Source: an uncultured delta proteobacterium
GTDB lineage: Bacteria; Desulfobacterota; Desulfomonilia; Desulfomonilales; Desulfomonilaceae
DNA: 64,000 bases
NCBI GenBank assembly: GCA_963789265.1
Contig: CAWBKB010000003.1
Span: forward strand, 32,001 to 96,000
Direction of reading: 5' to 3'
The first letter of the stretch is position 1, and every line of letters begins with the position of its first letter. The notes beneath the pieces were generated by a model. The model did not search any database, had not been told where the DNA came from, and saw only the letters and a list, made by a program, of their open reading frames with translations. The position numbers and the translations under genes were made by a program. Positions 1 through 64,000 of the stretch are shown in pieces.

Positions 1-867
1 GACGATCGCCACTACTGTCATAGAGGTTGGCGCCAGGGCGAACAACACGCTGCAACGAGCCACCATATAGACGCCCGCGGTCACCATGGTTGCAGCATGG
101 ATTAAGGCACTAACCGGTGTCGGACCTTCCATCGCGTCGGGAAGCCACGTGTACAGAGGTATTTGCGCGGACTTTCCGGTAGCTCCGACGAAGAGCAATA
201 ATGTGATGAGTGTTGCCAAAGTCCCGCCCGCGGCGAGTTTCTCCGGAGCAGCGGCAAAGACTTGGGTAAAGTTGAAGGTACCGAAAGTTACAAAAATGAG
301 GAACATTCCAATGAGAAACCCAAAATCTCCTACCCGGTTTACGACAAACGCTTTCTTACCCGCGTCCGAAGCGGACTGCTTCTCATAGTAATAGCCGATC
401 AAAAGATACGAGCAGAGACCGACCCCTTCCCAGCCCACGAACATCAAGAGGAAGTTGTTGGCAGTCACAAGGATCAGCATATTGAAGACAAAGAGATTCA
501 GGTAAGCGAAAAAGCGGCGGAAACCTATCTCTCCGTGCATATATCCAATTGAATAGATGTGGATAATGCACCCCACGCCGCTTACCACCATCATCATCAC
601 CATACTGAGCGGGTCAACGAGAAAACCTATGGGAACGGTCAAATTGCCCGACAACATCCACGTGTACATTATCTTCTGGAACGATCGAGATGCAGGAGGT
701 GTCCCGAGAAGCTCAAGAAATATCAGCAGAGCCACAACAAAGGAAGCGCCCACCGAAACGGCCCCAATCCAACCTATGGCCTTCTCTGAAAAGCGTTTTC
801 CTATAAGCCCGTTGATCAGGAATCCCAGCAGAGGAAACGAGGGTATTAGCCAGACCAGATCAGTCAT
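1..867 (-). CDS. nuoL: NADH-quinone oxidoreductase subunit L (5' part, runs off window)
   Basis: Manual translation from ATG 867: MTDLVWLIPS...; contains GKSAQIPLYTWLPDAMEGPTPVSALIHAATMVTAGVY, the NuoL signature; follows nuoK. Confidence 0.95.
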   Translation of the reverse strand, partial: MTDLVWLIPSFPLLGFLINGLIGKRFSEKAIGWIGAVSVGASFVVALLIFLELLGTPPASRSFQKIMYTWMLSGNLTVPIGFLVDPLSMVMMMVVSGVGCIIHIYSIGYMHGEIGFRRFFAYLNLFVFNMLILVTANNFLLMFVGWEGVGLCSYLLIGYYYEKQSASDAGKKAFVVNRVGDFGFLIGMFLIFVTFGTFNFTQVFAAAPEKLAAGGTLATLITLLLFVGATGKSAQIPLYTWLPDAMEGPTPVSALIHAATMVTAGVYMVARCSVLFALAPTSMTVVAIV

Positions 868-1008
868 TCCAAGCTCCCGATTCGCGTTCGACGATAGAAG
901 GTTCCGCTTTCACGTAAAGCATCTGACACATCAATCCTTAGTACTCAGTTTCTCAAATTCGGTCACGTATGCCGATTTGCCTAATGCCCGTACCGGAACT
1001 CTCTTCCG

Positions 1009-1073
1009 GTAGAACCGGCCTCCCCGCGTCCCGCGGGGTGCTTATGATTCGCCGGCAGGGACGCCGGCGCTAC
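1009..1073. repeat. GTAG-type REP-like palindromic element in the nuoK-nuoL spacer
   Basis: GTAGAACCGGCC...GCCGGCGCTAC with internal hairpin CCCCGCG/CGCGGGG. Confidence 0.55.
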
Positions 1074-1111
1074 TGTGTAAGTGGCACCGTACTTGTGAAA
1101 CGCAGCACCGG

Positions 1112-1414
1112 TTACCATTTCATCAAGTTGATGTCATTGACGTCGACGGTTCCTTTCATCCTGAAGATGGCAACGGCAACGGCCAGTCCTACGGCCACCT
1201 CAGCCGCGGCGATAACCATGACAAACAGGACGAATATCTGCCCTTCGATTGAGCCCAGATAATGGGAGAAGGCCACAAACGTCAGGTTGACAGAGTTCAG
1301 CATCAGTTCCAGAGACATCAGAATGATAATCAGATTTCTACGAAACATCACTCCAATGACTCCCAGGCAGAAAAGAATCGCGGACAAAAACAGATAATGT
1401 TGTAAAGTGACCAT
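1112..1414 (-). CDS. nuoK: NADH-quinone oxidoreductase subunit K
   Basis: [16 protein letters not shown] and [10 protein letters not shown] motifs, 100 aa. Confidence 0.97.
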
Positions 1415-1474
1415 TTGAGAATTCCTGAGAAAGATATAGAGTCTGTACCCGAGGACGAGCTTCTTTCAGTCTCT

Positions 1475-1975
1475 TCAAGACCTCTTCCGTGCCAGGATCA
1501 CCGTGCCGATAATTGCGGCCAGGAGCAAGATCGAGGCTATCTCGAACGGGAGGAGGTACGTGGTGAAGAGTGCCTTGGCAATGATCTGAGTATTGGACAT
1601 TTGGACGGCCTTTTCCGCGGCTGCCTTTCCCGAGGGTACAAAAACTTTCAGAATCGGGACCAGCAGCACCAGCACAACCACGGCCAAAGCAACACCTATC
1701 CACGAACGCAAAGCTCTTGGATCAATAGGCAGCCGCACCTGGTCCAGGTTAAGCAACATGATCACAAAGAGGAAGAGCACCATTACAGCTCCGGCATACA
1801 CGATGAGCTGCACCATGGCCACAAACTCTGCCTGAAGCAGGATGAATAGTCCTGCAAGGCCGATCATCGTTAGGATCATGAAAAGAACATTGTGCATGGG
1901 TCTCCGAAGGAAAACCACAAAGAAGGCTGATGCCACTGTGATGGCGCTTAAGATGTAGAAAATCAGAGCTTCCAT
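1475..1975 (-). CDS. nuoJ: NADH-quinone oxidoreductase subunit J
   Basis: AEFVAMVQLIVYAGAVMVLFLFVIMLL and YLLPFEIASILLL motifs; start moved to ATG 1975 (MEALIFY). Confidence 0.95.
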   Translation of the reverse strand: MEALIFYILSAITVASAFFVVFLRRPMHNVLFMILTMIGLAGLFILLQAEFVAMVQLIVYAGAVMVLFLFVIMLLNLDQVRLPIDPRALRSWIGVALAVVVLVLLVPILKVFVPSGKAAAEKAVQMSNTQIIAKALFTTYLLPFEIASILLLAAIIGTVILARKRS

Positions 1976-2050
1976 GGATGTTCCAAAACCTCCGCCGGTG
2001 AAGTTGGATCTACCGGCAATCACATCTGTTTAGGCTGACACGCCTGTTTT

Positions 2051-2500
2051 TCAGCCCGCCTTCTTCTTGGAGACGTACCTCGGTTCAGGAGGCTCGAGCA
2101 GCATTTCTTTGGTAAAGATGAGATCCTCCCGGCTGTATTCCGACAGCTCGTAAGCTGTGGTCATTTCTATGGCTTCTTTGGGGCAGACTTCCACACAAAA
2201 TCCACAGAATATGCACCGCCCCAGATCGAGGACGTAGCTCTCGGGATATTTTCTGTTATCGGGCTCCGCCGCTGCCTCGATCGTGATGCACTCCGCCGGG
2301 CAGACTGTGGCACAGAGCATGCACGCCACACATCGTATCTTTCCGGAGGGATGTTTGGTCAATACATGGCGGCCTCTCCACCTCGGTGCCACGTTCCATT
2401 TCTCATCCGGATATTGCAGGGTGACCTTCTTGGAGAAAAAGTAACTCAGCGTGAGTTTCAATCCCTGAATCAACGGGAGAATCATCTCGTGCAACCTCAT
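2051..2500 (-). CDS. nuoI: NADH-quinone oxidoreductase subunit I
   Basis: Two CxxCxxCxxxCP 4Fe-4S motifs, VTLQYP; start uncertain (2500 or 2485). Confidence 0.95.
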   Translation of the reverse strand: MRLHEMILPLIQGLKLTLSYFFSKKVTLQYPDEKWNVAPRWRGRHVLTKHPSGKIRCVACMLCATVCPAECITIEAAAEPDNRKYPESYVLDLGRCIFCGFCVEVCPKEAIEMTTAYELSEYSREDLIFTKEMLLEPPEPRYVSKKKAG

Positions 2501-2607
2501 CGATTTATCGGGTCTTGAAGGATTCAACTTCAGGGCCTCATTTTCGGATCCGCTTCTTCCACCGACTTGTGCCGGAGCACGGCCTCACTGCACAAAGAGG
2601 CGGACTC

Positions 2608-3642
2608 TCAGTGTGTATACTGGAGCCAGACAGTGTAAATGAACGCAGTTGCCATTACATTGAACAGCCCGGCAGGCAGCAGCACCTTCCATCCAAAGGT
2701 CATTACCCTGTCATAACGAAGTCTCGGATAAGTGCCGCGAATCCAAACGAACACGAACACAAAGAAAAACATTTTAGCCATGAACCAGAAAATGGGGGGC
2801 AGGAATGGACCTTGCCATCCCCCGAAATACAAGGTGGTCATAAGTGCGCTCAAAAAGAGCAAGTGTGCGTATTCGCCCAGGTAAAATAAACCGAACTTCA
2901 TGGAACTATACTCGGTCTGATAACCCGCTACGAGTTCATTTTCACACTCTATGAGGTCAAACGGGGTCCGAGCGATTTCAGCGCTGCCGGCTATCATGAA
3001 CAAGATAAAACCAAGCGGCTGACGGAAGACATACCACTTCAAGATCGTGTCCTGGGCCTGAACGATTTGCACCAGACTGAGTGAACCCGCCAACAGCAGC
3101 ACGCCCACCACGGAAAGGCTGAGTCCTAGTTCGTAACTTATCATCTGAGCACTGGAACGGATTGAACCCAACAGTGAGTATTTGCTGTTTGAAGCCCACC
3201 CGCCGAGCACAACGCCGTAAACGCCCAGCGATGAAATGGCAAAAATATACAGTATCCCTACATTCAGGTCGGAGACTACTCCTTGATTGAGGCCGTACTT
3301 GGAGGCTAGCGGTCCTAGAATGCTTTCCAAGCCCAAGCCTTTGGCAAAGGGGATAACTCCAAAGGGTATCAAAGCGCAGACAACTACGATCAAGGGAGCG
3401 GCGAGGTAGATCATCCTGTTGGCGCCGGATACGGTGATTTCCTCTTTCATGAAGAGCTTGACCCCGTCCGCCAGCGGCTGAAGGAGACCCCAGGGGCCAA
3501 CTCGGTTGGGACCGATCCTAACCTGGATCCAACCGAGGACTTTACGTTCAATCAGCGTCAGGTATGCCACGAAGGTCAAGACTGCTCCGATGACAAGCAG
3601 TACCTTCACGACAACCAGGATGATAGGGAGGGCGGATTCCAT
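2608..3642 (-). CDS. nuoH: NADH-quinone oxidoreductase subunit H
   Basis: ERKVLGWIQVRIGPNRVGPWGLLQPLADGVKL and PRLRYD motifs. Confidence 0.97.
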   Translation of the reverse strand: MESALPIILVVVKVLLVIGAVLTFVAYLTLIERKVLGWIQVRIGPNRVGPWGLLQPLADGVKLFMKEEITVSGANRMIYLAAPLIVVVCALIPFGVIPFAKGLGLESILGPLASKYGLNQGVVSDLNVGILYIFAISSLGVYGVVLGGWASNSKYSLLGSIRSSAQMISYELGLSLSVVGVLLLAGSLSLVQIVQAQDTILKWYVFRQPLGFILFMIAGSAEIARTPFDLIECENELVAGYQTEYSSMKFGLFYLGEYAHLLFLSALMTTLYFGGWQGPFLPPIFWFMAKMFFFVFVFVWIRGTYPRLRYDRVMTFGWKVLLPAGLFNVMATAFIYTVWLQYTH

Positions 3643-3655
3643 GTACGCAACCTCT

Positions 3656-6300
3656 TCAGCTTGCTATCTTTTCAACTTTGACTTTGACCACCGGCCGATC
3701 CCAACGGGTAATGCTGTTCAGCTTCCACTCGGGAAAATGTTGTGGGACTATGATGGAACCTTCCAACGCTCGGCGGGACGGTTTCACCTTCACTTGTATG
3801 GAGGTCCCGTCGGCATTGGTAATCTTCACGGTGTCCCCGGCCGTCAACCCCAGCGCCTTGAGATCTTTGGGGCTCATCTCCGCATCGCCGTTCGGGCAGA
3901 CTTCCTTCATTGCAGCGCTCCACTGCGACATCGAGCCTGAATGGAACTTGAGTATTCCCGGAATCAAGTACATAGTCGGCTCATCGGCAAGTGGTCCCTG
4001 AATCGCAGCCGCAGGCATAAATCGTGCCTTGCCGGCAGGGAAGCCCCCCTCGTAGAGAAGCTTCTTGCCGGTATCTTCCGCATCTACGCAGGGCCAATGA
4101 ATGCCTCCATCGGCAATCCGGTCGTAGGACACTCCTCGATAGACATTGACAAGGTCGGCGATCTCTTCCATCACCTGTTCCGGGCCGGCATAAGTCATCG
4201 AGGGTTTGCCCATGAGCGCGGCAAGGGCCGTGAAGATTTCCAGATCGCACTTGCCTCCGGTCGTCTTAAGCGCCGGGCGCAGACGTTGTACGAACCTGTC
4301 CGCGCTGGTATAGGTCCCGATCTTCTCGGCAAAGGAGGCCACCGGCAGGACCGCGTGAGCCATTTTGGCAGTAGAAGTGACGAATAGGTCCTGTACGACA
4401 AGGAACTCCAGCTTGGCCAAGGCCCTTTCGACCTGCGCTCTGTCGGGGTAGGTATCAAGCGGGTTCTCGCCCACAACATAAAGGCTTCTAATCTCACCAC
4501 TCTCAGCCTTTGCAAGGATCTCTGCGGCGCTAAGGCCCCTTTCCTGGGCAATTTAGCATCCCATGCCGCTTCGAACTTCGTTCGGGCAGCTTCATCCGTT
4601 ATGCTGTGGAAACCGGGCAGAAGTTCAGGGACCAAACCCATGTCAATGGCGCCCTGAGAGTTTGCCTTCTCACCAAGGACATGTACTCCGCATGCCTCTT
4701 TCCCGATGCGACCGGTTACAAGCGCCAGGTTCGCCGCTGCTTGAGCCGTTTCAATGTTGTTGCCCAGCCGGTTCATCCCCTGAGTAAGGATGATTGTTGC
4801 ACTTGCCGCTTTGGCATATTCCTCGGCTGCCTCCCGAATGAGGGCCGCATCCAGCCCGGTTAGTTTCGCCACGTTCTCCGGGGTGTAATCGGAAAGCGAG
4901 GCGATGAGATCATCCAAGCCTTCCGTTTTAAGATCCAAGGCTGTCCTGTCATAAAGCCCTTGATCAATGATCCACTTGAGCATGGCATTGGCCACAAGGT
5001 GTTGCGATCCGGGCCTGCTCAGCAGATAGAGACCCGGACGATCTGTAAGCTTGGTCCTCACGGAATCAATGACAATTACTCTCGCTCTGTTGCGGGCAGT
5101 AGCGCTGACCACCTCGTTCTTCGCTACGGGATGAGTCTCTGAAAGATCGGCTCCGATAAGGACAATCACCTGAGCCTTTCCGATCTCGCGAATCGAGTTG
5201 GTGCCGGCCGGGTACCCCAGCGACGGACCCAGCGCATCCACGAGCGCTCGGTATCCAAATCCGCCGGCATGGTCTAGGTGCGGGGTTTCCATGACGGTTC
5301 GGACAAACCGGTTGAAGACATAAGCCTCTTCGTTTGTAAGTCGCTCGGATCCTAACGCCGCTAGGCTCGAAGGGCCGGAAGCACTCTTTATTCTGTTCAG
5401 ACTATTCGCCACAAAGCTCAGCGCCTCGTTCCACTCCACCTCCCGCAACGATCCGTCCTTTCGGATCAAGGGCTTGGTGAGCCTTTCTTCGGAATAGATG
5501 TAAGGCCAACCGTACCGGCCTTTCACGCAAAGGTTTCCTTCGTTGGCACTGGTCGCTGGGGAAGTGACGTACACAATGTTTTTGTCTTTGGTTCCGAGAG
5601 TTAACATACAACCAAGGCTACAGAACGAACACGTGGTGTAAGTTTTCTTCAATTCAAACTCACGGCCGGTCCCCACAAGCCACTTGGAAGAGATCGCTCC
5701 CACAGGACAGATAGATGCACACTGGCCGCAGAATTCGCAATTCAAGGGACGGCCGAAATCAGTGGAAACTTCGCACGACATTCCTCTCTCAATGAAGCTC
5801 AACTCGTTTTCACCCTGAATCTCGTCGCAGATGCGCACACACATTCCGCATTTTATGCACAGGTTCATGTTGAACCGGATGAAATGCGATTCATTGTCAA
5901 CGTGGAAGTAGCGAGATTCCCGCGGAAAGGGAAGCTCTGCTATCTCGTATTCATGGACTAGCTCCTGAAGCCGGCAGTTACCCGCAGCGTCACAACTGGG
6001 GCAGAGCAGAGGATGGGACCGCAGGAGCAGTTGGAGCTGCATGCGACGACTTTCGATGAGTTTCGGGGTGTGGGTGGCCACTTCCATTCCGTCACGGGCC
6101 GGGTTGAAACACGCGGGCATGGTACGGGTGCGGCCCCGGGCAGTAACCTCAACTATGCACAACCGACATGCCCCGTACGGCACGAGTCGCTTATCGTGGC
6201 AGAGGGTCGGAACACGGATTCCGGCTTGTTGAGCGGCCTCCAGAATGGACGCACCGCGTTCGACAGTAACTTCAACGCCGTCGATGGTCAGGGTAACCAT
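3656..6300 (-). CDS. nuoG: NuoG/FdhF-like Fe-S molybdopterin-oxidoreductase-fold subunit, frameshifted near 4540
   Basis: N-terminal 2Fe-2S, HxxxCxxC and 2x4Fe-4S motifs, CxxCxxGC. ORF 4195-6300 continues in the frame of 3656-4474 (GLSAAEILAKAESGEIRSLYVVGENP) across the run AGGAAAGGGG. No Cys/Sec at the FDH catalytic position. Confidence 0.85.
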
Positions 6301-6380
6301 AGAAACTTACTCACAAAAGTGGTTGTGGACGGTTTAAAGCAGCCGGGGCCGAAGCACCCTCGTTTGCATTGAACCGGGAG

Positions 6381-8177
6381 TTATCTGATCGCTCCGAACC
6401 TGCAATTCATGATGCAGGTACGGCATTTAGTACATTTTTCCGTGTCGATTCGGGCTACCTTCTTCTTTTCCCATATAATGGCCTCGGATGGGCAGTTTCG
6501 ATAGCAGAGGCCGCACATCTTACATTTGTCCTCTATGACCACGAAGTCTATGAGGCTCGGGCAAACCAGCGCGGGACAGTGTTTGTCACGGATATGGGCG
6601 TCGTATTCGTTCCTGAAATAGCGAATCGTAGAGAGAACCGGGTTCGCCGCACTCTTCCCGAGTCCGCAATGCGAAGTGCCGTTGATATGGTGGCCCAGCT
6701 CGATGAGAAACTCCACATCTCCTTCTTGTCCTCTGCCCTCCACTATATCTGTCAGCTTTTCAAGCATCACCTTCAGGCCTTCGCGGCACGGAACGCACTT
6801 TCCGCAGGATTCTTCCACCGAGAAATCGGTAAAAAACCGTGCAGTATCTACCATGCACGTGTGGTCATCCATGACCACGACCCCGCCGGACCCCATCATA
6901 GCTCCCACGCCGGTCAAGGATTCGTAATCAATTTCGACGTCCTCCATGCCCGTGGGGATACAGCCCCCGGATGGTCCGCCTATCTGCGCTGCCTTGAACT
7001 TCCGTTTCTTGGGGATGCCTCCCCCGATATCGAAGATCAGGCTTTTCAATGAGGTCCCCATGGGGACTTCAACCAGGCCAACATTATTGACCGCGCCGGT
7101 GAGCGCAAAGACCTTTGTGCCTTTGCTTCCTTCGGTGCCGATGGACGCGAACCATTCTGCACCATGAAGTATGATGGGGTTGATGTTGGCGAAGGTTTCG
7201 ACATTGTTAAGGTTCGTAGGCTGATTCCACAGGCCCGCTTCCGCGCTGCGTGGAGGTTTGATGCGAGGCATGCCCCGTTTGCCTTCAATGGAGTACATCA
7301 GGGCCGTGGATTCGCCACAGACAAACGCGCCCGCACCGGGGTAGATTTCAATGTCGAAATTGAAGCCCTTGTCGAGGATATCGGTCCCCAGGAGTCCGTA
7401 ACCGCGAGCATCGTTAATGGCCTTCTGGAGCCGCTGAATGGCAAGCGGATACTCGGCCCGCACGTAGATGTATCCTTTTTCCGCTCCGATGGCGTATCCC
7501 GAAATAGCCATTCCTTCCAGCACTGAATGGGGATCGCCTTCCATCACAGAGCGGTCCATAAAGGCTCCCGGGTCTCCTTCGTCGCCATTGCATATCGTGA
7601 ATTTCGGGAAACTTTCGTATCGGCGGCACTCTTCCCATTTCAGCCCGGTGGGGAACCCTCCGCCCCCGCGACCCCTTAGTCCCGACTTTTTGACCTCCTC
7701 GATGACCGCTTCGGGAGTCATTTCTTCGAGGACTTTGGCCAATGCCGCATATCCGTCCCGAGCGATGTATTCGTCAATGTTTTCAGCGTCTATAAGGCCG
7801 CGGTTGCGAAGCACTGTCAATCTTTGCAGGCCAAAGAAGCCTATGTCCTTCATCAGAGGGACGCGGTCTTTGGCCATCTCTTCCTTGAAAAGGAGTTGCT
7901 CTACAATTCTACCTTTGAGCACGTGCTCTTCGACAATAAGAGGCGCGTGTTCCGGCTTAACCTGGTTGTAGAAAATGCCTTCCGGATAAACCACGACCAA
8001 AGGGCCCATTGCGCAAAAGCCGTTGCACCCGGTCATGATTATCTGCACTTCGTCCTGGAGGTTCCTTTTTGCCAATTCTTTTTCAAGCGCTTCTCTCACT
8101 TCCAAAGAACCACTGGCCATGCATCCTGTGCCTGCGCACATCATGAACTGCATTCTATAAAAAGGGCTGGCACTCAT
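6381..8177 (-). CDS. nuoF: Long NuoF / HydB(HndC)-type flavoprotein
   Basis: N-terminal Trx-like 2Fe-2S domain, GRGGGGFPTGLKW, DEGDPGAFMDR, ESCGKCVPCREG, C-terminal 2x4Fe-4S. Confidence 0.93.
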   Translation of the reverse strand: MSASPFYRMQFMMCAGTGCMASGSLEVREALEKELAKRNLQDEVQIIMTGCNGFCAMGPLVVVYPEGIFYNQVKPEHAPLIVEEHVLKGRIVEQLLFKEEMAKDRVPLMKDIGFFGLQRLTVLRNRGLIDAENIDEYIARDGYAALAKVLEEMTPEAVIEEVKKSGLRGRGGGGFPTGLKWEECRRYESFPKFTICNGDEGDPGAFMDRSVMEGDPHSVLEGMAISGYAIGAEKGYIYVRAEYPLAIQRLQKAINDARGYGLLGTDILDKGFNFDIEIYPGAGAFVCGESTALMYSIEGKRGMPRIKPPRSAEAGLWNQPTNLNNVETFANINPIILHGAEWFASIGTEGSKGTKVFALTGAVNNVGLVEVPMGTSLKSLIFDIGGGIPKKRKFKAAQIGGPSGGCIPTGMEDVEIDYESLTGVGAMMGSGGVVVMDDHTCMVDTARFFTDFSVEESCGKCVPCREGLKVMLEKLTDIVEGRGQEGDVEFLIELGHHINGTSHCGLGKSAANPVLSTIRYFRNEYDAHIRDKHCPALVCPSLIDFVVIEDKCKMCGLCYRNCPSEAIIWEKKKVARIDTEKCTKCRTCIMNCRFGAIR

Positions 8178-8249
8178 TACCGATTCTCCACCGAGTTGCC
8201 TGAAACATATACAGCAACCGAAAAACGTCTCCGATTCATGCTTGTCGCC

Positions 8250-8636
8250 TTAAGTGGCCTGTGTCTCGCTCCCGCGAGCAAGGGCGTAATCCTCAACGGC
8301 CTTGCCTCCAATGACATGCTCGTTGAATATTCGAACGGCCTTCTCTTTGGTGAGGAGGATGTATTTGACCGGCGACTGGTCGGCAACTTCGACAGTTATC
8401 ATCGGCTCTTTGGCGCACAGGCCGGCGCAACCGGAATTGGTCAGAAGAACGTTTGTGATTTCTTTCTGTGCCATGATGTTCCGAAAGGTCGTCAAAATAT
8501 CGCGGGCCCCGGCAGCAATTCCGCACGTCCCCATGTGTACGGTAATTTTTGCCCGGAACTCTCCCTCGCGGAGCACCATTTTGGTTCGTTGCTGCTCTTT
8601 GATCTTCTTGAGGTCCTGTATGGAAATTTTAGCCAT
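8250..8636 (-). CDS. Thioredoxin-like (2Fe-2S) ferredoxin (HndB-like)
   Basis: ITVHMGTCGIAAGA and GCAGLCAKEP motifs. Confidence 0.9.
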   Translation of the reverse strand: MAKISIQDLKKIKEQQRTKMVLREGEFRAKITVHMGTCGIAAGARDILTTFRNIMAQKEITNVLLTNSGCAGLCAKEPMITVEVADQSPVKYILLTKEKAVRIFNEHVIGGKAVEDYALARGSETQAT

Positions 8637-8704
8637 GATTCTCCCTCCTGGAGGATCAACCGACCTGCTTATCCACGATCCGGCGACGCGTTCACGTCTC
8701 CGGA

Positions 8705-9221
8705 TTATTGATAGCCTTCAAGTATCTTCACCGTGTCTGTCGGATTAATGTTACCGTGGGTATCCTCTCCTATCAGCATGACCGGGGCCAGACCGCAGGC
8801 CCCCAAACACCGTACTGCCTCAAGAGTGAATCTGCCGTCCTCGGAGGTTTCGCCAACATTAATGCCGACCTCTTTTACTATGTTCTCCAGGATCTCTTTC
8901 GAGCCTTTGACATAGCAGGCGGTTCCCAGGCACAGACGGATGGTATGCCTCCCTCTCGGGGTGATAGTAAAGAACGAATAGAAGGTCACAACACCATAAA
9001 TGTGAGATGAAGGAATATGCAAGCCGTCCGCTAACTTTCGCTGGACCTCCATGGGAAGATATCCGTACAAATCCTGAGCCTCTTTGAGAGCAGGGATAAG
9101 ATATCCGGCCCGACCTCCGGTACTTGTCTATGATCCCACCGAGTTTCTCCAGCTCTTCAGGCGGCAGAATCTCAACCTGCGGTTCATCTTTCTTCTTTAG
9201 TATCGAGTCTCGTTCTTGCAC
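8705..9221 (-). CDS. nuoE: NuoE / HydC(HndA)-type 2Fe-2S subunit, frameshifted near 9118
   Basis: CLGTAC and CLGACGLAP. GTG start 9221 after GGAG; N-terminus joins ...GYLIPALKEAQDLYGYLP if one base is removed near 9118. Confidence 0.88.
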
Positions 9222-9257
9222 TTTATTTTCGCTCCATAGATATTCGGCCCCCGAACT

Positions 9258-9803
9258 TCACTCGGAAGCGATCTCACGGAGTCCCGAAAGAATATTGTCC
9301 CGGATGAGTCCTATAATCTGGGGGTTGTTAATCGGGATCTCTTCCAGCTCCAAGCGTATCTCCCTTGTATCCAGGGTGTACTCTTTGCCATCTTTCTTAT
9401 GTGTGTAAACCAAATCAACTGCCGGATTGCCCTCAATCAGGGCAAGAAGCGTATCTACCATGTCGCCCATGGGCTTCCGGTCGATATGTTTATGACTCAT
9501 GAAAACCGACACCTTCGTTCCGTGTCCAGGGATGGAATCCACCTTGAGATCGCCCTCGGCTTCTCGTGCGGCCTGTTGAAACAATGACAGCCCGAGTCCC
9601 ACTTTGCGAGTGGTACGCGTCGTGGTGAAAGGATCAAGGACTTTGGCCAAGAATTCCGGGTCCATGCCACGACCGTTATCTTCGATGATTATCGTCAGCC
9701 TGTCGTCTCGCCGATTCTCCTCTATGGTTATGTTGATCAGATCGGCCCCGGCTCTCACCCCGTTTTCGGCCACGTCCAGAATGTGCAGAGAGAGATCCTG
9801 CAT
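9258..9803 (-). CDS. Stand-alone HATPase_c (histidine kinase-like ATPase) protein
   Basis: LDVAENGVRAGA, EDNGRGM, DPFTTTRTTRKVGLGL, GHGT boxes. Confidence 0.9.
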   Translation of the reverse strand: MQDLSLHILDVAENGVRAGADLINITIEENRRDDRLTIIIEDNGRGMDPEFLAKVLDPFTTTRTTRKVGLGLSLFQQAAREAEGDLKVDSIPGHGTKVSVFMSHKHIDRKPMGDMVDTLLALIEGNPAVDLVYTHKKDGKEYTLDTREIRLELEEIPINNPQIIGLIRDNILSGLREIASE

Positions 9804-9842
9804 GCCTAATGTTCAGTATACGGATCGAAATTTCTGAAAGCG

Positions 9843-10661
9843 TTACGGTCCGTCGCCCATTGTTTTCAGTTCCAGTATCCTTCTGCCCCCGCGATTGCCC
9901 AAGGCATTTCTGAACTCGTCAAAACTGGCTTCGGCGAGCATCGCCAAGGTCATCGCGGCACCCACATCTTCGAGGCAATGGGCATCGGACGAAGCGATCA
10001 TCGGGTAATCAGCGCACTGAGGGTATCTTGCCCGGAGCTTCTCGATGCCGGCTCTTTTCGAGATTTCCAGTGCGTCGAGTTGCAGCCCCTCCGGGACAAA
10101 TCCCAATTGGCCGAAGATCCCGAATCCCGCTCTATCCACATGAGATGCGATAGCCAGACCTCGATTATCGTGGACCAAGCGGACGACCTTTTCTGCGCTC
10201 AGAGTCGTGGCCCCTATGAGGAGCCTTTCGTCAAGGTCTTCTACTTGGTCATATTCATCTACTACCGCCTGGCAGCCGAACACGATTTCGTCATTCTGCC
10301 CGAAAAGCCTGGCGTAAACCTCTTCCTGGACGGCTTCGACATCCGAATCGGACGAAAACAGGCCCAAAATGTGAACTTCTTCCGAGGTGGTAATTTCCAT
10401 CCCCGGAAGAACCGTCAACCCGGTCCCTTCTGCTGCCCGCCTGGTGGCGGCCGCATTCCTCGCAGAGTTGTGATCGCAAACAGCGATCATGTCGAGGCTT
10501 TTGTCCAGAGCCGCCCGCACAATAGCCCGCGGTGTCATCTCCGCTATTTCGGTGCAGGGAGACAATACCGTATGAATGTGTAGGTCAAGCTTGTAAAGCT
10601 TAAGATCGACCTGCCAACCTCTTTTGCCTTTGGCCGCAATTCCCGGCTCTTTATCAAACAA
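9843..10661 (-). CDS. PHP-domain phosphoesterase
   Basis: DLHIHT, CDHN, GMEI, ASHVD, SSDAH motifs; true start probably a little downstream of 10661. Confidence 0.9.
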   Translation of the reverse strand: MFDKEPGIAAKGKRGWQVDLKLYKLDLHIHTVLSPCTEIAEMTPRAIVRAALDKSLDMIAVCDHNSARNAAATRRAAEGTGLTVLPGMEITTSEEVHILGLFSSDSDVEAVQEEVYARLFGQNDEIVFGCQAVVDEYDQVEDLDERLLIGATTLSAEKVVRLVHDNRGLAIASHVDRAGFGIFGQLGFVPEGLQLDALEISKRAGIEKLRARYPQCADYPMIASSDAHCLEDVGAAMTLAMLAEASFDEFRNALGNRGGRRILELKTMGDGP

Positions 10662-10717
10662 GGGCGGGGAAGCCGAGTATTGATTTGCATTCCTGATTCC
10701 ACAGCAATCCTTGCGTC

Positions 10718-11062
10718 TCAGGATATGCGGCGAACCCCCATCTCATATAGTTTGCCTGCCAACTCGTAAGTCGGCATGGAACTTACCAGAATCGGGACAC
10801 CCTGCTCTTCGGCTTTCTTCAGGGTGTCGGGCTCCGGCTCGCGGCCGCCCACAATAACTATCCCTGCCAGGTTGTTCAGGAACGCAACCGCCACGATGTT
10901 CTGATGGAGCTGTAGTGTGATCCAGAGATCACCTTCTCTGGAACCGGCGATCACATCGCTGAGAAGGTCGCTCACATATCCGCCTTCCACAATACGGCCC
11001 ATGTCAAGGCGACCTGTCCTGATTTCCAGCCCCAAAGCATCCGCTACTTCTCCCAGGGTCAT
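10718..11062 (-). CDS. DRTGG-domain protein
   Basis: GGYVSDLLSDVIA...LWITLQ.H.NIVAVA; start set to MTLGEVAD. Confidence 0.85.
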   Translation of the reverse strand: MTLGEVADALGLEIRTGRLDMGRIVEGGYVSDLLSDVIAGSREGDLWITLQLHQNIVAVAFLNNLAGIVIVGGREPEPDTLKKAEEQGVPILVSSMPTYELAGKLYEMGVRRIS

Positions 11063-11084
11063 GAATGGCTCCCCAACCCGTCGG

Positions 11085-12284
11085 CTATCGGTCGACTTCC
11101 GCCAAAACGATATCCACACTGGAGAGTATCGCAATCAAATCGGAAAAAAAGTATCCCTTGCCCATCCGTGGGAGGGATTCAAGATTCACGAACGCAGGTG
11201 CCCGCCATTTGAGTCGATACGGCCTGGGGCCGCCGTCGCTGACTATGTAGCAGCCAAGTTCACCCCGTGGAGATTCAATACATTGGTAAACTTCGCCGAC
11301 AGGCGGCTTCAACCCTTCCACTACGAGCATGAAATGATGGATGAGTGATTCCATCTTGGTGTAAATATCTTCTTGAGGCGGAAAAATCACTCCAGGCTTT
11401 TGCGCCCGCACAGGGCCATAGGGCAGCCTGTCCAAAGTCTGGCGCAGTATGCGATTGCTCTGCCTCATCTCCGCGACCCGGACCAGATATCGTGAGTACA
11501 CGTCGCAGCCGGTCTCGACCGGTACATCGAAGTCGTAATATTCGTACCCACAGTATGGTTCCCGCTTCCTGATGTCCCAGGCCAACCCGGAAGCCCGGAC
11601 CATCGGGCCGCTTGCCCCCAGAGCGATGGCCTCTTCAAGAGGCAGTATCCCGATGCCCTTTGTCCGGTCCATGTAGATAACGTTCTTTGTGAGCAGAGTT
11701 TCGTACTCGTCCACCCTTCGATCGAAGTGCTCGGTGAACGAGCGCAGCCGGTCGACAAATCCTTCTTCCAAATCTCGTATGAGCCCGCCGATCCTCAGAT
11801 AGTTCGGCATGAGGCGGCCACCTGCCGTGAGTTCGAAGAGATTCATAATCTCTTCGCGTTCTCTGAGCATATAGAACATCGGCGTCATTGCGCCGACGTC
11901 GTGCCCATGCGTGCCCAGCCAAAAGAGATGGCTGAAAATGCGGGACAACTCGGCCATCATCACCCGTATGACCTGAGCTCTTTCCGGGACGTCCACGCCG
12001 AGGAGTTTTTCCACAGCCAGGCAATAAGCGAGAGAATTGCTGGATGCTCCCATATAATCGCAACGCTCCGCCAGCGGGATCACCTGGTGGTAGTGTTTGT
12101 TCTCGCAGGTCTTCTCATAACCCCTGTGTAGATATCCCAGGTGCGGCACCACATCTACAACTAGCTCGCCATCGAGCTCGACTACGGCTCGGAACACTCC
12201 GTGAGTGCTGGGATGATGAGGTCCTAGATTTAGTTCCAGGAGTTCGCTACTGAAATTGAGTTTTGGGCTCACTTGTTCGCTCAT
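11085..12284 (-). CDS. nuoD: NADH-quinone oxidoreductase subunit D
   Basis: LNLGPHHPSTHGVFR, GYLHRGYEK, ESPRGELG, DIVLAEVDR. Confidence 0.96.
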   Translation of the reverse strand: MSEQVSPKLNFSSELLELNLGPHHPSTHGVFRAVVELDGELVVDVVPHLGYLHRGYEKTCENKHYHQVIPLAERCDYMGASSNSLAYCLAVEKLLGVDVPERAQVIRVMMAELSRIFSHLFWLGTHGHDVGAMTPMFYMLREREEIMNLFELTAGGRLMPNYLRIGGLIRDLEEGFVDRLRSFTEHFDRRVDEYETLLTKNVIYMDRTKGIGILPLEEAIALGASGPMVRASGLAWDIRKREPYCGYEYYDFDVPVETGCDVYSRYLVRVAEMRQSNRILRQTLDRLPYGPVRAQKPGVIFPPQEDIYTKMESLIHHFMLVVEGLKPPVGEVYQCIESPRGELGCYIVSDGGPRPYRLKWRAPAFVNLESLPRMGKGYFFSDLIAILSSVDIVLAEVDR

Positions 12285-12309
12285 GAGCTGTTTTCCTCGG
12301 GGTCCGCTC

Positions 12310-12807
12310 CTATGCGGGCAAGTCGGGAGTATCTTCTTCGGTTCCGTACAGAGGGAAGTCTTTCCTTAGAGGATGAACGGTCCATCCTTCCGGAAGGAGG
12401 AGCTTCCGTGGATCGGGGTGGTTCTTAAAGGTTATGCCGAACATTTCGGCCGTTTCTCTCTCGTGCCAGTTAGCCGTAGGCCAGATGGGCACCACCGAAT
12501 CAATCGATGGTTCACTTTCAGCCGTATCTTCCAGCAGCGCCTTTATTCGAAATCGGTGATTGTGTTTCAGGGAATGGAGTTGGTAAACAACCTCGAAACG
12601 GGGGGTCTTCGGATACCTGTCCACTGCACCTACAAATGAGAGGAAGTCGAAGGACAGCTCGGGATCTTCTTTCAGATAACGGCAGACATCCAGGATCTTT
12701 TCCATCGTTACCGTCAAGCTGATCTGATCGCGAAATTCGACCGCGGTCTGTATTGTATCCGGTCCAAACTGGGCCAGAACCTTCTCTTTAATGTCTTCCT
12801 GTTTCAT
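12310..12807 (-). CDS. nuoC: NADH-quinone oxidoreductase subunit C
   Basis: [18 protein letters not shown] and HPLRKDFPL. Confidence 0.96.
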
Positions 12808-13313
12808 CTAGCGGCTGCCTTGATGCTTGTTACACGGGGATTGTGGATGGACTGCTCCTTCAGGACCTTGGCGTGAAGCTGTAAAATTCCGTCCACCAAT
12901 GCCTCGGGTTTGGGAGGGCAGCCAGGGATGTAGACATCCACCGGGAGGTGGCGGTCGATGCCTTGCACCACGGCGTAATTCTTGTAGATACCGCCGGTAC
13001 ACGCGCAAGCCCCCATGGCAATCACCCAGCGGGGTTCTGCCATTTGCTCATAGATTCTGAGTACCGCGGGGAGCATCTTCTTGGAGGCAGTACCGGAAAC
13101 TATCATCAGATCCGCATGCCGTGGAGAAGGTCGGAACACTTCCATGCCGAACCGGGAGAGATCGTACCGGCTGACAACCGTGGCTATCATCTCGAGAGCG
13201 CAGCATGCTAAGCCGAAACCCAGCGGCCACATGGATGACTTGCGCGCCCAGTTGACGAACCATTCGAGGTTGGTGACGTGAACGGTGTCGTTGAGATGTC
13301 CTTTTATTCCCAT
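12804..13313 (-). CDS. nuoB: NADH-quinone oxidoreductase subunit B
   Basis: [28 protein letters not shown]; start at ATG 13313 overlapping nuoA end. Confidence 0.96.
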
Positions 13314-13660
13314 TCCAATGCACCTTTTTTCCAAACATAAACGAGGCCCAAGAGGAGAACCACCACGAACACGAACATCTCCGCGAAGCCAAACATCTTC
13401 AACTGGTCGTAAATGGTCGCCCAGGGAAATAGGAAGATCAGTTCGATGTCGAAGACGATGAAGAGCATCCCCATTACAAAGAATCGGACTGAAAATCGTC
13501 GTCTCGCGCTTCCTATGGGATCCATACCGCATTCATACGGCATCAACTTGATCGGTGTAGGGTTTCTCCCGGCCAAAAGCGTGGAAAGCACAATAATAGC
13601 CAGGCCTATGAATGCGGATATCAGCAAAATCACCAGGATGGGAAGGTAGCTGTTGGTCAT
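13304..13660 (-). CDS. nuoA: NADH-quinone oxidoreductase subunit A
   Basis: [21 protein letters not shown]. Confidence 0.97.
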
Positions 13661-13812
13661 ACCTCTTCTCCGGCTCCAAGCGCCTGCTTCCTGAAAACAG
13701 GAACCCCGACGCGATATTTATTAGTGACTATGATGGCTGATACGGAGAGGCATCCGATGAAGGGCCTACGTAACCGTAACATGCCCTTGTTACAGCCCGC
13801 CTGGCAAAGTTG

Positions 13813-14775
13813 TCAAGGTTTTTTTCCCGCTCTTCTCGTCGCCCCCGGGAGAGTATCTCCGAAAAGAAAAGCTATGTCAAGCCTGGTTCCGGCTCCGGGT
13901 TCAGACACGAGCCTCATCGTGTCCGAGCATCTTTTAATATTAGCCAAGCCCATGCCGGCACCGAATCCCATGTCTCGAATCCATTCCGGAGCGGTGGAGA
14001 AGCCCGGCTGAAGAACTTGTTGCAGGTTATCTATTCCGGGGCCGTGGTCAACTGCGGACACCATTAGCCGACCCTGACGAATTTCTACAGTTATTTCCCC
14101 GCCCACGTCAGTGTGTATAACGAGATTCATCTCGGCCTCGTATACCGCCACAGCGACTCTTCTCACCAGAGGCGGTAAAAATCCGAGCCGTTGAAGAGAT
14201 TTCTTGATCATGCTGGATGCCTTGCCCGCATTGGCAAAATCTTTGTCATTCACTATGTAACGCAAAGTGACGCTTGTATCGTCGGACTCGATGTCCTCGA
14301 ATATGTGGCTTGCGCGGTATGTTTGCAGCTTCTCGGCTTCCTTCTTCTGAAAGCTCACGTCCATTTCACGCAGAAGCGCCCTAATCACTGTGCCCGTGGT
14401 AAGGATGCCCACCAGTTTCCCGTCTCCGTCCACCACAGGCAATCTCGCGAATCCATGTCCGCCGAGATTGCTCAGGGCCTCCGTCAGGGACGCGTCCTTC
14501 GATACGGTCTTAACCTCCCGCGTCATGTTATCCGCGGCCCGCGTGCTCAGCAGCCCTTTTTCCATCGCGTCGATCACGTCGGTCATGCTCAGGATGCCGA
14601 CGATTCGGTCTCCATCAAGCACCGGCGCACCGGTAATGCGCTTGGCCCGCATCAACTCCTTCACATCGGCCATAGACATGGAGGGGTCGATCACGATGAC
14701 GTTCGGCGCCATGACGCTTTCCACTCTTGTGGTGTAAATCAACTCCTGAACTTTGGTGATTTCCTGGATAGTCAT
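13813..14775 (-). CDS. CBS-pair plus RsbT-like Ser/Thr kinase (HATPase) fusion
   Basis: Two CBS repeats, then YEAEMN..IH, DHGPGI, GFSTA, GFGAGMGLANIK. Confidence 0.88.
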   Translation of the reverse strand: MTIQEITKVQELIYTTRVESVMAPNVIVIDPSMSMADVKELMRAKRITGAPVLDGDRIVGILSMTDVIDAMEKGLLSTRAADNMTREVKTVSKDASLTEALSNLGGHGFARLPVVDGDGKLVGILTTGTVIRALLREMDVSFQKKEAEKLQTYRASHIFEDIESDDTSVTLRYIVNDKDFANAGKASSMIKKSLQRLGFLPPLVRRVAVAVYEAEMNLVIHTDVGGEITVEIRQGRLMVSAVDHGPGIDNLQQVLQPGFSTAPEWIRDMGFGAGMGLANIKRCSDTMRLVSEPGAGTRLDIAFLFGDTLPGATRRAGKKP

Positions 14776-14776
14776 G

Positions 14777-15148
14777 TCACCACGAGTCGTTTTGTATTTG
14801 TACCTGCCCGAGCCCCGGCAGCCCTGCTTTGAAGAGACGGCCGCAGGCCTCGTACATCGTATAACCTGTGTTGATAATCGTTATATTGGACTCACGCGCC
14901 AGTTCCACAGTTTCGGGAGGCGGAGTCTTGTCCCGCACGAACACGATCACGTTTATGCCCGCCATTTCTGCGGTGCGAACGACTTGGGGGTTGGTCAGAC
15001 CTGTCATGAGCACCATGCCTTCAGTGCCGAACGCGAGAACATCACTCATGAGGTCCGCTGCGCCGCCCCTCGGGACCTCCTCATCCAGACCATGATTTTC
15101 TACGAGGATCCGCCCTGATAGTATCTCCACCAGTTCCCGGATTTTCAT
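14777..15148 (-). CDS. DRTGG-domain protein
   Basis: ADLMSDVLAF, LMTGLTNPQVVRTAEM, MYEACGRL; start MKIRELV. Confidence 0.87.
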   Translation of the reverse strand: MKIRELVEILSGRILVENHGLDEEVPRGGAADLMSDVLAFGTEGMVLMTGLTNPQVVRTAEMAGINVIVFVRDKTPPPETVELARESNITIINTGYTMYEACGRLFKAGLPGLGQVQIQNDSW

Positions 15149-15346
15149 GAACTCTCCAGACCCGGCTATGACGGTCAAGAAAATTATTGGACCACCATCA
15201 TTCTATGTTGTCAAGCTCCAGAGCCTAGACTGGGCGCTTGATTGAGGGGGTTACAGCCACCCTTGCCTTGCCTGGATTCGCAGGTTATACAGGGCCACAG
15301 GTCACTCTTTTCGCAAACACGTTGAAGTTAGGCATTCGGTACGGAA

Positions 15347-15423
15347 GGAGATTGCTTCGCTGCGCTCGCAATGACAGGTGGTGGGAATGTCATTGCGAGG
15401 AGTGAAACGACGAGGCAATCTCC
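15347..15423. repeat. REP-like long hairpin (TGTCATTGCGAG family)
   Basis: GGAGATTGC...CTCGCAATGACA / TGTCATTGCGAG...GCAATCTCC; related copy at 17941-18022. Confidence 0.8.
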
Positions 15424-15521
15424 ACATTGAAAACATGTGACCGAACCTGTGTACATGGCCCTCAAGTCCGGCACCTTGCCTGACTCCGGCAGACCAGTCT
15501 GAAAGAGACGCGCGTAATACG

Positions 15522-17378
15522 GTGAACAACATGCTCTATTCGGGTGACAAACCGAATCCGCACCTTAATTCATTCGTCATGGACCACGCCCGGAGCCGGT
15601 CCTTTGATTCCAACAGCGACAGTTATGTGGTACAGGAGTTTGCCTCTCCTATAAAAACTACGAAGAACTCGCCCATTTACAGCATGCATTCGTACCACCT
15701 GGGGAAAAAGCCGCATGATGCGGTGGAAGCTTACATCAAGCATTACACGTCAGCGGGTGATCTCGTGCTGGACCCATTTTGCGGGTCGGGCAGCACAGCT
15801 TTGGCTGCACTCGTGCAAGGCAGAAAGGCGATAGCCATAGATGCCTCGCCGGCTGCTACGTTCATCACTCGCTTCTACATTTCGCGATCCGATCCGACGG
15901 ACCTGGCCGACCGTTTTCAGCGAATGTGCGCCGCGGTGAGCGAAGAGATGAAATACCTTTACGGAACCGTCTGTCACCACTGCAACTCTTCGGCCACCAT
16001 CCATTATGCGATTTATTCAAACCTGTATGAATGTCCGTCGTGCTCCAGGCGCGTGTCCCTATATGAAGCCGGCCGGCACAATCCCCCGTGCTGCCCGTGG
16101 TGCCTCTCCGAACACGGACTCTTCCAACCTATTTCTCCATTCCTCAGGACTCACGGCTATGAGCCTGTGGCAGTAAATTTTTCATGCCACGGCTCCTGTA
16201 AGCCGAAGCGGATGACCCGCTCGATCTTGGGGTCGGCAAAAGATCGCGAAGCATTTCAAGGTATAGATGTTCCTCGAATTCGAGAAATAGAGGCTGCTCC
16301 TGTTACTTACCCTTATCCGAACCGGTTCATGATGAACGTCGCGGACCCAAACATTCCCTGGGGTGACGAATGGCGCCCCAGTCGAAACTTCAGACGGGTT
16401 GCGGATCTCTTCACCTGCAGAAATCTCAGAGCAGTTGCCGCGTTCATGCAGGCAGCCGGTTCAGATGAAGATCTTCGCGCGATAATCACGTCGGGTATGT
16501 TTGCAGTGAGCCGAAAGGCCCAGCATCTTGATGAAGGCGGCGGATATGTGCCGGGTAACTGGGCTTTGCCCCCCATGTCCAAGCAGCGCAACTGTATGGA
16601 AAGCCTTAGTAGAATCTTCGCTCGCATTTTGACCGCCAAGAAAATCCTCAACACGCGATTACAATCGCAAGACGCGTGCATTTCCACTCAATCCGCAACT
16701 TCATTGGCTCAGATCCCGTCCGATTCGGTGGATTATATTTTCACCGATCCGCCGTACGGTGGAACGGTTCAGTATGGCGAACTGAACTTCATCTGGGAGT
16801 CGTGGTTGGGCTTGAATACGGAGTGGCACGATCAAGAGATCGTTGTGAATCGTACCCGTGGGAAGTCGTTGCAGGACTGGGCGGAAATGATGTTCCTCGC
16901 GATAGGGGAATGCTACCGTGTGCTGAAGCCCGGCCGGTGTCTCTCACTCTGCTGGCACGATGCCTCAGCCTCAACCTGGCGCCACCTGCAAAACATCATG
17001 GCCGGAGTGGGGTTCACTGTGGAGCAATCCGACCGCGCGCTGTACATTGATACCGGTTCCAATACATACAATCAGCGAGTAACCGACAAGGTGGTGAGGC
17101 GCGATCTGGTCATAAATTTTCGGAAGCCGCGGCCTGGGGAATCAGATCGCGATGCCTTGGCAGTCAGAACAACCTCGACCCCTTTTCACGTCAGAGCCCG
17201 CCTCATTATCACAGATTATTTGAAAGCTCATCCGGGATCGCCCAAAGACAGAATATACGATCACCTTATGTGCAAACTCATCAGAACAGGTCCAGTAGAA
17301 GACCACGACTTCGGCAAGCTCCTGTCGCAGATCGCTATAAAAGCCGGTGATGGCAGAAATGCGTGGTTTTTGATGTAA
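15522..17378 (+). CDS. Orphan amino-DNA methyltransferase with Cys-rich (Zn-ribbon) insert
   Basis: DPFCGSG SAM-binding motif, DYIFTDPPY catalytic motif, CHHC/CPSC/CPWC, ECYRVLKPG. Confidence 0.85.
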   Translation: MNNMLYSGDKPNPHLNSFVMDHARSRSFDSNSDSYVVQEFASPIKTTKNSPIYSMHSYHLGKKPHDAVEAYIKHYTSAGDLVLDPFCGSGSTALAALVQGRKAIAIDASPAATFITRFYISRSDPTDLADRFQRMCAAVSEEMKYLYGTVCHHCNSSATIHYAIYSNLYECPSCSRRVSLYEAGRHNPPCCPWCLSEHGLFQPISPFLRTHGYEPVAVNFSCHGSCKPKRMTRSILGSAKDREAFQGIDVPRIREIEAAPVTYPYPNRFMMNVADPNIPWGDEWRPSRNFRRVADLFTCRNLRAVAAFMQAAGSDEDLRAIITSGMFAVSRKAQHLDEGGGYVPGNWALPPMSKQRNCMESLSRIFARILTAKKILNTRLQSQDACISTQSATSLAQIPSDSVDYIFTDPPYGGTVQYGELNFIWESWLGLNTEWHDQEIVVNRTRGKSLQDWAEMMFLAIGECYRVLKPGRCLSLCWHDASASTWRHLQNIMAGVGFTVEQSDRALYIDTGSNTYNQRVTDKVVRRDLVINFRKPRPGESDRDALAVRTTSTPFHVRARLIITDYLKAHPGSPKDRIYDHLMCKLIRTGPVEDHDFGKLLSQIAIKAGDGRNAWFLM

Positions 17379-17402
17379 TCCCCGCCACGGCAATGAGCAA
17401 AT

Positions 17403-17750
17403 CTAGGCCGCTACTCGCTTGCCGTCGAGAAGCTTTAGACAGAGAGAATGCAGCTTAGTCAATTCACGCTGAAATTCGCGTTGAGCTTCTTCCGCGGGCA
17501 ACGAGTCAAAGAGGTCCGGCAATTGAACTCCGTGGCTCATGATTTGGTCCGCGATAGTTTTTTTCATGGTTTTCCGAACAAACAGGCAGTTCTCAGCGTG
17601 AAAGAAAATACTGCGCGAGTCCTTTACGCCTATCAATCCGCTCGTGAGTGACTCGATGATACCTAGACACAGCAAGGTAAAAAAAGTGATCTGCTGCTCT
17701 CTATCGCCTGTCTGCAAAAGTAAGCTTTTAAGATTTATAACGTTTCTCAT
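17403..17750 (-). CDS. DUF3969-like protein (putative immunity protein)
   Basis: 115 aa helical protein resembling DUF3969 by recall; ATG overlaps the TGA of the upstream remnant. Confidence 0.6.
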   Translation of the reverse strand: MRNVINLKSLLLQTGDREQQITFFTLLCLGIIESLTSGLIGVKDSRSIFFHAENCLFVRKTMKKTIADQIMSHGVQLPDLFDSLPAEEAQREFQRELTKLHSLCLKLLDGKRVAA

Positions 17751-17888
17751 CGGACACCATACTTTGGGAAGAATTTGACTCCAGCGACTTGACCCGACGC
17801 GTGTTCAAAATAATGGACTTCACCCGTAGAACCGAGCTTGATCACCTTCTGCTATTTTCCAGGAGGCGGCGCTTGGAAACCAGGATTT
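17747..17888 (-). pseudogene. Truncated polymorphic-toxin C-terminal tip remnant
   Basis: Frame NPGFQAPPPGK*QKVIKLGSTGEVHYFEHASGQVAGVKFFPKYGVR* ends ATGA-overlapping the downstream gene; internal TAG; no obvious start. Confidence 0.4.
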
Positions 17889-17890
17889 TA

Positions 17891-18088
17891 TAGGGATTCT
17901 CAAAAGTAATCGCGGATTGACCAGACGAGACGCCAAAGATTGTCATTGCGAGGGCGAGGGCCCGAAGCAATCTCGACTGGGGCAAAACTGAGATTGCGTC
18001 GTCGTTCCTCCTCGCAATGACACGGTTCAGCCGTTCGAGTTTTTACGAGTAGCAGATCCCAACCCGACGATATTTTCGAGGACTGCTA
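17891..18088. mobile_element. MITE-like element carrying REP hairpin 17941-18022
   Basis: Imperfect terminal IRs TAGGGATTCTCAAAAGTA / TATTTTCGAGGACTGCTA flanking TGTCATTGCGAG...CTCGCAATGACA. Confidence 0.5.
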
Positions 18089-18115
18089 CAAATTCATCCC
18101 CTTTTCAATAGCATG

Positions 18116-18143
18116 TTGCCTGATCTCTCTTCGCTGCTATAAT
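18116..18143 (+). promoter_or_regulatory. sigma70-type promoter with extended -10
   Basis: TTGCCT-N16-TATAAT with TGn directly before the -10, upstream of the DUF169 gene. Confidence 0.5.
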
Positions 18144-18214
18144 GAGGTCGGGCGAACACAGAATTGTAAGGCTGACTATCTCAAGTGCGACTTTCTCAGC
18201 ATACTGGAGATGAC

Positions 18215-19054
18215 ATGACTGCTATCAACATGACCAAGGTCAAGGAATTCTTGGAAGTCCTCGGAGTGAAAGAAGACCCCCTGGGCATGCTTTACTCCAA
18301 CGATCAACCTACTGAAGGCATTTCGCCCAAGCCCGGGATGCTCCCGACTAGAGAAGCGGAAGCTGCGCAACAGGTCGATTGGCCTTCAATAAACGCAAAC
18401 TGGAGCTGCGTAATCGGCGCGATCTGGCGCGCTCGCAAGAAAAGAACCACCGCGTATTTCGACAGGGAACATTTTGGATGTTTGGGCGGTGCGTTCTATC
18501 TTGGTTTCTTGAAACAACAACTGGAGACGATCACCTATTATGTATCGACAGGAATTCCGGGCCAATTGGAAGGCGAACATTACCTTGAATCCGCGGAGGT
18601 CACCAAGAACTTCTTCCGAACAGTAGACCCTCGCCCCGCGCCCGCGAAGTTTTGCATTTTCAAGCCCATCAGTCTGTTCCGCGAAGACGAGAGTCCGGAA
18701 CTTGTCATCTTCTTTTCGAGACCTGAGAGTGTCGCGGGGCTCAATCAGTTAGCCACATTCGTAACCAACGACTTTGAAGCAGTCTCTTCCCCTTTCGGAG
18801 CGGGGTGCTCGAACATCGTGACCTGGCCGCTCAGGTATCTTGCGCAAGGAAAACTTAAAGCGGTTCTCGGGGGCTGGGACCCTTCGGACCGCAAGTTTCT
18901 GAAGCCCGACGAAATCACCTTCACGGTTCCGTACGAGATGTTTGTGCGGATGGTCGATCGATGGTCCGATTCGTTTCTCGCCACTGCGACATGGGAAGTC
19001 GTGAAAAAGAAAGCAGAGCGTAGCCGCAAGGCCTGGGGAGAATCGGAGGATTAG
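18215..19054 (+). CDS. DUF169 family protein
   Basis: SCVIG.IWRAR, FGCLGG, PFGAGCSNIV, GGWDPS.R pattern; GGAG upstream of ATG 18215. Confidence 0.8.
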   Translation: MTAINMTKVKEFLEVLGVKEDPLGMLYSNDQPTEGISPKPGMLPTREAEAAQQVDWPSINANWSCVIGAIWRARKKRTTAYFDREHFGCLGGAFYLGFLKQQLETITYYVSTGIPGQLEGEHYLESAEVTKNFFRTVDPRPAPAKFCIFKPISLFREDESPELVIFFSRPESVAGLNQLATFVTNDFEAVSSPFGAGCSNIVTWPLRYLAQGKLKAVLGGWDPSDRKFLKPDEITFTVPYEMFVRMVDRWSDSFLATATWEVVKKKAERSRKAWGESED

Positions 19055-19165
19055 AAGCGGTAGCAAGGCCGCTTGAAATCGCAAGATGCGGTTTCCCCGC
19101 CAGTACCATCGGAGCTACCGCATCCCGCACGAGCCGCAGCACCTACCGATCAAGCGTCAACCTTG

Positions 19166-19567
19166 TCACTGGCTCTTTTCAAGGTTGTTCATCTCTCGGT
19201 CGAACTCACGCCAATACGCTCTATTACAGCCGGAAATGCAGTTGGCATACAGGTAATAACCGGGCTGATAACCGCCGCCACCTCCCCAGCCCTGCTCTTC
19301 CACTTGAGGAGGAGAGTCTTCATCTGAATAGGGAGAAAGGCCGTAACGCTCGCGGCATGACTGTTCACATCCTTCGCGGTCGAACTCGACCAATTTGCCG
19401 TATTGTGCAAGGCCCACACTCGAACACGGAAGAATGACCGCAAATGCCGGATTGATGAATTGCGTGGGCGAAGCCGCAAAGACCTGAGGCGAAAAGCCGC
19501 CGAACGTTAACAATAGTGCAACACCCACCACTGCTGTTCCTGCCGGTAAAAATTGTGACCGTCGCAT
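19166..19567 (-). CDS. Hypothetical secreted protein with two CxxxC motifs
   Basis: Signal-like N-terminus after GAGGAGG; CEQSC and CISGC. Confidence 0.6.
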   Translation of the reverse strand: MRRSQFLPAGTAVVGVALLLTFGGFSPQVFAASPTQFINPAFAVILPCSSVGLAQYGKLVEFDREGCEQSCRERYGLSPYSDEDSPPQVEEQGWGGGGGYQPGYYLYANCISGCNRAYWREFDREMNNLEKSQ

Positions 19568-19674
19568 TGTGCGCCCTCCTCTTGTCATTGAATCATTCCT
19601 AGTCCTCATCCACCACTACAAGAGTTAGATGCAACGGGAAGACTTTTGTTTCATGAAGTGATGGAACTTCGCTG

Positions 19675-20808
19675 TCACCCGGTTAGAGACGCCTTAAGCG
19701 CCTCACAGACCCTGTCCTGCTGCTGATCGGTCAAATGAGAATAGAGAGGAAGGGCAAGCGACTCACGCGAAGCAGTGTAAGTGTTGGGAAGCTCCCCAAC
19801 GATGCGATGCGGTCGATTTTTGAACGCAGTTTGAGCGTGAACCGGTGGGTGGAAGTATCTCTTAGTTTGTATGTTGTGGGACTTCATCTTTTCGTAGACC
19901 GCGTCCCGCTTTAAACGGGCCTCGTCGCCAATCAACACCGTGAAATAGTTCCCGCTGGAGGTCCGATCGTTCGGAAATTCCTGGACCCGGCAGCCCGGAA
20001 ACGTGGCCACACAGGCCCTATATCTCCCAATCAATCTTAGTCTTGCCTTGATCAGACGCTCTGCGTCGCGTAGACTTAGAAGTCCCACAGCCCCATGAAG
20101 CTCACTCATCCTGACCGAAAGTCCGTTATATGCCATGTTTTCGCCGTCAGGCCCCTTGCCGTAATCTCTCATGCTTCGGAGCTTCTCGGCCAAAATACGG
20201 TCGTTCGTGGTAACCAAACCGCCTTCAATCGCCGTGACCACTTTGGTGGGGCTGAGAGAGAATACCTCACAAAGCCCAAATACGCCCGAAGGCTTGTCAC
20301 GAAATCTGGATCCGAGTCCCTGTGCTGAATCGAACAGTAGCGGAATAGAGTACTTGACGGATATGTCGTGCAGACGGTCCATGTCCGGCGGCAAGCCGAA
20401 TATGTTTACAGGGCACACGGCCGCGGTCCTCGGCCCTACCGCCTTGACAACCTCATCCGGATCTATGGTCATTGTCCCGGGCAGGCAATCAACAAAGACC
20501 GGAACAAGCCTGTTCCAAAATATCGCCTCCACCGTCGCGGCAAAGGTGAAAGAGGGCACAACGACTTCGGCCCCGTCCGGAAAGTCCATGGCCGCGAAAG
20601 CCAACATCAGACCCGATGTGCAACTTGAAACCGCGACTGCATGGCTAGCGCCCGTGAGTCGGCAGGCTTCTTGCTCAAAGGCCGCAACGATATGCCCGGA
20701 GGTCACGATACCTGCTTCGGAAGCCTGTCGGAACATCTCCAGGATTTTGCTCATGTCCGGCAAAGTCGGACGAATCAACGGGATCGGCGGTTCGAATTTG
20801 GCACCCAT
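19675..20808 (-). CDS. DegT/DnrJ/EryC1/StrS PLP aminotransferase
   Basis: AVSSCTSGL, VPSFTFAAT, DSAQGLG, SLSPTKVVTAIEGG. Confidence 0.92.
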   Translation of the reverse strand: MGAKFEPPIPLIRPTLPDMSKILEMFRQASEAGIVTSGHIVAAFEQEACRLTGASHAVAVSSCTSGLMLAFAAMDFPDGAEVVVPSFTFAATVEAIFWNRLVPVFVDCLPGTMTIDPDEVVKAVGPRTAAVCPVNIFGLPPDMDRLHDISVKYSIPLLFDSAQGLGSRFRDKPSGVFGLCEVFSLSPTKVVTAIEGGLVTTNDRILAEKLRSMRDYGKGPDGENMAYNGLSVRMSELHGAVGLLSLRDAERLIKARLRLIGRYRACVATFPGCRVQEFPNDRTSSGNYFTVLIGDEARLKRDAVYEKMKSHNIQTKRYFHPPVHAQTAFKNRPHRIVGELPNTYTASRESLALPLYSHLTDQQQDRVCEALKASLTG

Positions 20809-21107
20809 TAGACTCCACTGAAACGCATTGAGATTTGCCTGGAGAATCTCTCATACCTTCTTTCCTCCGGCAAGGCGAACGACAGGGAATTCTTGCCCGA
20901 CGGTAGTAGAGTGGAAAGTTAGGCGGCTGAAAAGAACCTATCGCAAATTGAAAAATAGCGCCACTGCAAAGTATTCATCGAGAGGAGCCTGAGGTCATGT
21001 TTGTGCAATGGTGCCCGCTCTTGACGAACCTTCTACCGTGTGTTCCAATACTAAGAGGCGACTTCTAAAGAAGAAAGCATTTTCAAAACAAGCGAAGGGA
21101 CAACATA

Positions 21108-22106
21108 ATGAGTGATCGCTACGTCGAGTTAGCGAAGCGAATCGGACTGGGTCAATCAAAGAGAATTGCAGGTCTCTTTCAGATCATTGCCGACCCGGCC
21201 GAGGCGGACTTACTATTGGCATTGCCCGGGAACACACCGGTTGCGGCCCAAAAACTGGGACGACCCGAAGATGAGGTCGCCGGCATGCTCCACAATCTTT
21301 TTGTAAAGGGCTTAGTTTTTCCTTCATCCAAGACCGATCCTCCGACTTACAAGATGTGTAGGGATCTGGTTCAATTCCACGACGCGTCCATTCTGTGGCC
21401 TGCTGCTCCTCAGGAGTTTCTGGATTTGTGGAGAGACTATATGGAATCTGAATGGCCGGATCTGGCCAAAGCGGTCAGCAAGAGCGTTCCCCGGCCGTTC
21501 ACACGAGTTATACCCGTTGGGATTTCTATTCAGGCTAAAACCCACGTGCTGGCCTTTGAGGACATAAAAGAAATAATTGAGAATTCCCGAAACATCACCG
21601 TGACCAAATGCACGTGCCGTTTGAGCATGCACAAATGCGACAAAAAGCTGGAAGCGTGCTTGCAGATCAATCGAGGAGCCGACTATAACCTGGCACGTGG
21701 AACCGGCAAGCAGCTCACAAAGCAAGAAGCGCTCGATTTGGTGCGGCAGTGCGAACTGGATGGTCTAATCCACGTAGTGATGAACAAACAGGATGTGGAC
21801 CAGTTCATCTGCAACTGTTGCCCTTGTTGTTGTCAAACAATGCCGGTTCTCATCGAACACAATATAAGTGTTATCGAACCCAGCCGCTTTGCGGCGCAAG
21901 TTGACGCCGATCTGTGCAGCTCATGCGGAACCTGCTTGGAGAGATGCTATTTCGGAGCAATAAACCAGGAGGATGACGAGACGGCAAAGGTTAATCCTGA
22001 AAAATGCATGGGGTGCGGGCTGTGCCAGGTCACCTGTCCTACCGAGGCTCTTTCAATGGTTGAGGTCCGCCCGTGGGATTTTGTCCCTGAAAAGCTCTTC
22101 GGATAG
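21108..22106 (+). CDS. 4Fe-4S dicluster domain protein
   Basis: CTCR, ICNCCPCCC, two CxxCxxCxxxC motifs at the C-terminus. Confidence 0.88.
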   Translation: MSDRYVELAKRIGLGQSKRIAGLFQIIADPAEADLLLALPGNTPVAAQKLGRPEDEVAGMLHNLFVKGLVFPSSKTDPPTYKMCRDLVQFHDASILWPAAPQEFLDLWRDYMESEWPDLAKAVSKSVPRPFTRVIPVGISIQAKTHVLAFEDIKEIIENSRNITVTKCTCRLSMHKCDKKLEACLQINRGADYNLARGTGKQLTKQEALDLVRQCELDGLIHVVMNKQDVDQFICNCCPCCCQTMPVLIEHNISVIEPSRFAAQVDADLCSSCGTCLERCYFGAINQEDDETAKVNPEKCMGCGLCQVTCPTEALSMVEVRPWDFVPEKLFG

Positions 22107-22294
22107 CAAACCGTTTGGACTCCCTGTCTATATAGGCTTCAAGCGAGTTCAATCAGGGAATATGCTTGCCGTCGCCGGCAGGAAAAATGTTCATAACGGC
22201 TGCCGTGTGCGAGGGCCGGAAGCAATCTTGGTTGGTACTGAGGGAACGCGATTGATGCAGCGGACGAATTTGTCGAACGATAGAAGGCTGATTT

Positions 22295-22964
22295 TCACGT
22301 TCGTCGGTGTCGAATAATTTCCCCGGTTACCATGTACACCACGTCCTCGGCAATATTGGTTGCATGGTCGGCAATGCGCTCCAGATGACGAGAAACGAGG
22401 AACAGATGCGTAAAAGCACTGCGATTATCTTGGTCGGTTTTAAGTCTTTCCTCGAAGTCCCTATGTAATTTGTGCTTCTTGAGGTCTATGCGATCGTCCT
22501 CTCTAAGGACCTCAAAAGCCTCGCTGCTGTCCATGTTCACAAACGCGTCCAGCGTCTTGCGCAACATGCTCACCGTTTCTTCGGCCATTACGAAGTAATC
22601 ATCCGGAACATTTATGGGGCGGACTGCATTAAGATCTATGGCGATTCTCGCAATATTCGCCGCCATGTCACCGATGCGCTCCAAGTCCTGATTGATTTTC
22701 AGAACACCGACAATGAACCTCAGATCCGCGGCCACTGGTTGGTGTAGGGCAATAACTTCCAGACATTCCTCGTCGAGGTCGATCTCCAGCCTATCAATTT
22801 CTTGATCGCCCTCGACCACCTTGCGAGCGAGTTCCGTGTCGCGGCTGACCGAGAGCCTTGACCGCGAGCATGACATTTTCTTCCACACGGGTGCCAAGCG
22901 CCAATACAAGGGTCTTCAATTTTTCGATTTTTCGGTGAAGCCTGTGCCGAACTGTAGGGATCAT
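22295..22964 (-). CDS. phoU: Phosphate signalling regulator PhoU, frameshifted near 22850
   Basis: QPVAADLR, DLERIGD, HLERIADHATNIAE. N-terminus MIPTVRHRLHRKIEKLKTLVLALGTRVEE lies in another frame from ATG 22964. Confidence 0.9.
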
Positions 22965-23149
22965 TGCTTCCTCGGTTAGCGCAAATTCTGTCTCTGAGCC
23001 AAGTTCAGAGCATACTTCTCTTTTCCCTCTCGGTCAACCGTCATTTGGTTGTGTTAAGAAATCCGAACAACAAGAGAACGAGGAAAATAGAGCCCGTGTG
23101 AATTGCAATCAAAGCCGGACGAGGTATGTGGCTACCCCTCCAAGGTCTA

Positions 23150-23506
23150 TCAGACGCTGAACTTCCTCTCAATATACTCCTTCAGGGCTACGGCATTATT
23201 TAACTTTTCGTTTTTTGCTGCAAAGAGCAAAGTCACAGTCCCCCTTGCCGCAATTTTGGCCAACTGGCTGAGCGCCTCAGATCGACCGTCCAACTCTTGA
23301 AAATACTGGCGTTTGAACTCTTCCCATTTTTCCGGCTCGTGTCCAAACCATTTCCGAAGCTCATCGGTGGGGGCAATTTCCTTAAACCAGCGGTCTATGT
23401 GTGCATCTTCTTTCTTCATGCCACGAGGCCAGAGATGATCCACGAGCGCCCTGTAACCGTCTTCCTTTTCAGGGGCTTCATAAACCCTTTTCACCCGGAT
23501 CGGCAT
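23150..23506 (-). CDS. DUF488 (YeaO-like) protein
   Basis: VKRVYE...DG.R.LVD.LWPRG, ELRKWFGH, NNAVALKE. Confidence 0.92.
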   Translation of the reverse strand: MPIRVKRVYEAPEKEDGYRALVDHLWPRGMKKEDAHIDRWFKEIAPTDELRKWFGHEPEKWEEFKRQYFQELDGRSEALSQLAKIAARGTVTLLFAAKNEKLNNAVALKEYIERKFSV

Positions 23507-23862
23507 GGATCTCCTCTGCTATAAGCCGTGATCAAAATCGGACCTCTGCCCGTTATTCGGCAAAAGACCTTTCGATTCCGAACCAGAGGGCCGGTGGTGT
23601 CGGCATCACTATCAAACAAGACAGTGCAACGGAACAGGAGTTTCAAAAAAGTTCCGATGTGTCTCTAACTAGCGGCAAATACATCATAATCGTCACGATT
23701 CGCTGCCAGAATCACATCTTTGCTCTCTTTTGTCCAGGCCGCCCCTTATGCGCTTTAAGCACGTTATTTCTGCGAATATGTGTTACACTGGAGTCTATTA
23801 AAGACCAGCGGGTCAATTCGGCTCGTTTTAGCCGAGATAGGTGACATTCTTGGGGAAAATCT

Positions 23863-25161
23863 ATGGCCAATTTCACAAATCGTGATCAGTTGTCGCTATT
23901 TCATGTTGAAACTCCTTCGCATATATTACCTACGAACCTCACCACGACGCGACACCCTTTTCATAGATGGTTTAATTTCGTCGCGGGATTCTCGCCAGAA
24001 TTTGTCGCTGAATGTATATCAGGCGCTGGTTTGAATCACAGAGATCAAGTGCTAGACCCGTTCTCAGGTTGTGGGACCACTCTTGTCGAGGCCAATCTGG
24101 CGGGGATTTCTTCCTTTGGATTTGAAGCCCACCTGTTTCTTTGCCATATGTGTGAATCAAAACTTTTGGTGGATGCGGATCCGAGAATAGTCGAACAAAT
24201 ATTTGAGGAGATAAGTGGATTACACATAGATGTTGCTGCATTTGAACCTTACTCATCAGATGCTCTCATCTATCTGAAAAAGCTTGTGCCAGAGGAGTCC
24301 CTTTCATTTCTTGTTGCAGCCCGGCAGCAAGTTCAATCCTACCAAGGGCCTAAATTGGCTATTGGCAAAATGATGCTTTCAAAAGTGCTTGATCTCTGCT
24401 CTCACTCAAAAACAGACGGTATTTACAAGGCCCCTACGTCAAAGAAGAAGGCAATGAGCTTTATTGAGGCGTTGAAGTCGGTAGCCGAAACTGTTGTCGA
24501 AGACCTGAGATATGCTAAGCACCGAGGTCTGGTGAATAAGTCAAGAGTTGTGTGTCAATCTTCCCAGAACATGTCCTGTCTAGCTACAGATTCTTGCGAT
24601 CTTCTCGTGACTTCGCCCCCTTATCTAAACAACTTTGATTACGCAGAAATGACGCGAATGTATCTTTACTTCTGGCTCGAAGCTGCTAATTGGGGAGAGA
24701 TAACGGACAAGGTAAGAAAGAAATTGATTGTTAATACTACTACTGCGCTTAAAGGACATAAGGACAAGATTGATTTCTATCGCAGCGGAACGCCAGAGTG
24801 TGTCAGAAAAGACCTGGACGGGTACATGCTTGAGTTGATTGAGAAGCGAAGAGTGAAGGCAGGAAAGAAGGAGTACGACTATTTGATATATCCTTACTTT
24901 GCTCAGATGACCGATGTCCTAAGAAGCACAATTCGGGTACTTAAAAGGAATGCGCCAGTTCATCTCATAGTGTCCGATGCCGCTTTATACGGTGTTCACA
25001 TTAGAAGTGAGGTCATCTTGGCTAAAATTATGGAGACTTTGGGTTTCGTAAACGTAAGAATCGTCAAGCTCCGAAGTCGTGGAACGCGTTGGATACTGGA
25101 AAAGAGAGAAGGGTCTGACAAAGGACTTGGAGAATATCATATCTCAGGTTGCGCATCTTAA
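23863..25161 (+). CDS. Amino (probably N4-cytosine) DNA methyltransferase
   Basis: HRWFNFVAGFS, VLDPFSGCGTT, VTSPPY. Confidence 0.9.
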   Translation: MANFTNRDQLSLFHVETPSHILPTNLTTTRHPFHRWFNFVAGFSPEFVAECISGAGLNHRDQVLDPFSGCGTTLVEANLAGISSFGFEAHLFLCHMCESKLLVDADPRIVEQIFEEISGLHIDVAAFEPYSSDALIYLKKLVPEESLSFLVAARQQVQSYQGPKLAIGKMMLSKVLDLCSHSKTDGIYKAPTSKKKAMSFIEALKSVAETVVEDLRYAKHRGLVNKSRVVCQSSQNMSCLATDSCDLLVTSPPYLNNFDYAEMTRMYLYFWLEAANWGEITDKVRKKLIVNTTTALKGHKDKIDFYRSGTPECVRKDLDGYMLELIEKRRVKAGKKEYDYLIYPYFAQMTDVLRSTIRVLKRNAPVHLIVSDAALYGVHIRSEVILAKIMETLGFVNVRIVKLRSRGTRWILEKREGSDKGLGEYHISGCAS

Positions 25162-25177
25162 ACACAGAGGTAAGGGG

Positions 25178-26209
25178 ATGCCGGAAGTTAACGACTCCCT
25201 GTACAACGTGGCGAAGGCGGAAATCGAACGGCTTACAAAGGTCTACCTTAGTCTTGTTGAGGATACCCACAACTTCAGCGAGGTTACGACCCAGTCTTTG
25301 TCTTCAAGAGAAGCGATAACCATACTACTCGCCGGTATTGGAAGTCTCTCTGACCCCGTGAAAACCACGGAGAAGGAGGCGGTGAACGAATGGGAGCGAC
25401 GAATTGCTGTGCCTTTTGACATCGAGACCAGTATTACCGCTGGAGTGTATCTCAGGCTTAGAGAAGTGAGCGCTGCATATTATGACCAACTGATTTCTGC
25501 CACTGAGGGATTCACGAAGTTCGAGCCACAATTCATACAGGCATTTCCTCGTTATCTACCTTTGCTGCAGCATATCGGCGGGATTTTTAGTAAGTCTAAG
25601 CTAAAAGAATTGGTTGGATCAGTGTCGGACTCCAAGATATCTCCAAAGGCTGCGGTTAGGCTTGCTTCTCAACTCTCGAAGCGAGTAGATGCGGAAGCCG
25701 TCGAAAAGGCAGGCATATTGGCGCGCATGAGCGGGACTTTAGAAGGAATGGTCCGAGACTTAGTAGGGAAGATACTACTTGAGAGTGTTGTTGCCAGTGC
25801 CTTTGAGGTGGCTGGAGTTCAATTTCAGAGGGAGAAGGATTACGATAAGTTAGCCGGTGTGGTCTATAATTTTAGGGCTGATTTTGTGGTACCAAACGCC
25901 CAGACGCCAAGAGTTTTTGTAGAGGTAAGAAAATCATCGAGTCGTCACGCATCCCTGTATGCGAAAGATAAGATGTTTTCAGCAATCAATTGGAAGGGAA
26001 ATAATAAAGATTTGCTGGGGGTTCTTGTAATCGACGGCAATTGGACTGCAACAACCCTGGATGTTATGGCGAGAGTCTTCGACTATGTGCTCCCAATCCG
26101 AGCCTCCACAAAAGTAGCAGAGATAGTGTCAGCATATGTCAACGGCGATGAGTCAAAATTGAAGTGGCTCATAGACTTTCGTGTTGTCAAGAATACCCCA
26201 AAGCAATAG
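25178..26209 (+). CDS. Putative PD-(D/E)xK restriction endonuclease
   Basis: 16 bp after the MTase; C-terminal E...RADFVVP...FVEVRKS motif. Confidence 0.65.
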   Translation: MPEVNDSLYNVAKAEIERLTKVYLSLVEDTHNFSEVTTQSLSSREAITILLAGIGSLSDPVKTTEKEAVNEWERRIAVPFDIETSITAGVYLRLREVSAAYYDQLISATEGFTKFEPQFIQAFPRYLPLLQHIGGIFSKSKLKELVGSVSDSKISPKAAVRLASQLSKRVDAEAVEKAGILARMSGTLEGMVRDLVGKILLESVVASAFEVAGVQFQREKDYDKLAGVVYNFRADFVVPNAQTPRVFVEVRKSSSRHASLYAKDKMFSAINWKGNNKDLLGVLVIDGNWTATTLDVMARVFDYVLPIRASTKVAEIVSAYVNGDESKLKWLIDFRVVKNTPKQ

Positions 26210-26250
26210 GCAGATAGGAGCCACGAAATTCTGGAAGACGAGGGGGTAAA

Positions 26251-26421
26251 ATGGGACGCAAGAAACGCAAGAAGGAACGGCTAAAGCCCATCTCATTTTA
26301 TGGGTACGACGCCAGGGAAGTGAGTAGAGCATACATGCAAATTAGTCCCAAGCGTTTAAGGGAATTGCAACAGGAAGAAAGAGGGCTTGATAAGTTAACT
26401 GATCAGGGTGCCGATAGTTAG
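26251..26421 (+). CDS. Small basic protein (56 aa), missed by the ORF track
   Basis: GAGGGGG RBS; MGRKKRKKERLKPISFYGYDAREVSRAYMQISPKRLRELQQEERGLDKLTDQGADS; fills the gap between co-oriented genes. Confidence 0.55.
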   Translation: MGRKKRKKERLKPISFYGYDAREVSRAYMQISPKRLRELQQEERGLDKLTDQGADS

Positions 26422-26447
26422 GGGGCAGTGAGACTGGGGTGAAAGAG

Positions 26448-27971
26448 ATGGATAATTGGAAATTCAAGCCGGGACAAAAGATGTCTAACAATAATCCGTG
26501 TCACTGTGGATCTGGGAAACACTACAAGGACTGCTGCAAATCGAAGGACCGCCAAGAAGCGCATTCATCTATCAAGAGCAGGAATCTAGCATTTGCAAAA
26601 AGCATCGAAAGAATTCGGTGCCAAAGCGGAGCCCCTGGTAATTGGAAGGAAATTGGTGCCTTTCTCTCTTATCATCCTGAATACGTCAAGAAGATACATG
26701 AAGATAACCTGGATCTTTGGCAGAATGTGTCTTTTGATGATATTATGCAAAGTGGTGAAGTATGCATTGCCTCTGAAAATCAACTGGCTACGGTATTTTC
26801 CACTGATCCCCAACCGTATAGTCTCGTCAACAACATCAAACGGCTTTCAATCTATGTGGATAAGATCATAGTCATAGACCCGTTTCATAAGCCATCTTAT
26901 TACAATGAAGATTATAGTCCTCTGAAGTTTCCTGAGAGATGGGTACCCAATGCTCTAAAATTGATGTACTTTATGACTTTCTTGGAGCCTTGGATTCGCA
27001 ACGACACGGTTATCTTGCTCCCGAATCCGGGCGATTTCAACTTGAAGTTTAGAGATGACATGGAAAGACTAGCAGGGGAAAGGGTTGACAGGAATCCGAT
27101 CCGGATTGGTTGGGACGGATTGAAGGGAAACTTTTCAGTCCTCGTCGATATGGCCCGGCAACTGGCTCCTGATAGCGACGATAATATAAAGCGGATATTC
27201 ACCCAGGAGTGGGGTGAAACGTCAGAAAGAAAGACCGCAGAGTTTTTGGACTTCGTGAAGACAGTTCGGCAAACCGACCCGCTGGTGTTCAGGGGAAAAA
27301 TGCCTGAAAGGGGCTGGACTGAATGGGGTTCAGGAGTGGTTGCGGAGATGCACGTCAATCTGGCCCATTACTTTAAAGCATTTCCTTCTACCTTCTATGA
27401 ATTTGAATGGAACGGACTTTTGAGTGTCACAGAAGAATCTCAGATAATAGCAAATGAGTGGCTTCCATTTACGCGGACTCTGCAACATCTTTCCCTTCCC
27501 TTCTTTGATGAAGTAGACAATGAAATCGCCCTTGAGTTAAGAAGCGAGGGTTATCTATCAACCGTCAGAGACTTTATGAGACAAGCCTGGATTGAGTCAG
27601 GCGGCAGTCATAATGAGAATGTCATTTCTGACATGACCAAAGAATTGAAATCAGTCCACGATACCGCTATCAATCAATCAAAAAGCCTGGAGATTGATTT
27701 TTCCAAAGGAAGATGGGGAAAGTTAAAAACTGACGAGTCAGAAATTTTGAATGACCTCGGCTTAGGCATTGTCTACGGTATTATCAAGGGCTCGATACTG
27801 CTCCCCGCTGATCCACAGCAAGCGGCACTTCAAGTCTTGGGGTCTATAGTTTGGGATATAGGCAGATCCATAGCGCATAAAGTCATGTGGCCTCATTGGC
27901 AGTTCAAGAGAGTCATGAAAAATCCCGCCGCTTTATTTTTCATCAGATTAGATAGGACAAAAAGAGTCTGA
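26448..27971 (+). CDS. SEC-C motif protein of unknown function
   Basis: NNPCHCGSGKHYKDCC at the N-terminus; AT-rich codon usage. Confidence 0.8.
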   Translation: MDNWKFKPGQKMSNNNPCHCGSGKHYKDCCKSKDRQEAHSSIKSRNLAFAKSIERIRCQSGAPGNWKEIGAFLSYHPEYVKKIHEDNLDLWQNVSFDDIMQSGEVCIASENQLATVFSTDPQPYSLVNNIKRLSIYVDKIIVIDPFHKPSYYNEDYSPLKFPERWVPNALKLMYFMTFLEPWIRNDTVILLPNPGDFNLKFRDDMERLAGERVDRNPIRIGWDGLKGNFSVLVDMARQLAPDSDDNIKRIFTQEWGETSERKTAEFLDFVKTVRQTDPLVFRGKMPERGWTEWGSGVVAEMHVNLAHYFKAFPSTFYEFEWNGLLSVTEESQIIANEWLPFTRTLQHLSLPFFDEVDNEIALELRSEGYLSTVRDFMRQAWIESGGSHNENVISDMTKELKSVHDTAINQSKSLEIDFSKGRWGKLKTDESEILNDLGLGIVYGIIKGSILLPADPQQAALQVLGSIVWDIGRSIAHKVMWPHWQFKRVMKNPAALFFIRLDRTKRV

Positions 27972-28148
27972 ATCGGCGCCGAGTAGTAGAGTGTGAACCT
28001 TTGCTAAGTGCATAGTTCCGTTATTTTTTATGTCTTTACAAAGGGGTACACCTCATTAAACCGAACAGTGCCTCACGGTGAATGTGCCTGTATACATTGA
28101 TGGATCTGATCCGAACATTTGATTAATTGTGACGGGAGGGAGGTTACG

Positions 28149-29516
28149 ATGACACTAGTTGAACAAATGGCCTCTTTCGTCGTGCGGTCATCCTACGACG
28201 ACATCTCCGAGGGAGCCCGCCAGGACCTCAAAATCAGAGTCCTTGATTCGCTTGGGTGTGCAATTGGCGCTCTCGATGAAGGGCCCGTGAATCTCATCAA
28301 GAATCAGGTCGAAGATTTCGGCGGATCGCCTCTATGCACGCTCATCGGGAGCGGGGAGACCGCGCCGGATCGGGCGGCATTGTTCAACAGCACACTCGTA
28401 CGCTACCTGGACTTCAACGACAGTTATCTTGCCAGACATGAAACCTGCCACCCCAGCGACAACCTGGGATCGGTGCTGGCCGCCGCAGAGTACGCGGACA
28501 CGAGCGGTCGGGAGCTTCTCACCGCATTGGCAGTTGCCTACCAGGTCCAGTGCCGTCTCAGCGATGTTGCTCCGGTCCGAGCCAAAGGCTTCGATCACAC
28601 CACGCAGGGAGCTTACGCTGTTGCCGCGGGAGTGGCCAGGGCCTTGAGACTCGATGAGACAAAGACCGCCAATGCTATCGCAATTAGCGGAACAGCATTC
28701 AATGCCCTGCGAGTCACCCGAACCGGGACGTTGTCCAACTGGAAAGGCCTCGCTTATCCTAATACCGCCTTCGGAGCGACGCATGCTGCTTTTCTCGCAA
28801 TGCGAGGCGTCACAGGTCCTCCGGAGGTCTTCGAGGGCAACAAGGGGTTCATGGATGCAATCGCGGGTCGGTTCGAGATAAACTGGTCCACGGAAAATCT
28901 GGAACGTGTGAGACAAACGATTGTCAAGAAATTTAACGCTGAGATCCACTCTCAGGCGGCTATAGAAGGTATGCTCGCACTGAAGCATGAGCACAGTTTT
29001 ACCGCCTCTGATGTTGAGAAGATAGGCATCGTAATCTTCGACGTGGCTTATCACATTATCGGGGGAGGCGAAGAAGGAGACAAGACCGTTGTACGCACCA
29101 AAGAGCAGGCCGATCATAGTTTACACTATATGATTGCCGCCGCGCTTCTGGATGACCGGGTTATGCCGGAACAATACCGGCCCGAACGCATCCAGAGCTC
29201 CGATATTCAGGCTCTGCTCAGAAAGATTTCGGTCACCCCTTCAGATGAATACAGCCGACGCTTTCCCGACCAGGTCCCATGCCGCATTACGGTTTCGTTG
29301 CAGAACGGCACAGAAATATCGCGAGAAGTAACTGATTACGAAGGATTTCATACACGGCCCATGAGCTGGGAAAGTGCGATAGCGAAGTTTGTGGCACTGG
29401 CTGCCAAGCATTGTAATCAGTCTTTATTGGACGAAATTGTGGAAGCAGTGGCCGATCTTGATGCGATTCAGGTGTCGGACTTAACAAGACTTCTGAAGAA
29501 AATTCGCGAAAAGTGA
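28149..29516 (+). CDS. MmgE/PrpD family protein
   Basis: RYLDFNDSY, HPSDNLG, GFDHTT, QADHSL. Confidence 0.92.
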   Translation: MTLVEQMASFVVRSSYDDISEGARQDLKIRVLDSLGCAIGALDEGPVNLIKNQVEDFGGSPLCTLIGSGETAPDRAALFNSTLVRYLDFNDSYLARHETCHPSDNLGSVLAAAEYADTSGRELLTALAVAYQVQCRLSDVAPVRAKGFDHTTQGAYAVAAGVARALRLDETKTANAIAISGTAFNALRVTRTGTLSNWKGLAYPNTAFGATHAAFLAMRGVTGPPEVFEGNKGFMDAIAGRFEINWSTENLERVRQTIVKKFNAEIHSQAAIEGMLALKHEHSFTASDVEKIGIVIFDVAYHIIGGGEEGDKTVVRTKEQADHSLHYMIAAALLDDRVMPEQYRPERIQSSDIQALLRKISVTPSDEYSRRFPDQVPCRITVSLQNGTEISREVTDYEGFHTRPMSWESAIAKFVALAAKHCNQSLLDEIVEAVADLDAIQVSDLTRLLKKIREK

Positions 29517-29570
29517 CGCAGGAATTATTTCGGATCTTTTGATGATAATTTTGTAGAAGGAGGATGAACG

Positions 29571-30413
29571 ATGGTCGAACAGGAAACTCCGAGGGATGAG
29601 CGTGCATTTGCATTTCTGAGAATCAATGAGCGCCAGTCCAAGCCACGCGCACGAGGCATAACTGAAATCCGCGGTCCGTATTACACTCCGATGGGAAAAC
29701 GGTACTTGCAAGACATTTTGGAGACCATGGGGCAGTACGTGGACTCGCTGAAGTTCGCCGGCGGTTCGTTCAGTCTCATGCCCAGAGCGGTTATTAAAGA
29801 ACTCCTTGATATCTGCCACGAGCACAACGTTTTGGTCTCCACAGGAGGCTTCATTGAACATGTGCTGGCCCAAGGCCCTGATGCGGTCACTCGGTATATT
29901 CAGGAATGCAAGGAACTAGGCTTCGACATTGTCGAGATTTCCAGCGGCTTCATAACCATACCGGTTGATGATTGGTTGCGGCTGGTGGAGAAAGTTCAGA
30001 AGGCCGGCCTTAAGGCCAAGCCGGAGGTGGGGATCCAGTTTGGAGCCGGCGGCGCAACCGCTGTTAGCGAACTGCAAGCCGAAGGGACTCGAGATCCTGA
30101 GTGGACGATTATTCAGGCCAAGCGCTTTGTAGATGCCGGCGCGTACATGATCATGATCGAATCGGAAGGGATCACCGAAAACGTCAAAGTGTGGCGGACG
30201 GATGTTGTGGCAAAGATCATTAATGCCCTCGGCCTGGAAATGCCGATGTTTGAAGCCGCGGACCCGGAAGTCTTCGACTGGTACATCAAAAACTATGGGC
30301 CGGAGGTCAATCTCTTTGTAGATCACAGCCAGATCGTGCAGCTCGAATGCCTGCGATCCGGGCTCTGGGGAACCAAAAGCCTCTGGGGTCGTGTTCTGAC
30401 ATACAAGGGCTGA
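29571..30413 (+). CDS. comA: Phosphosulfolactate synthase (ComA) family protein
   Basis: KPRARGITEIRGPYY, LKFAGGS, EISSGF, IMIESEGITE, LECLRSG. Confidence 0.9.
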   Translation: MVEQETPRDERAFAFLRINERQSKPRARGITEIRGPYYTPMGKRYLQDILETMGQYVDSLKFAGGSFSLMPRAVIKELLDICHEHNVLVSTGGFIEHVLAQGPDAVTRYIQECKELGFDIVEISSGFITIPVDDWLRLVEKVQKAGLKAKPEVGIQFGAGGATAVSELQAEGTRDPEWTIIQAKRFVDAGAYMIMIESEGITENVKVWRTDVVAKIINALGLEMPMFEAADPEVFDWYIKNYGPEVNLFVDHSQIVQLECLRSGLWGTKSLWGRVLTYKG

Positions 30414-30504
30414 GCATGATGAGGGCTTTTTTCACCCAACTGTGCTATTGTATGGGATCCGAAGACATTGGGCGCGGCTGAAATTGTCCGAAAGCTATCT
30501 TGAC

Positions 30505-30714
30505 CAAACTGTCTCAAGACTAATTTGATGCCCGGAATCGTGCCACGATTGATCCTGGTGGTCATTTTCGGTGCCATCAGCCCAGCCCACTCTCATAGGG
30601 AGAGGGAGCTGTTCCAAGGTCTCTATTAGCGTCCCCTCGTCCTTCGGGAGAAGGTCAGGGTGAGGGAATGTCGTGTTACGATTGCGTCCGGTTCAAGAGT
30701 TTTGAGTCAGTTTC
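30505..30714. mobile_element. 210-bp MITE with IS1182-type ends, TSD TGAC
   Basis: CAAACTGTCTCAAG ... TTTTGAGTCAGTTTC flanked by TGAC at 30501-30504 and 30715-30718; homologous to 51284-51492 in the opposite orientation. Confidence 0.85.
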
Positions 30715-31261
30715 TGACGCCCAGCTTACCAAAGCTGCCTAGACTGCCGCGTGCTTCGATTTTCCAGATGTTTCCGTGTCCACCGCGTGCTAAGCGCCTG
30801 GGCAACCAGCCTTAGACTGATAGGATGGCCGTTTCTTCTCGTCGATCGTTGAGGGTGGACAATCCCTCGCCTCGCTTGCCGCGCTGCGGTAATTTCTGCC
30901 GGATGTCCGTGTCCACTGGATTATATGCCGCGTGGTTCCTTACTGTTGAGAACCGCCATTTAACACCCTTGCAGGCCTTACATCGGCTTCAAATCGAGAT
31001 AAGGTAGCTTTGACCGGATCCGACACGCTTCCTGAGCCGCGGGGGCAATTTGCACATGTCCGGGCTTTTTTGGCCCAGCCGTTTAAGATAAGCCCTCTGG
31101 TAACTATTTAACACCATTACGTATTCCAAATAATCCCCCAAAAAGCCGGACGTTCTTCGCCCGATGCATCTCACGGCAAACCTGAGGCCAGCGGACCGGC
31201 ATCCACGTAACAACTCAGCGATATCCTACACAATTTCTCACAATTTTTTACCGTTTCTCAG

Positions 31262-31278
31262 TTGGCATGAATCATGCT
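31262..31278 (+). promoter_or_regulatory. sigma54 (-24/-12) promoter
   Basis: TTGGCATGAATCATGCT: GG-N10-GC. Confidence 0.6.
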
Positions 31279-31616
31279 TACGATATGCTACGAGGTTGGG
31301 GACATCCTAACAAAGACATTTAGCGCGGAAGGAGGGCTGCTTCCCAGAGTCGGTTGCAAAACCCGGGTAATTACATGCAACTGTAACCCGGGCGACTTCG
31401 CAATTATGTGCCGTCCAATGTTGACTTTTTGGTCGCACTGTCACGGTGAATTGATGGTACTCTGTTCACAAATTGCTATAGGGTGCACCGTGACACGGAC
31501 TTGATGGCTTTGCTGGTTTTGCAACCGACTCTGGAATGACAACCCTCCCCGCAGGGGTCCGAGAGAAGAGCAATTGTTAGTTTGGGAGCCGTGTCCTAAA
31601 AGAAAGGAGAAAAAGT

Positions 31617-31868
31617 GTGTCAGTCGAACAGTTAGTCGATAATTTAATTGAAGCTGGCTGGAATGTAATTGACAGCGATTTTGATACGCGGGCATTCGCT
31701 AACTGGCGAAGGCAAGCGCTGGATTGCATCGGTGCCCTCATGGGACCGGCCCATACATACACGCAGTATTTCAGAGATTTCGTGGATGAGGCGGAAAAGG
31801 GCAGCCTCCTTGCTGGTGCGGGCATTCTTGTTGCCACGAAAGAACAGGTGGCAAAGTCAGGGATTTAA
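31617..31868 (+). CDS. Small hypothetical protein
   Basis: AAAGGAG RBS, GTG start, 83 aa, followed by GC-rich hairpins. Confidence 0.65.
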   Translation: MSVEQLVDNLIEAGWNVIDSDFDTRAFANWRRQALDCIGALMGPAHTYTQYFRDFVDEAEKGSLLAGAGILVATKEQVAKSGI

Positions 31869-32253
31869 CCGCATTCATCTTCTCCCGCCGGGGTTTGATG
31901 GCCCCTAATCCGGATAAAGTTGCCTGGCCCCTGGTTTTGATTGGCCGGGGGCCCTCTTGCCGGATGTATCAATGCCCGTCCTAACATTCACGGCCTTGTC
32001 ACGCCGGCCATTCTCGTAACGAAATCCGTCTTCCCTCCTGGTTACGTTTCACCTATTGATATTTTGAAACGAATGTGTTTCGTTTGAAGACACCTGCCGC
32101 TTGGCTCGTACAGGCTTTGCCGGATCGCGCATTTTTGCGTTGGCGAGAGTATGACGGGCGGTAATTATTTGTAGTGACTGCTGACACTTTACGGTGCAAA
32201 AGCAACTGGGGTAACCAAATGAATGAGATTGGTTGAAAGAAGGAGAAAAGACT

Positions 32254-33732
32254 ATGATTGATCTTGGTTGCAGGAGACCATTCATTCCTATTGGGATGCT
32301 GGCAATTGTGTTTCTCGTGGGAACTACCGCGACCGTCGTGAATGCTCAGACCGCGCCCTCGGTTCTGAAACAGCTCGACGACGCCTACGTTCAGGTCGCG
32401 GGGAGAGTGACCCCCGAAGTGGTAAACATCAGTTCGACGAAGAAAGGAGGATCTGTTCCTCCGGGTCATGGCATGGAGCCGTTCTTCAAGAATTTCCCTT
32501 TTCATGATTTCTTTGGCGACGACTTGGGCAAGAACTTCAGGCCACCTCTGCCACGAGGACACGGCGGGTCCATGCAAGTCGCAATGGGTTCCGGGTTTAT
32601 TGTCTCTCCTGATGGAAAGATTGTAACCAACTCCCATGTAGTAAAGGGCATGGACAAAATCAAAGTCACGCTCACCGGTAAGCGGACTTACACGGCCAAG
32701 GTGATCGGAATTGACCCGGATAGCGACATTGCAGTGATCAAAATCCCTGCCACCGGCCTTCCAGTGGCCAAGTTCGGGGATTCGTCGAAGTTACATGTCG
32801 GCCAGATAGTCTTGGCCGTCGGTAATCCGTTCGGGCTTAACGGCACCGTAACAGCGGGCATCGTGAGCGCCACGGGGCGAACTAACGTTGGAATCGTCAG
32901 TTATGAAGACTTCATTCAGACCGATGCGCCTATTAATCCGGGCAACTCCGGAGGGCCTCTGGTGAACATTGAGGGTGAAGTGATAGGAGTCACTACCGCA
33001 ATAGCGACTCGTACCGGTGGATATCAGGGAATCGGCTTTGCTATACCGTCCAACTCCATAAAAATCGTTATGGATCAATTGATTAAGCAAGGCAAGGTGA
33101 CTCGGGGACTGCTGGGCGTGAACATTCAGGACCTTAACGATTCGCTCGCGAAATCTTTCGGCTTGTCGGACACTAATGGGGCGCTGGTCGCACAGGTGGT
33201 GCCGGGGAGTCCTGCCGAAAAGGCCGGCATTAAGGCCGGTGATGTCATCTTGAAGTATAATGGAAAGCAGGTCACGGGTGCTGCAGAGTTAAAAAACATG
33301 GTTGGACAGGAAAAACCCGGGGCCAAAGTGAAATTGACGATTTTCAGAGATAAGAAGAAGTCTGAAGTGGAGGCGACCGTGAGCGAACGCACGCCGAAAG
33401 CGCTCGCCGAGGCATTGCCTAACCCTTCCACAGGGGAGGGCGAGACTTCGTCCGATCTGGGAATCACCGTGGAAAAGGTTCCCGCGGCCACAGCGGAAAA
33501 GCTGGGCCTCAAAGGAGGCGTGGGGCTTGCAATTAAGCAAGTAAGCTCTGACGGTGTAGGAAGCCGAATGGGACTCCAAGAAGGAGACGTGATCCTGGAG
33601 ATTGACGGCAAGCCTGTCTCCGATATCGCGTCCTTTAATAAGCAGGTTGCAAAGGCCAAGAAGAATAAGGTGATTCGTTTGAAGGTACATAGAGGTTCAG
33701 CGACCATCTTCCTGGCAACCACCATGGATTAA
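32254..33732 (+). CDS. degQ: DegQ/DegP (HtrA) serine endoprotease
   Basis: TNSHV, DIAVIK, TDAPINPGNSGGPL, two PDZ domains, signal peptide. Confidence 0.93.
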   Translation: MIDLGCRRPFIPIGMLAIVFLVGTTATVVNAQTAPSVLKQLDDAYVQVAGRVTPEVVNISSTKKGGSVPPGHGMEPFFKNFPFHDFFGDDLGKNFRPPLPRGHGGSMQVAMGSGFIVSPDGKIVTNSHVVKGMDKIKVTLTGKRTYTAKVIGIDPDSDIAVIKIPATGLPVAKFGDSSKLHVGQIVLAVGNPFGLNGTVTAGIVSATGRTNVGIVSYEDFIQTDAPINPGNSGGPLVNIEGEVIGVTTAIATRTGGYQGIGFAIPSNSIKIVMDQLIKQGKVTRGLLGVNIQDLNDSLAKSFGLSDTNGALVAQVVPGSPAEKAGIKAGDVILKYNGKQVTGAAELKNMVGQEKPGAKVKLTIFRDKKKSEVEATVSERTPKALAEALPNPSTGEGETSSDLGITVEKVPAATAEKLGLKGGVGLAIKQVSSDGVGSRMGLQEGDVILEIDGKPVSDIASFNKQVAKAKKNKVIRLKVHRGSATIFLATTMD

Positions 33733-33949
33733 TCCTGCTACCAGGCCAAATTGCAGGTTTGCTCGAGTTGGCCCGGCAGAAGTGACAGCTCGTTCGAGCC
33801 CACTATCACAGCGGACGCATTCCCCCCTCGAAAGAAGGGGGAATGCTTTTCACTCTATACATAAAGGGGGTAAGGGGGACAGAATTGGCAGTGAGACTTC
33901 CGACAGCACTATCGTGGGCTGCACTGAGATTCTCTCTTCTCCACGATTT

Positions 33950-34036
33950 TAGAGCGGGCGCCGCATTCTGTGCCCCTACATCTCTATCCGAGAGCAGTAC
34001 ATGTCATGTAGGGGGACGGCATGCCATGCCCCGACA
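33950..34036. repeat. GTAG-type REP pair
   Basis: ...GTGCCCCTACA and TGTAGGGGGACGGCATGCCATGCCCC in inverted arrangement. Confidence 0.55.
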
Positions 34037-34052
34037 TCAGACGCGGTCTCCA

Positions 34053-34586
34053 ATGCAATTGGCCATAGCAGCCGCATTGCTGTTCCTTTTGCCCACCTTC
34101 GCTTGCGCACAATCCACTTCTCCTTTCACCTCAGCTGGCTCCCCGAGTGTTGCGTCTTTACTGAAAGAGGCCTGCGTCGGAGAATCAATTGAGCCCCCTT
34201 ATCGGCTTGAACTTTGGGTTGAACCGGCCTACGGCCCCGAAGACTCAGGACTCAAGACACTTATCGAGAATTTTCTGAGGGATCAACTTCATGCCTTGGG
34301 GGATGTAGAAGTTGTAAACGCTCTCGATCAAAAGAAACCGCTTGGTCGACTCCGACTGAGAGTACGATATTCAAAATTGAGGGTCATCGGTTGCTACGAC
34401 ACTCTTCTGGGGGTAGTGGTCGGCAAGATCTATCGAGAGAGACCCGCGGACGAATTGGTCTTGGATGTGTACGGGCTTGCAGGAATTGAAGGCCGGGAAC
34501 TCCCGCTCATGTGTCAGAAAATCGTTACGCGGCTCGACCTGAATATTCTTTCGGCTTTGAGGCGGATGAGATCATCCTCAAAGTGA
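34053..34586 (+). CDS. Hypothetical exported protein
   Basis: Hydrophobic signal MQLAIAAALLFLLPTFACA; the upstream ORF extension runs through REP DNA. Confidence 0.5.
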   Translation: MQLAIAAALLFLLPTFACAQSTSPFTSAGSPSVASLLKEACVGESIEPPYRLELWVEPAYGPEDSGLKTLIENFLRDQLHALGDVEVVNALDQKKPLGRLRLRVRYSKLRVIGCYDTLLGVVVGKIYRERPADELVLDVYGLAGIEGRELPLMCQKIVTRLDLNILSALRRMRSSSK

Positions 34587-34699
34587 CTATAGCGAAAAAC
34601 CGGTTTTATCGAGCCCGCCTCACGTCAATGGCCGCGGTGCCGCTAGGGCACGATTCGGGTGCCGGATTCTCTCCGACCACCGCCGTAGGTGCGTTAGTA

Positions 34700-35335
34700 A
34701 TGGAGATCACCTCGCAAACAGTTATGAATTGGATTATTCAATACGGATATATCGGTCTTTTTTGTTTGCTGATGTTCGGAATTTTGGGAGTGCCGTTTCC
34801 TGATGAGCTCATAATGACTTGCGCCGGGTACCTCATATTCAAGGGCTACTTGCAGCCGGAGCCGACTTTTGTTGCCGCTTTTACGGGCAGCGCGTGCGGG
34901 ATCAGCTTAAGCTACACAATTGGCAGGGTGGCAGGAACCAGGCTCATCGACAGATTTGGCTATTTGGCCCACATCACTCCGGACAGGCTGAGGTCTATCG
35001 ACGCATGGTTTGAGCGCTTCGGCAAATGGACTCTGGTATTCGGGTATTTCATTACCGGTTTTCGACACCTTATAGCGATAGTAGCAGGCACCACAAGGCT
35101 TCGGGTCCATGCATTCGCTCTATACGCTTATACGGGCGCGCTGATCTGGTCCCTCACATTTATTTTGCTCGGATATTTTCTGGGCGAACAATGGGCAAGC
35201 ATTGCAACCCACGCTGAAACAATTGCTCTCATACTTGCCGCGGCTGTTTGTGTTGGGGCCGGGATTTACTTTCTTGGCCCAAGGCGCAGGCAGGCGGCTC
35301 GCGGAAACATGTCGGATTCAACACAAAAAGACTAA
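34700..35335 (+). CDS. DedA family membrane protein
   Basis: GVPFPDEL, WFERFG, GYFI.G.RH. Confidence 0.9.
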   Translation: MEITSQTVMNWIIQYGYIGLFCLLMFGILGVPFPDELIMTCAGYLIFKGYLQPEPTFVAAFTGSACGISLSYTIGRVAGTRLIDRFGYLAHITPDRLRSIDAWFERFGKWTLVFGYFITGFRHLIAIVAGTTRLRVHAFALYAYTGALIWSLTFILLGYFLGEQWASIATHAETIALILAAAVCVGAGIYFLGPRRRQAARGNMSDSTQKD

Positions 35336-35370
35336 CGGTAGTGGTTTAATTTTAGGAAGGAGAAATTATA

Positions 35371-35757
35371 ATGAGCTATTACATTAGCAAAACTGTGACA
35401 CTTTCCTTTGACGAAGCAGTTGCGCGTATTACGGAAGAACTTAAGAAGGAGGGCTTCGGCATACTAACCGAAATAGATGTTCAGCAGACGCTCAAGAAGA
35501 AACTGAATGTTGATTTTCGAAGATACAAGATCCTCGGCTCCTGCAATCCTCCCTTGGCGTACAAGGCATTGCAGGCAGAAGACAAGATCGGCGTGATGTT
35601 GCCATGCAACCTAATTGTTCAGGAAACTCCGGACGGCAAGGTTGAAGTGTCCGCTATAGATCCCATCGCGTCAATGCAGGCAATTAACAATCCGGATCTC
35701 AAAGACTTGGCTGATGAAGTCCAGGGCAAATTGCGGAAAGTCGTAGAGCAGTTGTAA
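35371..35757 (+). CDS. DUF302 family protein
   Basis: GFGILTEIDVQ, YKILGSCNPPLA, IGVMLPCN. Confidence 0.92.
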   Translation: MSYYISKTVTLSFDEAVARITEELKKEGFGILTEIDVQQTLKKKLNVDFRRYKILGSCNPPLAYKALQAEDKIGVMLPCNLIVQETPDGKVEVSAIDPIASMQAINNPDLKDLADEVQGKLRKVVEQL

Positions 35758-35930
35758 AGAAATCAATGCGGAATAATAATCAAACATTCTGTGATAAGCC
35801 CTTGAGCGCTGCATATTTCCTTGCCGAGATTGACAGCTCACTTGTTCACCTGCTAGACACACCTTGTATGACTACGTTTTGCGGGGGTTGCTCACGATTC
35901 GTGTGAGCTTTCTGTAACAGAGGTGTGCCC

Positions 35931-38499
35931 ATGAAACTCCGTCACCTGATTGTAAAACCGGACCTTCCCAACGAACTGCAAATTTTGCAGACCATTGGAA
36001 TGAATCTCTGGTTCACGTGGAATCCCGATGTGCAACGCCTCTTTCAGGCCCTGGACCCCGAACTCTGGGCTGAATGCGACCACAATCCGATCATGCTTCT
36101 CGCAAGCCTTTCTCCCGAAAGGACAGAGGAAATCCTACAAGACGGGCCGCTCGTGGATGCGATACGGGAAGCCGGGAAAGATTTTGAAGATTACATGAGT
36201 AATCCAGGAGTCTATTCCTTCAATCTGGAAAAACCCATTGATTACCGCATCGCTTACTTCAGCATGGAATTTGGGCTGGGTGAATGTTTGCCCATCTATT
36301 CTGGCGGACTGGGAATCCTCTCCGGCGACCATTTAAAGAGCGCTTCAAATCTGTGTTTCCCTCTCATAGGTATGGGACTGCTTTACCAAAAAGGCTATTT
36401 TAAACAGTATCTGAACGTTGATGGCTGGCAACAAGAATCCTACCCTGACAACGATTTCTATAACCTCCCGATTTCGCGTGTCTTGGATGGCACTGGCAAT
36501 CAGGTGTCATTCGATCTTGAACTGGACAGAACGAACGTAAAGATTCTCGTCTGGAAGATTCAGGTGGGCCGGATTCCGTTATACCTGTTGGACTCCAGTC
36601 ATCCTTCCAATTCGGAGAGCAGTCGGCGAATCACGGCAGAACTATACGGCGGTGGGCCCGAAATGCGGATCCAACAGGAGATTGTCCTTGGCGTGGGCGG
36701 AGCCCGGGCCCTGCATTTGCTCGGCCTTTGGCCTTCAGTCTATCATCTCAACGAGGGACACGCTGCTTTCGCGGCTCTGGAGCGGATCCGACAATCCATG
36801 ATCGCATACAAAGTCCCCTTCGACGTCGCTCTCGAGACCGTAGCGGCCTCCACAGTGTTCACCACCCATACCCCTGTACCCGCGGGCATAGATCTTTTCG
36901 CCCCCGATCTGGTAGATCGGTACTTCAGACGATACATGGACTCGCTCGGCATGACCGTAAAGGATCTGTTGGATCTGGGCCGTCAAAACCCCGATGACCG
37001 AAGTTCGCCTTTGTCAATGGCTGTTGTGGCTCTGCGCATGTCCAGGGGCGTGAACGCCGTGAGCGAACTTCACAGCAGGGTCTCCAGGAAAATGTGGCGC
37101 AGCCTTTGGCCGCATGTGGAAGAGGAGGACATTCCCATCGGTTACGTTACAAACGGCGTACACATACCGTCGTACCTTTCCAAGGAGATGGCGGATCTTT
37201 TTGGCCGTTACCTCGGCGAGGGCTGGATTGAGGAGCCGGACAACACCAAGATTTGGTCCAGAGTCTATAACATACCGCATGAGGAGTTATGGATCGTGCA
37301 CGAGACAAGGAGGGAACGTCTCGTGGCCTTCTGTCGGAGCAGGTACCTCGCCAAGATTAAAGCAGTCGGGGGCTACAGCATTGGACCAGCCATGGACTTA
37401 CGCCGTGCCCAGGAAATCCTCAATCCGGAAGCGCTGACAATCGGGTTCGCCCGCAGGTTTGCCCCGTACAAAAAGAGCGAGCCTTCTCTTCAGCGATCCC
37501 GACCGATTGTTAGGCATTATTTCCGACAAGCGCCGGCCGGTGCAGTTCATCTTCGCGGGCAAGGCTCATCCTCAGGACCGCTTGGGTAAGGAGATGATCA
37601 AACTAGTGGTGCATCAGGCCCGTTCGGAAGGGTTTCGCCGCAAACTAGTCTTCCTTGAGAACTATGACATCATCATAGCTCGGTACCTCGTCCAAGGAGT
37701 GGACGTGTGGCTTAACACGCCTAGGAGGCCCAACGAGGCCTGCGGCACTTCAGGAATGAAGGCAGCGGCCAACGGCGCACTCAATCTGAGCATACTCGAT
37801 GGCTGGTGGCCCGAAGCTTATAATGGGACCAACGGATGGGCCATAGGCCGTGGAGAAGAATATGAGGATACCGCATATCAGGATCGGATAGATGCGGAGG
37901 CTGTCTATGACCTTCTTGAAAACGAGGTCATTCCTCTGTTTTTCGATCGGGGCCCGGACGGCCTCCCGCATGGCTGGATTGAAATGATGAAGAACAGCAT
38001 GGCCGGGATTAGTGCGCGCTTCAATTCACACAGGATGATTGAACAGTACATGGAGGAATATTACACTGAAGCCGGCTTGGCGCATCAAATTCTCGGCGAA
38101 AGCCGCCTCAGCCGGGCTCGGGAACTCAAGGACTGGAAGCAGAGAATTCGAGGCCTGTGGAAGGAGGTGAAAATCCTCGATGTTTCGTTGCCTACTGGAG
38201 ATCACGTGGCACTAGGCGAAGACCTACACGTTACGGCAGCCATACGTCTCGGATCACTCAGGGACGAGGAGGTTACGGTGGACCTTTGCCACGGACGAGT
38301 GGATCAAGATTCTGAAAGGATGATGAACCGCAATGTAACCACAATGGCGAGCGCCGAGAATCCAACTGACGGAGTCTGGCGTTTCGAAGGGACCATCCCA
38401 TGTGAAGAGACCGGGATTTACGCGTACAGCATCCGAGTGCTGCCATTCCACCCTTACCTCTTGAATCCTCTCTCGATGAGCCTGGTAACTTGGGGCTGA
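35931..38499 (+). CDS. glgP: Alpha-glucan (glycogen) phosphorylase, frameshifted at 37470-37474
   Basis: YFSMEFG, YSGGLG, HLNEGH, GFARRF.YKR, EACGTSGMK; extra A in TACAAAAAG breaks YKRASLL. Confidence 0.93.
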
Positions 38500-38545
38500 T
38501 TACCAACTGGCATCATAGTCCCCGTCCCCTTTTTGTTGTAGCAAA

Positions 38546-38594
38546 GTAGGTTGGGCCGTGCCCGACGAAACATGGCGGCCACAGGCCGCCCTAC
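38546..38594. repeat. GTAG...CTAC REP-like element between convergent glgP and dnaE
   Basis: GTAGGTTGGGCCGTGCCCGAC ... GGCGGCCACAGGCCGCCCTAC. Confidence 0.55.
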
Positions 38595-38599
38595 CAATT

Positions 38600-41500
38600 T
38601 TATTCGAAGTGTACGGCCTCGTACCCCAGGGTATCATGAACCTCCGCCAGGAGAGACTCGGAAGGTTCGCATGAAACCGCATTGAGACTGATAACCGTCT
38701 CAGTGCGATTCGGTATAACCACATGAAGGCTCACCGGAAGTCGGCCTTTGTGACGAGCCAGAATTCTTTTCAAATCTTTGACCTGGTGCGGATCAGCCCC
38801 CAATGTAGATATCCTGATCTGCATGCGTTTGCTGAAACGTCGAGGGGCCTCTTCGATCCGGTAGATCTCCTGGGCCAATACTTTCGGTGTATCTCTGTCT
38901 CCTTCTCGAATTCCCGCAATTACCAGCGGTTCCCCCGATCGGAGTAAATCCCGGCACTTGCCGTACAGGTCTGAAAAAACGGTTATTTCCGTTACTCCCG
39001 TGAGGTCCTCCAGCGCGACAAAGGCCATGCGATCACCTTTCTTGGTGTTGATCTCCTTAATCTTCTTCACGAGGCCGGCCATCGTTACTTGGGATGAATC
39101 GGCCAATGTGCCCAATTTGTCCGCGAAGGCGTTGATGAACCTCTGAATGATGCTTTCGTAGTTGACCAGAGGGTGGCCGGTAAGATAGAAACCCATCGCT
39201 TGCTTTTCATAATTCAGCTTGGTTGAGTCCTCCCACTCCGGGACATCCGGGATCGCAGAATCGGGAGCATTTGCTTCAGACCCTGGAACGCATTCCGCTC
39301 CAAAAAGGTTGAATTGACCTTCCTTCTTTTCTCGTTGAAAGTTTGCCGCCTGTTCCAACACGACATCGAACGCCTCGACCATTGCTCGCCTGGAATACCC
39401 CATTCCGTCGAAGGCACCACACTTTATAAGGCTTTCAACCACTTTCTTGTTCACTTTTCGCAGGTCTACACGCCTGGCGAAGTCCTGAAGACCGCAGAAA
39501 GGCCCTCCTTCCACGCGGGCCTCTAGAATAGAGTTCATTGCGCCCTCACCCACATTCTTCACCGCGGCCAGCCCGAAGATTATCTTTTCACCCTCTACGC
39601 GGAAATCCTGGTAGGACTCATTGACGTGGGGTGGAAGAATCTCAATCCCCATGCTGCGGCATTCAGACACGTAAAGCGTGACCTTATCCGTATTGCCGGC
39701 ATCGCAGCTAAGCTGGGCTGCCATAAATTCCGCAGGATAGTGCGCCTTAAGATAGCCCGTCTGGTAAGTAACCATAGCGTATGCCGCCGAATGTGACTTG
39801 TTAAAGCCGTATCCGGCGAATTTCTCCATAAGTTCGAAGATATATGTGGCCTTGTCCGGGTCGATCTTGTTCTTGGCCGCACCCTTTTGAAAACGGGACT
39901 TCTGTTCGGCCATCTCTTCGGGCTTTTTCTTTCCCATAGCCCGGCGCAACAGATCTGCTTCACCCAGCGAATAGTCCGCTAATAAGGTGGCAATACTCAT
40001 GACCTGTTCCTGATACACGATTACCCCGTATGTCTCGCGTAGAATGGGCTCCAACTCCGGCAGCGGGTACTCGATCGGTGTTCGTCCGTCCTTTCGGTTA
40101 ATGAAGTCGTCTACCATTCCGGATTCCAAAGGTCCGGGACGATACAATGCCTCAATTGCTATCAGGTCCTCGAAGACGGATGGCTTGAACTTTGTCAAAA
40201 CTTCCCTCATTCCGGAAGATTCGAGCTGAAATACGGCCAGCGTGTCGCCCCTGGACAGAAGATCGAACGTCTTTGAGTCATCCAGAGGGATCATGCCGAT
40301 GTCTAAAGCAGCCCCTCGAGAGTTCTCTATCAGACGCAGGGCTTGATCTATCACCGTAAGGGTTCTGAGTCCGAGAAAATCAAACTTCACCAGGCCGATC
40401 TTTTCTACCCAGGTCATGTCGAACTGAGTCAAGGTCTCTTTGTTGTTCCCAAGATAAAGCGGAAGGTGGTCCACAAGGGGCCTATCCGAGATCACGATGC
40501 CGGCTGCGTGTGTAGAGGCGTGTCGAGTCAGTCCTTCAAGGGAAAGTGCAGTTTCGATGAGTTCACCCACCTCAGGCCGTTTCATCATCTCTCGCAGTCG
40601 CGGTTCCTCTTTCAGGGCCTTGTCGAGGGTCATCTTCAGTGCATCCGGGATCAGCTTCGCGATCTGGTCGGCTTCTGCATAAGGAAATCCAAGAACACGG
40701 GCCACGTCTCTCACAACAGCTTTCGCCTGCATCCTGCCGAACGTGATGATCTGGGCGACCTTATCTTTGCCGTATTTCCGCGACACATAGTCGATTACCC
40801 GGTCGCGGCCCTGCATACAAAAATCGACATCAATGTCCGGCATGCTTTTACGTTCGGGATTCAAGAACCGTTCAAACAACAGATCGTAACGGATTGGATC
40901 GATGTCCGTTATTCCTAGCGAATATGCTGCAAGTGAACCTGCGGCGGACCCGCGGCCGGGACCGACGGGTATACTGTTCTTTCGAGCAAAGTTTATAAAG
41001 TCTGCAACTATGAGAAAATATCCTGAAAAACCCATCTCCTGAATGAGGTGGATCTCATGGTCAAGCCTGTCTCTATATTTTTGCTCCGTGACGCTATCTA
41101 TCCGGCTCAGTTCGCGCAATTTGACCAGGCGTCTTTCGAGACCTTGTTGGGCATCCTCTTGGAAACGTTGCCTCAGCGTCTGGCCCGTTCCCAGATCGAA
41201 TCGGGGCATGTGGATCTGGCCGGACTCAATCAGAAGAGAACATCTCTCTGCGATCAGTCGAGTAGTCTTCAAGGCTTCGGGAATATCCCTAAAGTCCGCG
41301 GCCATTCTCTCCGGTGACTTGAAAAAGAACTGGTCGGAACTGAAACTCAATCGCTTGCTGTCGGCGAGTTTCTTGCCGGTTTGAATGCAAAGGAGAATCT
41401 CGTGGGCCTTATGATCTGTTCGATCAAGGTAATGACAGTCATTTGTCGCAACCAACTTTAGGTCGAGCTTTTTTGCAAGATCAATGAGTGCTCGATTGGC

Positions 41501-42064
41501 TTTCTTTTGGCCTTCGAGGCCGTTCTCTTGTAATTCCAGATAATAACGTTCAGGTGTGAAAATGTCGCGGTACCAGGAAGCGCATTTCGCTGCGCCTTTC
41601 TCATCTCCCGCCAAGATGCGGGCGGGAACTTCGCCCGAAAGACACCCGCTCAGGCAAACCAGCCCTTCGTTGAATTGTTCCAGTAGATCACGATCTACAC
41701 GCGGTTTGTAGTAAAACCCCTCCATGTAAGCCATCGTGACGAGCTTGCACAGGTTGCGGTAGCCTTTTTCGTTTTCGCACAAAAGAACTAGGTGATAGGA
41801 TGTTGTTTCGCCCACTTTCGCTGATTGTTCGAAGCGCGAACCTGGTGCCACGTATATCTCACAGCCGATGATAGGCTTGATCCCACTCGCCTGCACCTGT
41901 GAATAGAATTCCATTGCTCCAAAAAGATTCCCGTGGTCCGTAACGGCCACAGCAGGCATTTTGTATTCCTTAACTCTGGCGATTAGGTCCGGAATTCGGA
42001 TTGCCCCATCCAACAGAGAGTACTGAGTATGCACATGAAGGTGGACAAAATCTGCGGAAGGCAT
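38600..42064 (-). CDS. dnaE: DNA polymerase III alpha subunit
   Basis: FVHLHVHTQYSLLDG, GRGSAAGS, MPDIDVDF, YGFNKSH, OB fold. Confidence 0.98.
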   Translation of the reverse strand: MPSADFVHLHVHTQYSLLDGAIRIPDLIARVKEYKMPAVAVTDHGNLFGAMEFYSQVQASGIKPIIGCEIYVAPGSRFEQSAKVGETTSYHLVLLCENEKGYRNLCKLVTMAYMEGFYYKPRVDRDLLEQFNEGLVCLSGCLSGEVPARILAGDEKGAAKCASWYRDIFTPERYYLELQENGLEGQKKANRALIDLAKKLDLKLVATNDCHYLDRTDHKAHEILLCIQTGKKLADSKRLSFSSDQFFFKSPERMAADFRDIPEALKTTRLIAERCSLLIESGQIHMPRFDLGTGQTLRQRFQEDAQQGLERRLVKLRELSRIDSVTEQKYRDRLDHEIHLIQEMGFSGYFLIVADFINFARKNSIPVGPGRGSAAGSLAAYSLGITDIDPIRYDLLFERFLNPERKSMPDIDVDFCMQGRDRVIDYVSRKYGKDKVAQIITFGRMQAKAVVRDVARVLGFPYAEADQIAKLIPDALKMTLDKALKEEPRLREMMKRPEVGELIETALSLEGLTRHASTHAAGIVISDRPLVDHLPLYLGNNKETLTQFDMTWVEKIGLVKFDFLGLRTLTVIDQALRLIENSRGAALDIGMIPLDDSKTFDLLSRGDTLAVFQLESSGMREVLTKFKPSVFEDLIAIEALYRPGPLESGMVDDFINRKDGRTPIEYPLPELEPILRETYGVIVYQEQVMSIATLLADYSLGEADLLRRAMGKKKPEEMAEQKSRFQKGAAKNKIDPDKATYIFELMEKFAGYGFNKSHSAAYAMVTYQTGYLKAHYPAEFMAAQLSCDAGNTDKVTLYVSECRSMGIEILPPHVNESYQDFRVEGEKIIFGLAAVKNVGEGAMNSILEARVEGGPFCGLQDFARRVDLRKVNKKVVESLIKCGAFDGMGYSRRAMVEAFDVVLEQAANFQREKKEGQFNLFGAECVPGSEANAPDSAIPDVPEWEDSTKLNYEKQAMGFYLTGHPLVNYESIIQRFINAFADKLGTLADSSQVTMAGLVKKIKEINTKKGDRMAFVALEDLTGVTEITVFSDLYGKCRDLLRSGEPLVIAGIREGDRDTPKVLAQEIYRIEEAPRRFSKRMQIRISTLGADPHQVKDLKRILARHKGRLPVSLHVVIPNRTETVISLNAVSCEPSESLLAEVHDTLGYEAVHFE

Positions 42065-42422
42065 AGCTGCTCCATTATGTACTTGACATGATTAGATATT
42101 ATCATTCCCCAGGACCACGATATCACTCCCCCGACGCCTATGCAATGGCTTTTTCCGAATATGCAACCATTCGATTATGACGGAGAATCACAGCGGATTT
42201 TTCCATTTAAGCGCCCCGTTGAGTTTTGCACTTCGTCAAACCCTCACCAGCCGCCGGACTTATTTTACAGCCCGTCGCATGAGGCTCCGATGCCTGCTCC
42301 CGAGGAGATCTTCCGTGCAGTTTTGGCCTCAAGTCTTCGCTACCATTATCCGGAATGTTCTCAACTTGTTGATCTGCAATTCAAATGTGCGTCCTGAATA
42401 TATTTTTTTTATCATCAAGATA

Positions 42423-42452
42423 TTGACATTTTCTAATTATCTAGATTAGAAT
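42423..42452 (+). promoter_or_regulatory. sigma70 promoter with overlapping palindrome
   Basis: TTGACA-N18-TAGAAT; inverted repeat TTCTAAT(42431-42437)/ATTAGAA(42445-42451). Confidence 0.5.
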
Positions 42453-42781
42453 AGCCGAACCGGACGGCTAATGGCCGGAGACCTAAAAACATAAAGGATC
42501 TACGGGCTGCTTTGAAGGTCTATTAGTCGCGGATGCAGTGAGTGTGCCACAACATGGACGTGACATATAACAGATCAAATATTTTGCACAATCGCGTTGA
42601 TCCGCTATAAACCTCGACATGACTTTAAGAACCTGCCCGTAGGTGCCTGCGTTGAGGATCTTCTTGTCAATGTTCAGCGCTGGGATGACAGGACCTTCAT
42701 TAACGAAGAAGCCGTGTCATAGGATGATCATTTCGTAACTGTTTGGACTGGGCCCATTTAGAGGTCGAAGTCCTTTGAGGT

Positions 42782-43588
42782 ATGGAACTGGTGAGCTTTC
42801 TTGCTTTACTTGGATCACCGCTGGTCGGTTTATGGGAGGCGGCTCGTCTCTTTCTGGATGAAGCCGGCCGAATCCTGATCCTCTTGGGCAGGACCCTTGT
42901 CTGGTCGGTGAAACCCCCTTTTCGTTTCCAGGAATTTGTTAGGCAGCTTGATTTCGTGGGGACTCAGTCGGTTTTTCTGATCGTCCTGACGGGACTGTTC
43001 ACCGGCATGGTGAGCGCTTTGCAAGGTTACAATGGGATGCACCGCTACGGAGCTGAAGGGTTGGTCGGAGCTACCGTAGCCTTGGCCCTTGCCAGAGAAC
43101 TCGGACCTGTTATCAGCGCTCTTATGCTGGTTAGCCGTGTCGGTTCCGCCATGACCGCGGAACTCGGGAGCATGAGGAATACCCAGCAGATAGACGCTCT
43201 GAGTAGCATGGCGGTCGATCCTGTGCAGTACCTGGTGGTGCCACGCGTTTTTGCTTCAACGGTATCATCACCGCTTCTGGCACTTGTTTTCAGCTTCTCC
43301 GGTATGGTGGGTGCTTATTTCCTGGCCACACGGTATCTGGGCGTCGACGGTGGCTCGTTCATATCCGAGGTTCAGTACTACCTCGTATCGAACGACATCG
43401 TTCAAGGCTTGATTAAGTCTGTGGTCTTCGGGCTCATTACGGCCCTGGTGTGCTGCTACAAAGGCTTTTATGCCACCGGAGGGGCCCGGGGTATCGGTGT
43501 TGCCACGACCACTGCGGTTGTGGCCTCTTCTGTTCTGGTTCTGATTTCGGATTACGTCATGACGACGCTAATGTTTAAGACTATGTGA
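42782..43588 (+). CDS. mlaE: MlaE ABC permease
   Basis: RELGPV, GSAMTAELGSM, QIDAL, GGARGIG.ATT. Confidence 0.92.
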   Translation: MELVSFLALLGSPLVGLWEAARLFLDEAGRILILLGRTLVWSVKPPFRFQEFVRQLDFVGTQSVFLIVLTGLFTGMVSALQGYNGMHRYGAEGLVGATVALALARELGPVISALMLVSRVGSAMTAELGSMRNTQQIDALSSMAVDPVQYLVVPRVFASTVSSPLLALVFSFSGMVGAYFLATRYLGVDGGSFISEVQYYLVSNDIVQGLIKSVVFGLITALVCCYKGFYATGGARGIGVATTTAVVASSVLVLISDYVMTTLMFKTM

Positions 43589-43610
43589 GAGCTTTGGTTC
43601 GGGAATTTCA

Positions 43611-44357
43611 ATGATCCGGGTGGAGAAGGTCCACAAGTCATACGGCGGTCAGAGGGTCCTGGACGGAACAAGCTTCCACATAACATCAGGATCCGTGACG
43701 ACTATAATAGGCGGGTCCGGTGCCGGAAAATCGGTTCTGATAAGGCTCCTGATCGGGCTTGAAGAGCCTGACAGTGGGGAGATTTTGATCGATGGAAAGA
43801 ACATCGTGGGAATGAAAGCGGCGAAGCTCAATGAGATCCGCAGGCGCTTCGGAGTGCTGTTTCAGGACGCGGCTCTCTTTGACTCACTTTCGGTGAGGGA
43901 AAACGTGGCGTTTCCTATCAGGGAACATCTCCGGCTCGGCGAAAAGGAAATCGACAAAATTGTCCGCGAGAAACTGGCCGAAGTCGGGATGAGCGGCCAA
44001 GAAGACAAGTATCCAGCGGAACTTTCGGGAGGCATGCGCAAGCGGGTAGGTTTAGCACGGGCACTAGCTTTGGAACCGGACATCGTCTTCTTCGACGAAC
44101 CCACCACCGGACTTGACCCGATCATGCAGGCGGTGATCTTCAGGCTAATAATCTCAACACACATCGATCATCCGTCCACCTATGTGCTTGTGAGCCATGA
44201 CATCCAAGGCGTCTTGAAAATCTCCGATGAGATCATGCTTCTCTACAAGGGTAAGATAGCGGCACAAGGAACACCGCAAGAGATATCGAGCAGCTCTGAT
44301 CCACTGATTTATCAGTTCATTACGGGTTCGCCGACCGGGCCCATAGTGGTCGAGTGA
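43611..44357 (+). CDS. mlaF: MlaF ABC ATPase
   Basis: GGSGAGKS, ELSGGMRKRVGLARAL, DEPTTGLDP. Confidence 0.92.
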   Translation: MIRVEKVHKSYGGQRVLDGTSFHITSGSVTTIIGGSGAGKSVLIRLLIGLEEPDSGEILIDGKNIVGMKAAKLNEIRRRFGVLFQDAALFDSLSVRENVAFPIREHLRLGEKEIDKIVREKLAEVGMSGQEDKYPAELSGGMRKRVGLARALALEPDIVFFDEPTTGLDPIMQAVIFRLIISTHIDHPSTYVLVSHDIQGVLKISDEIMLLYKGKIAAQGTPQEISSSSDPLIYQFITGSPTGPIVVE

Positions 44358-44377
44358 TAGAAAAAGGCAGCGGCTGA

Positions 44378-45418
44378 ATGAACAAGTTCTCACTGGAAGC
44401 GAAGGTAGGGATATTCTTTTTGGCGTGTCTTGCCATCGCTGCCTACGTCTGGTTTGGGGTATTAGGGGTCAGCTTTCAGAAAGGTTTCATCCTCAAGGCA
44501 TACTTCCGTACGGTGGAAGGCCTGGTTCCGGGGTCACAAGTGCAGATCGCAGGTATCAGAGTGGGGAGCGTGAAGGACATCGCCTTCGAACCCGAGAAGA
44601 GCGAAGCACTTGTCGAAATGGAAATAAACGACGCCTACCGCAATGCAATCCCGGAAGACTCCCGTGTTTATATCCGGACAAAGGGCCTTATGGGCGACAA
44701 ATATATCGAAATTAGACCCGGAAGACCCAATGCACGCAAACTGAAGCCCGGCCAAACACTCAGAGTGGTCGAAGAACCCGTAAACAATGAAAAGGTCTTC
44801 GAGACAATAGGGGCTGTGGCGCAGGACCTGCAGGTCCTCACAAAGGAGGCACGAAAGCAGCTCATAGAGAAAAAAGGCTCGCACAAGATCGCGAGAACCA
44901 TCACCAATGCGGATGTGTCATTCAAGGATATCAGGGAAATCCTGGCCAGGAACAAGGAAAAAGTAGGCAAAATAGTGGACAGTTCGGACAGCGCCACGAA
45001 GAACCTGAACGAGATCCTTACCCGAAACAGGTGTAAAATTAACCGCACTGTAGATAACGCCAATAGCGCTGCAAAAAATCTGAACAAGATCGTTACTCGA
45101 AACAGGGGCAAAATCAACAGAACTGTGGATGACGTGCAAAGCGTTACAAGAGATATCCGAGGGGGCAGAGGAACGCTTGGCAAGCTTGTCAACGACGAAT
45201 CCCTCTACCGCGATACCCACCGCCTCGTGCGAGACGTGCGCGGCATTTCCAGCAGCATTCGATCCGGTCGTGGAACAATGGGGCTCTTGGTCAACGATCC
45301 GGAGCTTTACTTTGAAGCTCGTCGGGCGATTCGAAACATGAATAAAACAGCCGAGGACGTTTCTGAAGCTACCCCGATCAGCACGTTGGCCATTATTCTC
45401 GGATCGGTGTTCAAGTAG
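44378..45418 (+). CDS. mlaD: MlaD/MCE protein with long helical repeats
   Basis: MCE motif GL..GS.V.IAGIRVG.V, GLMGDKYIEI; two G.GT.G.LVND..LY repeats. Confidence 0.9.
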   Translation: MNKFSLEAKVGIFFLACLAIAAYVWFGVLGVSFQKGFILKAYFRTVEGLVPGSQVQIAGIRVGSVKDIAFEPEKSEALVEMEINDAYRNAIPEDSRVYIRTKGLMGDKYIEIRPGRPNARKLKPGQTLRVVEEPVNNEKVFETIGAVAQDLQVLTKEARKQLIEKKGSHKIARTITNADVSFKDIREILARNKEKVGKIVDSSDSATKNLNEILTRNRCKINRTVDNANSAAKNLNKIVTRNRGKINRTVDDVQSVTRDIRGGRGTLGKLVNDESLYRDTHRLVRDVRGISSSIRSGRGTMGLLVNDPELYFEARRAIRNMNKTAEDVSEATPISTLAIILGSVFK

Positions 45419-45420
45419 GA

Positions 45421-46869
45421 GTGGCCGGAATGACACCGGCAACAGGGCACAATAGCAGCGTCGATCACGATCCTTGTGAGTCAGAGTTCGCAAAGGCGGC
45501 CCTGGAAGATTGGAATCGCCCTTGCTCCTTCGCCCGGGCCAAAGCCACGGCAGGAACTTGCTCGGCCCTTGCGTTAGTCCTGGCTTTCACTCTGTTTCAG
45601 CCCGACCTTCTATTCGGTTCAGCCTATGACTTTCTCCGTCTGATGGCCCCCAAAACTCTATTTGCAGTCGATCCCGACCTGACGATCAGAAGGATGGATC
45701 CCACAGCACCCTCCAAAGCGTGGACTTTGGGCGAAGGCTGGGGATTTCCGCCGTTGCTGTATCATACGAAGGTAGGGGGAATCTACGACAGAGTAGATTT
45801 CCTTTTCCCTTTCGGTTGCCGGGAAGAATCCACTTTTGAGAGCAAGCTCAGGTTCACTCCTTTTTTCGAGAGTCGTTGGTCGAAGATCCCCCCTTTTGAT
45901 GGCTGGTCCCGCTGCCTGACACTGTATCAGGGGCGCTCGGATCTGGGGCAAAAATATTGGGGCTTCTTCCCGTTTTACGGATTTACCTACCGCCGTTACG
46001 GCATGGACAAGAACTTCTTTTTGCTTTTCCCCCTTTATTACGAAAGCACCGACGACGATGTTCGTACTATCCGGCTGCTCTGGCCCTTGATTACTTATGC
46101 CCGGAGTCCCGGCCGTACGGCTTTCAAGGTCTGGCCTCTTTTCGGAAAAGACCGAATCCGAAACGATTACTACAACTGTTTTTTCTTATGGCCCTTCTTC
46201 CAAAAAGTGGACAAGTACCCGGGCACTGCGCAGGCTTCCAGCTACAGGGCCCTCCCTTTTCCTTTGTACATGCGGCAGGACACACGAGTTGACACAACGA
46301 TAGACCTGTTGTGGCCTATATTCACTTATTATCATCACTACCCGTCAGGTCACATTAGGTACAGCTTAAGACCCCTCTTCACTTACGGGACCGGAGGCGG
46401 GATAGACGAGGTGAGCATTCTATTCTTCTATTCTTACAAGAAGGATCGAAACAAAGGCATCACATCGGGATTCAACGATGGTTTCATATCCGTAGGGGAT
46501 GACGAAGTCTTCACAGAGCGTAAGTTTTTCATGATCAGCACCATACAAAAACGGTACCGGAAAGGCTGCCTTGTGTTCTCACGATACAGGTTCTGGCCGT
46601 TCGCGGAATATACATGGGATTTGGCCAAGGGATCTCATTTGAAGATTCCCGAGATCATCTCGCTCAAGAGCGACTGGTGGGATCAAAACCTGGGGCACCT
46701 GCTTCGATTCGTGGACCTGCGTGACACTCCAATTACGCGGGAACTCAGCATCCTCTTCGGACTCAGCCATTGGACGGAACTCAAGCCCAGCCCGCAGATC
46801 CCCTTCCCTCCCAAACCCGGGGACGACTCCTGGACCGAACTCATTGCGGGATCATTCGCCAAACGATAA
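45421..46869 (+). CDS. Aromatic-rich repeat protein (LWP/FFP repeats), mla-linked
   Basis: Repeated FFPFY, LFPLY, LLWPLI, KVWPLF, FLWPFF motifs; start uncertain. Confidence 0.7.
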   Translation: MAGMTPATGHNSSVDHDPCESEFAKAALEDWNRPCSFARAKATAGTCSALALVLAFTLFQPDLLFGSAYDFLRLMAPKTLFAVDPDLTIRRMDPTAPSKAWTLGEGWGFPPLLYHTKVGGIYDRVDFLFPFGCREESTFESKLRFTPFFESRWSKIPPFDGWSRCLTLYQGRSDLGQKYWGFFPFYGFTYRRYGMDKNFFLLFPLYYESTDDDVRTIRLLWPLITYARSPGRTAFKVWPLFGKDRIRNDYYNCFFLWPFFQKVDKYPGTAQASSYRALPFPLYMRQDTRVDTTIDLLWPIFTYYHHYPSGHIRYSLRPLFTYGTGGGIDEVSILFFYSYKKDRNKGITSGFNDGFISVGDDEVFTERKFFMISTIQKRYRKGCLVFSRYRFWPFAEYTWDLAKGSHLKIPEIISLKSDWWDQNLGHLLRFVDLRDTPITRELSILFGLSHWTELKPSPQIPFPPKPGDDSWTELIAGSFAKR

Positions 46870-47059
46870 CAGAATCAAGGGCAAGATGACGGCTGGACAC
46901 GAAGCCCCCCCGGTGGGCTTATCCAGCAGAAAGCTGTAAAGGCCCAACCATTGATGTGGTTCATCCCGCAAGACGCGGGATAGGCGTTAAGATACCGTTA
47001 ATCAGTTGGTTATGGGCGGTTGCCCAGTAAGGACGTTTTGATAGTAGCCCGGCGCTTGA

Positions 47060-48736
47060 GAAACTGTCTCAAAAGTCGATTTTGGGCTCGCGATTCTCAA
47101 CCGATTCTACTAATGAGATGTGAAAAGAGAATCGGAGAGGGAAAGGATTATGCCGCAAATCAGAGCCGACTACAAGCAGGTGTTTCTGCTTCCGCCCGCT
47201 ATAGATGACTGGATAGGGCCTGATCATCCAGCGCGCTTCATAGGAGACTTTGTGGATTCCTTGGATTTGGAGGTGCTGGGTTTTCGAGTTCCGAATGGCG
47301 AAACGGGCCGTCCTCCCTATAGTACCCGATCTTTTGTTGAAGGCATGGCTCTACGGCTATTTCAGCAGAATCAGGTCATCGCGCAAGCTTGAGAAGGCAT
47401 GCATGGAGAACATGGGATTGATTTGGCTGACGGGTATGAATGCAGCGGATCATAATACCCTGTGGCGATTCTGGAGGGACAACAAGAAGGTTTTCAAGGG
47501 AATATTCAAACAATCGGTTCAAGTGGCAGTCAAAGCCGAGTTGATAGGTATGGCGGTTCATGCATTGGATGGAACCAAGATCCCTGTCGGATCATCTCGG
47601 GAGAAGTTCAAGAACCAAGATCAGTTGGAGCGGATGCTTGAGAATTTGGACAAGTGCGTTGCCGACGTCATGACGGAGACAGAGAGGTGCGAGCAAGAGG
47701 AGGGTGGCGAATGGCGTCTTCCCGAAGCCCTGCAGGACGAGTTGAAACGCAAGGAGCGGATACAGAAGGCCTTGCAGGAATTGGATAAGACTGACAAGAA
47801 GGTCGTCCATCCCTGCGAGCCGGATGCCCGGTACATGAAGAACCGGCGGTCTACTGAGCCCTCTTACAATGCTCAAGCGGTGGCAGACCAACAAAGCGGC
47901 ATGATTGTGGCTGAGGAAGTGGTCGACGAAGGCAATGACAATGGGCAGCTTGTTCCCATGCTGGATCGAGTTCAGGAAAATTTGGGCGCAACCGCAGAGG
48001 AAACCGTGGCGGACGCAGGATACTTCGCATCGGCTCAAATCGCGTTGGCCGAAGAGAAGGAGTACGAGGTCTTGGTCGCCAAGTCGTCGGGAGAGTCCGC
48101 TGCGGAAAAAGGCGCTCAATGGGACCCTTATCACGCTTCCCAGTTCGTCTACGACCAAGAGCGAGACGTCTGTATTTGTCCGCAAGGCGCATCGCTGAAC
48201 TTTCTTCAGAAGAAAGTCACAGGAAAAAACGGAAACGAGATCCGGCGGTATCGATGCCGGGACTACTTGACGTGTCCTGAACGGTGGAAGTGCAGCAAGA
48301 GCAAGAATGGCCGTCTCATAGACATTAACATCTATCGTGACGCAGTTGAGCGTCACCGCAAGAAACGGGAGGTCCCGGAAAGCAAGACGCTACTCCGAGC
48401 CCGCAAGGTGATCATTGAGCCGGTCTTTGCATGGATAAAGAGCCACTTGGACTTTAGACGGTGGACCGTGTCCGGATTATCCAATGCGAAGGCTCAATGG
48501 TCTTTGATGTGCGCCACCTTGAATCTCAAGAAGCTCTACAGCCATTGGCTGACGGGGCGTCTGGTGCTAACCGCGGCCTAAGACATCAGGACGGAGAGTG
48601 ACTCATGGCTGCCTGAGGCATACTCATAGCCGGCCCCGGCTCGTCGGAGACAAGGGAGGCCAAGGTGCGAGATTAACCGCACCCTACCACCCCGAGAGTC
48701 GTCATCGTGCCACTACAACCGTTTTGAGACACTCTC
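47060..48736 (+). mobile_element. IS1182-family insertion sequence
   Basis: IRs GAAACTGTCTCAAAA / TTTTGAGACACTCTC; flanks TTGA/TTTA in the loop of CCCGGCGC-TTTA-GCGCCGGG. Confidence 0.92.
47150..48581 (+). CDS. IS1182-family transposase, frameshifted near 47325
   Basis: QVFLLPP..DDW...HPARF, GRPPY, SSRKLE, DGTKI, YNAQ, ADAGY, IEPVF. Confidence 0.92.
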
Positions 48737-49047
48737 TTTAGCGCCGGGGAAACAGTCAAAAGAGAACCTCTGCGTCCCATAGGGACGTCCGAATGTGATC
48801 CTAGAAATCAATCTTTCGAGCGTCCCTACAGGACACAACCGGTACATGATTGGTCGCTTACCCGGCAATGAATTGCCGGGCTATTATCTCGGCGCCCCGC
48901 TGGGGCTCATAAGGTTGCAAGGGATATCCCTTATCTTAACGCCTATGCTCAAGACGCGGGATGACACCCAGAACCCGATCTTGACCGGATGTTGAGTGCC
49001 ACCTTCGACACCCGGGTCAGTGCAGTTTTGGCGCCTACGGCCCCGCA

Positions 49048-50950
49048 TCACTTGTGTTCATCATGATCCGATTTGATGCCGTAGCCGAAAATTATCGCCT
49101 TGAAGTTCTCACCGATCGTCTCTCCAGTGGTTGCCAGATAGAGGTGAGCCACTAAGAAGGCGGCGAAGAGAGCTCCCAGAATGAAATGTGCAATTCCAAG
49201 CACTGTCATGCCCCCGATAGCATTGATGACACCCATGAAGGTGCTCGGATACATGTAAAGGATTCCGCTGATCAATAAGATAGGCAGCAAAATTACTTGG
49301 AACTGCAAGTAAGCTATCTTCTGTAGCGGGTTGAATTTGTTGTCCTCTGTAGGAGCGTACGGATGCGGTTCATGTTTGAAAACCCCGTACCCGTAGAATT
49401 TCGCCTGCTTTATTATTCCATCGGGAATCTCCCCCTTTTTCGGGAAATATTGTGAAATCCGCCAGGTCACCAGATTGTAAATCAACCAGAAGAGGAAAGC
49501 GATTACCGCCGCGATCCCGAATCTGTTGTGCCATCGGACTGCCCATTGGAACGCATCGCCGAATTTCTCGGGCCAATGAAGCACGACTCCGGTGATAATT
49601 AACAGGACTATGCAAAGAGCCTGGAACCAGTGCCAGATCCGTTCCATCAGCGGATGCAGCAGGATTTTTTCTTCGGGCGAATGCAGCGGCCCTTTGCGTC
49701 TTGTGAGAAATCTCAGCCCACCATGCACGATTGGGAGACCAAGAGGGGCTATGACGGCAAGAATGATTATCACATCTAGAGCGGGAATGCGATTGGCGCC
49801 CACGACATAACCGAACTTCTTGAGGCTTTCGGCATTAATGAACTCTGTTTGAGTTATGTACCGGCCCAGGCTAATGGGCTTCATTTTTTCTTTCGAGAGA
49901 ATTGTGGCTTTGGTGTGGCATGATTGGCAGCGGGCTACTTTTGTCTTTACAGGGAGTATATTGTGAACACCAGGCTGTTTGCCCTGGTGGCAGATCATGC
50001 ACTTCAGGGCGAGGTGCAGACGGCTTTCATAAAGGTTCTGATGCTGCGCGACGACGTTCATGCCGTTTGCTTTATGACATTCCACACAGGTTTCGCGGGC
50101 AAAGTCCTTTGCATAGGCATCCATGCTTTTCCCGTAATGCACGTCGTGACATCCGATGCAACCCGGCGCTTTGGACCCGGCATTATTGCCGTGGACCCCT
50201 ACCGCAAGGCTTTCTACAGCATCTTCATGACACTCTTTGCAGTCCACGCCTTTTAGGCGCTCATTGTGCGGAACTTCTTTCACGTCCGTATGGCAAGCGA
50301 CGCAAGTGTTATCCGCATGGACACCTGCGGCAAATTGCTTCTGGCTTATCGAGAGGCTCCATTTTCCAAAAACAAATGGAGGCTTGGGTTCTGGCTGGGA
50401 GAGGCTTCTTTTCCGCAACCACTTGATCTGCCAAGTCTTCTCTAGACATGGTAAGAATGTCGGGATTATGACAGCCGAAACAGGTTTCATTGGTAACCTC
50501 TTCCGATTTTGCTTCTTCAGCCTGTGCCGGAGCAGCTTCTTTCGCTGCCGGCTGGGGTTTTGCTTCAGGTTTTTCTGCGGGGGCAACCGCGGGTGGCGGG
50601 GTGGTTGAAGGAGATTGCGCCGCGGGGGCGGGAGTTTCCTCGGGCTTGGTGGCGGGCGGCTGCTCGGGTTGCGGCTTTTCAGCAGGTTGCGCCGACGCCG
50701 GCGGCTTCGGTCCGGAAGTTTCGGCGGGTTGCGTCGAAGTAGGCTTTGTGGGCTGAGGAATCGCAGCAGGCTGCTTCGCTGGTTCGGGCGGTTTAGGCCG
50801 TGTTTCGACCGGTTGAGGGGATGAAGTGCTCCGCTCCTGAGCCAACGTGGGAACACAATTGTACTGCAACGCCAAAATGAGGGCCGCCGCCCCAATCACC
50901 AAAAAAATAGCAGACTTCCACAGAGTGGAAACGGAAGCGCTTGTCTTCAT
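49048..50950 (-). CDS. Multiheme cytochrome c fused to cytochrome b (CbcL-like architecture), frameshifted near 50390
   Basis: Signal, Pro/Ala linker and CFGCH in one frame; CVACH, CKECH, CIGCH, CVECH, CMICH, CQSCH and a cyt b domain (ERIWHW, KFNPLQK, AHLY) in the other. Confidence 0.85.
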
Positions 50951-51283
50951 CGGAACCTCCTTGCACTCAAAAAGCACACTGAAACATTAAATATAATAGA
51001 CCTTTACAATTCCAACTTGAGGGGGAGATTGTAGTGATTCCAAAAAACAATCCCGACTGTGAATTCGCATCGTTCCGGCGTGAGCCAAATCCCGGAATCA
51101 GCCGGGCCCCAGCGCCTTGCCCGGACCTGATCCGGAATCAGCCGGTCCAACAGGGACGAGCCGTTCAGCAAGGACTTTTGAAAAATGCTGTAGGAGCATT
51201 TATTACCCTTGGCACGGGTATGAGGTCAAGAAGAATTCTCGGCAACAAGTAAGCATTAAGTTTTCAGGCAACCCGGCGCTGAA

Positions 51284-51492
51284 GAAACTGTCTCAAAAGC
51301 AATGAAGCGGTCGGAATCGTAGCACGTATCCCTCACCCTGTGCCCTTCTCCCAGAGGGCGAGGGAAGTGCAAAACTGTCCTGGATCTGCTCCCTCTCCCT
51401 CTGGGAGAGGGTTGGGGTGAGGGCGACGACTATACGAATGAGCCTGAATCGTGGCACGATTCTGGTCATCAAAATAGTTTTGAGACACTTTC
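51284..51492. mobile_element. 209-bp MITE with IS1182-type ends, TSD TGAA
   Basis: GAAACTGTCTCAAAA...TTTTGAGACACTTTC flanked by TGAA; carries CCCTCACCC/CCCTCTCCC REP hairpins. Confidence 0.9.
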
Positions 51493-51611
51493 TGAAGGAC
51501 CGGTCTACTTTCAATCGCCCCTATTGGGGCTCAAATGCAAACGGCCCGGAGGGACCGATGATGGTAGCCCGGTCCCGCGCGGAACGCAGGATTGCCGAGA
51601 AAGGAGGAATC

Positions 51612-51749
51612 GTGCTACGAATTTCGTTTATGAATCGATTTTTTCTCGTTCCCGGAGTCTGCCTGGATTGCCTGTCAACGAGGATCTGCCTTGACCTTAA
51701 TCGTGAAACGAAGGCGGTTTGCCGGCAGAGTCTCGCGTACCCCAGGTAA
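51612..51749 (+). CDS. Possible 45-aa Cys-containing small protein
   Basis: AAAGGAGG SD before GTG; CLDC...C...C. Confidence 0.3.
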   Translation: MLRISFMNRFFLVPGVCLDCLSTRICLDLNRETKAVCRQSLAYPR

Positions 51750-51767
51750 GTGAATGCTTACTGACAC

Positions 51768-51798
51768 AAAAAAGCCCTCTCCCAATGGGAGAGGGCTC
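51768..51798 (-). terminator. Rho-independent terminator after cytochrome c3
   Basis: Minus strand AGCCCTCTCCC-ATT-GGGAGAGGGCT followed by a T run. Confidence 0.75.
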
Positions 51799-51829
51799 AG
51801 TTGTGCTCTATAGCCGGAGAATCGTATAC

Positions 51830-52261
51830 TTACTTCTTCTCGCCGGCCGCGGCAGCCTTCTTCTGATGGCACTTCTTGCAAACGGTAGGACCGGTCGGTT
51901 TCTTTTCCTTCTTCATTTTCTTGTGACAACCCTGGCACCTGGTGTGAAAGGCTTTCTGCAGGCCTGGCACCTTGTCTTTGGCCTGTAGCTTGTGGCAGAC
52001 GTTACACTTCTTGACTTCCTGACCTTCCTTCCAGACGTTCTTGCCATTCTCATACACGTGATGGCAGGTTGTGCACGGGGCTGCTTTGTGCTTGGCGTGG
52101 GTGAAGATTACAGGTCCCTGCTTGAATGTCTTGAAAACATCTTTGCTCTCGATGCTGATTGGTTTGTCAGGTACTTTTGTGGCCGCATAAGCCAGAGTGA
52201 ACGCGACCAGGACCGCAACACCCAGGATGAGTCCAAGAACAACTCTCCCTTTGTGCTTCAT
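51830..52261 (-). CDS. Tetraheme cytochrome c3 (class III)
   Basis: Signal peptide, FTHAKH, CTTCHH, CNVCH, CQGCH, CKKCH; GAGGAGG RBS. Confidence 0.93.
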   Translation of the reverse strand: MKHKGRVVLGLILGVAVLVAFTLAYAATKVPDKPISIESKDVFKTFKQGPVIFTHAKHKAAPCTTCHHVYENGKNVWKEGQEVKKCNVCHKLQAKDKVPGLQKAFHTRCQGCHKKMKKEKKPTGPTVCKKCHQKKAAAAGEKK

Positions 52262-52363
52262 GTTCAAACCTCCTCACTAAGTAAATACAAGCCGGAAATC
52301 CCGCGAAATTCGGCAAGATGTTCCTTAAAGGGCGGTTTACATTATCACACCCCCCCTGCCCGT

Positions 52364-52855
52364 TCAAACTTTTTTTTGCGGTTCAATTCCCAGCATTTTC
52401 AATTCATCCACCACCCTGAGAACTAATTCATCCACGCGTGCAGCCACCGTTTCCGTCAATTCGAGCCCAAAAGGCTGAATGTTTTCGGGCTCCACGCCGA
52501 CTACCACCACGCTTTTCGGCTCCTCGTCCAAGAGCGAACAGAGGTTGAGCGCCTCAACCAAATCGCTGTCGTGTGCAGACTGTTTCGCTCTTAGGCCTTT
52601 AGGGAGGTCCTTGCCTTCCAGACGGTACAGCGTGCCAGGCTCGCCGCGACCGAGTACTGCGTCTACGACGATAAGTCGATCGGCTTGCTGGATCGTGGAC
52701 ATGAGCCAGAGCCCCTGTGTGCCCCCATCTATGACCTGAACCTGCTCGGGCAATACATAGCGACGCTGCAACTCCTCCACGACCCTTACTCCGACCCCTT
52801 CGTCTCTCAAAAGTATGTTGCCGACCCCAAGGACCACAATTCTTTCCGTATGCAT
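52364..52855 (-). CDS. Hydrogenase maturation protease (HyaD/HybD family)
   Basis: VLGVGNILLRDEGVGV, IDGGT, VDAV, SAH. Confidence 0.93.
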   Translation of the reverse strand: MHTERIVVLGVGNILLRDEGVGVRVVEELQRRYVLPEQVQVIDGGTQGLWLMSTIQQADRLIVVDAVLGRGEPGTLYRLEGKDLPKGLRAKQSAHDSDLVEALNLCSLLDEEPKSVVVVGVEPENIQPFGLELTETVAARVDELVLRVVDELKMLGIEPQKKV

Positions 52856-52897
52856 AAGCTGTATTCCATGAAAATTCAGAAGGAAGTTCGTTGACGA

Positions 52898-53995
52898 CTA
52901 TCTCTTTCTTGAAAAGAATCCTCTCTTTTCCGGGGTTACTTTGGCTCCCTCAAGCTCGGCGAGCCTACGGAGGATGTCTTCGTGCTCCTTGCTCACTCTC
53001 TTGGGTGTCTCTATGTATACCACCACGACAAGATCCCCGCAGCCCCGGCCGCGAAGATGGGGGATGCCTTTGCTGTGAATCCGAAAATCCTGTCCTGATT
53101 GTGTGCTCGCCGGAACTTCAAAATGCTCCGAACCATCGAGTGTGGGGATCTCTATTTCGCCCCCGAGAGCGGCCAGGCTGTACGGTATAGGAACGCCGAC
53201 TATCACGTCGTCATCCTGGCGACGGAAGACTTCGTGGGGTTCAACGTGAATAAAAACATAAAGATCGCCCTGCGGTGCTCCAGGTTCTCCATGTTCGCCT
53301 TCACCGTGGAGCCTGAGCCGCGATCCGGTGTCAACTCCCGCCGGAATCCTCAGAGAAAGCTTCTTCTTTATCAGGACCCGCCCGACTCCACGGCATTTCA
53401 GACATGGATCTTTTATGACCGTTCCGCTGCCCTGGCAGGTCGGACATGTCGTGCTGATGGAAAAGAAACCCTGCGACCGCGTCACTTGGCCGCGGCCTCC
53501 GCACGTAGGACAAACTGACGGTTGGGCCCCACCTTTAGTTCCTGTCCCGTGGCATTCATCACATGGTTCGTGGCGAGAGACCTCAATCTCGGTTTCCTTC
53601 CCGGTGGCGGCTTCCATGAAATCGATGGAAATATCAACACGCAGGTCCGCGCCCCGCCGAGCACGGCTCCGCCGAGCGCCCCTGGCGCCGAATCCGAAGA
53701 ACTCTTCGAAAATGTCTCCGAACGATGAAAAAATGTCGTCAAAATCCCGAAACCCTTGAAAACCTGTCTGTTGGAGCCCCGCATGACCAAAGCGATCGTA
53801 AAGCTGCTTCTTTTCCGGGTCGCTCAGGACCTCATAGGCCTCCGCGGCTTCCTTGAACATTTCCTCGGCGTCTTTATCTCCGCGATTCCGATCGGGATGG
53901 TATCTGAGCGCCAGCTTGCGATATGATTTCTTGATCTCGTCCGGACCGGCGTTTTGGGCCACTCCGAGTACTTCGTAGTAATCACGTTTTGTCAT
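52898..53995 (-). CDS. dnaJ: Molecular chaperone DnaJ
   Basis: J domain HPD, G/F region, four CxxCxGxG repeats. Confidence 0.97.
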
Positions 53996-54179
53996 GGGAG
54001 CTATCCAACATATTGAAATGATTGGCCGCGAGGAATGTCAGTCCCGCTCCATCGACGTATTAATATAAACATTGCAATCCATTTTGTCATCCCCCACAGC
54101 GATTCTTCGGCATCGGTTGCTGCCTCAAACGGGAGACCACATGTCCCATGTACTTGCAACAGGAATTACAGACTTGAAA

Positions 54180-54410
54180 TCAGCCGCTCGTAGCCGGGCC
54201 AGGTCCTCGGCCGGCCTCGCGCTCTTGCAGCCCTTCGCAAGGCCCAAGCTCTCCTTGTTTGGTTAAGAGATGAATCACGCAGGCTGTGCGAAATTGGCAA
54301 TAGATGCGAGGAGAGTGGCAGCATGCGCACTCCGTACACATGTAGTTTCCGTCCTTCTGACAATAGAATCTTCCTTCCGCTTCGGGATGACGATAACATG
54401 GCGTTTTCAT
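54180..54410 (-). CDS. Small Cys/His-rich putative zinc-binding protein
   Basis: CYRHP...CQKD...CTECACC...CQFRTAC, B-box-like spacing. Confidence 0.65.
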   Translation of the reverse strand: MKTPCYRHPEAEGRFYCQKDGNYMCTECACCHSPRIYCQFRTACVIHLLTKQGELGPCEGLQEREAGRGPGPATSG

Positions 54411-54601
54411 TAATACATCCTAAATGTATTCGGGGACATAGATTTTGAGCTTAGCCTCAAAGTCCTGCGGTACCGTGTGTCGACACCGGTATAGGGTCGG
54501 CAATTTCACCGGAGAAATCCGTGTATGCTTCCTTCCGGAATTACGACCGCGCAAAATCTATCTTCATTAGTAAGCATTCGACTGGGAATGGTCAACAGAT
54601 C

Positions 54602-54808
54602 GAAACTGTCTCAAAATCGAGTGATGGACGAATTCGTAGCACGATGCTCCCTTTTCCCGGCAATCCCGCGTTCCGCGGGACCGGGCTACTATCTCCTAGT
54701 CCTTACGGGACGCTTGTATTTGAGCCCCGTCGGGGCGATTGATAGTAGACCGGTACTTTAGTGCCGGGTCCCCATCGTGCCACGATTTTAGGCATGCATA
54801 CAGTTTTA
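54602..54808. mobile_element. Degenerate IS1182-end MITE with different REP cargo
   Basis: Left end GAAACTGTCTCAAAA, subterminal CGTAGCACG and ATCGTGCCACGATT as in the other MITEs; right IR decayed. Confidence 0.55.
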
Positions 54809-54844
54809 CCCCCTCAGCCCGAGCGAACACAGCGATCCGCCACT

Positions 54845-55588
54845 TCATTCAATTTCTTCCAACTTTCGTTTCAAGACTTGGAGTTGAGCCGAATCAGCTT
54901 GGATTTTTTCCCGCAAGTTCCTTATGATTAGCGCCTGGTCCGCGAATTCCTCGGCTCGGGAGCGAGGCGATTTGTACAAGCCGGCCCGGATTTCTTCAGC
55001 CTGAGCTAACTCGAATCTCGCGGATTCTATCCCGGCCTTAAGTGCATCAATCCGGGCGAACAGGTCCTTTGCGGAAGCCGGACCGGGTTCCGCGGCCTCG
55101 TGCACAGACTCGGAGGTAGCATCTGGGGTGCTTCGCACCGGCGAAGGAGCTGCCGATCGGTCTTGACGATAGATGCTCCACATAGACGTGATGAAGCTGC
55201 CTCCCGCGAAAAGCAAGAACACACCGGCAGTGACAACAAGCACTGCCATCCATATCCATGAGCGAAAAGAAGCTTCTTTCTCGAATTCATCCACCACTCC
55301 GTTTTGCAGAGGAACGGTCCGGTTAGTGGCGGAAACGGCAGCATCTTCCTTTATCTTCGAATCGACCGGTTCGATTATGCAGAGCGCACGAATCGCTTCA
55401 ATAAGCCTCCGGAACTCTTCGGCTTGTTCCCTTCCGATCCCCTCTTTTATGACTACGGGCGCATTGCGTAAAAGAGCCCGCGCCTTTTCCACATCAATAG
55501 CGAGGACGGTAGCCAAGTTCCTGCAAAACAATTCGGTGTCGCTGGCGGAATGACCGTAAAGTTTTATTCGATACAATGGTCCCGGCAC
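54845..55588 (-). CDS. Hypothetical membrane-anchored coiled-coil protein
   Basis: 247 aa, one TM segment, C-terminal heptad pattern. Confidence 0.7.
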   Translation of the reverse strand: MPGPLYRIKLYGHSASDTELFCRNLATVLAIDVEKARALLRNAPVVIKEGIGREQAEEFRRLIEAIRALCIIEPVDSKIKEDAAVSATNRTVPLQNGVVDEFEKEASFRSWIWMAVLVVTAGVFLLFAGGSFITSMWSIYRQDRSAAPSPVRSTPDATSESVHEAAEPGPASAKDLFARIDALKAGIESARFELAQAEEIRAGLYKSPRSRAEEFADQALIIRNLREKIQADSAQLQVLKRKLEEIE

Positions 55589-55799
55589 GAGAAGATCTCC
55601 TCTATTCTTTTAGATTAGCAGGTATAAAAAAATTTAACACCCCGTCCATCTTGTTGACAGTAATAATGACAGTTATTATGGATACATATCTTTCCAGATC
55701 GACAAAGGTGCACAATTTTGTCACATTTCCCCTGATGGCGCGACCGAAGAAGATGGGTCTGACGGCGGGACAATGCATTGGTACTGAATATCCTAACAA

Positions 55800-55814
55800 T
55801 GGCACGATTATTGC
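55800..55814 (+). promoter_or_regulatory. sigma54 promoter upstream of the pilus adhesin locus
   Basis: TGGCACGATTATTGC matches TGGCACG-N4-TTGC; upstream IR GACAAA-N10-TTTGTC at 55701-55722. Confidence 0.75.
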
Positions 55815-56100
55815 CTATTTTGAGGCATGTAAGCCGACTGGCGGGGGAGACCGCCTTCCCGCGGATCGCGGGGTCTTATTGCTCACAATAACATGGGCTG
55901 ACATTAACGGGGTTCTCACCCCCCTTTGCTTTGAGTCGTTCCCAGACATTGTCTCATAGATTCTAAACTATGGGGAGGCATTCTCATCGTTCGGCATTCC
56001 GACAATCGCCGGGATCCGGAGATCAAGAGAATTTGTTTACAGAGTCGGAGAACTTGGACGGCCGTGACGCGTTCAAAGTCCTTGTTTTCTAACGAGGTAT

Positions 56101-56295
56101 TTATACCGATTCGCTTTCAAACAAGTGACACGGTGTTTTTAGTGGGACAGGCATCTTGCCTGTCGTCATGCCCGCGTACGTGGGCATCCAGACTGGACCC
56201 CGGATCGAAGTCCGGGGTGACGAATGGCAGGCAGGATGCCTGCCCCACCATATCCTCGCGGGGATTGTCACTTGTTTGATGGCGCACTGGTATTA
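56101..56295. mobile_element. MITE with about 30-bp IRs enclosing nested REP hairpins
   Basis: TCAAACAAGTGACA (56117-56130) / TGTCACTTGTTTGA (56266-56279); inner GTGGGACAGGCATC...GATGCCTGCCCCAC. Confidence 0.7.
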
Positions 56296-56475
56296 GGTGT
56301 ATTTTAAAGCGCTTATACTCAAATCCCTTCTTGCCTCTTGAAAGAAGGGGGGTTAGCCGCGTCGCGCAGGCCGGCTTAATGAACGTAAAGGGGTGTCCGG
56401 GCATCGGTTATTCTGCGGAACAACCACCTGCCGCCCCTATGAAGTGTGCTTTTCGTTGCGTGAAGGAGGAGATCC

Positions 56476-57042
56476 ATGACGACAAGGTCCCACAGTTGCG
56501 TAGGATGTGGTGAACCCCCTAGCAGGGGGGTGAACCGCATCTGTCGCGCATCGGTCATCGAGAGACATCTCGGCAAGGTTTTTCGCGACCGATGCGGTTC
56601 CCCCGCGGTCGCGGGGTTCACCACATCCTACGCACTGATCGGTTTGATCGTGCTAATTGCATTCGTCGCGATTTCTCTGCTCGCCGACCTGCCCTTACAG
56701 GCAGCCTCCACTCCGACTACCGCTCCTCAGAAGAAGGTGATGGGGGTCTCGACTCCGGCACCTCCTTCGCCTATCGCCCCTTATGTGGCCCAGGCATATT
56801 CCATAGTAGGGCCGAGCTACGTATCAACGGTCACATCACAGTCCATTACTCTGTCCACGGGCCGGAACGACCTCGGCATCGATCTCACAGGCAAGCATGT
56901 TGTTGTGATAGATCAGGCTTCCAAACCGCTTACACTGAGTGCCGTACAAAAAGGCACGAGGGTGTACGTATGCCGCAAGGCCAATAATGTAGTTGTCATG
57001 GTGCTTCCAGCCGTCACAACACAAGGAGGAGCAAAGAAATGA
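56476..57042 (+). CDS. Hypothetical membrane-anchored protein preceding the adhesin
   Basis: AAGGAGG RBS; hydrophobic helix; stop overlaps the next ATG. Confidence 0.7.
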   Translation: MTTRSHSCVGCGEPPSRGVNRICRASVIERHLGKVFRDRCGSPAVAGFTTSYALIGLIVLIAFVAISLLADLPLQAASTPTTAPQKKVMGVSTPAPPSPIAPYVAQAYSIVGPSYVSTVTSQSITLSTGRNDLGIDLTGKHVVVIDQASKPLTLSAVQKGTRVYVCRKANNVVVMVLPAVTTQGGAKK

Positions 57043-60000
57043 TGCCGCGTCCACTAATCATCCTGACTGCGTTGCTCACCTTGTTGGGGCTCGTGTTGCT
57101 CGCATCCCCCTGCGGGGCTACCCCTTACAATGCTTGAAGCCTTCCCGCTGTCGCCGGTGTGGCGACCAAACCGAATGTGATGATAGTGATGGACTATTCC
57201 GGAAGCATGCAGTTCCGGGCGCACTATAAGAGTGCATCGCAATTTTGGAACGGTTATTATTCTAACAGCAATGTCGCCTATGGTTACGACGGCACGGAAG
57301 GCACCAAGACAGACGGCGAGCCGTACGATCCTACGCAGACCTACTACGGGCTTTTCCAATCTAACGTATACTATACGTACGACGCGGCGAACAAATACTG
57401 GGTTCCCGCGGCTACCCAACCGGTGACGGCTTATAGTTTCACAGCTCCCAGCCGGGACGGCGGTCCTGTGTCCGCGTGGTCGTCGGGTCAAGCTTATGCC
57501 GTGAATGCCCTGGTCGGCGATGGCGGTAAATCTTATATGTGTACTACTGCCCACACATCTGCTTCAACCAATGAACCGGGAACAGGCTCCAATTGGCCAA
57601 CTTACTGGATCTTAGTAGGATCGGGAACCGAGTTGATACAGTACACAGCAACCGGCCATAACTTCCAGGTGGGGCAGCTCGTTGAATTTCAGGGGCTGAC
57701 GAGTCACACTGGAATGAATGGAAATGCCTACTATGTGACTGCGGTTTCAGGCGACACATTCACGGTGGCATTTCCCTGGAACGGAAACCCGGATTCTGCC
57801 ACCGGATCTGCGCAAAGGCGTATTTCAGGGACCCTTCTGACAACTTACGGCGGAACCGCGCAGACACCCGGCCTCAGCGGCAATATTCTCAACTGTGCCA
57901 CCGCCAGCAGAATTGATTGTTCGCTGCAAGCCCTGATAGGCGGCCCTGGCTCGTGTGATTCCAATTATTGCTACATCAGGGGGCAAGGAGAGAGGAGCTA
58001 TCTGCGAGAATCCTCCAACATTCAGGCGGAGTTCTACGTCCGTCCTGCGTCTTCCGATTCTTCCGCGACTTACCCCGACGACTATAATACCGGTACATAT
58101 ACCACGAAGACGACCTACCTGTCGCTAAGCGGCCGGTATGCCGGGAACGTAACTACCGCGGATCCCGCTTTCGGCTCTGCCTGTACTCATCAGACTTGTA
58201 CTTCACAGCACTGCACTCATCGGTACTGCGATGATGCGGACTGCACCGACTATCCATGCACTCATCAGAGCTGCACTCACTGGACGTGCACCGGCAAGAA
58301 TTGTACTGACACTTTATGCCAGCAAGGCTCCTACAAGTGCAGCCATCGCAACTGCGACACCTACCAGTGCGACCGCTGGGGACCGTGCGATGCATGCAAC
58401 AACTGGCAGTGCGACCAGTGGCAATGCGACGCCTACACTTGCGACCAGTGGTCCGGCGGGAACTATTATGAAGCGTACACATTCACTACCGGGAGCACGG
58501 CCACCCACATAGATCTGGCGCTCACCGGGACTTGGACAGGAGGGACCCAGCAAAACCCAACGCAATCGTACCTGGCGCTCTTTAACAATACGAACTTTTC
58601 AGGAAATTCCCTGGCGTCGGACACGGGCTCTACCGCCAATATATCGTATAACCTTGCTGCGAACACAACCTACTATGTGGTCGTGGCAGCCAACAGTGAC
58701 GGCCAGACAGGGTCTTACACGCTGGCCTCCAGCCAGGAACTGGTGGGTTATGATCCTCGTAACCCCAGCAATCCGAGTGTCTCGCCCGGGACCTTTAGCG
58801 GTCAAAGATTACTTCCGACCGGCTTTGCCGTCCCCTTAGGGTCCATTCCCCAGGCCCAGGTAAAAATCAGGGTAGACGTCAACGCACGAACCGGCATTAT
58901 CCAGCAGACTTTCAGCCAGATCAGGTACGGCTTTATGTACTTCAATTCCAGTTCAGGCAATGTCGGCAAAATCCTGGTCGGCTGCGATAACACAAATCTT
59001 GATACTCTTCTGACCGCGTTTACCGGAATTTATCCGTACAACGGCACGCCCACGGGAGAAGCACTGGAGGCGGCCGAGGACTATTTCGCCCAGTCGACGA
59101 GCCACTCAGGAGACTACTCGAGCAATTCCAATTACATAAACTTAGGGAAGTCAGTAGATCCTTACTACCAGCCGAATGTAAGCGGCAACCTCACAAGTGT
59201 GCCGTGCCGCCAGAGTTATGTTGTTTTGATCTCGGACGGTGGATGGAACGGAAATGTCGACCCCATCAAGCCCGCACGGGGGATGCACGCCTTTGACCTG
59301 AGGAGCGATCTTACCGGTAATCAGTCGGTAAATCTGTACAGCATTTTCGCATTCAGCACCAGTGTGTGCGGGGCTCGCAGTATGCAGGGTGTGGCGATGT
59401 TCGGCGGATTCGCGGACGACACATCCAACTGCGGGGGTACCGGAGGCTCTAGCAACACATGGCCGTACCCTTATACCAGTTATCCATCTGCGTGCGAAGA
59501 CACCAGCATCACTTGCTCGCAGTGCGATGCTTGTAGTTGTTGTCCTCCCAATTGTAGCTCATGTCTTCAGGGAAGCCTATGTATGAATCGGTACCAACCG
59601 AAGTGTGATCCAACCGTGCCCCTGCCCTCAGGCCACTCGTACGATACCTGCTGCAAGGAGTGGGATGCGAACTGGGACAAATATACGTCAGGGGATAATT
59701 TGGATAAGGGGATCCCGGACAATTATTTCGAGTGTTCGCAGGGACAGGATCTTCAGGCAGCCCTCCTGAAAGTCCTCACAGGAGCGATAGTGAAGAATGC
59801 CACGGCCAGCGCGGTTGCCACGGTGGCCCAGCAAACGCAAGAAGGGGATATTATCATCCGCGGCCTGTTTCATGCCGCGGACCCGGATACAGTAGGAAGG
59901 AACCTTTGGCGCGGCCATTTGGAGGCATATTGGCCTTATCTCGATCAAAGCACCATGACATGGCATTATGATTTTGAGAAGAATCCCTGTTTTGAAATCA

Positions 60001-62639
60001 CCGACCCCAACAAGAACTGCTGGGATGCCGCTGAAATATTGCAGAAGCGAGACACAAACAATAGGACCATATATAGTTGGGATCCCACCACAAAAACAAC
60101 AGTGACTATTCCGCAAGTGCCACGTGATACGGGTTCGCCGTTCCCTCCAACCAATCCGCCCTGGAGTTCGTCCCTGACTGCGACGTGGTCCGGCACGCTG
60201 GGTTTGAGCGGCTCTCTGACTGCGCCGGATTTGATCGATTGGGTCCGAGGGGATGACAACATTGTCGACAGCACCTTCGCCTTTAGGGACCGTTCGAATT
60301 GGAGACTGGGAGACATAATCTATTCGACACCGGTAGTAGTGGGGACCCCCGGCGTGGGCATGATTTCGACGAAAGATCCCAACCGGGACGAGTTTTATGC
60401 TTACCGGAACCAAAGCACTGGGTGCCCCTGCACTTCCGCCACTGATACCACTTCTGCATCCTGCCAGAACTGCGTGTACTACAGAGATAAGGTAATCTAC
60501 GTCGGGGCTAACGACGGAATGATCCATGCCTTCCTCATGGCTCACTGGGACGCTACGCGGCAAAAGTGGCTGACCGAACCGGGCAATGACCCTACCAAGG
60601 GCGTGAACGGGGATCCTACCAAAGGACAATATCCCGGCATAGGCACGGAATTGTGGGCCTATACACCTAGCAACCTCTTAACCGAACTTCAGTACCTTGC
60701 GCCCGAAACCTACGGCAACACCTCCTCGTCGGGTGGTTGCGTACACAGAACAATGGTCGACCTGGCGCCCCAATCGTGGGAGGTTTACATCAAGTCACCC
60801 AACTGCCCCATAGGTAGCCCCGGGGGAAGGTGCTGGCGTACTGTCATACTCGGCGGCGAGAGGGGCGGAGGCGATGTCTATTTTGCGATTGACGTCACAG
60901 ACCCTTACAATCCCGTAGTGTTGTGGGAATATTCATTGCTCAAGAACAGGATAATTTATGACACGGGCGGCACACGTTCTCTCACCAACTGCGCAAACAG
61001 TGCTACCGATGGAAATTGCCAGTCAGCTAACTTGAGCACAGCCTACCCGTTTCTCGCTGACCCCACGGTATATGAGAAGTTGAAGATCCTCCCCTGCACC
61101 TGGTCACGGCCGGCCGTGGGGCGACTTAAGATACCGACCTTACTGACTCTTCATACAGGGGATCCCGCGGCCACGGGGACCGCTCCCACGGATGTTACAC
61201 CTTTCGACTTCGACGGCGAGCAGTCCCGAGACGTTGCGTTCATCGGGGGCGGAATCAGGATCTTTCAGGATGACTCGACAATCAACAAGGATCCCTCGGT
61301 GGCCGTGACGACAGAGCAGCTCTCCGCAGCCCAGAGGTTCGATCTATTCCGACCGGACTTTTTGGCCATAGACATCGAGACGGGCACAAACCTGTTCAGG
61401 TATTACTGGCCGCTTATCCAAAATCAAACCGTATTCCAAAATCTGAGTGCGACGAAGTTTTACACTCTCTTTCCGGTGGTAAAATACGGCTCCAATTACA
61501 TTCCCTACTCCATGTCCGACCCACTGGCGCTCGACGTGCTGAACACTTCCGGCTCAACCAGCCTCGGTGTGGGGGATGACGGGTATATTGATACTGTGTA
61601 TGTTGGCGATTTGTTGGGGAACTTTTACGGGCTCAAGTTTAATTTCGCCGAACAGGTCCAAGACCACACCACAGGAAATCTTGTGGCCAACAACAGTAAT
61701 TTTGGCATCAGGGTCGACTGGTGGCAAACCAAGTCGACCTGGGAGGGAAGTCCGGCGACAAACACCAATATGGATTATTATCGGGGCTTGCGGCAACCGA
61801 TCACCGTGCCCCCGGTGGCCAGTTTTGACAGTAACATGTCCAACGGATACTTTCTCCATGTCATTTTCGGGGCAGGCAAATTCGAGGATGTCCCGAACAG
61901 CCAGAACGACGACATGGTTGACATATCGAGGACGTCCATCTACAACCTCAAAGACTTGGTCACTCCGCCGACTGATAACTTCTTCAGTACCCGCGCGCAG
62001 CCGCTCGGGAATTTCAAGATAGAGATAAATCCCAGGTGCCCGCAGTCGCCATACGGCTCGTGCCATACAATTCGGGATTGGCCGAAAAGCGGCGATTCCG
62101 CGTGTGTGTGGGTAAAGGACGACGGCACCAAAGATTGCGGGGAAAATACGTGCCACGAGCCGGCAAACCCGTCAGACGCGTGTGCCGATCCCTGCTGGAA
62201 CTGTATCTTCGATCTCATGTCGCCAACGGACATGACAAAGCCAGGGGAACGTGTGGTGCGAAAGGCACTCATAGCAGGAGGCCTGGTTTTTATCGTTACA
62301 ACATCGCCGCCTTCTACTCAGTGTGAATCGCAAGGCACGAGCAAACTTTATGTGCTGAGCTATGATTGTGGACCCATTCCCGGGGGGCAGGATATATTTG
62401 ATTCCAGCATAACAGCGATCGGGCTCAAGACGGGCAATGTCAACGGGTATGATCCGAGAGGTTGGGTGGTTGATCTTGGCACGGGCGTGGCAAGTAATCC
62501 TGTCCTTGATTCCTCCGGTACTCACGTAATAATTCAAATGAGCACGGGACAAATCCCTACGGATAATGGTGGTGGCCCAGGTCTTAGTGTTAAGTTGCCC
62601 CAAAAAGTTATGCAGCCTGAGGGTTGGCGGGAAAGGTAG
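57039..62639 (+). CDS. pilY1: PilY1/PilC-like type IV pilus tip adhesin, 1866 aa, candidate selenoprotein (TGA at codon 33)
   Basis: AAGGAGG RBS, signal peptide, in-frame TGA 57135-57137, vWA MIDAS DYSGS, GTPTGEAL, VLISDG, propeller motifs RLGDIIYSTP, YVGANDGMIHAF, ELWAY. Confidence 0.88.
57135..57166 (+). promoter_or_regulatory. Putative bacterial SECIS element
   Basis: TGA + 12 nt + perfect stem GTCGCC / loop GGTGT / GGCGAC. Confidence 0.65.
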
Positions 62640-62725
62640 GGTGCACATTCATCCCAAGCATCTACTTTAAAGAAGGCAGATGCAGAGACGAACGCAGCTC
62701 CCTACAAACTCCGTTTCCCTCCCGG

Positions 62726-62878
62726 GACGGTAGCGGCCACCAAGACCCGGACCAGGCCGACTATGACGAGAATCGGTCGGGGGAGTTGCTATCAATGGGG
62801 ATTACAGTAATACGTTTTTGGAATCATGAGGTTAATGATAACATAGATAGTGTGTTGGCAGCGATTAGAGAGGCCCTC
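62726..62878 (+). pseudogene. DUF559 (Vsr-like endonuclease) C-terminal remnant
   Basis: DGSGH...YDENRS..L...GITVIRFWNHEV..NIDSVL..I; no N-terminal half. Confidence 0.75.
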
Positions 62879-62967
62879 ACCCTTGCCCTCTCCCAGAGGG
62901 AGAGGGGACCAGACGGCGGTTCTCACCTGACTCCCTCTCCCTCTGGGAGAGGGCCGGGGTGAGGGTG
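62874..62967. repeat. CCCTCACCC/CCCTCTCCC REP doublet
   Basis: CCCTCACCC..CCCTCTCCCAGAGGGAGAGGG...CCCTCTCCCTCTGGGAGAGGGCCGGGGTGAGGG; same family as the MITE cargo at 51330-51423. Confidence 0.8.
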
Positions 62968-63097
62968 CCAGAATCCTTAACCTGGAGGGTTTGCCTCCAC
63001 ATTTGTAGTAAAATAAGCCATTTTTCCGGGAAGAGTCCCACGCTCCGCGGGATTCCCAAGCTTCGTCTCTGAATCCGGACTAAGGCAGGAGATTGCG

Positions 63098-63754
63098 ATG
63101 CTTGCTGTTCGACCTTGGTTTCTGGTTTTGGCGATCGTTTTGGTCTGCGCCGGCATTCCTGCCGCACTTGCCCGGGGTGAGGCTCCGGAAGAGCACAAGG
63201 CTGTCAAACCTACCGTGGTCAAGGTCAGAATTGAACCCGCGCAGCCCCGGACGGGAGACAAGGTTAAGATATATTTCAACCTGGGGGGAGGGGCTGAGCG
63301 TGCTGAAGTAAAATGGTCCTTAAACGGCAAAGAGGTCCAGCTTTCGGATTATATTGAAGCATTCAAGTACGTGGAGTTGAACAAGACGCTCAAGGCCGAT
63401 GACAAAGTTATTGCTGTCATAACTCCGTTCGATGCAAACGGGGTTGCCGGGGCTAAGGTTGTCCGGCGGATTGTTTGCGCGAGCGCTCCACCCGAACTGA
63501 AAGTTGTCGATCAGCGGATCGAAGCGGGAGTGTACAAGGCAACCGTGGAAGCCAAGGACCCTCAAGGTGGGCACGTTTCATTGACCCTGGAAAAGGGACC
63601 GCCGGGAATGACGATGGATCCTAAGGGGAACATTACCTGGCCCTTAGGCAGTGATATCGCAGGCAGATTTCCCGTGAAGATCGAGGCAAAGACCGAAAAG
63701 AGCGGCCAAGCAATTCTCTCATTCGACGTGGGCATAAAGAGAGGAAACCAATGA
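63098..63754 (+). CDS. Secreted Ig-like (putative Ig domain) protein
   Basis: Signal peptide; DPQG..V.LTL.KGPPGMTMD.KG.ITW He_PIG-like motif. Confidence 0.75.
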   Translation: MLAVRPWFLVLAIVLVCAGIPAALARGEAPEEHKAVKPTVVKVRIEPAQPRTGDKVKIYFNLGGGAERAEVKWSLNGKEVQLSDYIEAFKYVELNKTLKADDKVIAVITPFDANGVAGAKVVRRIVCASAPPELKVVDQRIEAGVYKATVEAKDPQGGHVSLTLEKGPPGMTMDPKGNITWPLGSDIAGRFPVKIEAKTEKSGQAILSFDVGIKRGNQ

Positions 63755-63869
63755 TCCCGGTCTGCCGCATAGGTGCTTTCTTGCCACCCTCCTCCAAACA
63801 CTCCCGTAGAGGATGGGAAACCTGTGAAGGCGCGCCTGAAACCCTCCCCTACCTCTCGCTCCCAGGTGG

Positions 63870-64000
63870 AATAGGCGCTAACTTGATGTCAGATTCATTG
63901 CATTTGAGGAGACCAGACGGCCGGAGGCCATCAAAGTCCCCCATTTCTAAAGGGAGATTTAGAGGGATTTTCAATGGGTTATCCCCAAACCCCCCCTGGC
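63870..64000. mobile_element. Possible MITE left end with REP cargo (cut by window edge)
   Basis: ATAGGCGCTAAC resembles the ATAGGCGTTAAG end at 46980; followed by hairpin TCCCCC-ATTTCTAAA-GGGAGA. Confidence 0.35.

Follow-up and report, generated by a model that had tools for sequence, protein, structure and literature searches.

An in-frame TGA that probably encodes selenocysteine in a PilY1-like type IV pilus protein of a Desulfomonile-related genus

In the window analysed here, a stretch of 64,000 nucleotides from an uncultured delta proteobacterium, a gene for a large PilY1-family precursor carries an in-frame TGA (positions 57135-57137) shortly after its start, and we consider it likely, at a probability of roughly 0.8, that this TGA is a selenocysteine (Sec) codon decoded by SelB. 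On comparative sequence evidence, the PilY1-like adhesin is probably a real and new selenoprotein family that makes use of an ordinary decoding mechanism. The Sec reading had been proposed in an earlier note on the same DNA, together with four findings under which it would fail: a sense codon in the reads, homologues with neither Cys nor TGA at this column, a hairpin that is not conserved where TGA occurs, and a genome that lacks the Sec machinery; all four have been looked for, none has been encountered, and the proposal is supported.

The frame that opens at ATG 57039 reads MMPRPLIILTALLTLLGLVLLASPCGATPYNA-[TGA 57135-57137]-SLPAVAGVATKPNVMIVMDYSGS and continues into the open reading frame 57159..62639, which the list of open reading frames starts at GTG 57159 (1826 codons, uninterrupted in the present genome, G000). 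ATG 57039 shares nucleotides with the TGA stop codon at 57040-57042 that closes the open reading frame 56476..57042 upstream, and UGA otherwise functions as a stop in this genome, as the termination of that upstream gene illustrates. The start codon, the Shine-Dalgarno sequence, the overlap, the frame, the 12-nt spacer and the 6-bp stem of the earlier note have all been verified position by position; the features of the locus are the following:

56476..57042, + strand: small secreted-protein gene upstream, translationally coupled through an ATGA overlap
57023..57029, + strand: AAGGAGG Shine-Dalgarno sequence, 9 nt ahead of ATG 57039
57039..62639, + strand: full coding sequence of the PilY1-like precursor, 1866 codons with TGA 57135 taken as Sec, stop TAG
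57039..57119, + strand: candidate signal peptide (Sec-type), residues 1-27, read by eye from the translation
57135..57137, + strand: TGA, proposed selenocysteine codon (U33), in frame
57138..57149, + strand: spacer from the UGA to the stem, 12 nt here
57150..57166, + strand: proposed bacterial SECIS hairpin, with GTCGCC (57150-57155), loop GGTGT (57156-57160) and GGCGAC (57161-57166)
57168..57206, + strand: first vWA-like strand with a MIDAS-type motif D-x-S-x-S (KPNVMIVMDYSGS), the motif read from the translation
61575..61889, + strand: PilY1 beta-propeller domain match (PF05567), residues 1513-1617
63751..64000, + strand: 5' end of the leading gene in a pilin-like cluster located downstream and running past the window end

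The putative signal peptide has a charged n-region, then a hydrophobic core of 17 residues, and C-G-A ahead of the cleavage site, a layout that is the same across all the TGA orthologues, while the segment AGGAGGAGCAAA (57024-57035), around the Shine-Dalgarno sequence, is identical in an alignment of five congeneric genomes. The small upstream gene, the true start of which probably lies after a palindromic element that ends at 56634, is kept directly 5' of PilY1-like genes in many relatives.

The comparison of the TGA column across relatives has borne out the Cys-x-x-Pro that the earlier note had named, as well as its expectation for the homologues: it is exactly this column that carries Cys or TGA. 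TGA is found at the identical column in five congeneric genomes (50-79% protein identity) and in two metagenome contigs, which amount to six distinct sequences. Among 60 distinct homologue N-termini, the column holds Cys in 45, TGA in 6 and another residue in 9; a narrower tally (n=46) gives 34 Cys, 6 TGA, 3 Ala, 2 Thr and 1 Ser. The homology to the Cys relatives is unbroken across the TGA, spanning the signal peptide and the motif Y-x-x-[C/U]-x-x-P; conserved coding sequence is thus found on both sides of the in-frame UGA, and the Cys homologues that align to it form a Cys/Sec pair. The tree of the near relatives requires at least two Sec/Cys switches; it is otherwise mostly a polytomy, with (P0004 Cys, (G004 TGA, P0007)) as its sole strongly supported grouping and with P0005 and P0006 branching first in the near clade, and the change may have run in either direction.

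The same distribution might arise from a shared ancestral nonsense mutation, i.e. a change of TGC or TGT to TGA in the ancestor of the genus, in a dead or dying gene whose stop was then inherited by five genomes. The TGA form is restricted to a single genus in a search of 122 genomes from the class, which would agree with such an event, as would the orthologues in G001-G004, which are split by frameshifts into several frames; these frameshifts are not a sign of a pseudogene, however, because the essential rpoB is just as fragmented in the same indel-prone assemblies (in three frames in G000, in 8 pieces in G004). Given both the frameshifts and the quality of the assemblies, some of the orthologue copies may nevertheless have decayed. 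Against a dead gene, the part downstream of the TGA is under purifying selection: between G000 and its orthologue in G001, dN/dS is 0.18 at a dS of 0.62 over the 1319 codons that follow the shared TGA, which covers the time since the split of two TGA carriers. The 1826-codon frame is still open in G000, the Shine-Dalgarno sequence, the start codon and the signal peptide are kept in all six TGA sequences, and the frozen synonymous sites of the hairpin, described below, would be unexpected in a gene that has been lost; we therefore regard an inherited nonsense mutation as very unlikely.

The hairpin that follows the TGA is present in 6 of 6 TGA forms and in 3 of 3 closely related Cys forms, as opposed to 0 of 42 distant Cys forms and 0 of 9 forms with another residue; a distant Cys form that encodes a similar peptide, P-V-V-G-V-A-T, has no stem. 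It is nucleotide-invariant in all six distinct TGA sequences, and the invariant run to which it belongs (57150-57169, 20 nt) is the second longest in the gene in the five-genome alignment of 6781 columns. Synonymous variation affects none of the 6 hairpin codons; among the flanking codons that keep their amino acid, 12 of 16 vary (p=0.0028, one-sided Fisher test). A G at 57149 lengthens the stem to 7 bp in the TGA forms other than G000 and leaves a spacer of 11 nt, whereas G000, with a T at 57149, has a stem that is one pair shorter. Hairpins of comparable type (starting 10-14 nt downstream, with a perfect stem, 6 bp or longer, containing at least 4 G/C, and a loop of 3-7 nt with a G in its first two positions) follow 379 of the 209,656 TGA trinucleotides of the genome (0.18%).

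It is by its position and its conservation, and not by its energy, that the hairpin stands out: the fold of 57125-57200 is no more stable than that of shuffled sequence (z = -0.58). The minimum free energy structures of 76-nt and 60-nt segments of G000 favour an alternative, extended pairing; the hairpin taken alone has -10.3 kcal/mol here and -14.3 kcal/mol in the orthologues. The earlier note had looked to the hairpin for conservation wherever TGA occurs and for covariation; the former has been found, together with a G early in the loop, while the latter is absent, because the hairpin is invariant among the TGA forms. A scan of 56900-57400 with Rfam at E<=10 has returned two chance-level matches and no SECIS family. 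Two other candidate elements have been rejected: a 21-nt invariant block in the signal peptide (57081-57101), considered as part of the recoding signal, differs at two synonymous sites in L077 and L078, both of them TGA contigs, and a pairing between the Shine-Dalgarno sequence and an anti-SD segment, suggested by RNAalifold, has several pairs broken in G000.

In the three near Cys forms that keep the stem, the loop is GGCGC (L075) or GGGAT (L082), or the closing pair is changed from C-G to G-U (L076); the stem persists in them, so its conservation is not exclusive to TGA, while the loop GGUGU is invariant only in the TGA forms and is altered in 2 of the 3. The stem of the near Cys forms fits a remnant SECIS, by analogy with the remnant SECIS-like structures after Cys codons that are described for FdhA and HesB-like proteins in the available part of Zhang et al. 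2006 (PMC1794560), and which L075, L076 and L082 resemble in keeping a stem after the Cys codon and in having loops that start with G; it could also reflect another role of the stem.

The machinery that the Sec reading demands, and for which the earlier note had asked, is all in the genome: G000 encodes tRNA-Sec (71.3 bits; anticodon TCA by ARAGORN), selA, selB and a selD that carries an in-frame TGA of its own, and the other TGA carriers, G001-G004, have selA and tRNA-Sec in 4 of 4 cases. The genome also offers SECIS elements for comparison: its FdhA (G000:C1:2103466-2104734) has the UGA followed by 11 nt and a 7-bp stem, GGUGGCA/GGUCU/UGCCGCC, its SelD element has 13 nt, 7 bp and the loop GGA, and its remaining elements have 14-22 nt, 5-9 bp and a G first or second in the loop. 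The PilY1-like element (11-12 nt, 6-7 bp, loop GGUGU) is close to the SECIS of the genome's FdhA. Bacterial SECIS-dependent Sec decoding is represented by the formate dehydrogenase of E. coli, fdhF; with the FdhA/fdhF type, the present case shares the in-frame UGA, the spacer of 11-12 nt, the G+C-rich stem of 6-7 bp and the 5-nt loop that starts with GGU. It differs in that the host protein is not an oxidoreductase, in that the proposed Sec lies 6 residues into an exported N-terminal tail and not in an enzyme active site, and in that the SECIS falls within the codons for V-A-G-V-A-T at the entry of the putative vWA domain. A selenocysteine in an exported, non-enzymatic protein would be unusual, which counts against the Sec reading.

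It is also conceivable that a standard tRNA (e.g. a near-cognate Trp or Cys tRNA) decodes the UGA, with the hairpin acting merely as a pause or as a read-through stimulator. A role of the stem that does not involve SelB would be in keeping with its presence in Cys forms, which need no SECIS, but the complete Sec machinery, the match in geometry and loop to the genome's FdhA and SelD elements, the confinement of the invariant GGUGU loop to the TGA forms, and the identity of the aligned residue, Cys being the usual partner of Sec, make read-through of this kind very improbable in our judgement.

We give even less credence to termination at the TGA, where the adhesin would lack a signal peptide, its synthesis starting separately at GTG 57159 or at an ATG further on, and the 32 upstream codons would form an unrelated small open reading frame. 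The frame 57159..62639 can indeed be called from its GTG, and gene callers start the near relatives P0003, P0005 and P0006 just past the TGA column; however, GTG 57159 has no Shine-Dalgarno sequence and sits within the hairpin loop, a start at the ATG of residue 48 or of residue 51 would remove part of the first vWA-like strand, an exported PilY1-type protein lacking a signal peptide could not reach the pilus, and the continuous homology over the TGA includes both the motif and the signal peptide of the Cys relatives.

A sequencing or assembly artefact in place of TGC, TGT or TGG may be dismissed despite the many indel errors of the assembly, as TGA stands in five assemblies, in two metagenome contigs of other data sets and, unchanged, in the contigs of two public runs in which a sense codon was sought (X1, 56800-57332, with zero differences, and X3, 57092-57329, from a slightly different strain; contig X2 stops at 57131, short of the TGA), and a single indel cannot explain it, because the frame is identical on both sides.

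The assignment of the protein to the PilY1 family is based on a PF05567 match of 33 bits (cut-off 28.1), the alignment of which is limited to residues 1513-1617, on a weak similarity to 3HX6, the structure of P. aeruginosa PilY1 (E 6.6e-5), and on close relatives that are named PilY1 in their source records. The D-x-S-x-S motif (DYSGS) is invariant in the relatives, and conserved GTPTG and SDG motifs also occur in the sequence. The vWA fold of the N-terminal region is weakly supported: Foldseek against the PDB yields weak vWA domain matches (E about 0.02) and a PPC-like insert (E 7e-4), and the Pfam VWA family has no match in the protein at E<=0.01. Between 1.1 and 4.3 kb further on, and in the same orientation, there are pilin-like genes, most of which lie just past the window end; three of the downstream proteins (window positions of about 63751-67473) match PF07963, the N-terminal methylation motif, and a fourth scores 25.0 bits against PilX_N, below the cut-off of 25.5, which places the gene beside minor pilin genes. 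An N-terminal vWA domain is a feature of the M. xanthus PilY1.3 type. The protein resembles the PilY1/PilC tip adhesins, among them P. aeruginosa PilY1 and the PilY1.3 type, in its C-terminal beta-propeller match, its N-terminal MIDAS-type D-x-S-x-S, its putative signal peptide, its cysteine richness and the pilin-like genes nearby; it differs from them in being much larger (1866 aa) and in the big insertions that its vWA-like region carries.

From these observations we infer the following course of events: translation would begin at ATG 57039; at the UGA, the stem-loop 57150-57166 (GGUGU), 11-12 nt downstream, would recruit SelB with Sec-tRNA(Sec), and Sec would be inserted instead of termination; the product, a type IV pilus protein of the PilY1 family, would have 1866 residues as a precursor, and its export via the signal peptide would involve cleavage after roughly residue 27. 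With the cleavage site read by eye, Sec would be left at about position 6 of the mature protein, in a flexible tail at the N-terminus, immediately ahead of the vWA-like domain, where it would substitute for the cysteine that is conserved in PilY1-like relatives. In the AF2 model of residues 28-1000 (mean pLDDT 75.6, pTM 0.75), the first 14 residues, including the Sec position, fall below pLDDT 50.

By analogy, Sec most likely does the job of the conserved cysteine, as a reactive thiol/selenol of higher reactivity that would form a reversible Se-S/S-S link or bind a metal; bacterial selenoproteins are mostly thought to act in redox reactions, according to the part of a review that was available. 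Two partners for such a link have been considered. C723, the conserved Cys before the MIDAS-Asp strand, is kept in 6 of 6 regex-recovered proteins without the N-terminal Cys, and in 7 of 7 in a separate alignment, and is therefore not an obligate partner; the small protein encoded upstream has L, M, W or I in place of its Cys at nine or more loci whose PilY1 retains the Cys, and this residue is not a general partner. Several half-conserved Cys columns are lost along with the N-terminal Cys, none of them mapping one-to-one. In P. aeruginosa PilY1, Cys152 and Cys147 of the vWA domain matter for surface sensing (available part of PMC8806160); these cysteines are internal to the vWA domain, and equivalence to the Cys/Sec of the N-terminal tail is not implied. 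Myxobacterial PilY1 clades vary in their cysteine content (available part of PMC13190605).

The evidence assembled for the PilY1-like gene is of the kind that the available part of PMC9312934 gives as standard for the in-silico recognition of a bacterial selenoprotein gene, and the earlier note's statement that no PilY1 is among the described selenoprotein families has held in the literature searched, where no pilus, PilY1 or vWA selenoprotein has been found; neither this literature nor NCBIfam, which has no model for the PilY1-like protein, places it in a described prokaryotic selenoprotein family. The search has returned no paper that joins selenoprotein with PilY1, or selenocysteine with pilus assembly and an in-frame UGA; selenocysteine, type IV pilus and SECIS come together in a single match, a review on engineering methanogens. 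The available parts of PMC8806160 and PMC13190605 do not mention a selenocysteine-bearing PilY1, the word 'selenocysteine' occurring 0 times in that of the latter, and PMC9312934, PMC12013277 (with 4 supplements) and PMC5029168 (with 5 supplements) contain no terms for pilus, PilY or VWA. The selenoprotein families of the SAO system are typically truncated at the UGA in databases and have been found by Cys/Sec alignment, and the proteins of that system, not specified as Sec-containing, include a substrate-binding-like lipoprotein and a signal-peptide-bearing family (available part of 10.1101/2022.07.06.499078); as described there, these families serve transport and organometallic chemistry, none being a pilus protein or an adhesin, and the main text of this 2022 preprint never uses the words 'pilus', 'pilin', 'PilY' or 'von Willebrand'.

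Within the literature searched, the PilY1-like adhesin would be the first selenium-containing protein family of a pilus or adhesin. One practical consequence is that the PilY1-type genes of this lineage are mis-annotated, either truncated at the UGA, so that the signal peptide is lost, or called from an internal start codon, as appears to be the case for the database entries P0003, P0005 and P0006; the gene call of P0007 is N-truncated as well. More speculatively, and at odds that we ourselves hold to be rather against it, the PilY1 of this Desulfomonile-related genus may be the first selenoprotein that is a surface adhesin and not an enzyme, with the selenol of its tail acting as an extracellular redox or mechanical latch (through a reversible Se-S bond with the vWA-like domain or with a partner) or, alternatively, as a hook for soft metals or minerals, with the assembly of the pilus tip dependent on selenium, and with the frozen hairpin of the Cys relatives recording repeated switches between an adhesin that depends on selenium and one that does not. 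If this is true, the UGA, 32 codons into the gene, would make tip assembly depend on the selenium supply and piliation would be tied to selenium availability; the Sec and Cys forms would provide a natural adhesin pair for testing an extracellular selenol in anaerobes, and with Sec in a large, exported adhesin of the pilus tip, selenium biology would come to include the structures of the cell surface.

The re-reading of the sequence has placed the start codon, the TGA, the stem and the loop exactly where the earlier note had put them, and the ORF prediction does begin the long adhesin ORF at GTG 57159, as claimed there. From ATG 57039, the frame of the PilY1-like adhesin (1866 codons, if the TGA at 57135-57137 is read as selenocysteine, Sec) reads MMPRPLIILTALLTLLGLVLLASPCGATPYNA, the TGA and SLPAVAGVATKPNVMIVMDYSGS, with no further stop until TAG 62639; the elements around its start are the following:

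57023-57029: Shine-Dalgarno sequence AAGGAGG, read from the sequence
57039: start codon ATG of the adhesin, overlapping the TGA (57040-57042) that terminates the upstream ORF 56476..57042
Adhesin residues 1-27: putative Sec-type signal peptide, recognised by eye (charged start, 17-residue hydrophobic core, C-G-A, likely cleavage)
57150-57155, 57156-57160, 57161-57166: stem GTCGCC, loop GGTGT and stem GGCGAC, 12 nt after the TGA

The TGA is probably a selenocysteine codon (probability about 0.82), an interpretation that we find supported; elsewhere in the genome under study UGA is a normal stop, e.g. in the gene upstream of the adhesin.

The Pfam PilY1 beta-propeller domain matches residues 1513-1617 of the adhesin (33 bits, cut-off 28.1), the sole PDB sequence match is a weak one to P. 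aeruginosa PilY1, and close relatives carry the name PilY1 in their source records; the N-terminal part contains a MIDAS-type DYSGS motif and conserved GTPTG and SDG motifs, with weak support for a vWA fold from Foldseek. Inserted in the vWA region (window about 58249-58500, adhesin residues about 404-487) are dense, short cysteine-spaced repeats (CTHQTCTSQHCTHRYCDDADCTDYPCTHQSC...), a stretch that differs strongly in length between relatives and has an AlphaFold2 pLDDT below 50 (construct residues 365-434). The region is a minor-pilin/PilY1 locus of type IV pili, with the gene order PilY1, DUF559 ORF, He_PIG-like secreted protein and pilin-like genes; three genes downstream of the adhesin carry the prepilin N-terminal methylation motif (PF07963), and one further pilin-like gene has a PilX_N match below threshold (25.0 against a cut-off of 25.5 bits).

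About 63751-67473, mostly past the window end (L128:1752-5474): pilin-like cluster

The DUF559 (endonuclease-like) ORF, at 62624-62962, starts 16 nt ahead of the adhesin stop codon and, with the PilY1-like gene on one side and the pilin-like genes on the other, is an odd insertion for a pilus locus.

On the other side, the ORF at 56476-57042 is translationally coupled to the adhesin gene and encodes a small secreted protein that falls in neither a Pfam nor an NCBIfam family; its gene is conserved directly 5' of PilY1-like genes of TGA and Cys forms in many genera (loci L022-L123), and such PilY1 proteins may have in the small protein a partner or chaperone that has gone unrecognised. A long palindromic element (56497-56634; outer arms 56497-56518 and 56613-56634, 22 nt, 100% complementary; inner arms 56528-56548 and 56584-56604, 90% complementary; -98.7 kcal/mol for a fold of 151 nt) occupies the 5' part of this predicted ORF, so the true start of the small gene is probably 3' of it. 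The palindrome is one of a family of dispersed repeats; three other copies are near full length, at about 80-82% identity (C7:51050, C7:404039 and C1:2475960), and many more are partial.

The TGA has held at the level of reads: contigs of two public runs, one of a slightly different strain, span 57135-57137 unchanged, although the support is weak as an independent one, since the source sample may be among those runs. At 57167, immediately 3' of the 6-bp stem, run contig X3 has a synonymous C>T change (ACC to ACT); it represents a co-occurring strain variant that retains TGA and stem. Indel errors of the assemblies cannot have created the TGA, because the frame is identical on either side of it. 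Such errors are many, with rpoB in three reading frames in the genome under study (C3:808388-812571) and in eight pieces in the congeneric genome G004 (C32), so broken frames in the former should not be taken as pseudogenes unchecked; the frameshifts that break the adhesin orthologues in the congeneric genomes G001-G004 are ascribed mainly to assembly error, because rpoB is split likewise.

With the read-through N-terminus as the query against 61 relatives, then against all 122 genomes of the class, each of the four congeneric genomes with an orthologue had one TGA within the match, and no TGA occurred in matches from other genera among the 122. The TGA column is identical in the five genomes (in translation, ..PY[NQS][AP]-TGA-[ST][LV]PAVAGVATKPNVM..), and two metagenome contigs, L077 and L078, also have the TGA. 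Between the genome under study and G001, both with the TGA, dN is 0.11 and dS 0.62 (dN/dS 0.18; 1319 codons, residues 510-1866); judged from such sequence comparison, the adhesin is under purifying selection ever since the TGA arose.

The expectation that relatives would have Cys at this column was borne out: a motif search through all retrieved loci gave 60 distinct N-termini of homologues, and the column, which precedes the conserved Pro by three residues, holds Cys in 45 of them, TGA in six and another residue in nine. A narrower tally of 46 N-termini gives 6 TGA, 34 Cys, 3 Ala, 2 Thr and 1 Ser, with more Cys forms seen besides. The motif, [YF]-x(0-2)-C-x-x-P, reaches Aquificota-like and other Thermodesulfobacteriota records; very close relatives (P0002, P0004, L075, L076 and L082) have Cys-Cys or Cys-x-Cys at the site, and the tree of the near clade requires at least two Sec/Cys switches.

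The hairpin, too, is conserved wherever the TGA occurs, as the reading in the earlier note requires: by one fixed criterion it is found in 6/6 TGA forms, in 3/3 near Cys forms, and in none of 42 distant Cys forms and nine others. A distant Cys form that codes P-V-V-G-V-A-T has no stem, so amino-acid constraint alone is insufficient to account for it. Four of the five genomes, as well as L077 and L078, have G at the position of 57149 and with it a 7-bp stem (GGTCGCC/GGCGACC) after an 11-nt spacer, while T in the genome under study leaves 6 bp and 12 nt. The nucleotide alignment of the whole adhesin gene in the five genomes (6781 columns, 2723 invariant) has its longest invariant runs at 57081-57101 (21 nt) and 57150-57169 (20 nt, hairpin and CAA), the next being 16 nt; across six distinct TGA sequences, synonymous change occurs in 0/6 hairpin codons versus 12/16 flanking codons with conserved amino acids (one-sided Fisher p=0.0028). 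Comparable hairpins follow 0.18% of TGAs genome-wide. RNAalifold finds the hairpin without covariation, because it is invariant, and its fold energy is unremarkable in its sequence context.

The longest run, TTGTTGGGGCTCGTGTTGCTC, lies within the signal-peptide core, and in L077 and L078 it differs at two synonymous sites; chance may explain its invariance, or a constraint from rare codons or RNA structure close to the start.

It is only among TGA forms that the loop does not vary: the near Cys forms L075 and L082 keep the stem with loops GGCGC and GGGAT, and in L076 two synonymous changes turn the closing pair C-G into G-U. These stems match the remnant SECIS-like structures downstream of Cys codons in selenoprotein-derived proteins that are described in the part of PMC1794560 at hand, and such remnants are consistent with the tree, given the switches it requires; the stem may also have a second role.

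The Sec machinery that the reading presupposes is complete: tRNA-Sec (Rfam 71.3 bits; ARAGORN anticodon TCA), selA (594 bits), selB (386 bits) and selD, with an in-frame TGA of its own, were all found, and selA and tRNA-Sec are present in all four remaining TGA carriers. The organism is a multi-selenoprotein anaerobe; six other genes of known selenoprotein families have an in-frame TGA, each with a stem-loop downstream:

C7:193442-194362: SelD
C1:2103466-2104734, C4:139176-140786: two molybdopterin/FdhA-type genes
C3:722868-723236, C3:727630-727998, C3:1001699-1002070: three FlpD/MvhD-type genes

The adhesin hairpin (11-12 nt, 6-7 bp, GGUGU) fits these recognised elements and is nearest to that of FdhA (UGA, 11 nt, GGUGGCA/GGUCU/UGCCGCC); SelD has 13 nt, 7 bp and loop GGA, and the second FdhA and the three FlpD/MvhD have spacers of 14-22 nt, stems of 5-9 bp and G at loop position 1 or 2.

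By the standard bacterial route, SelB with Sec-tRNA(Sec) would bind the stem-loop when the ribosome arrives at the UGA, Sec would be inserted as residue 33, and export with signal-peptide cleavage would leave it at about position 6 of the tail of the mature protein, which AlphaFold2 leaves without order (residues 1-14 of the mature construct below pLDDT 50; overall 75.6). The Sec would be a reactive thiol or selenol, as suggested solely by the conserved Cys that it replaces, and perhaps serves in a reversible link or in metal binding. In P. aeruginosa PilY1, cysteines of the vWA domain have a part in sensing force, according to the part of PMC8806160 at hand; they are compared with the N-terminal Cys/Sec by analogy, not as equivalents. 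The search for a partner gave none: the Cys conserved ahead of the MIDAS-Asp strand is retained where the N-terminal Cys is absent, and the small upstream protein, co-transcribed with the adhesin, has a lone Cys that is often substituted while the PilY1 Cys persists.

No NCBIfam model matches the adhesin, and the openly accessible literature searched yielded neither a link between selenoproteins and PilY1 nor selenocysteine, pilus assembly and in-frame UGA together; selenocysteine, type IV pilus and SECIS led only to a review on engineering methanogens, and pilus alongside selenoprotein families to mentions of the read-through of amber codons for CS3 pili of E. coli. Pilus, PilY and VWA are absent from a 2022 review (PMC9312934), from deep-Sep (PMC12013277, text and 4 supplements), from Peng et al. 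2016 (PMC5029168, text and 5 supplements) and from the main text of a 2022 preprint on eight new families. The decoding mechanism is ordinary, and the novelty for selenium biology lies in the protein that would carry the Sec: an exported, non-enzymatic selenoprotein of the pilus tip would be unexpected, and is directly testable.
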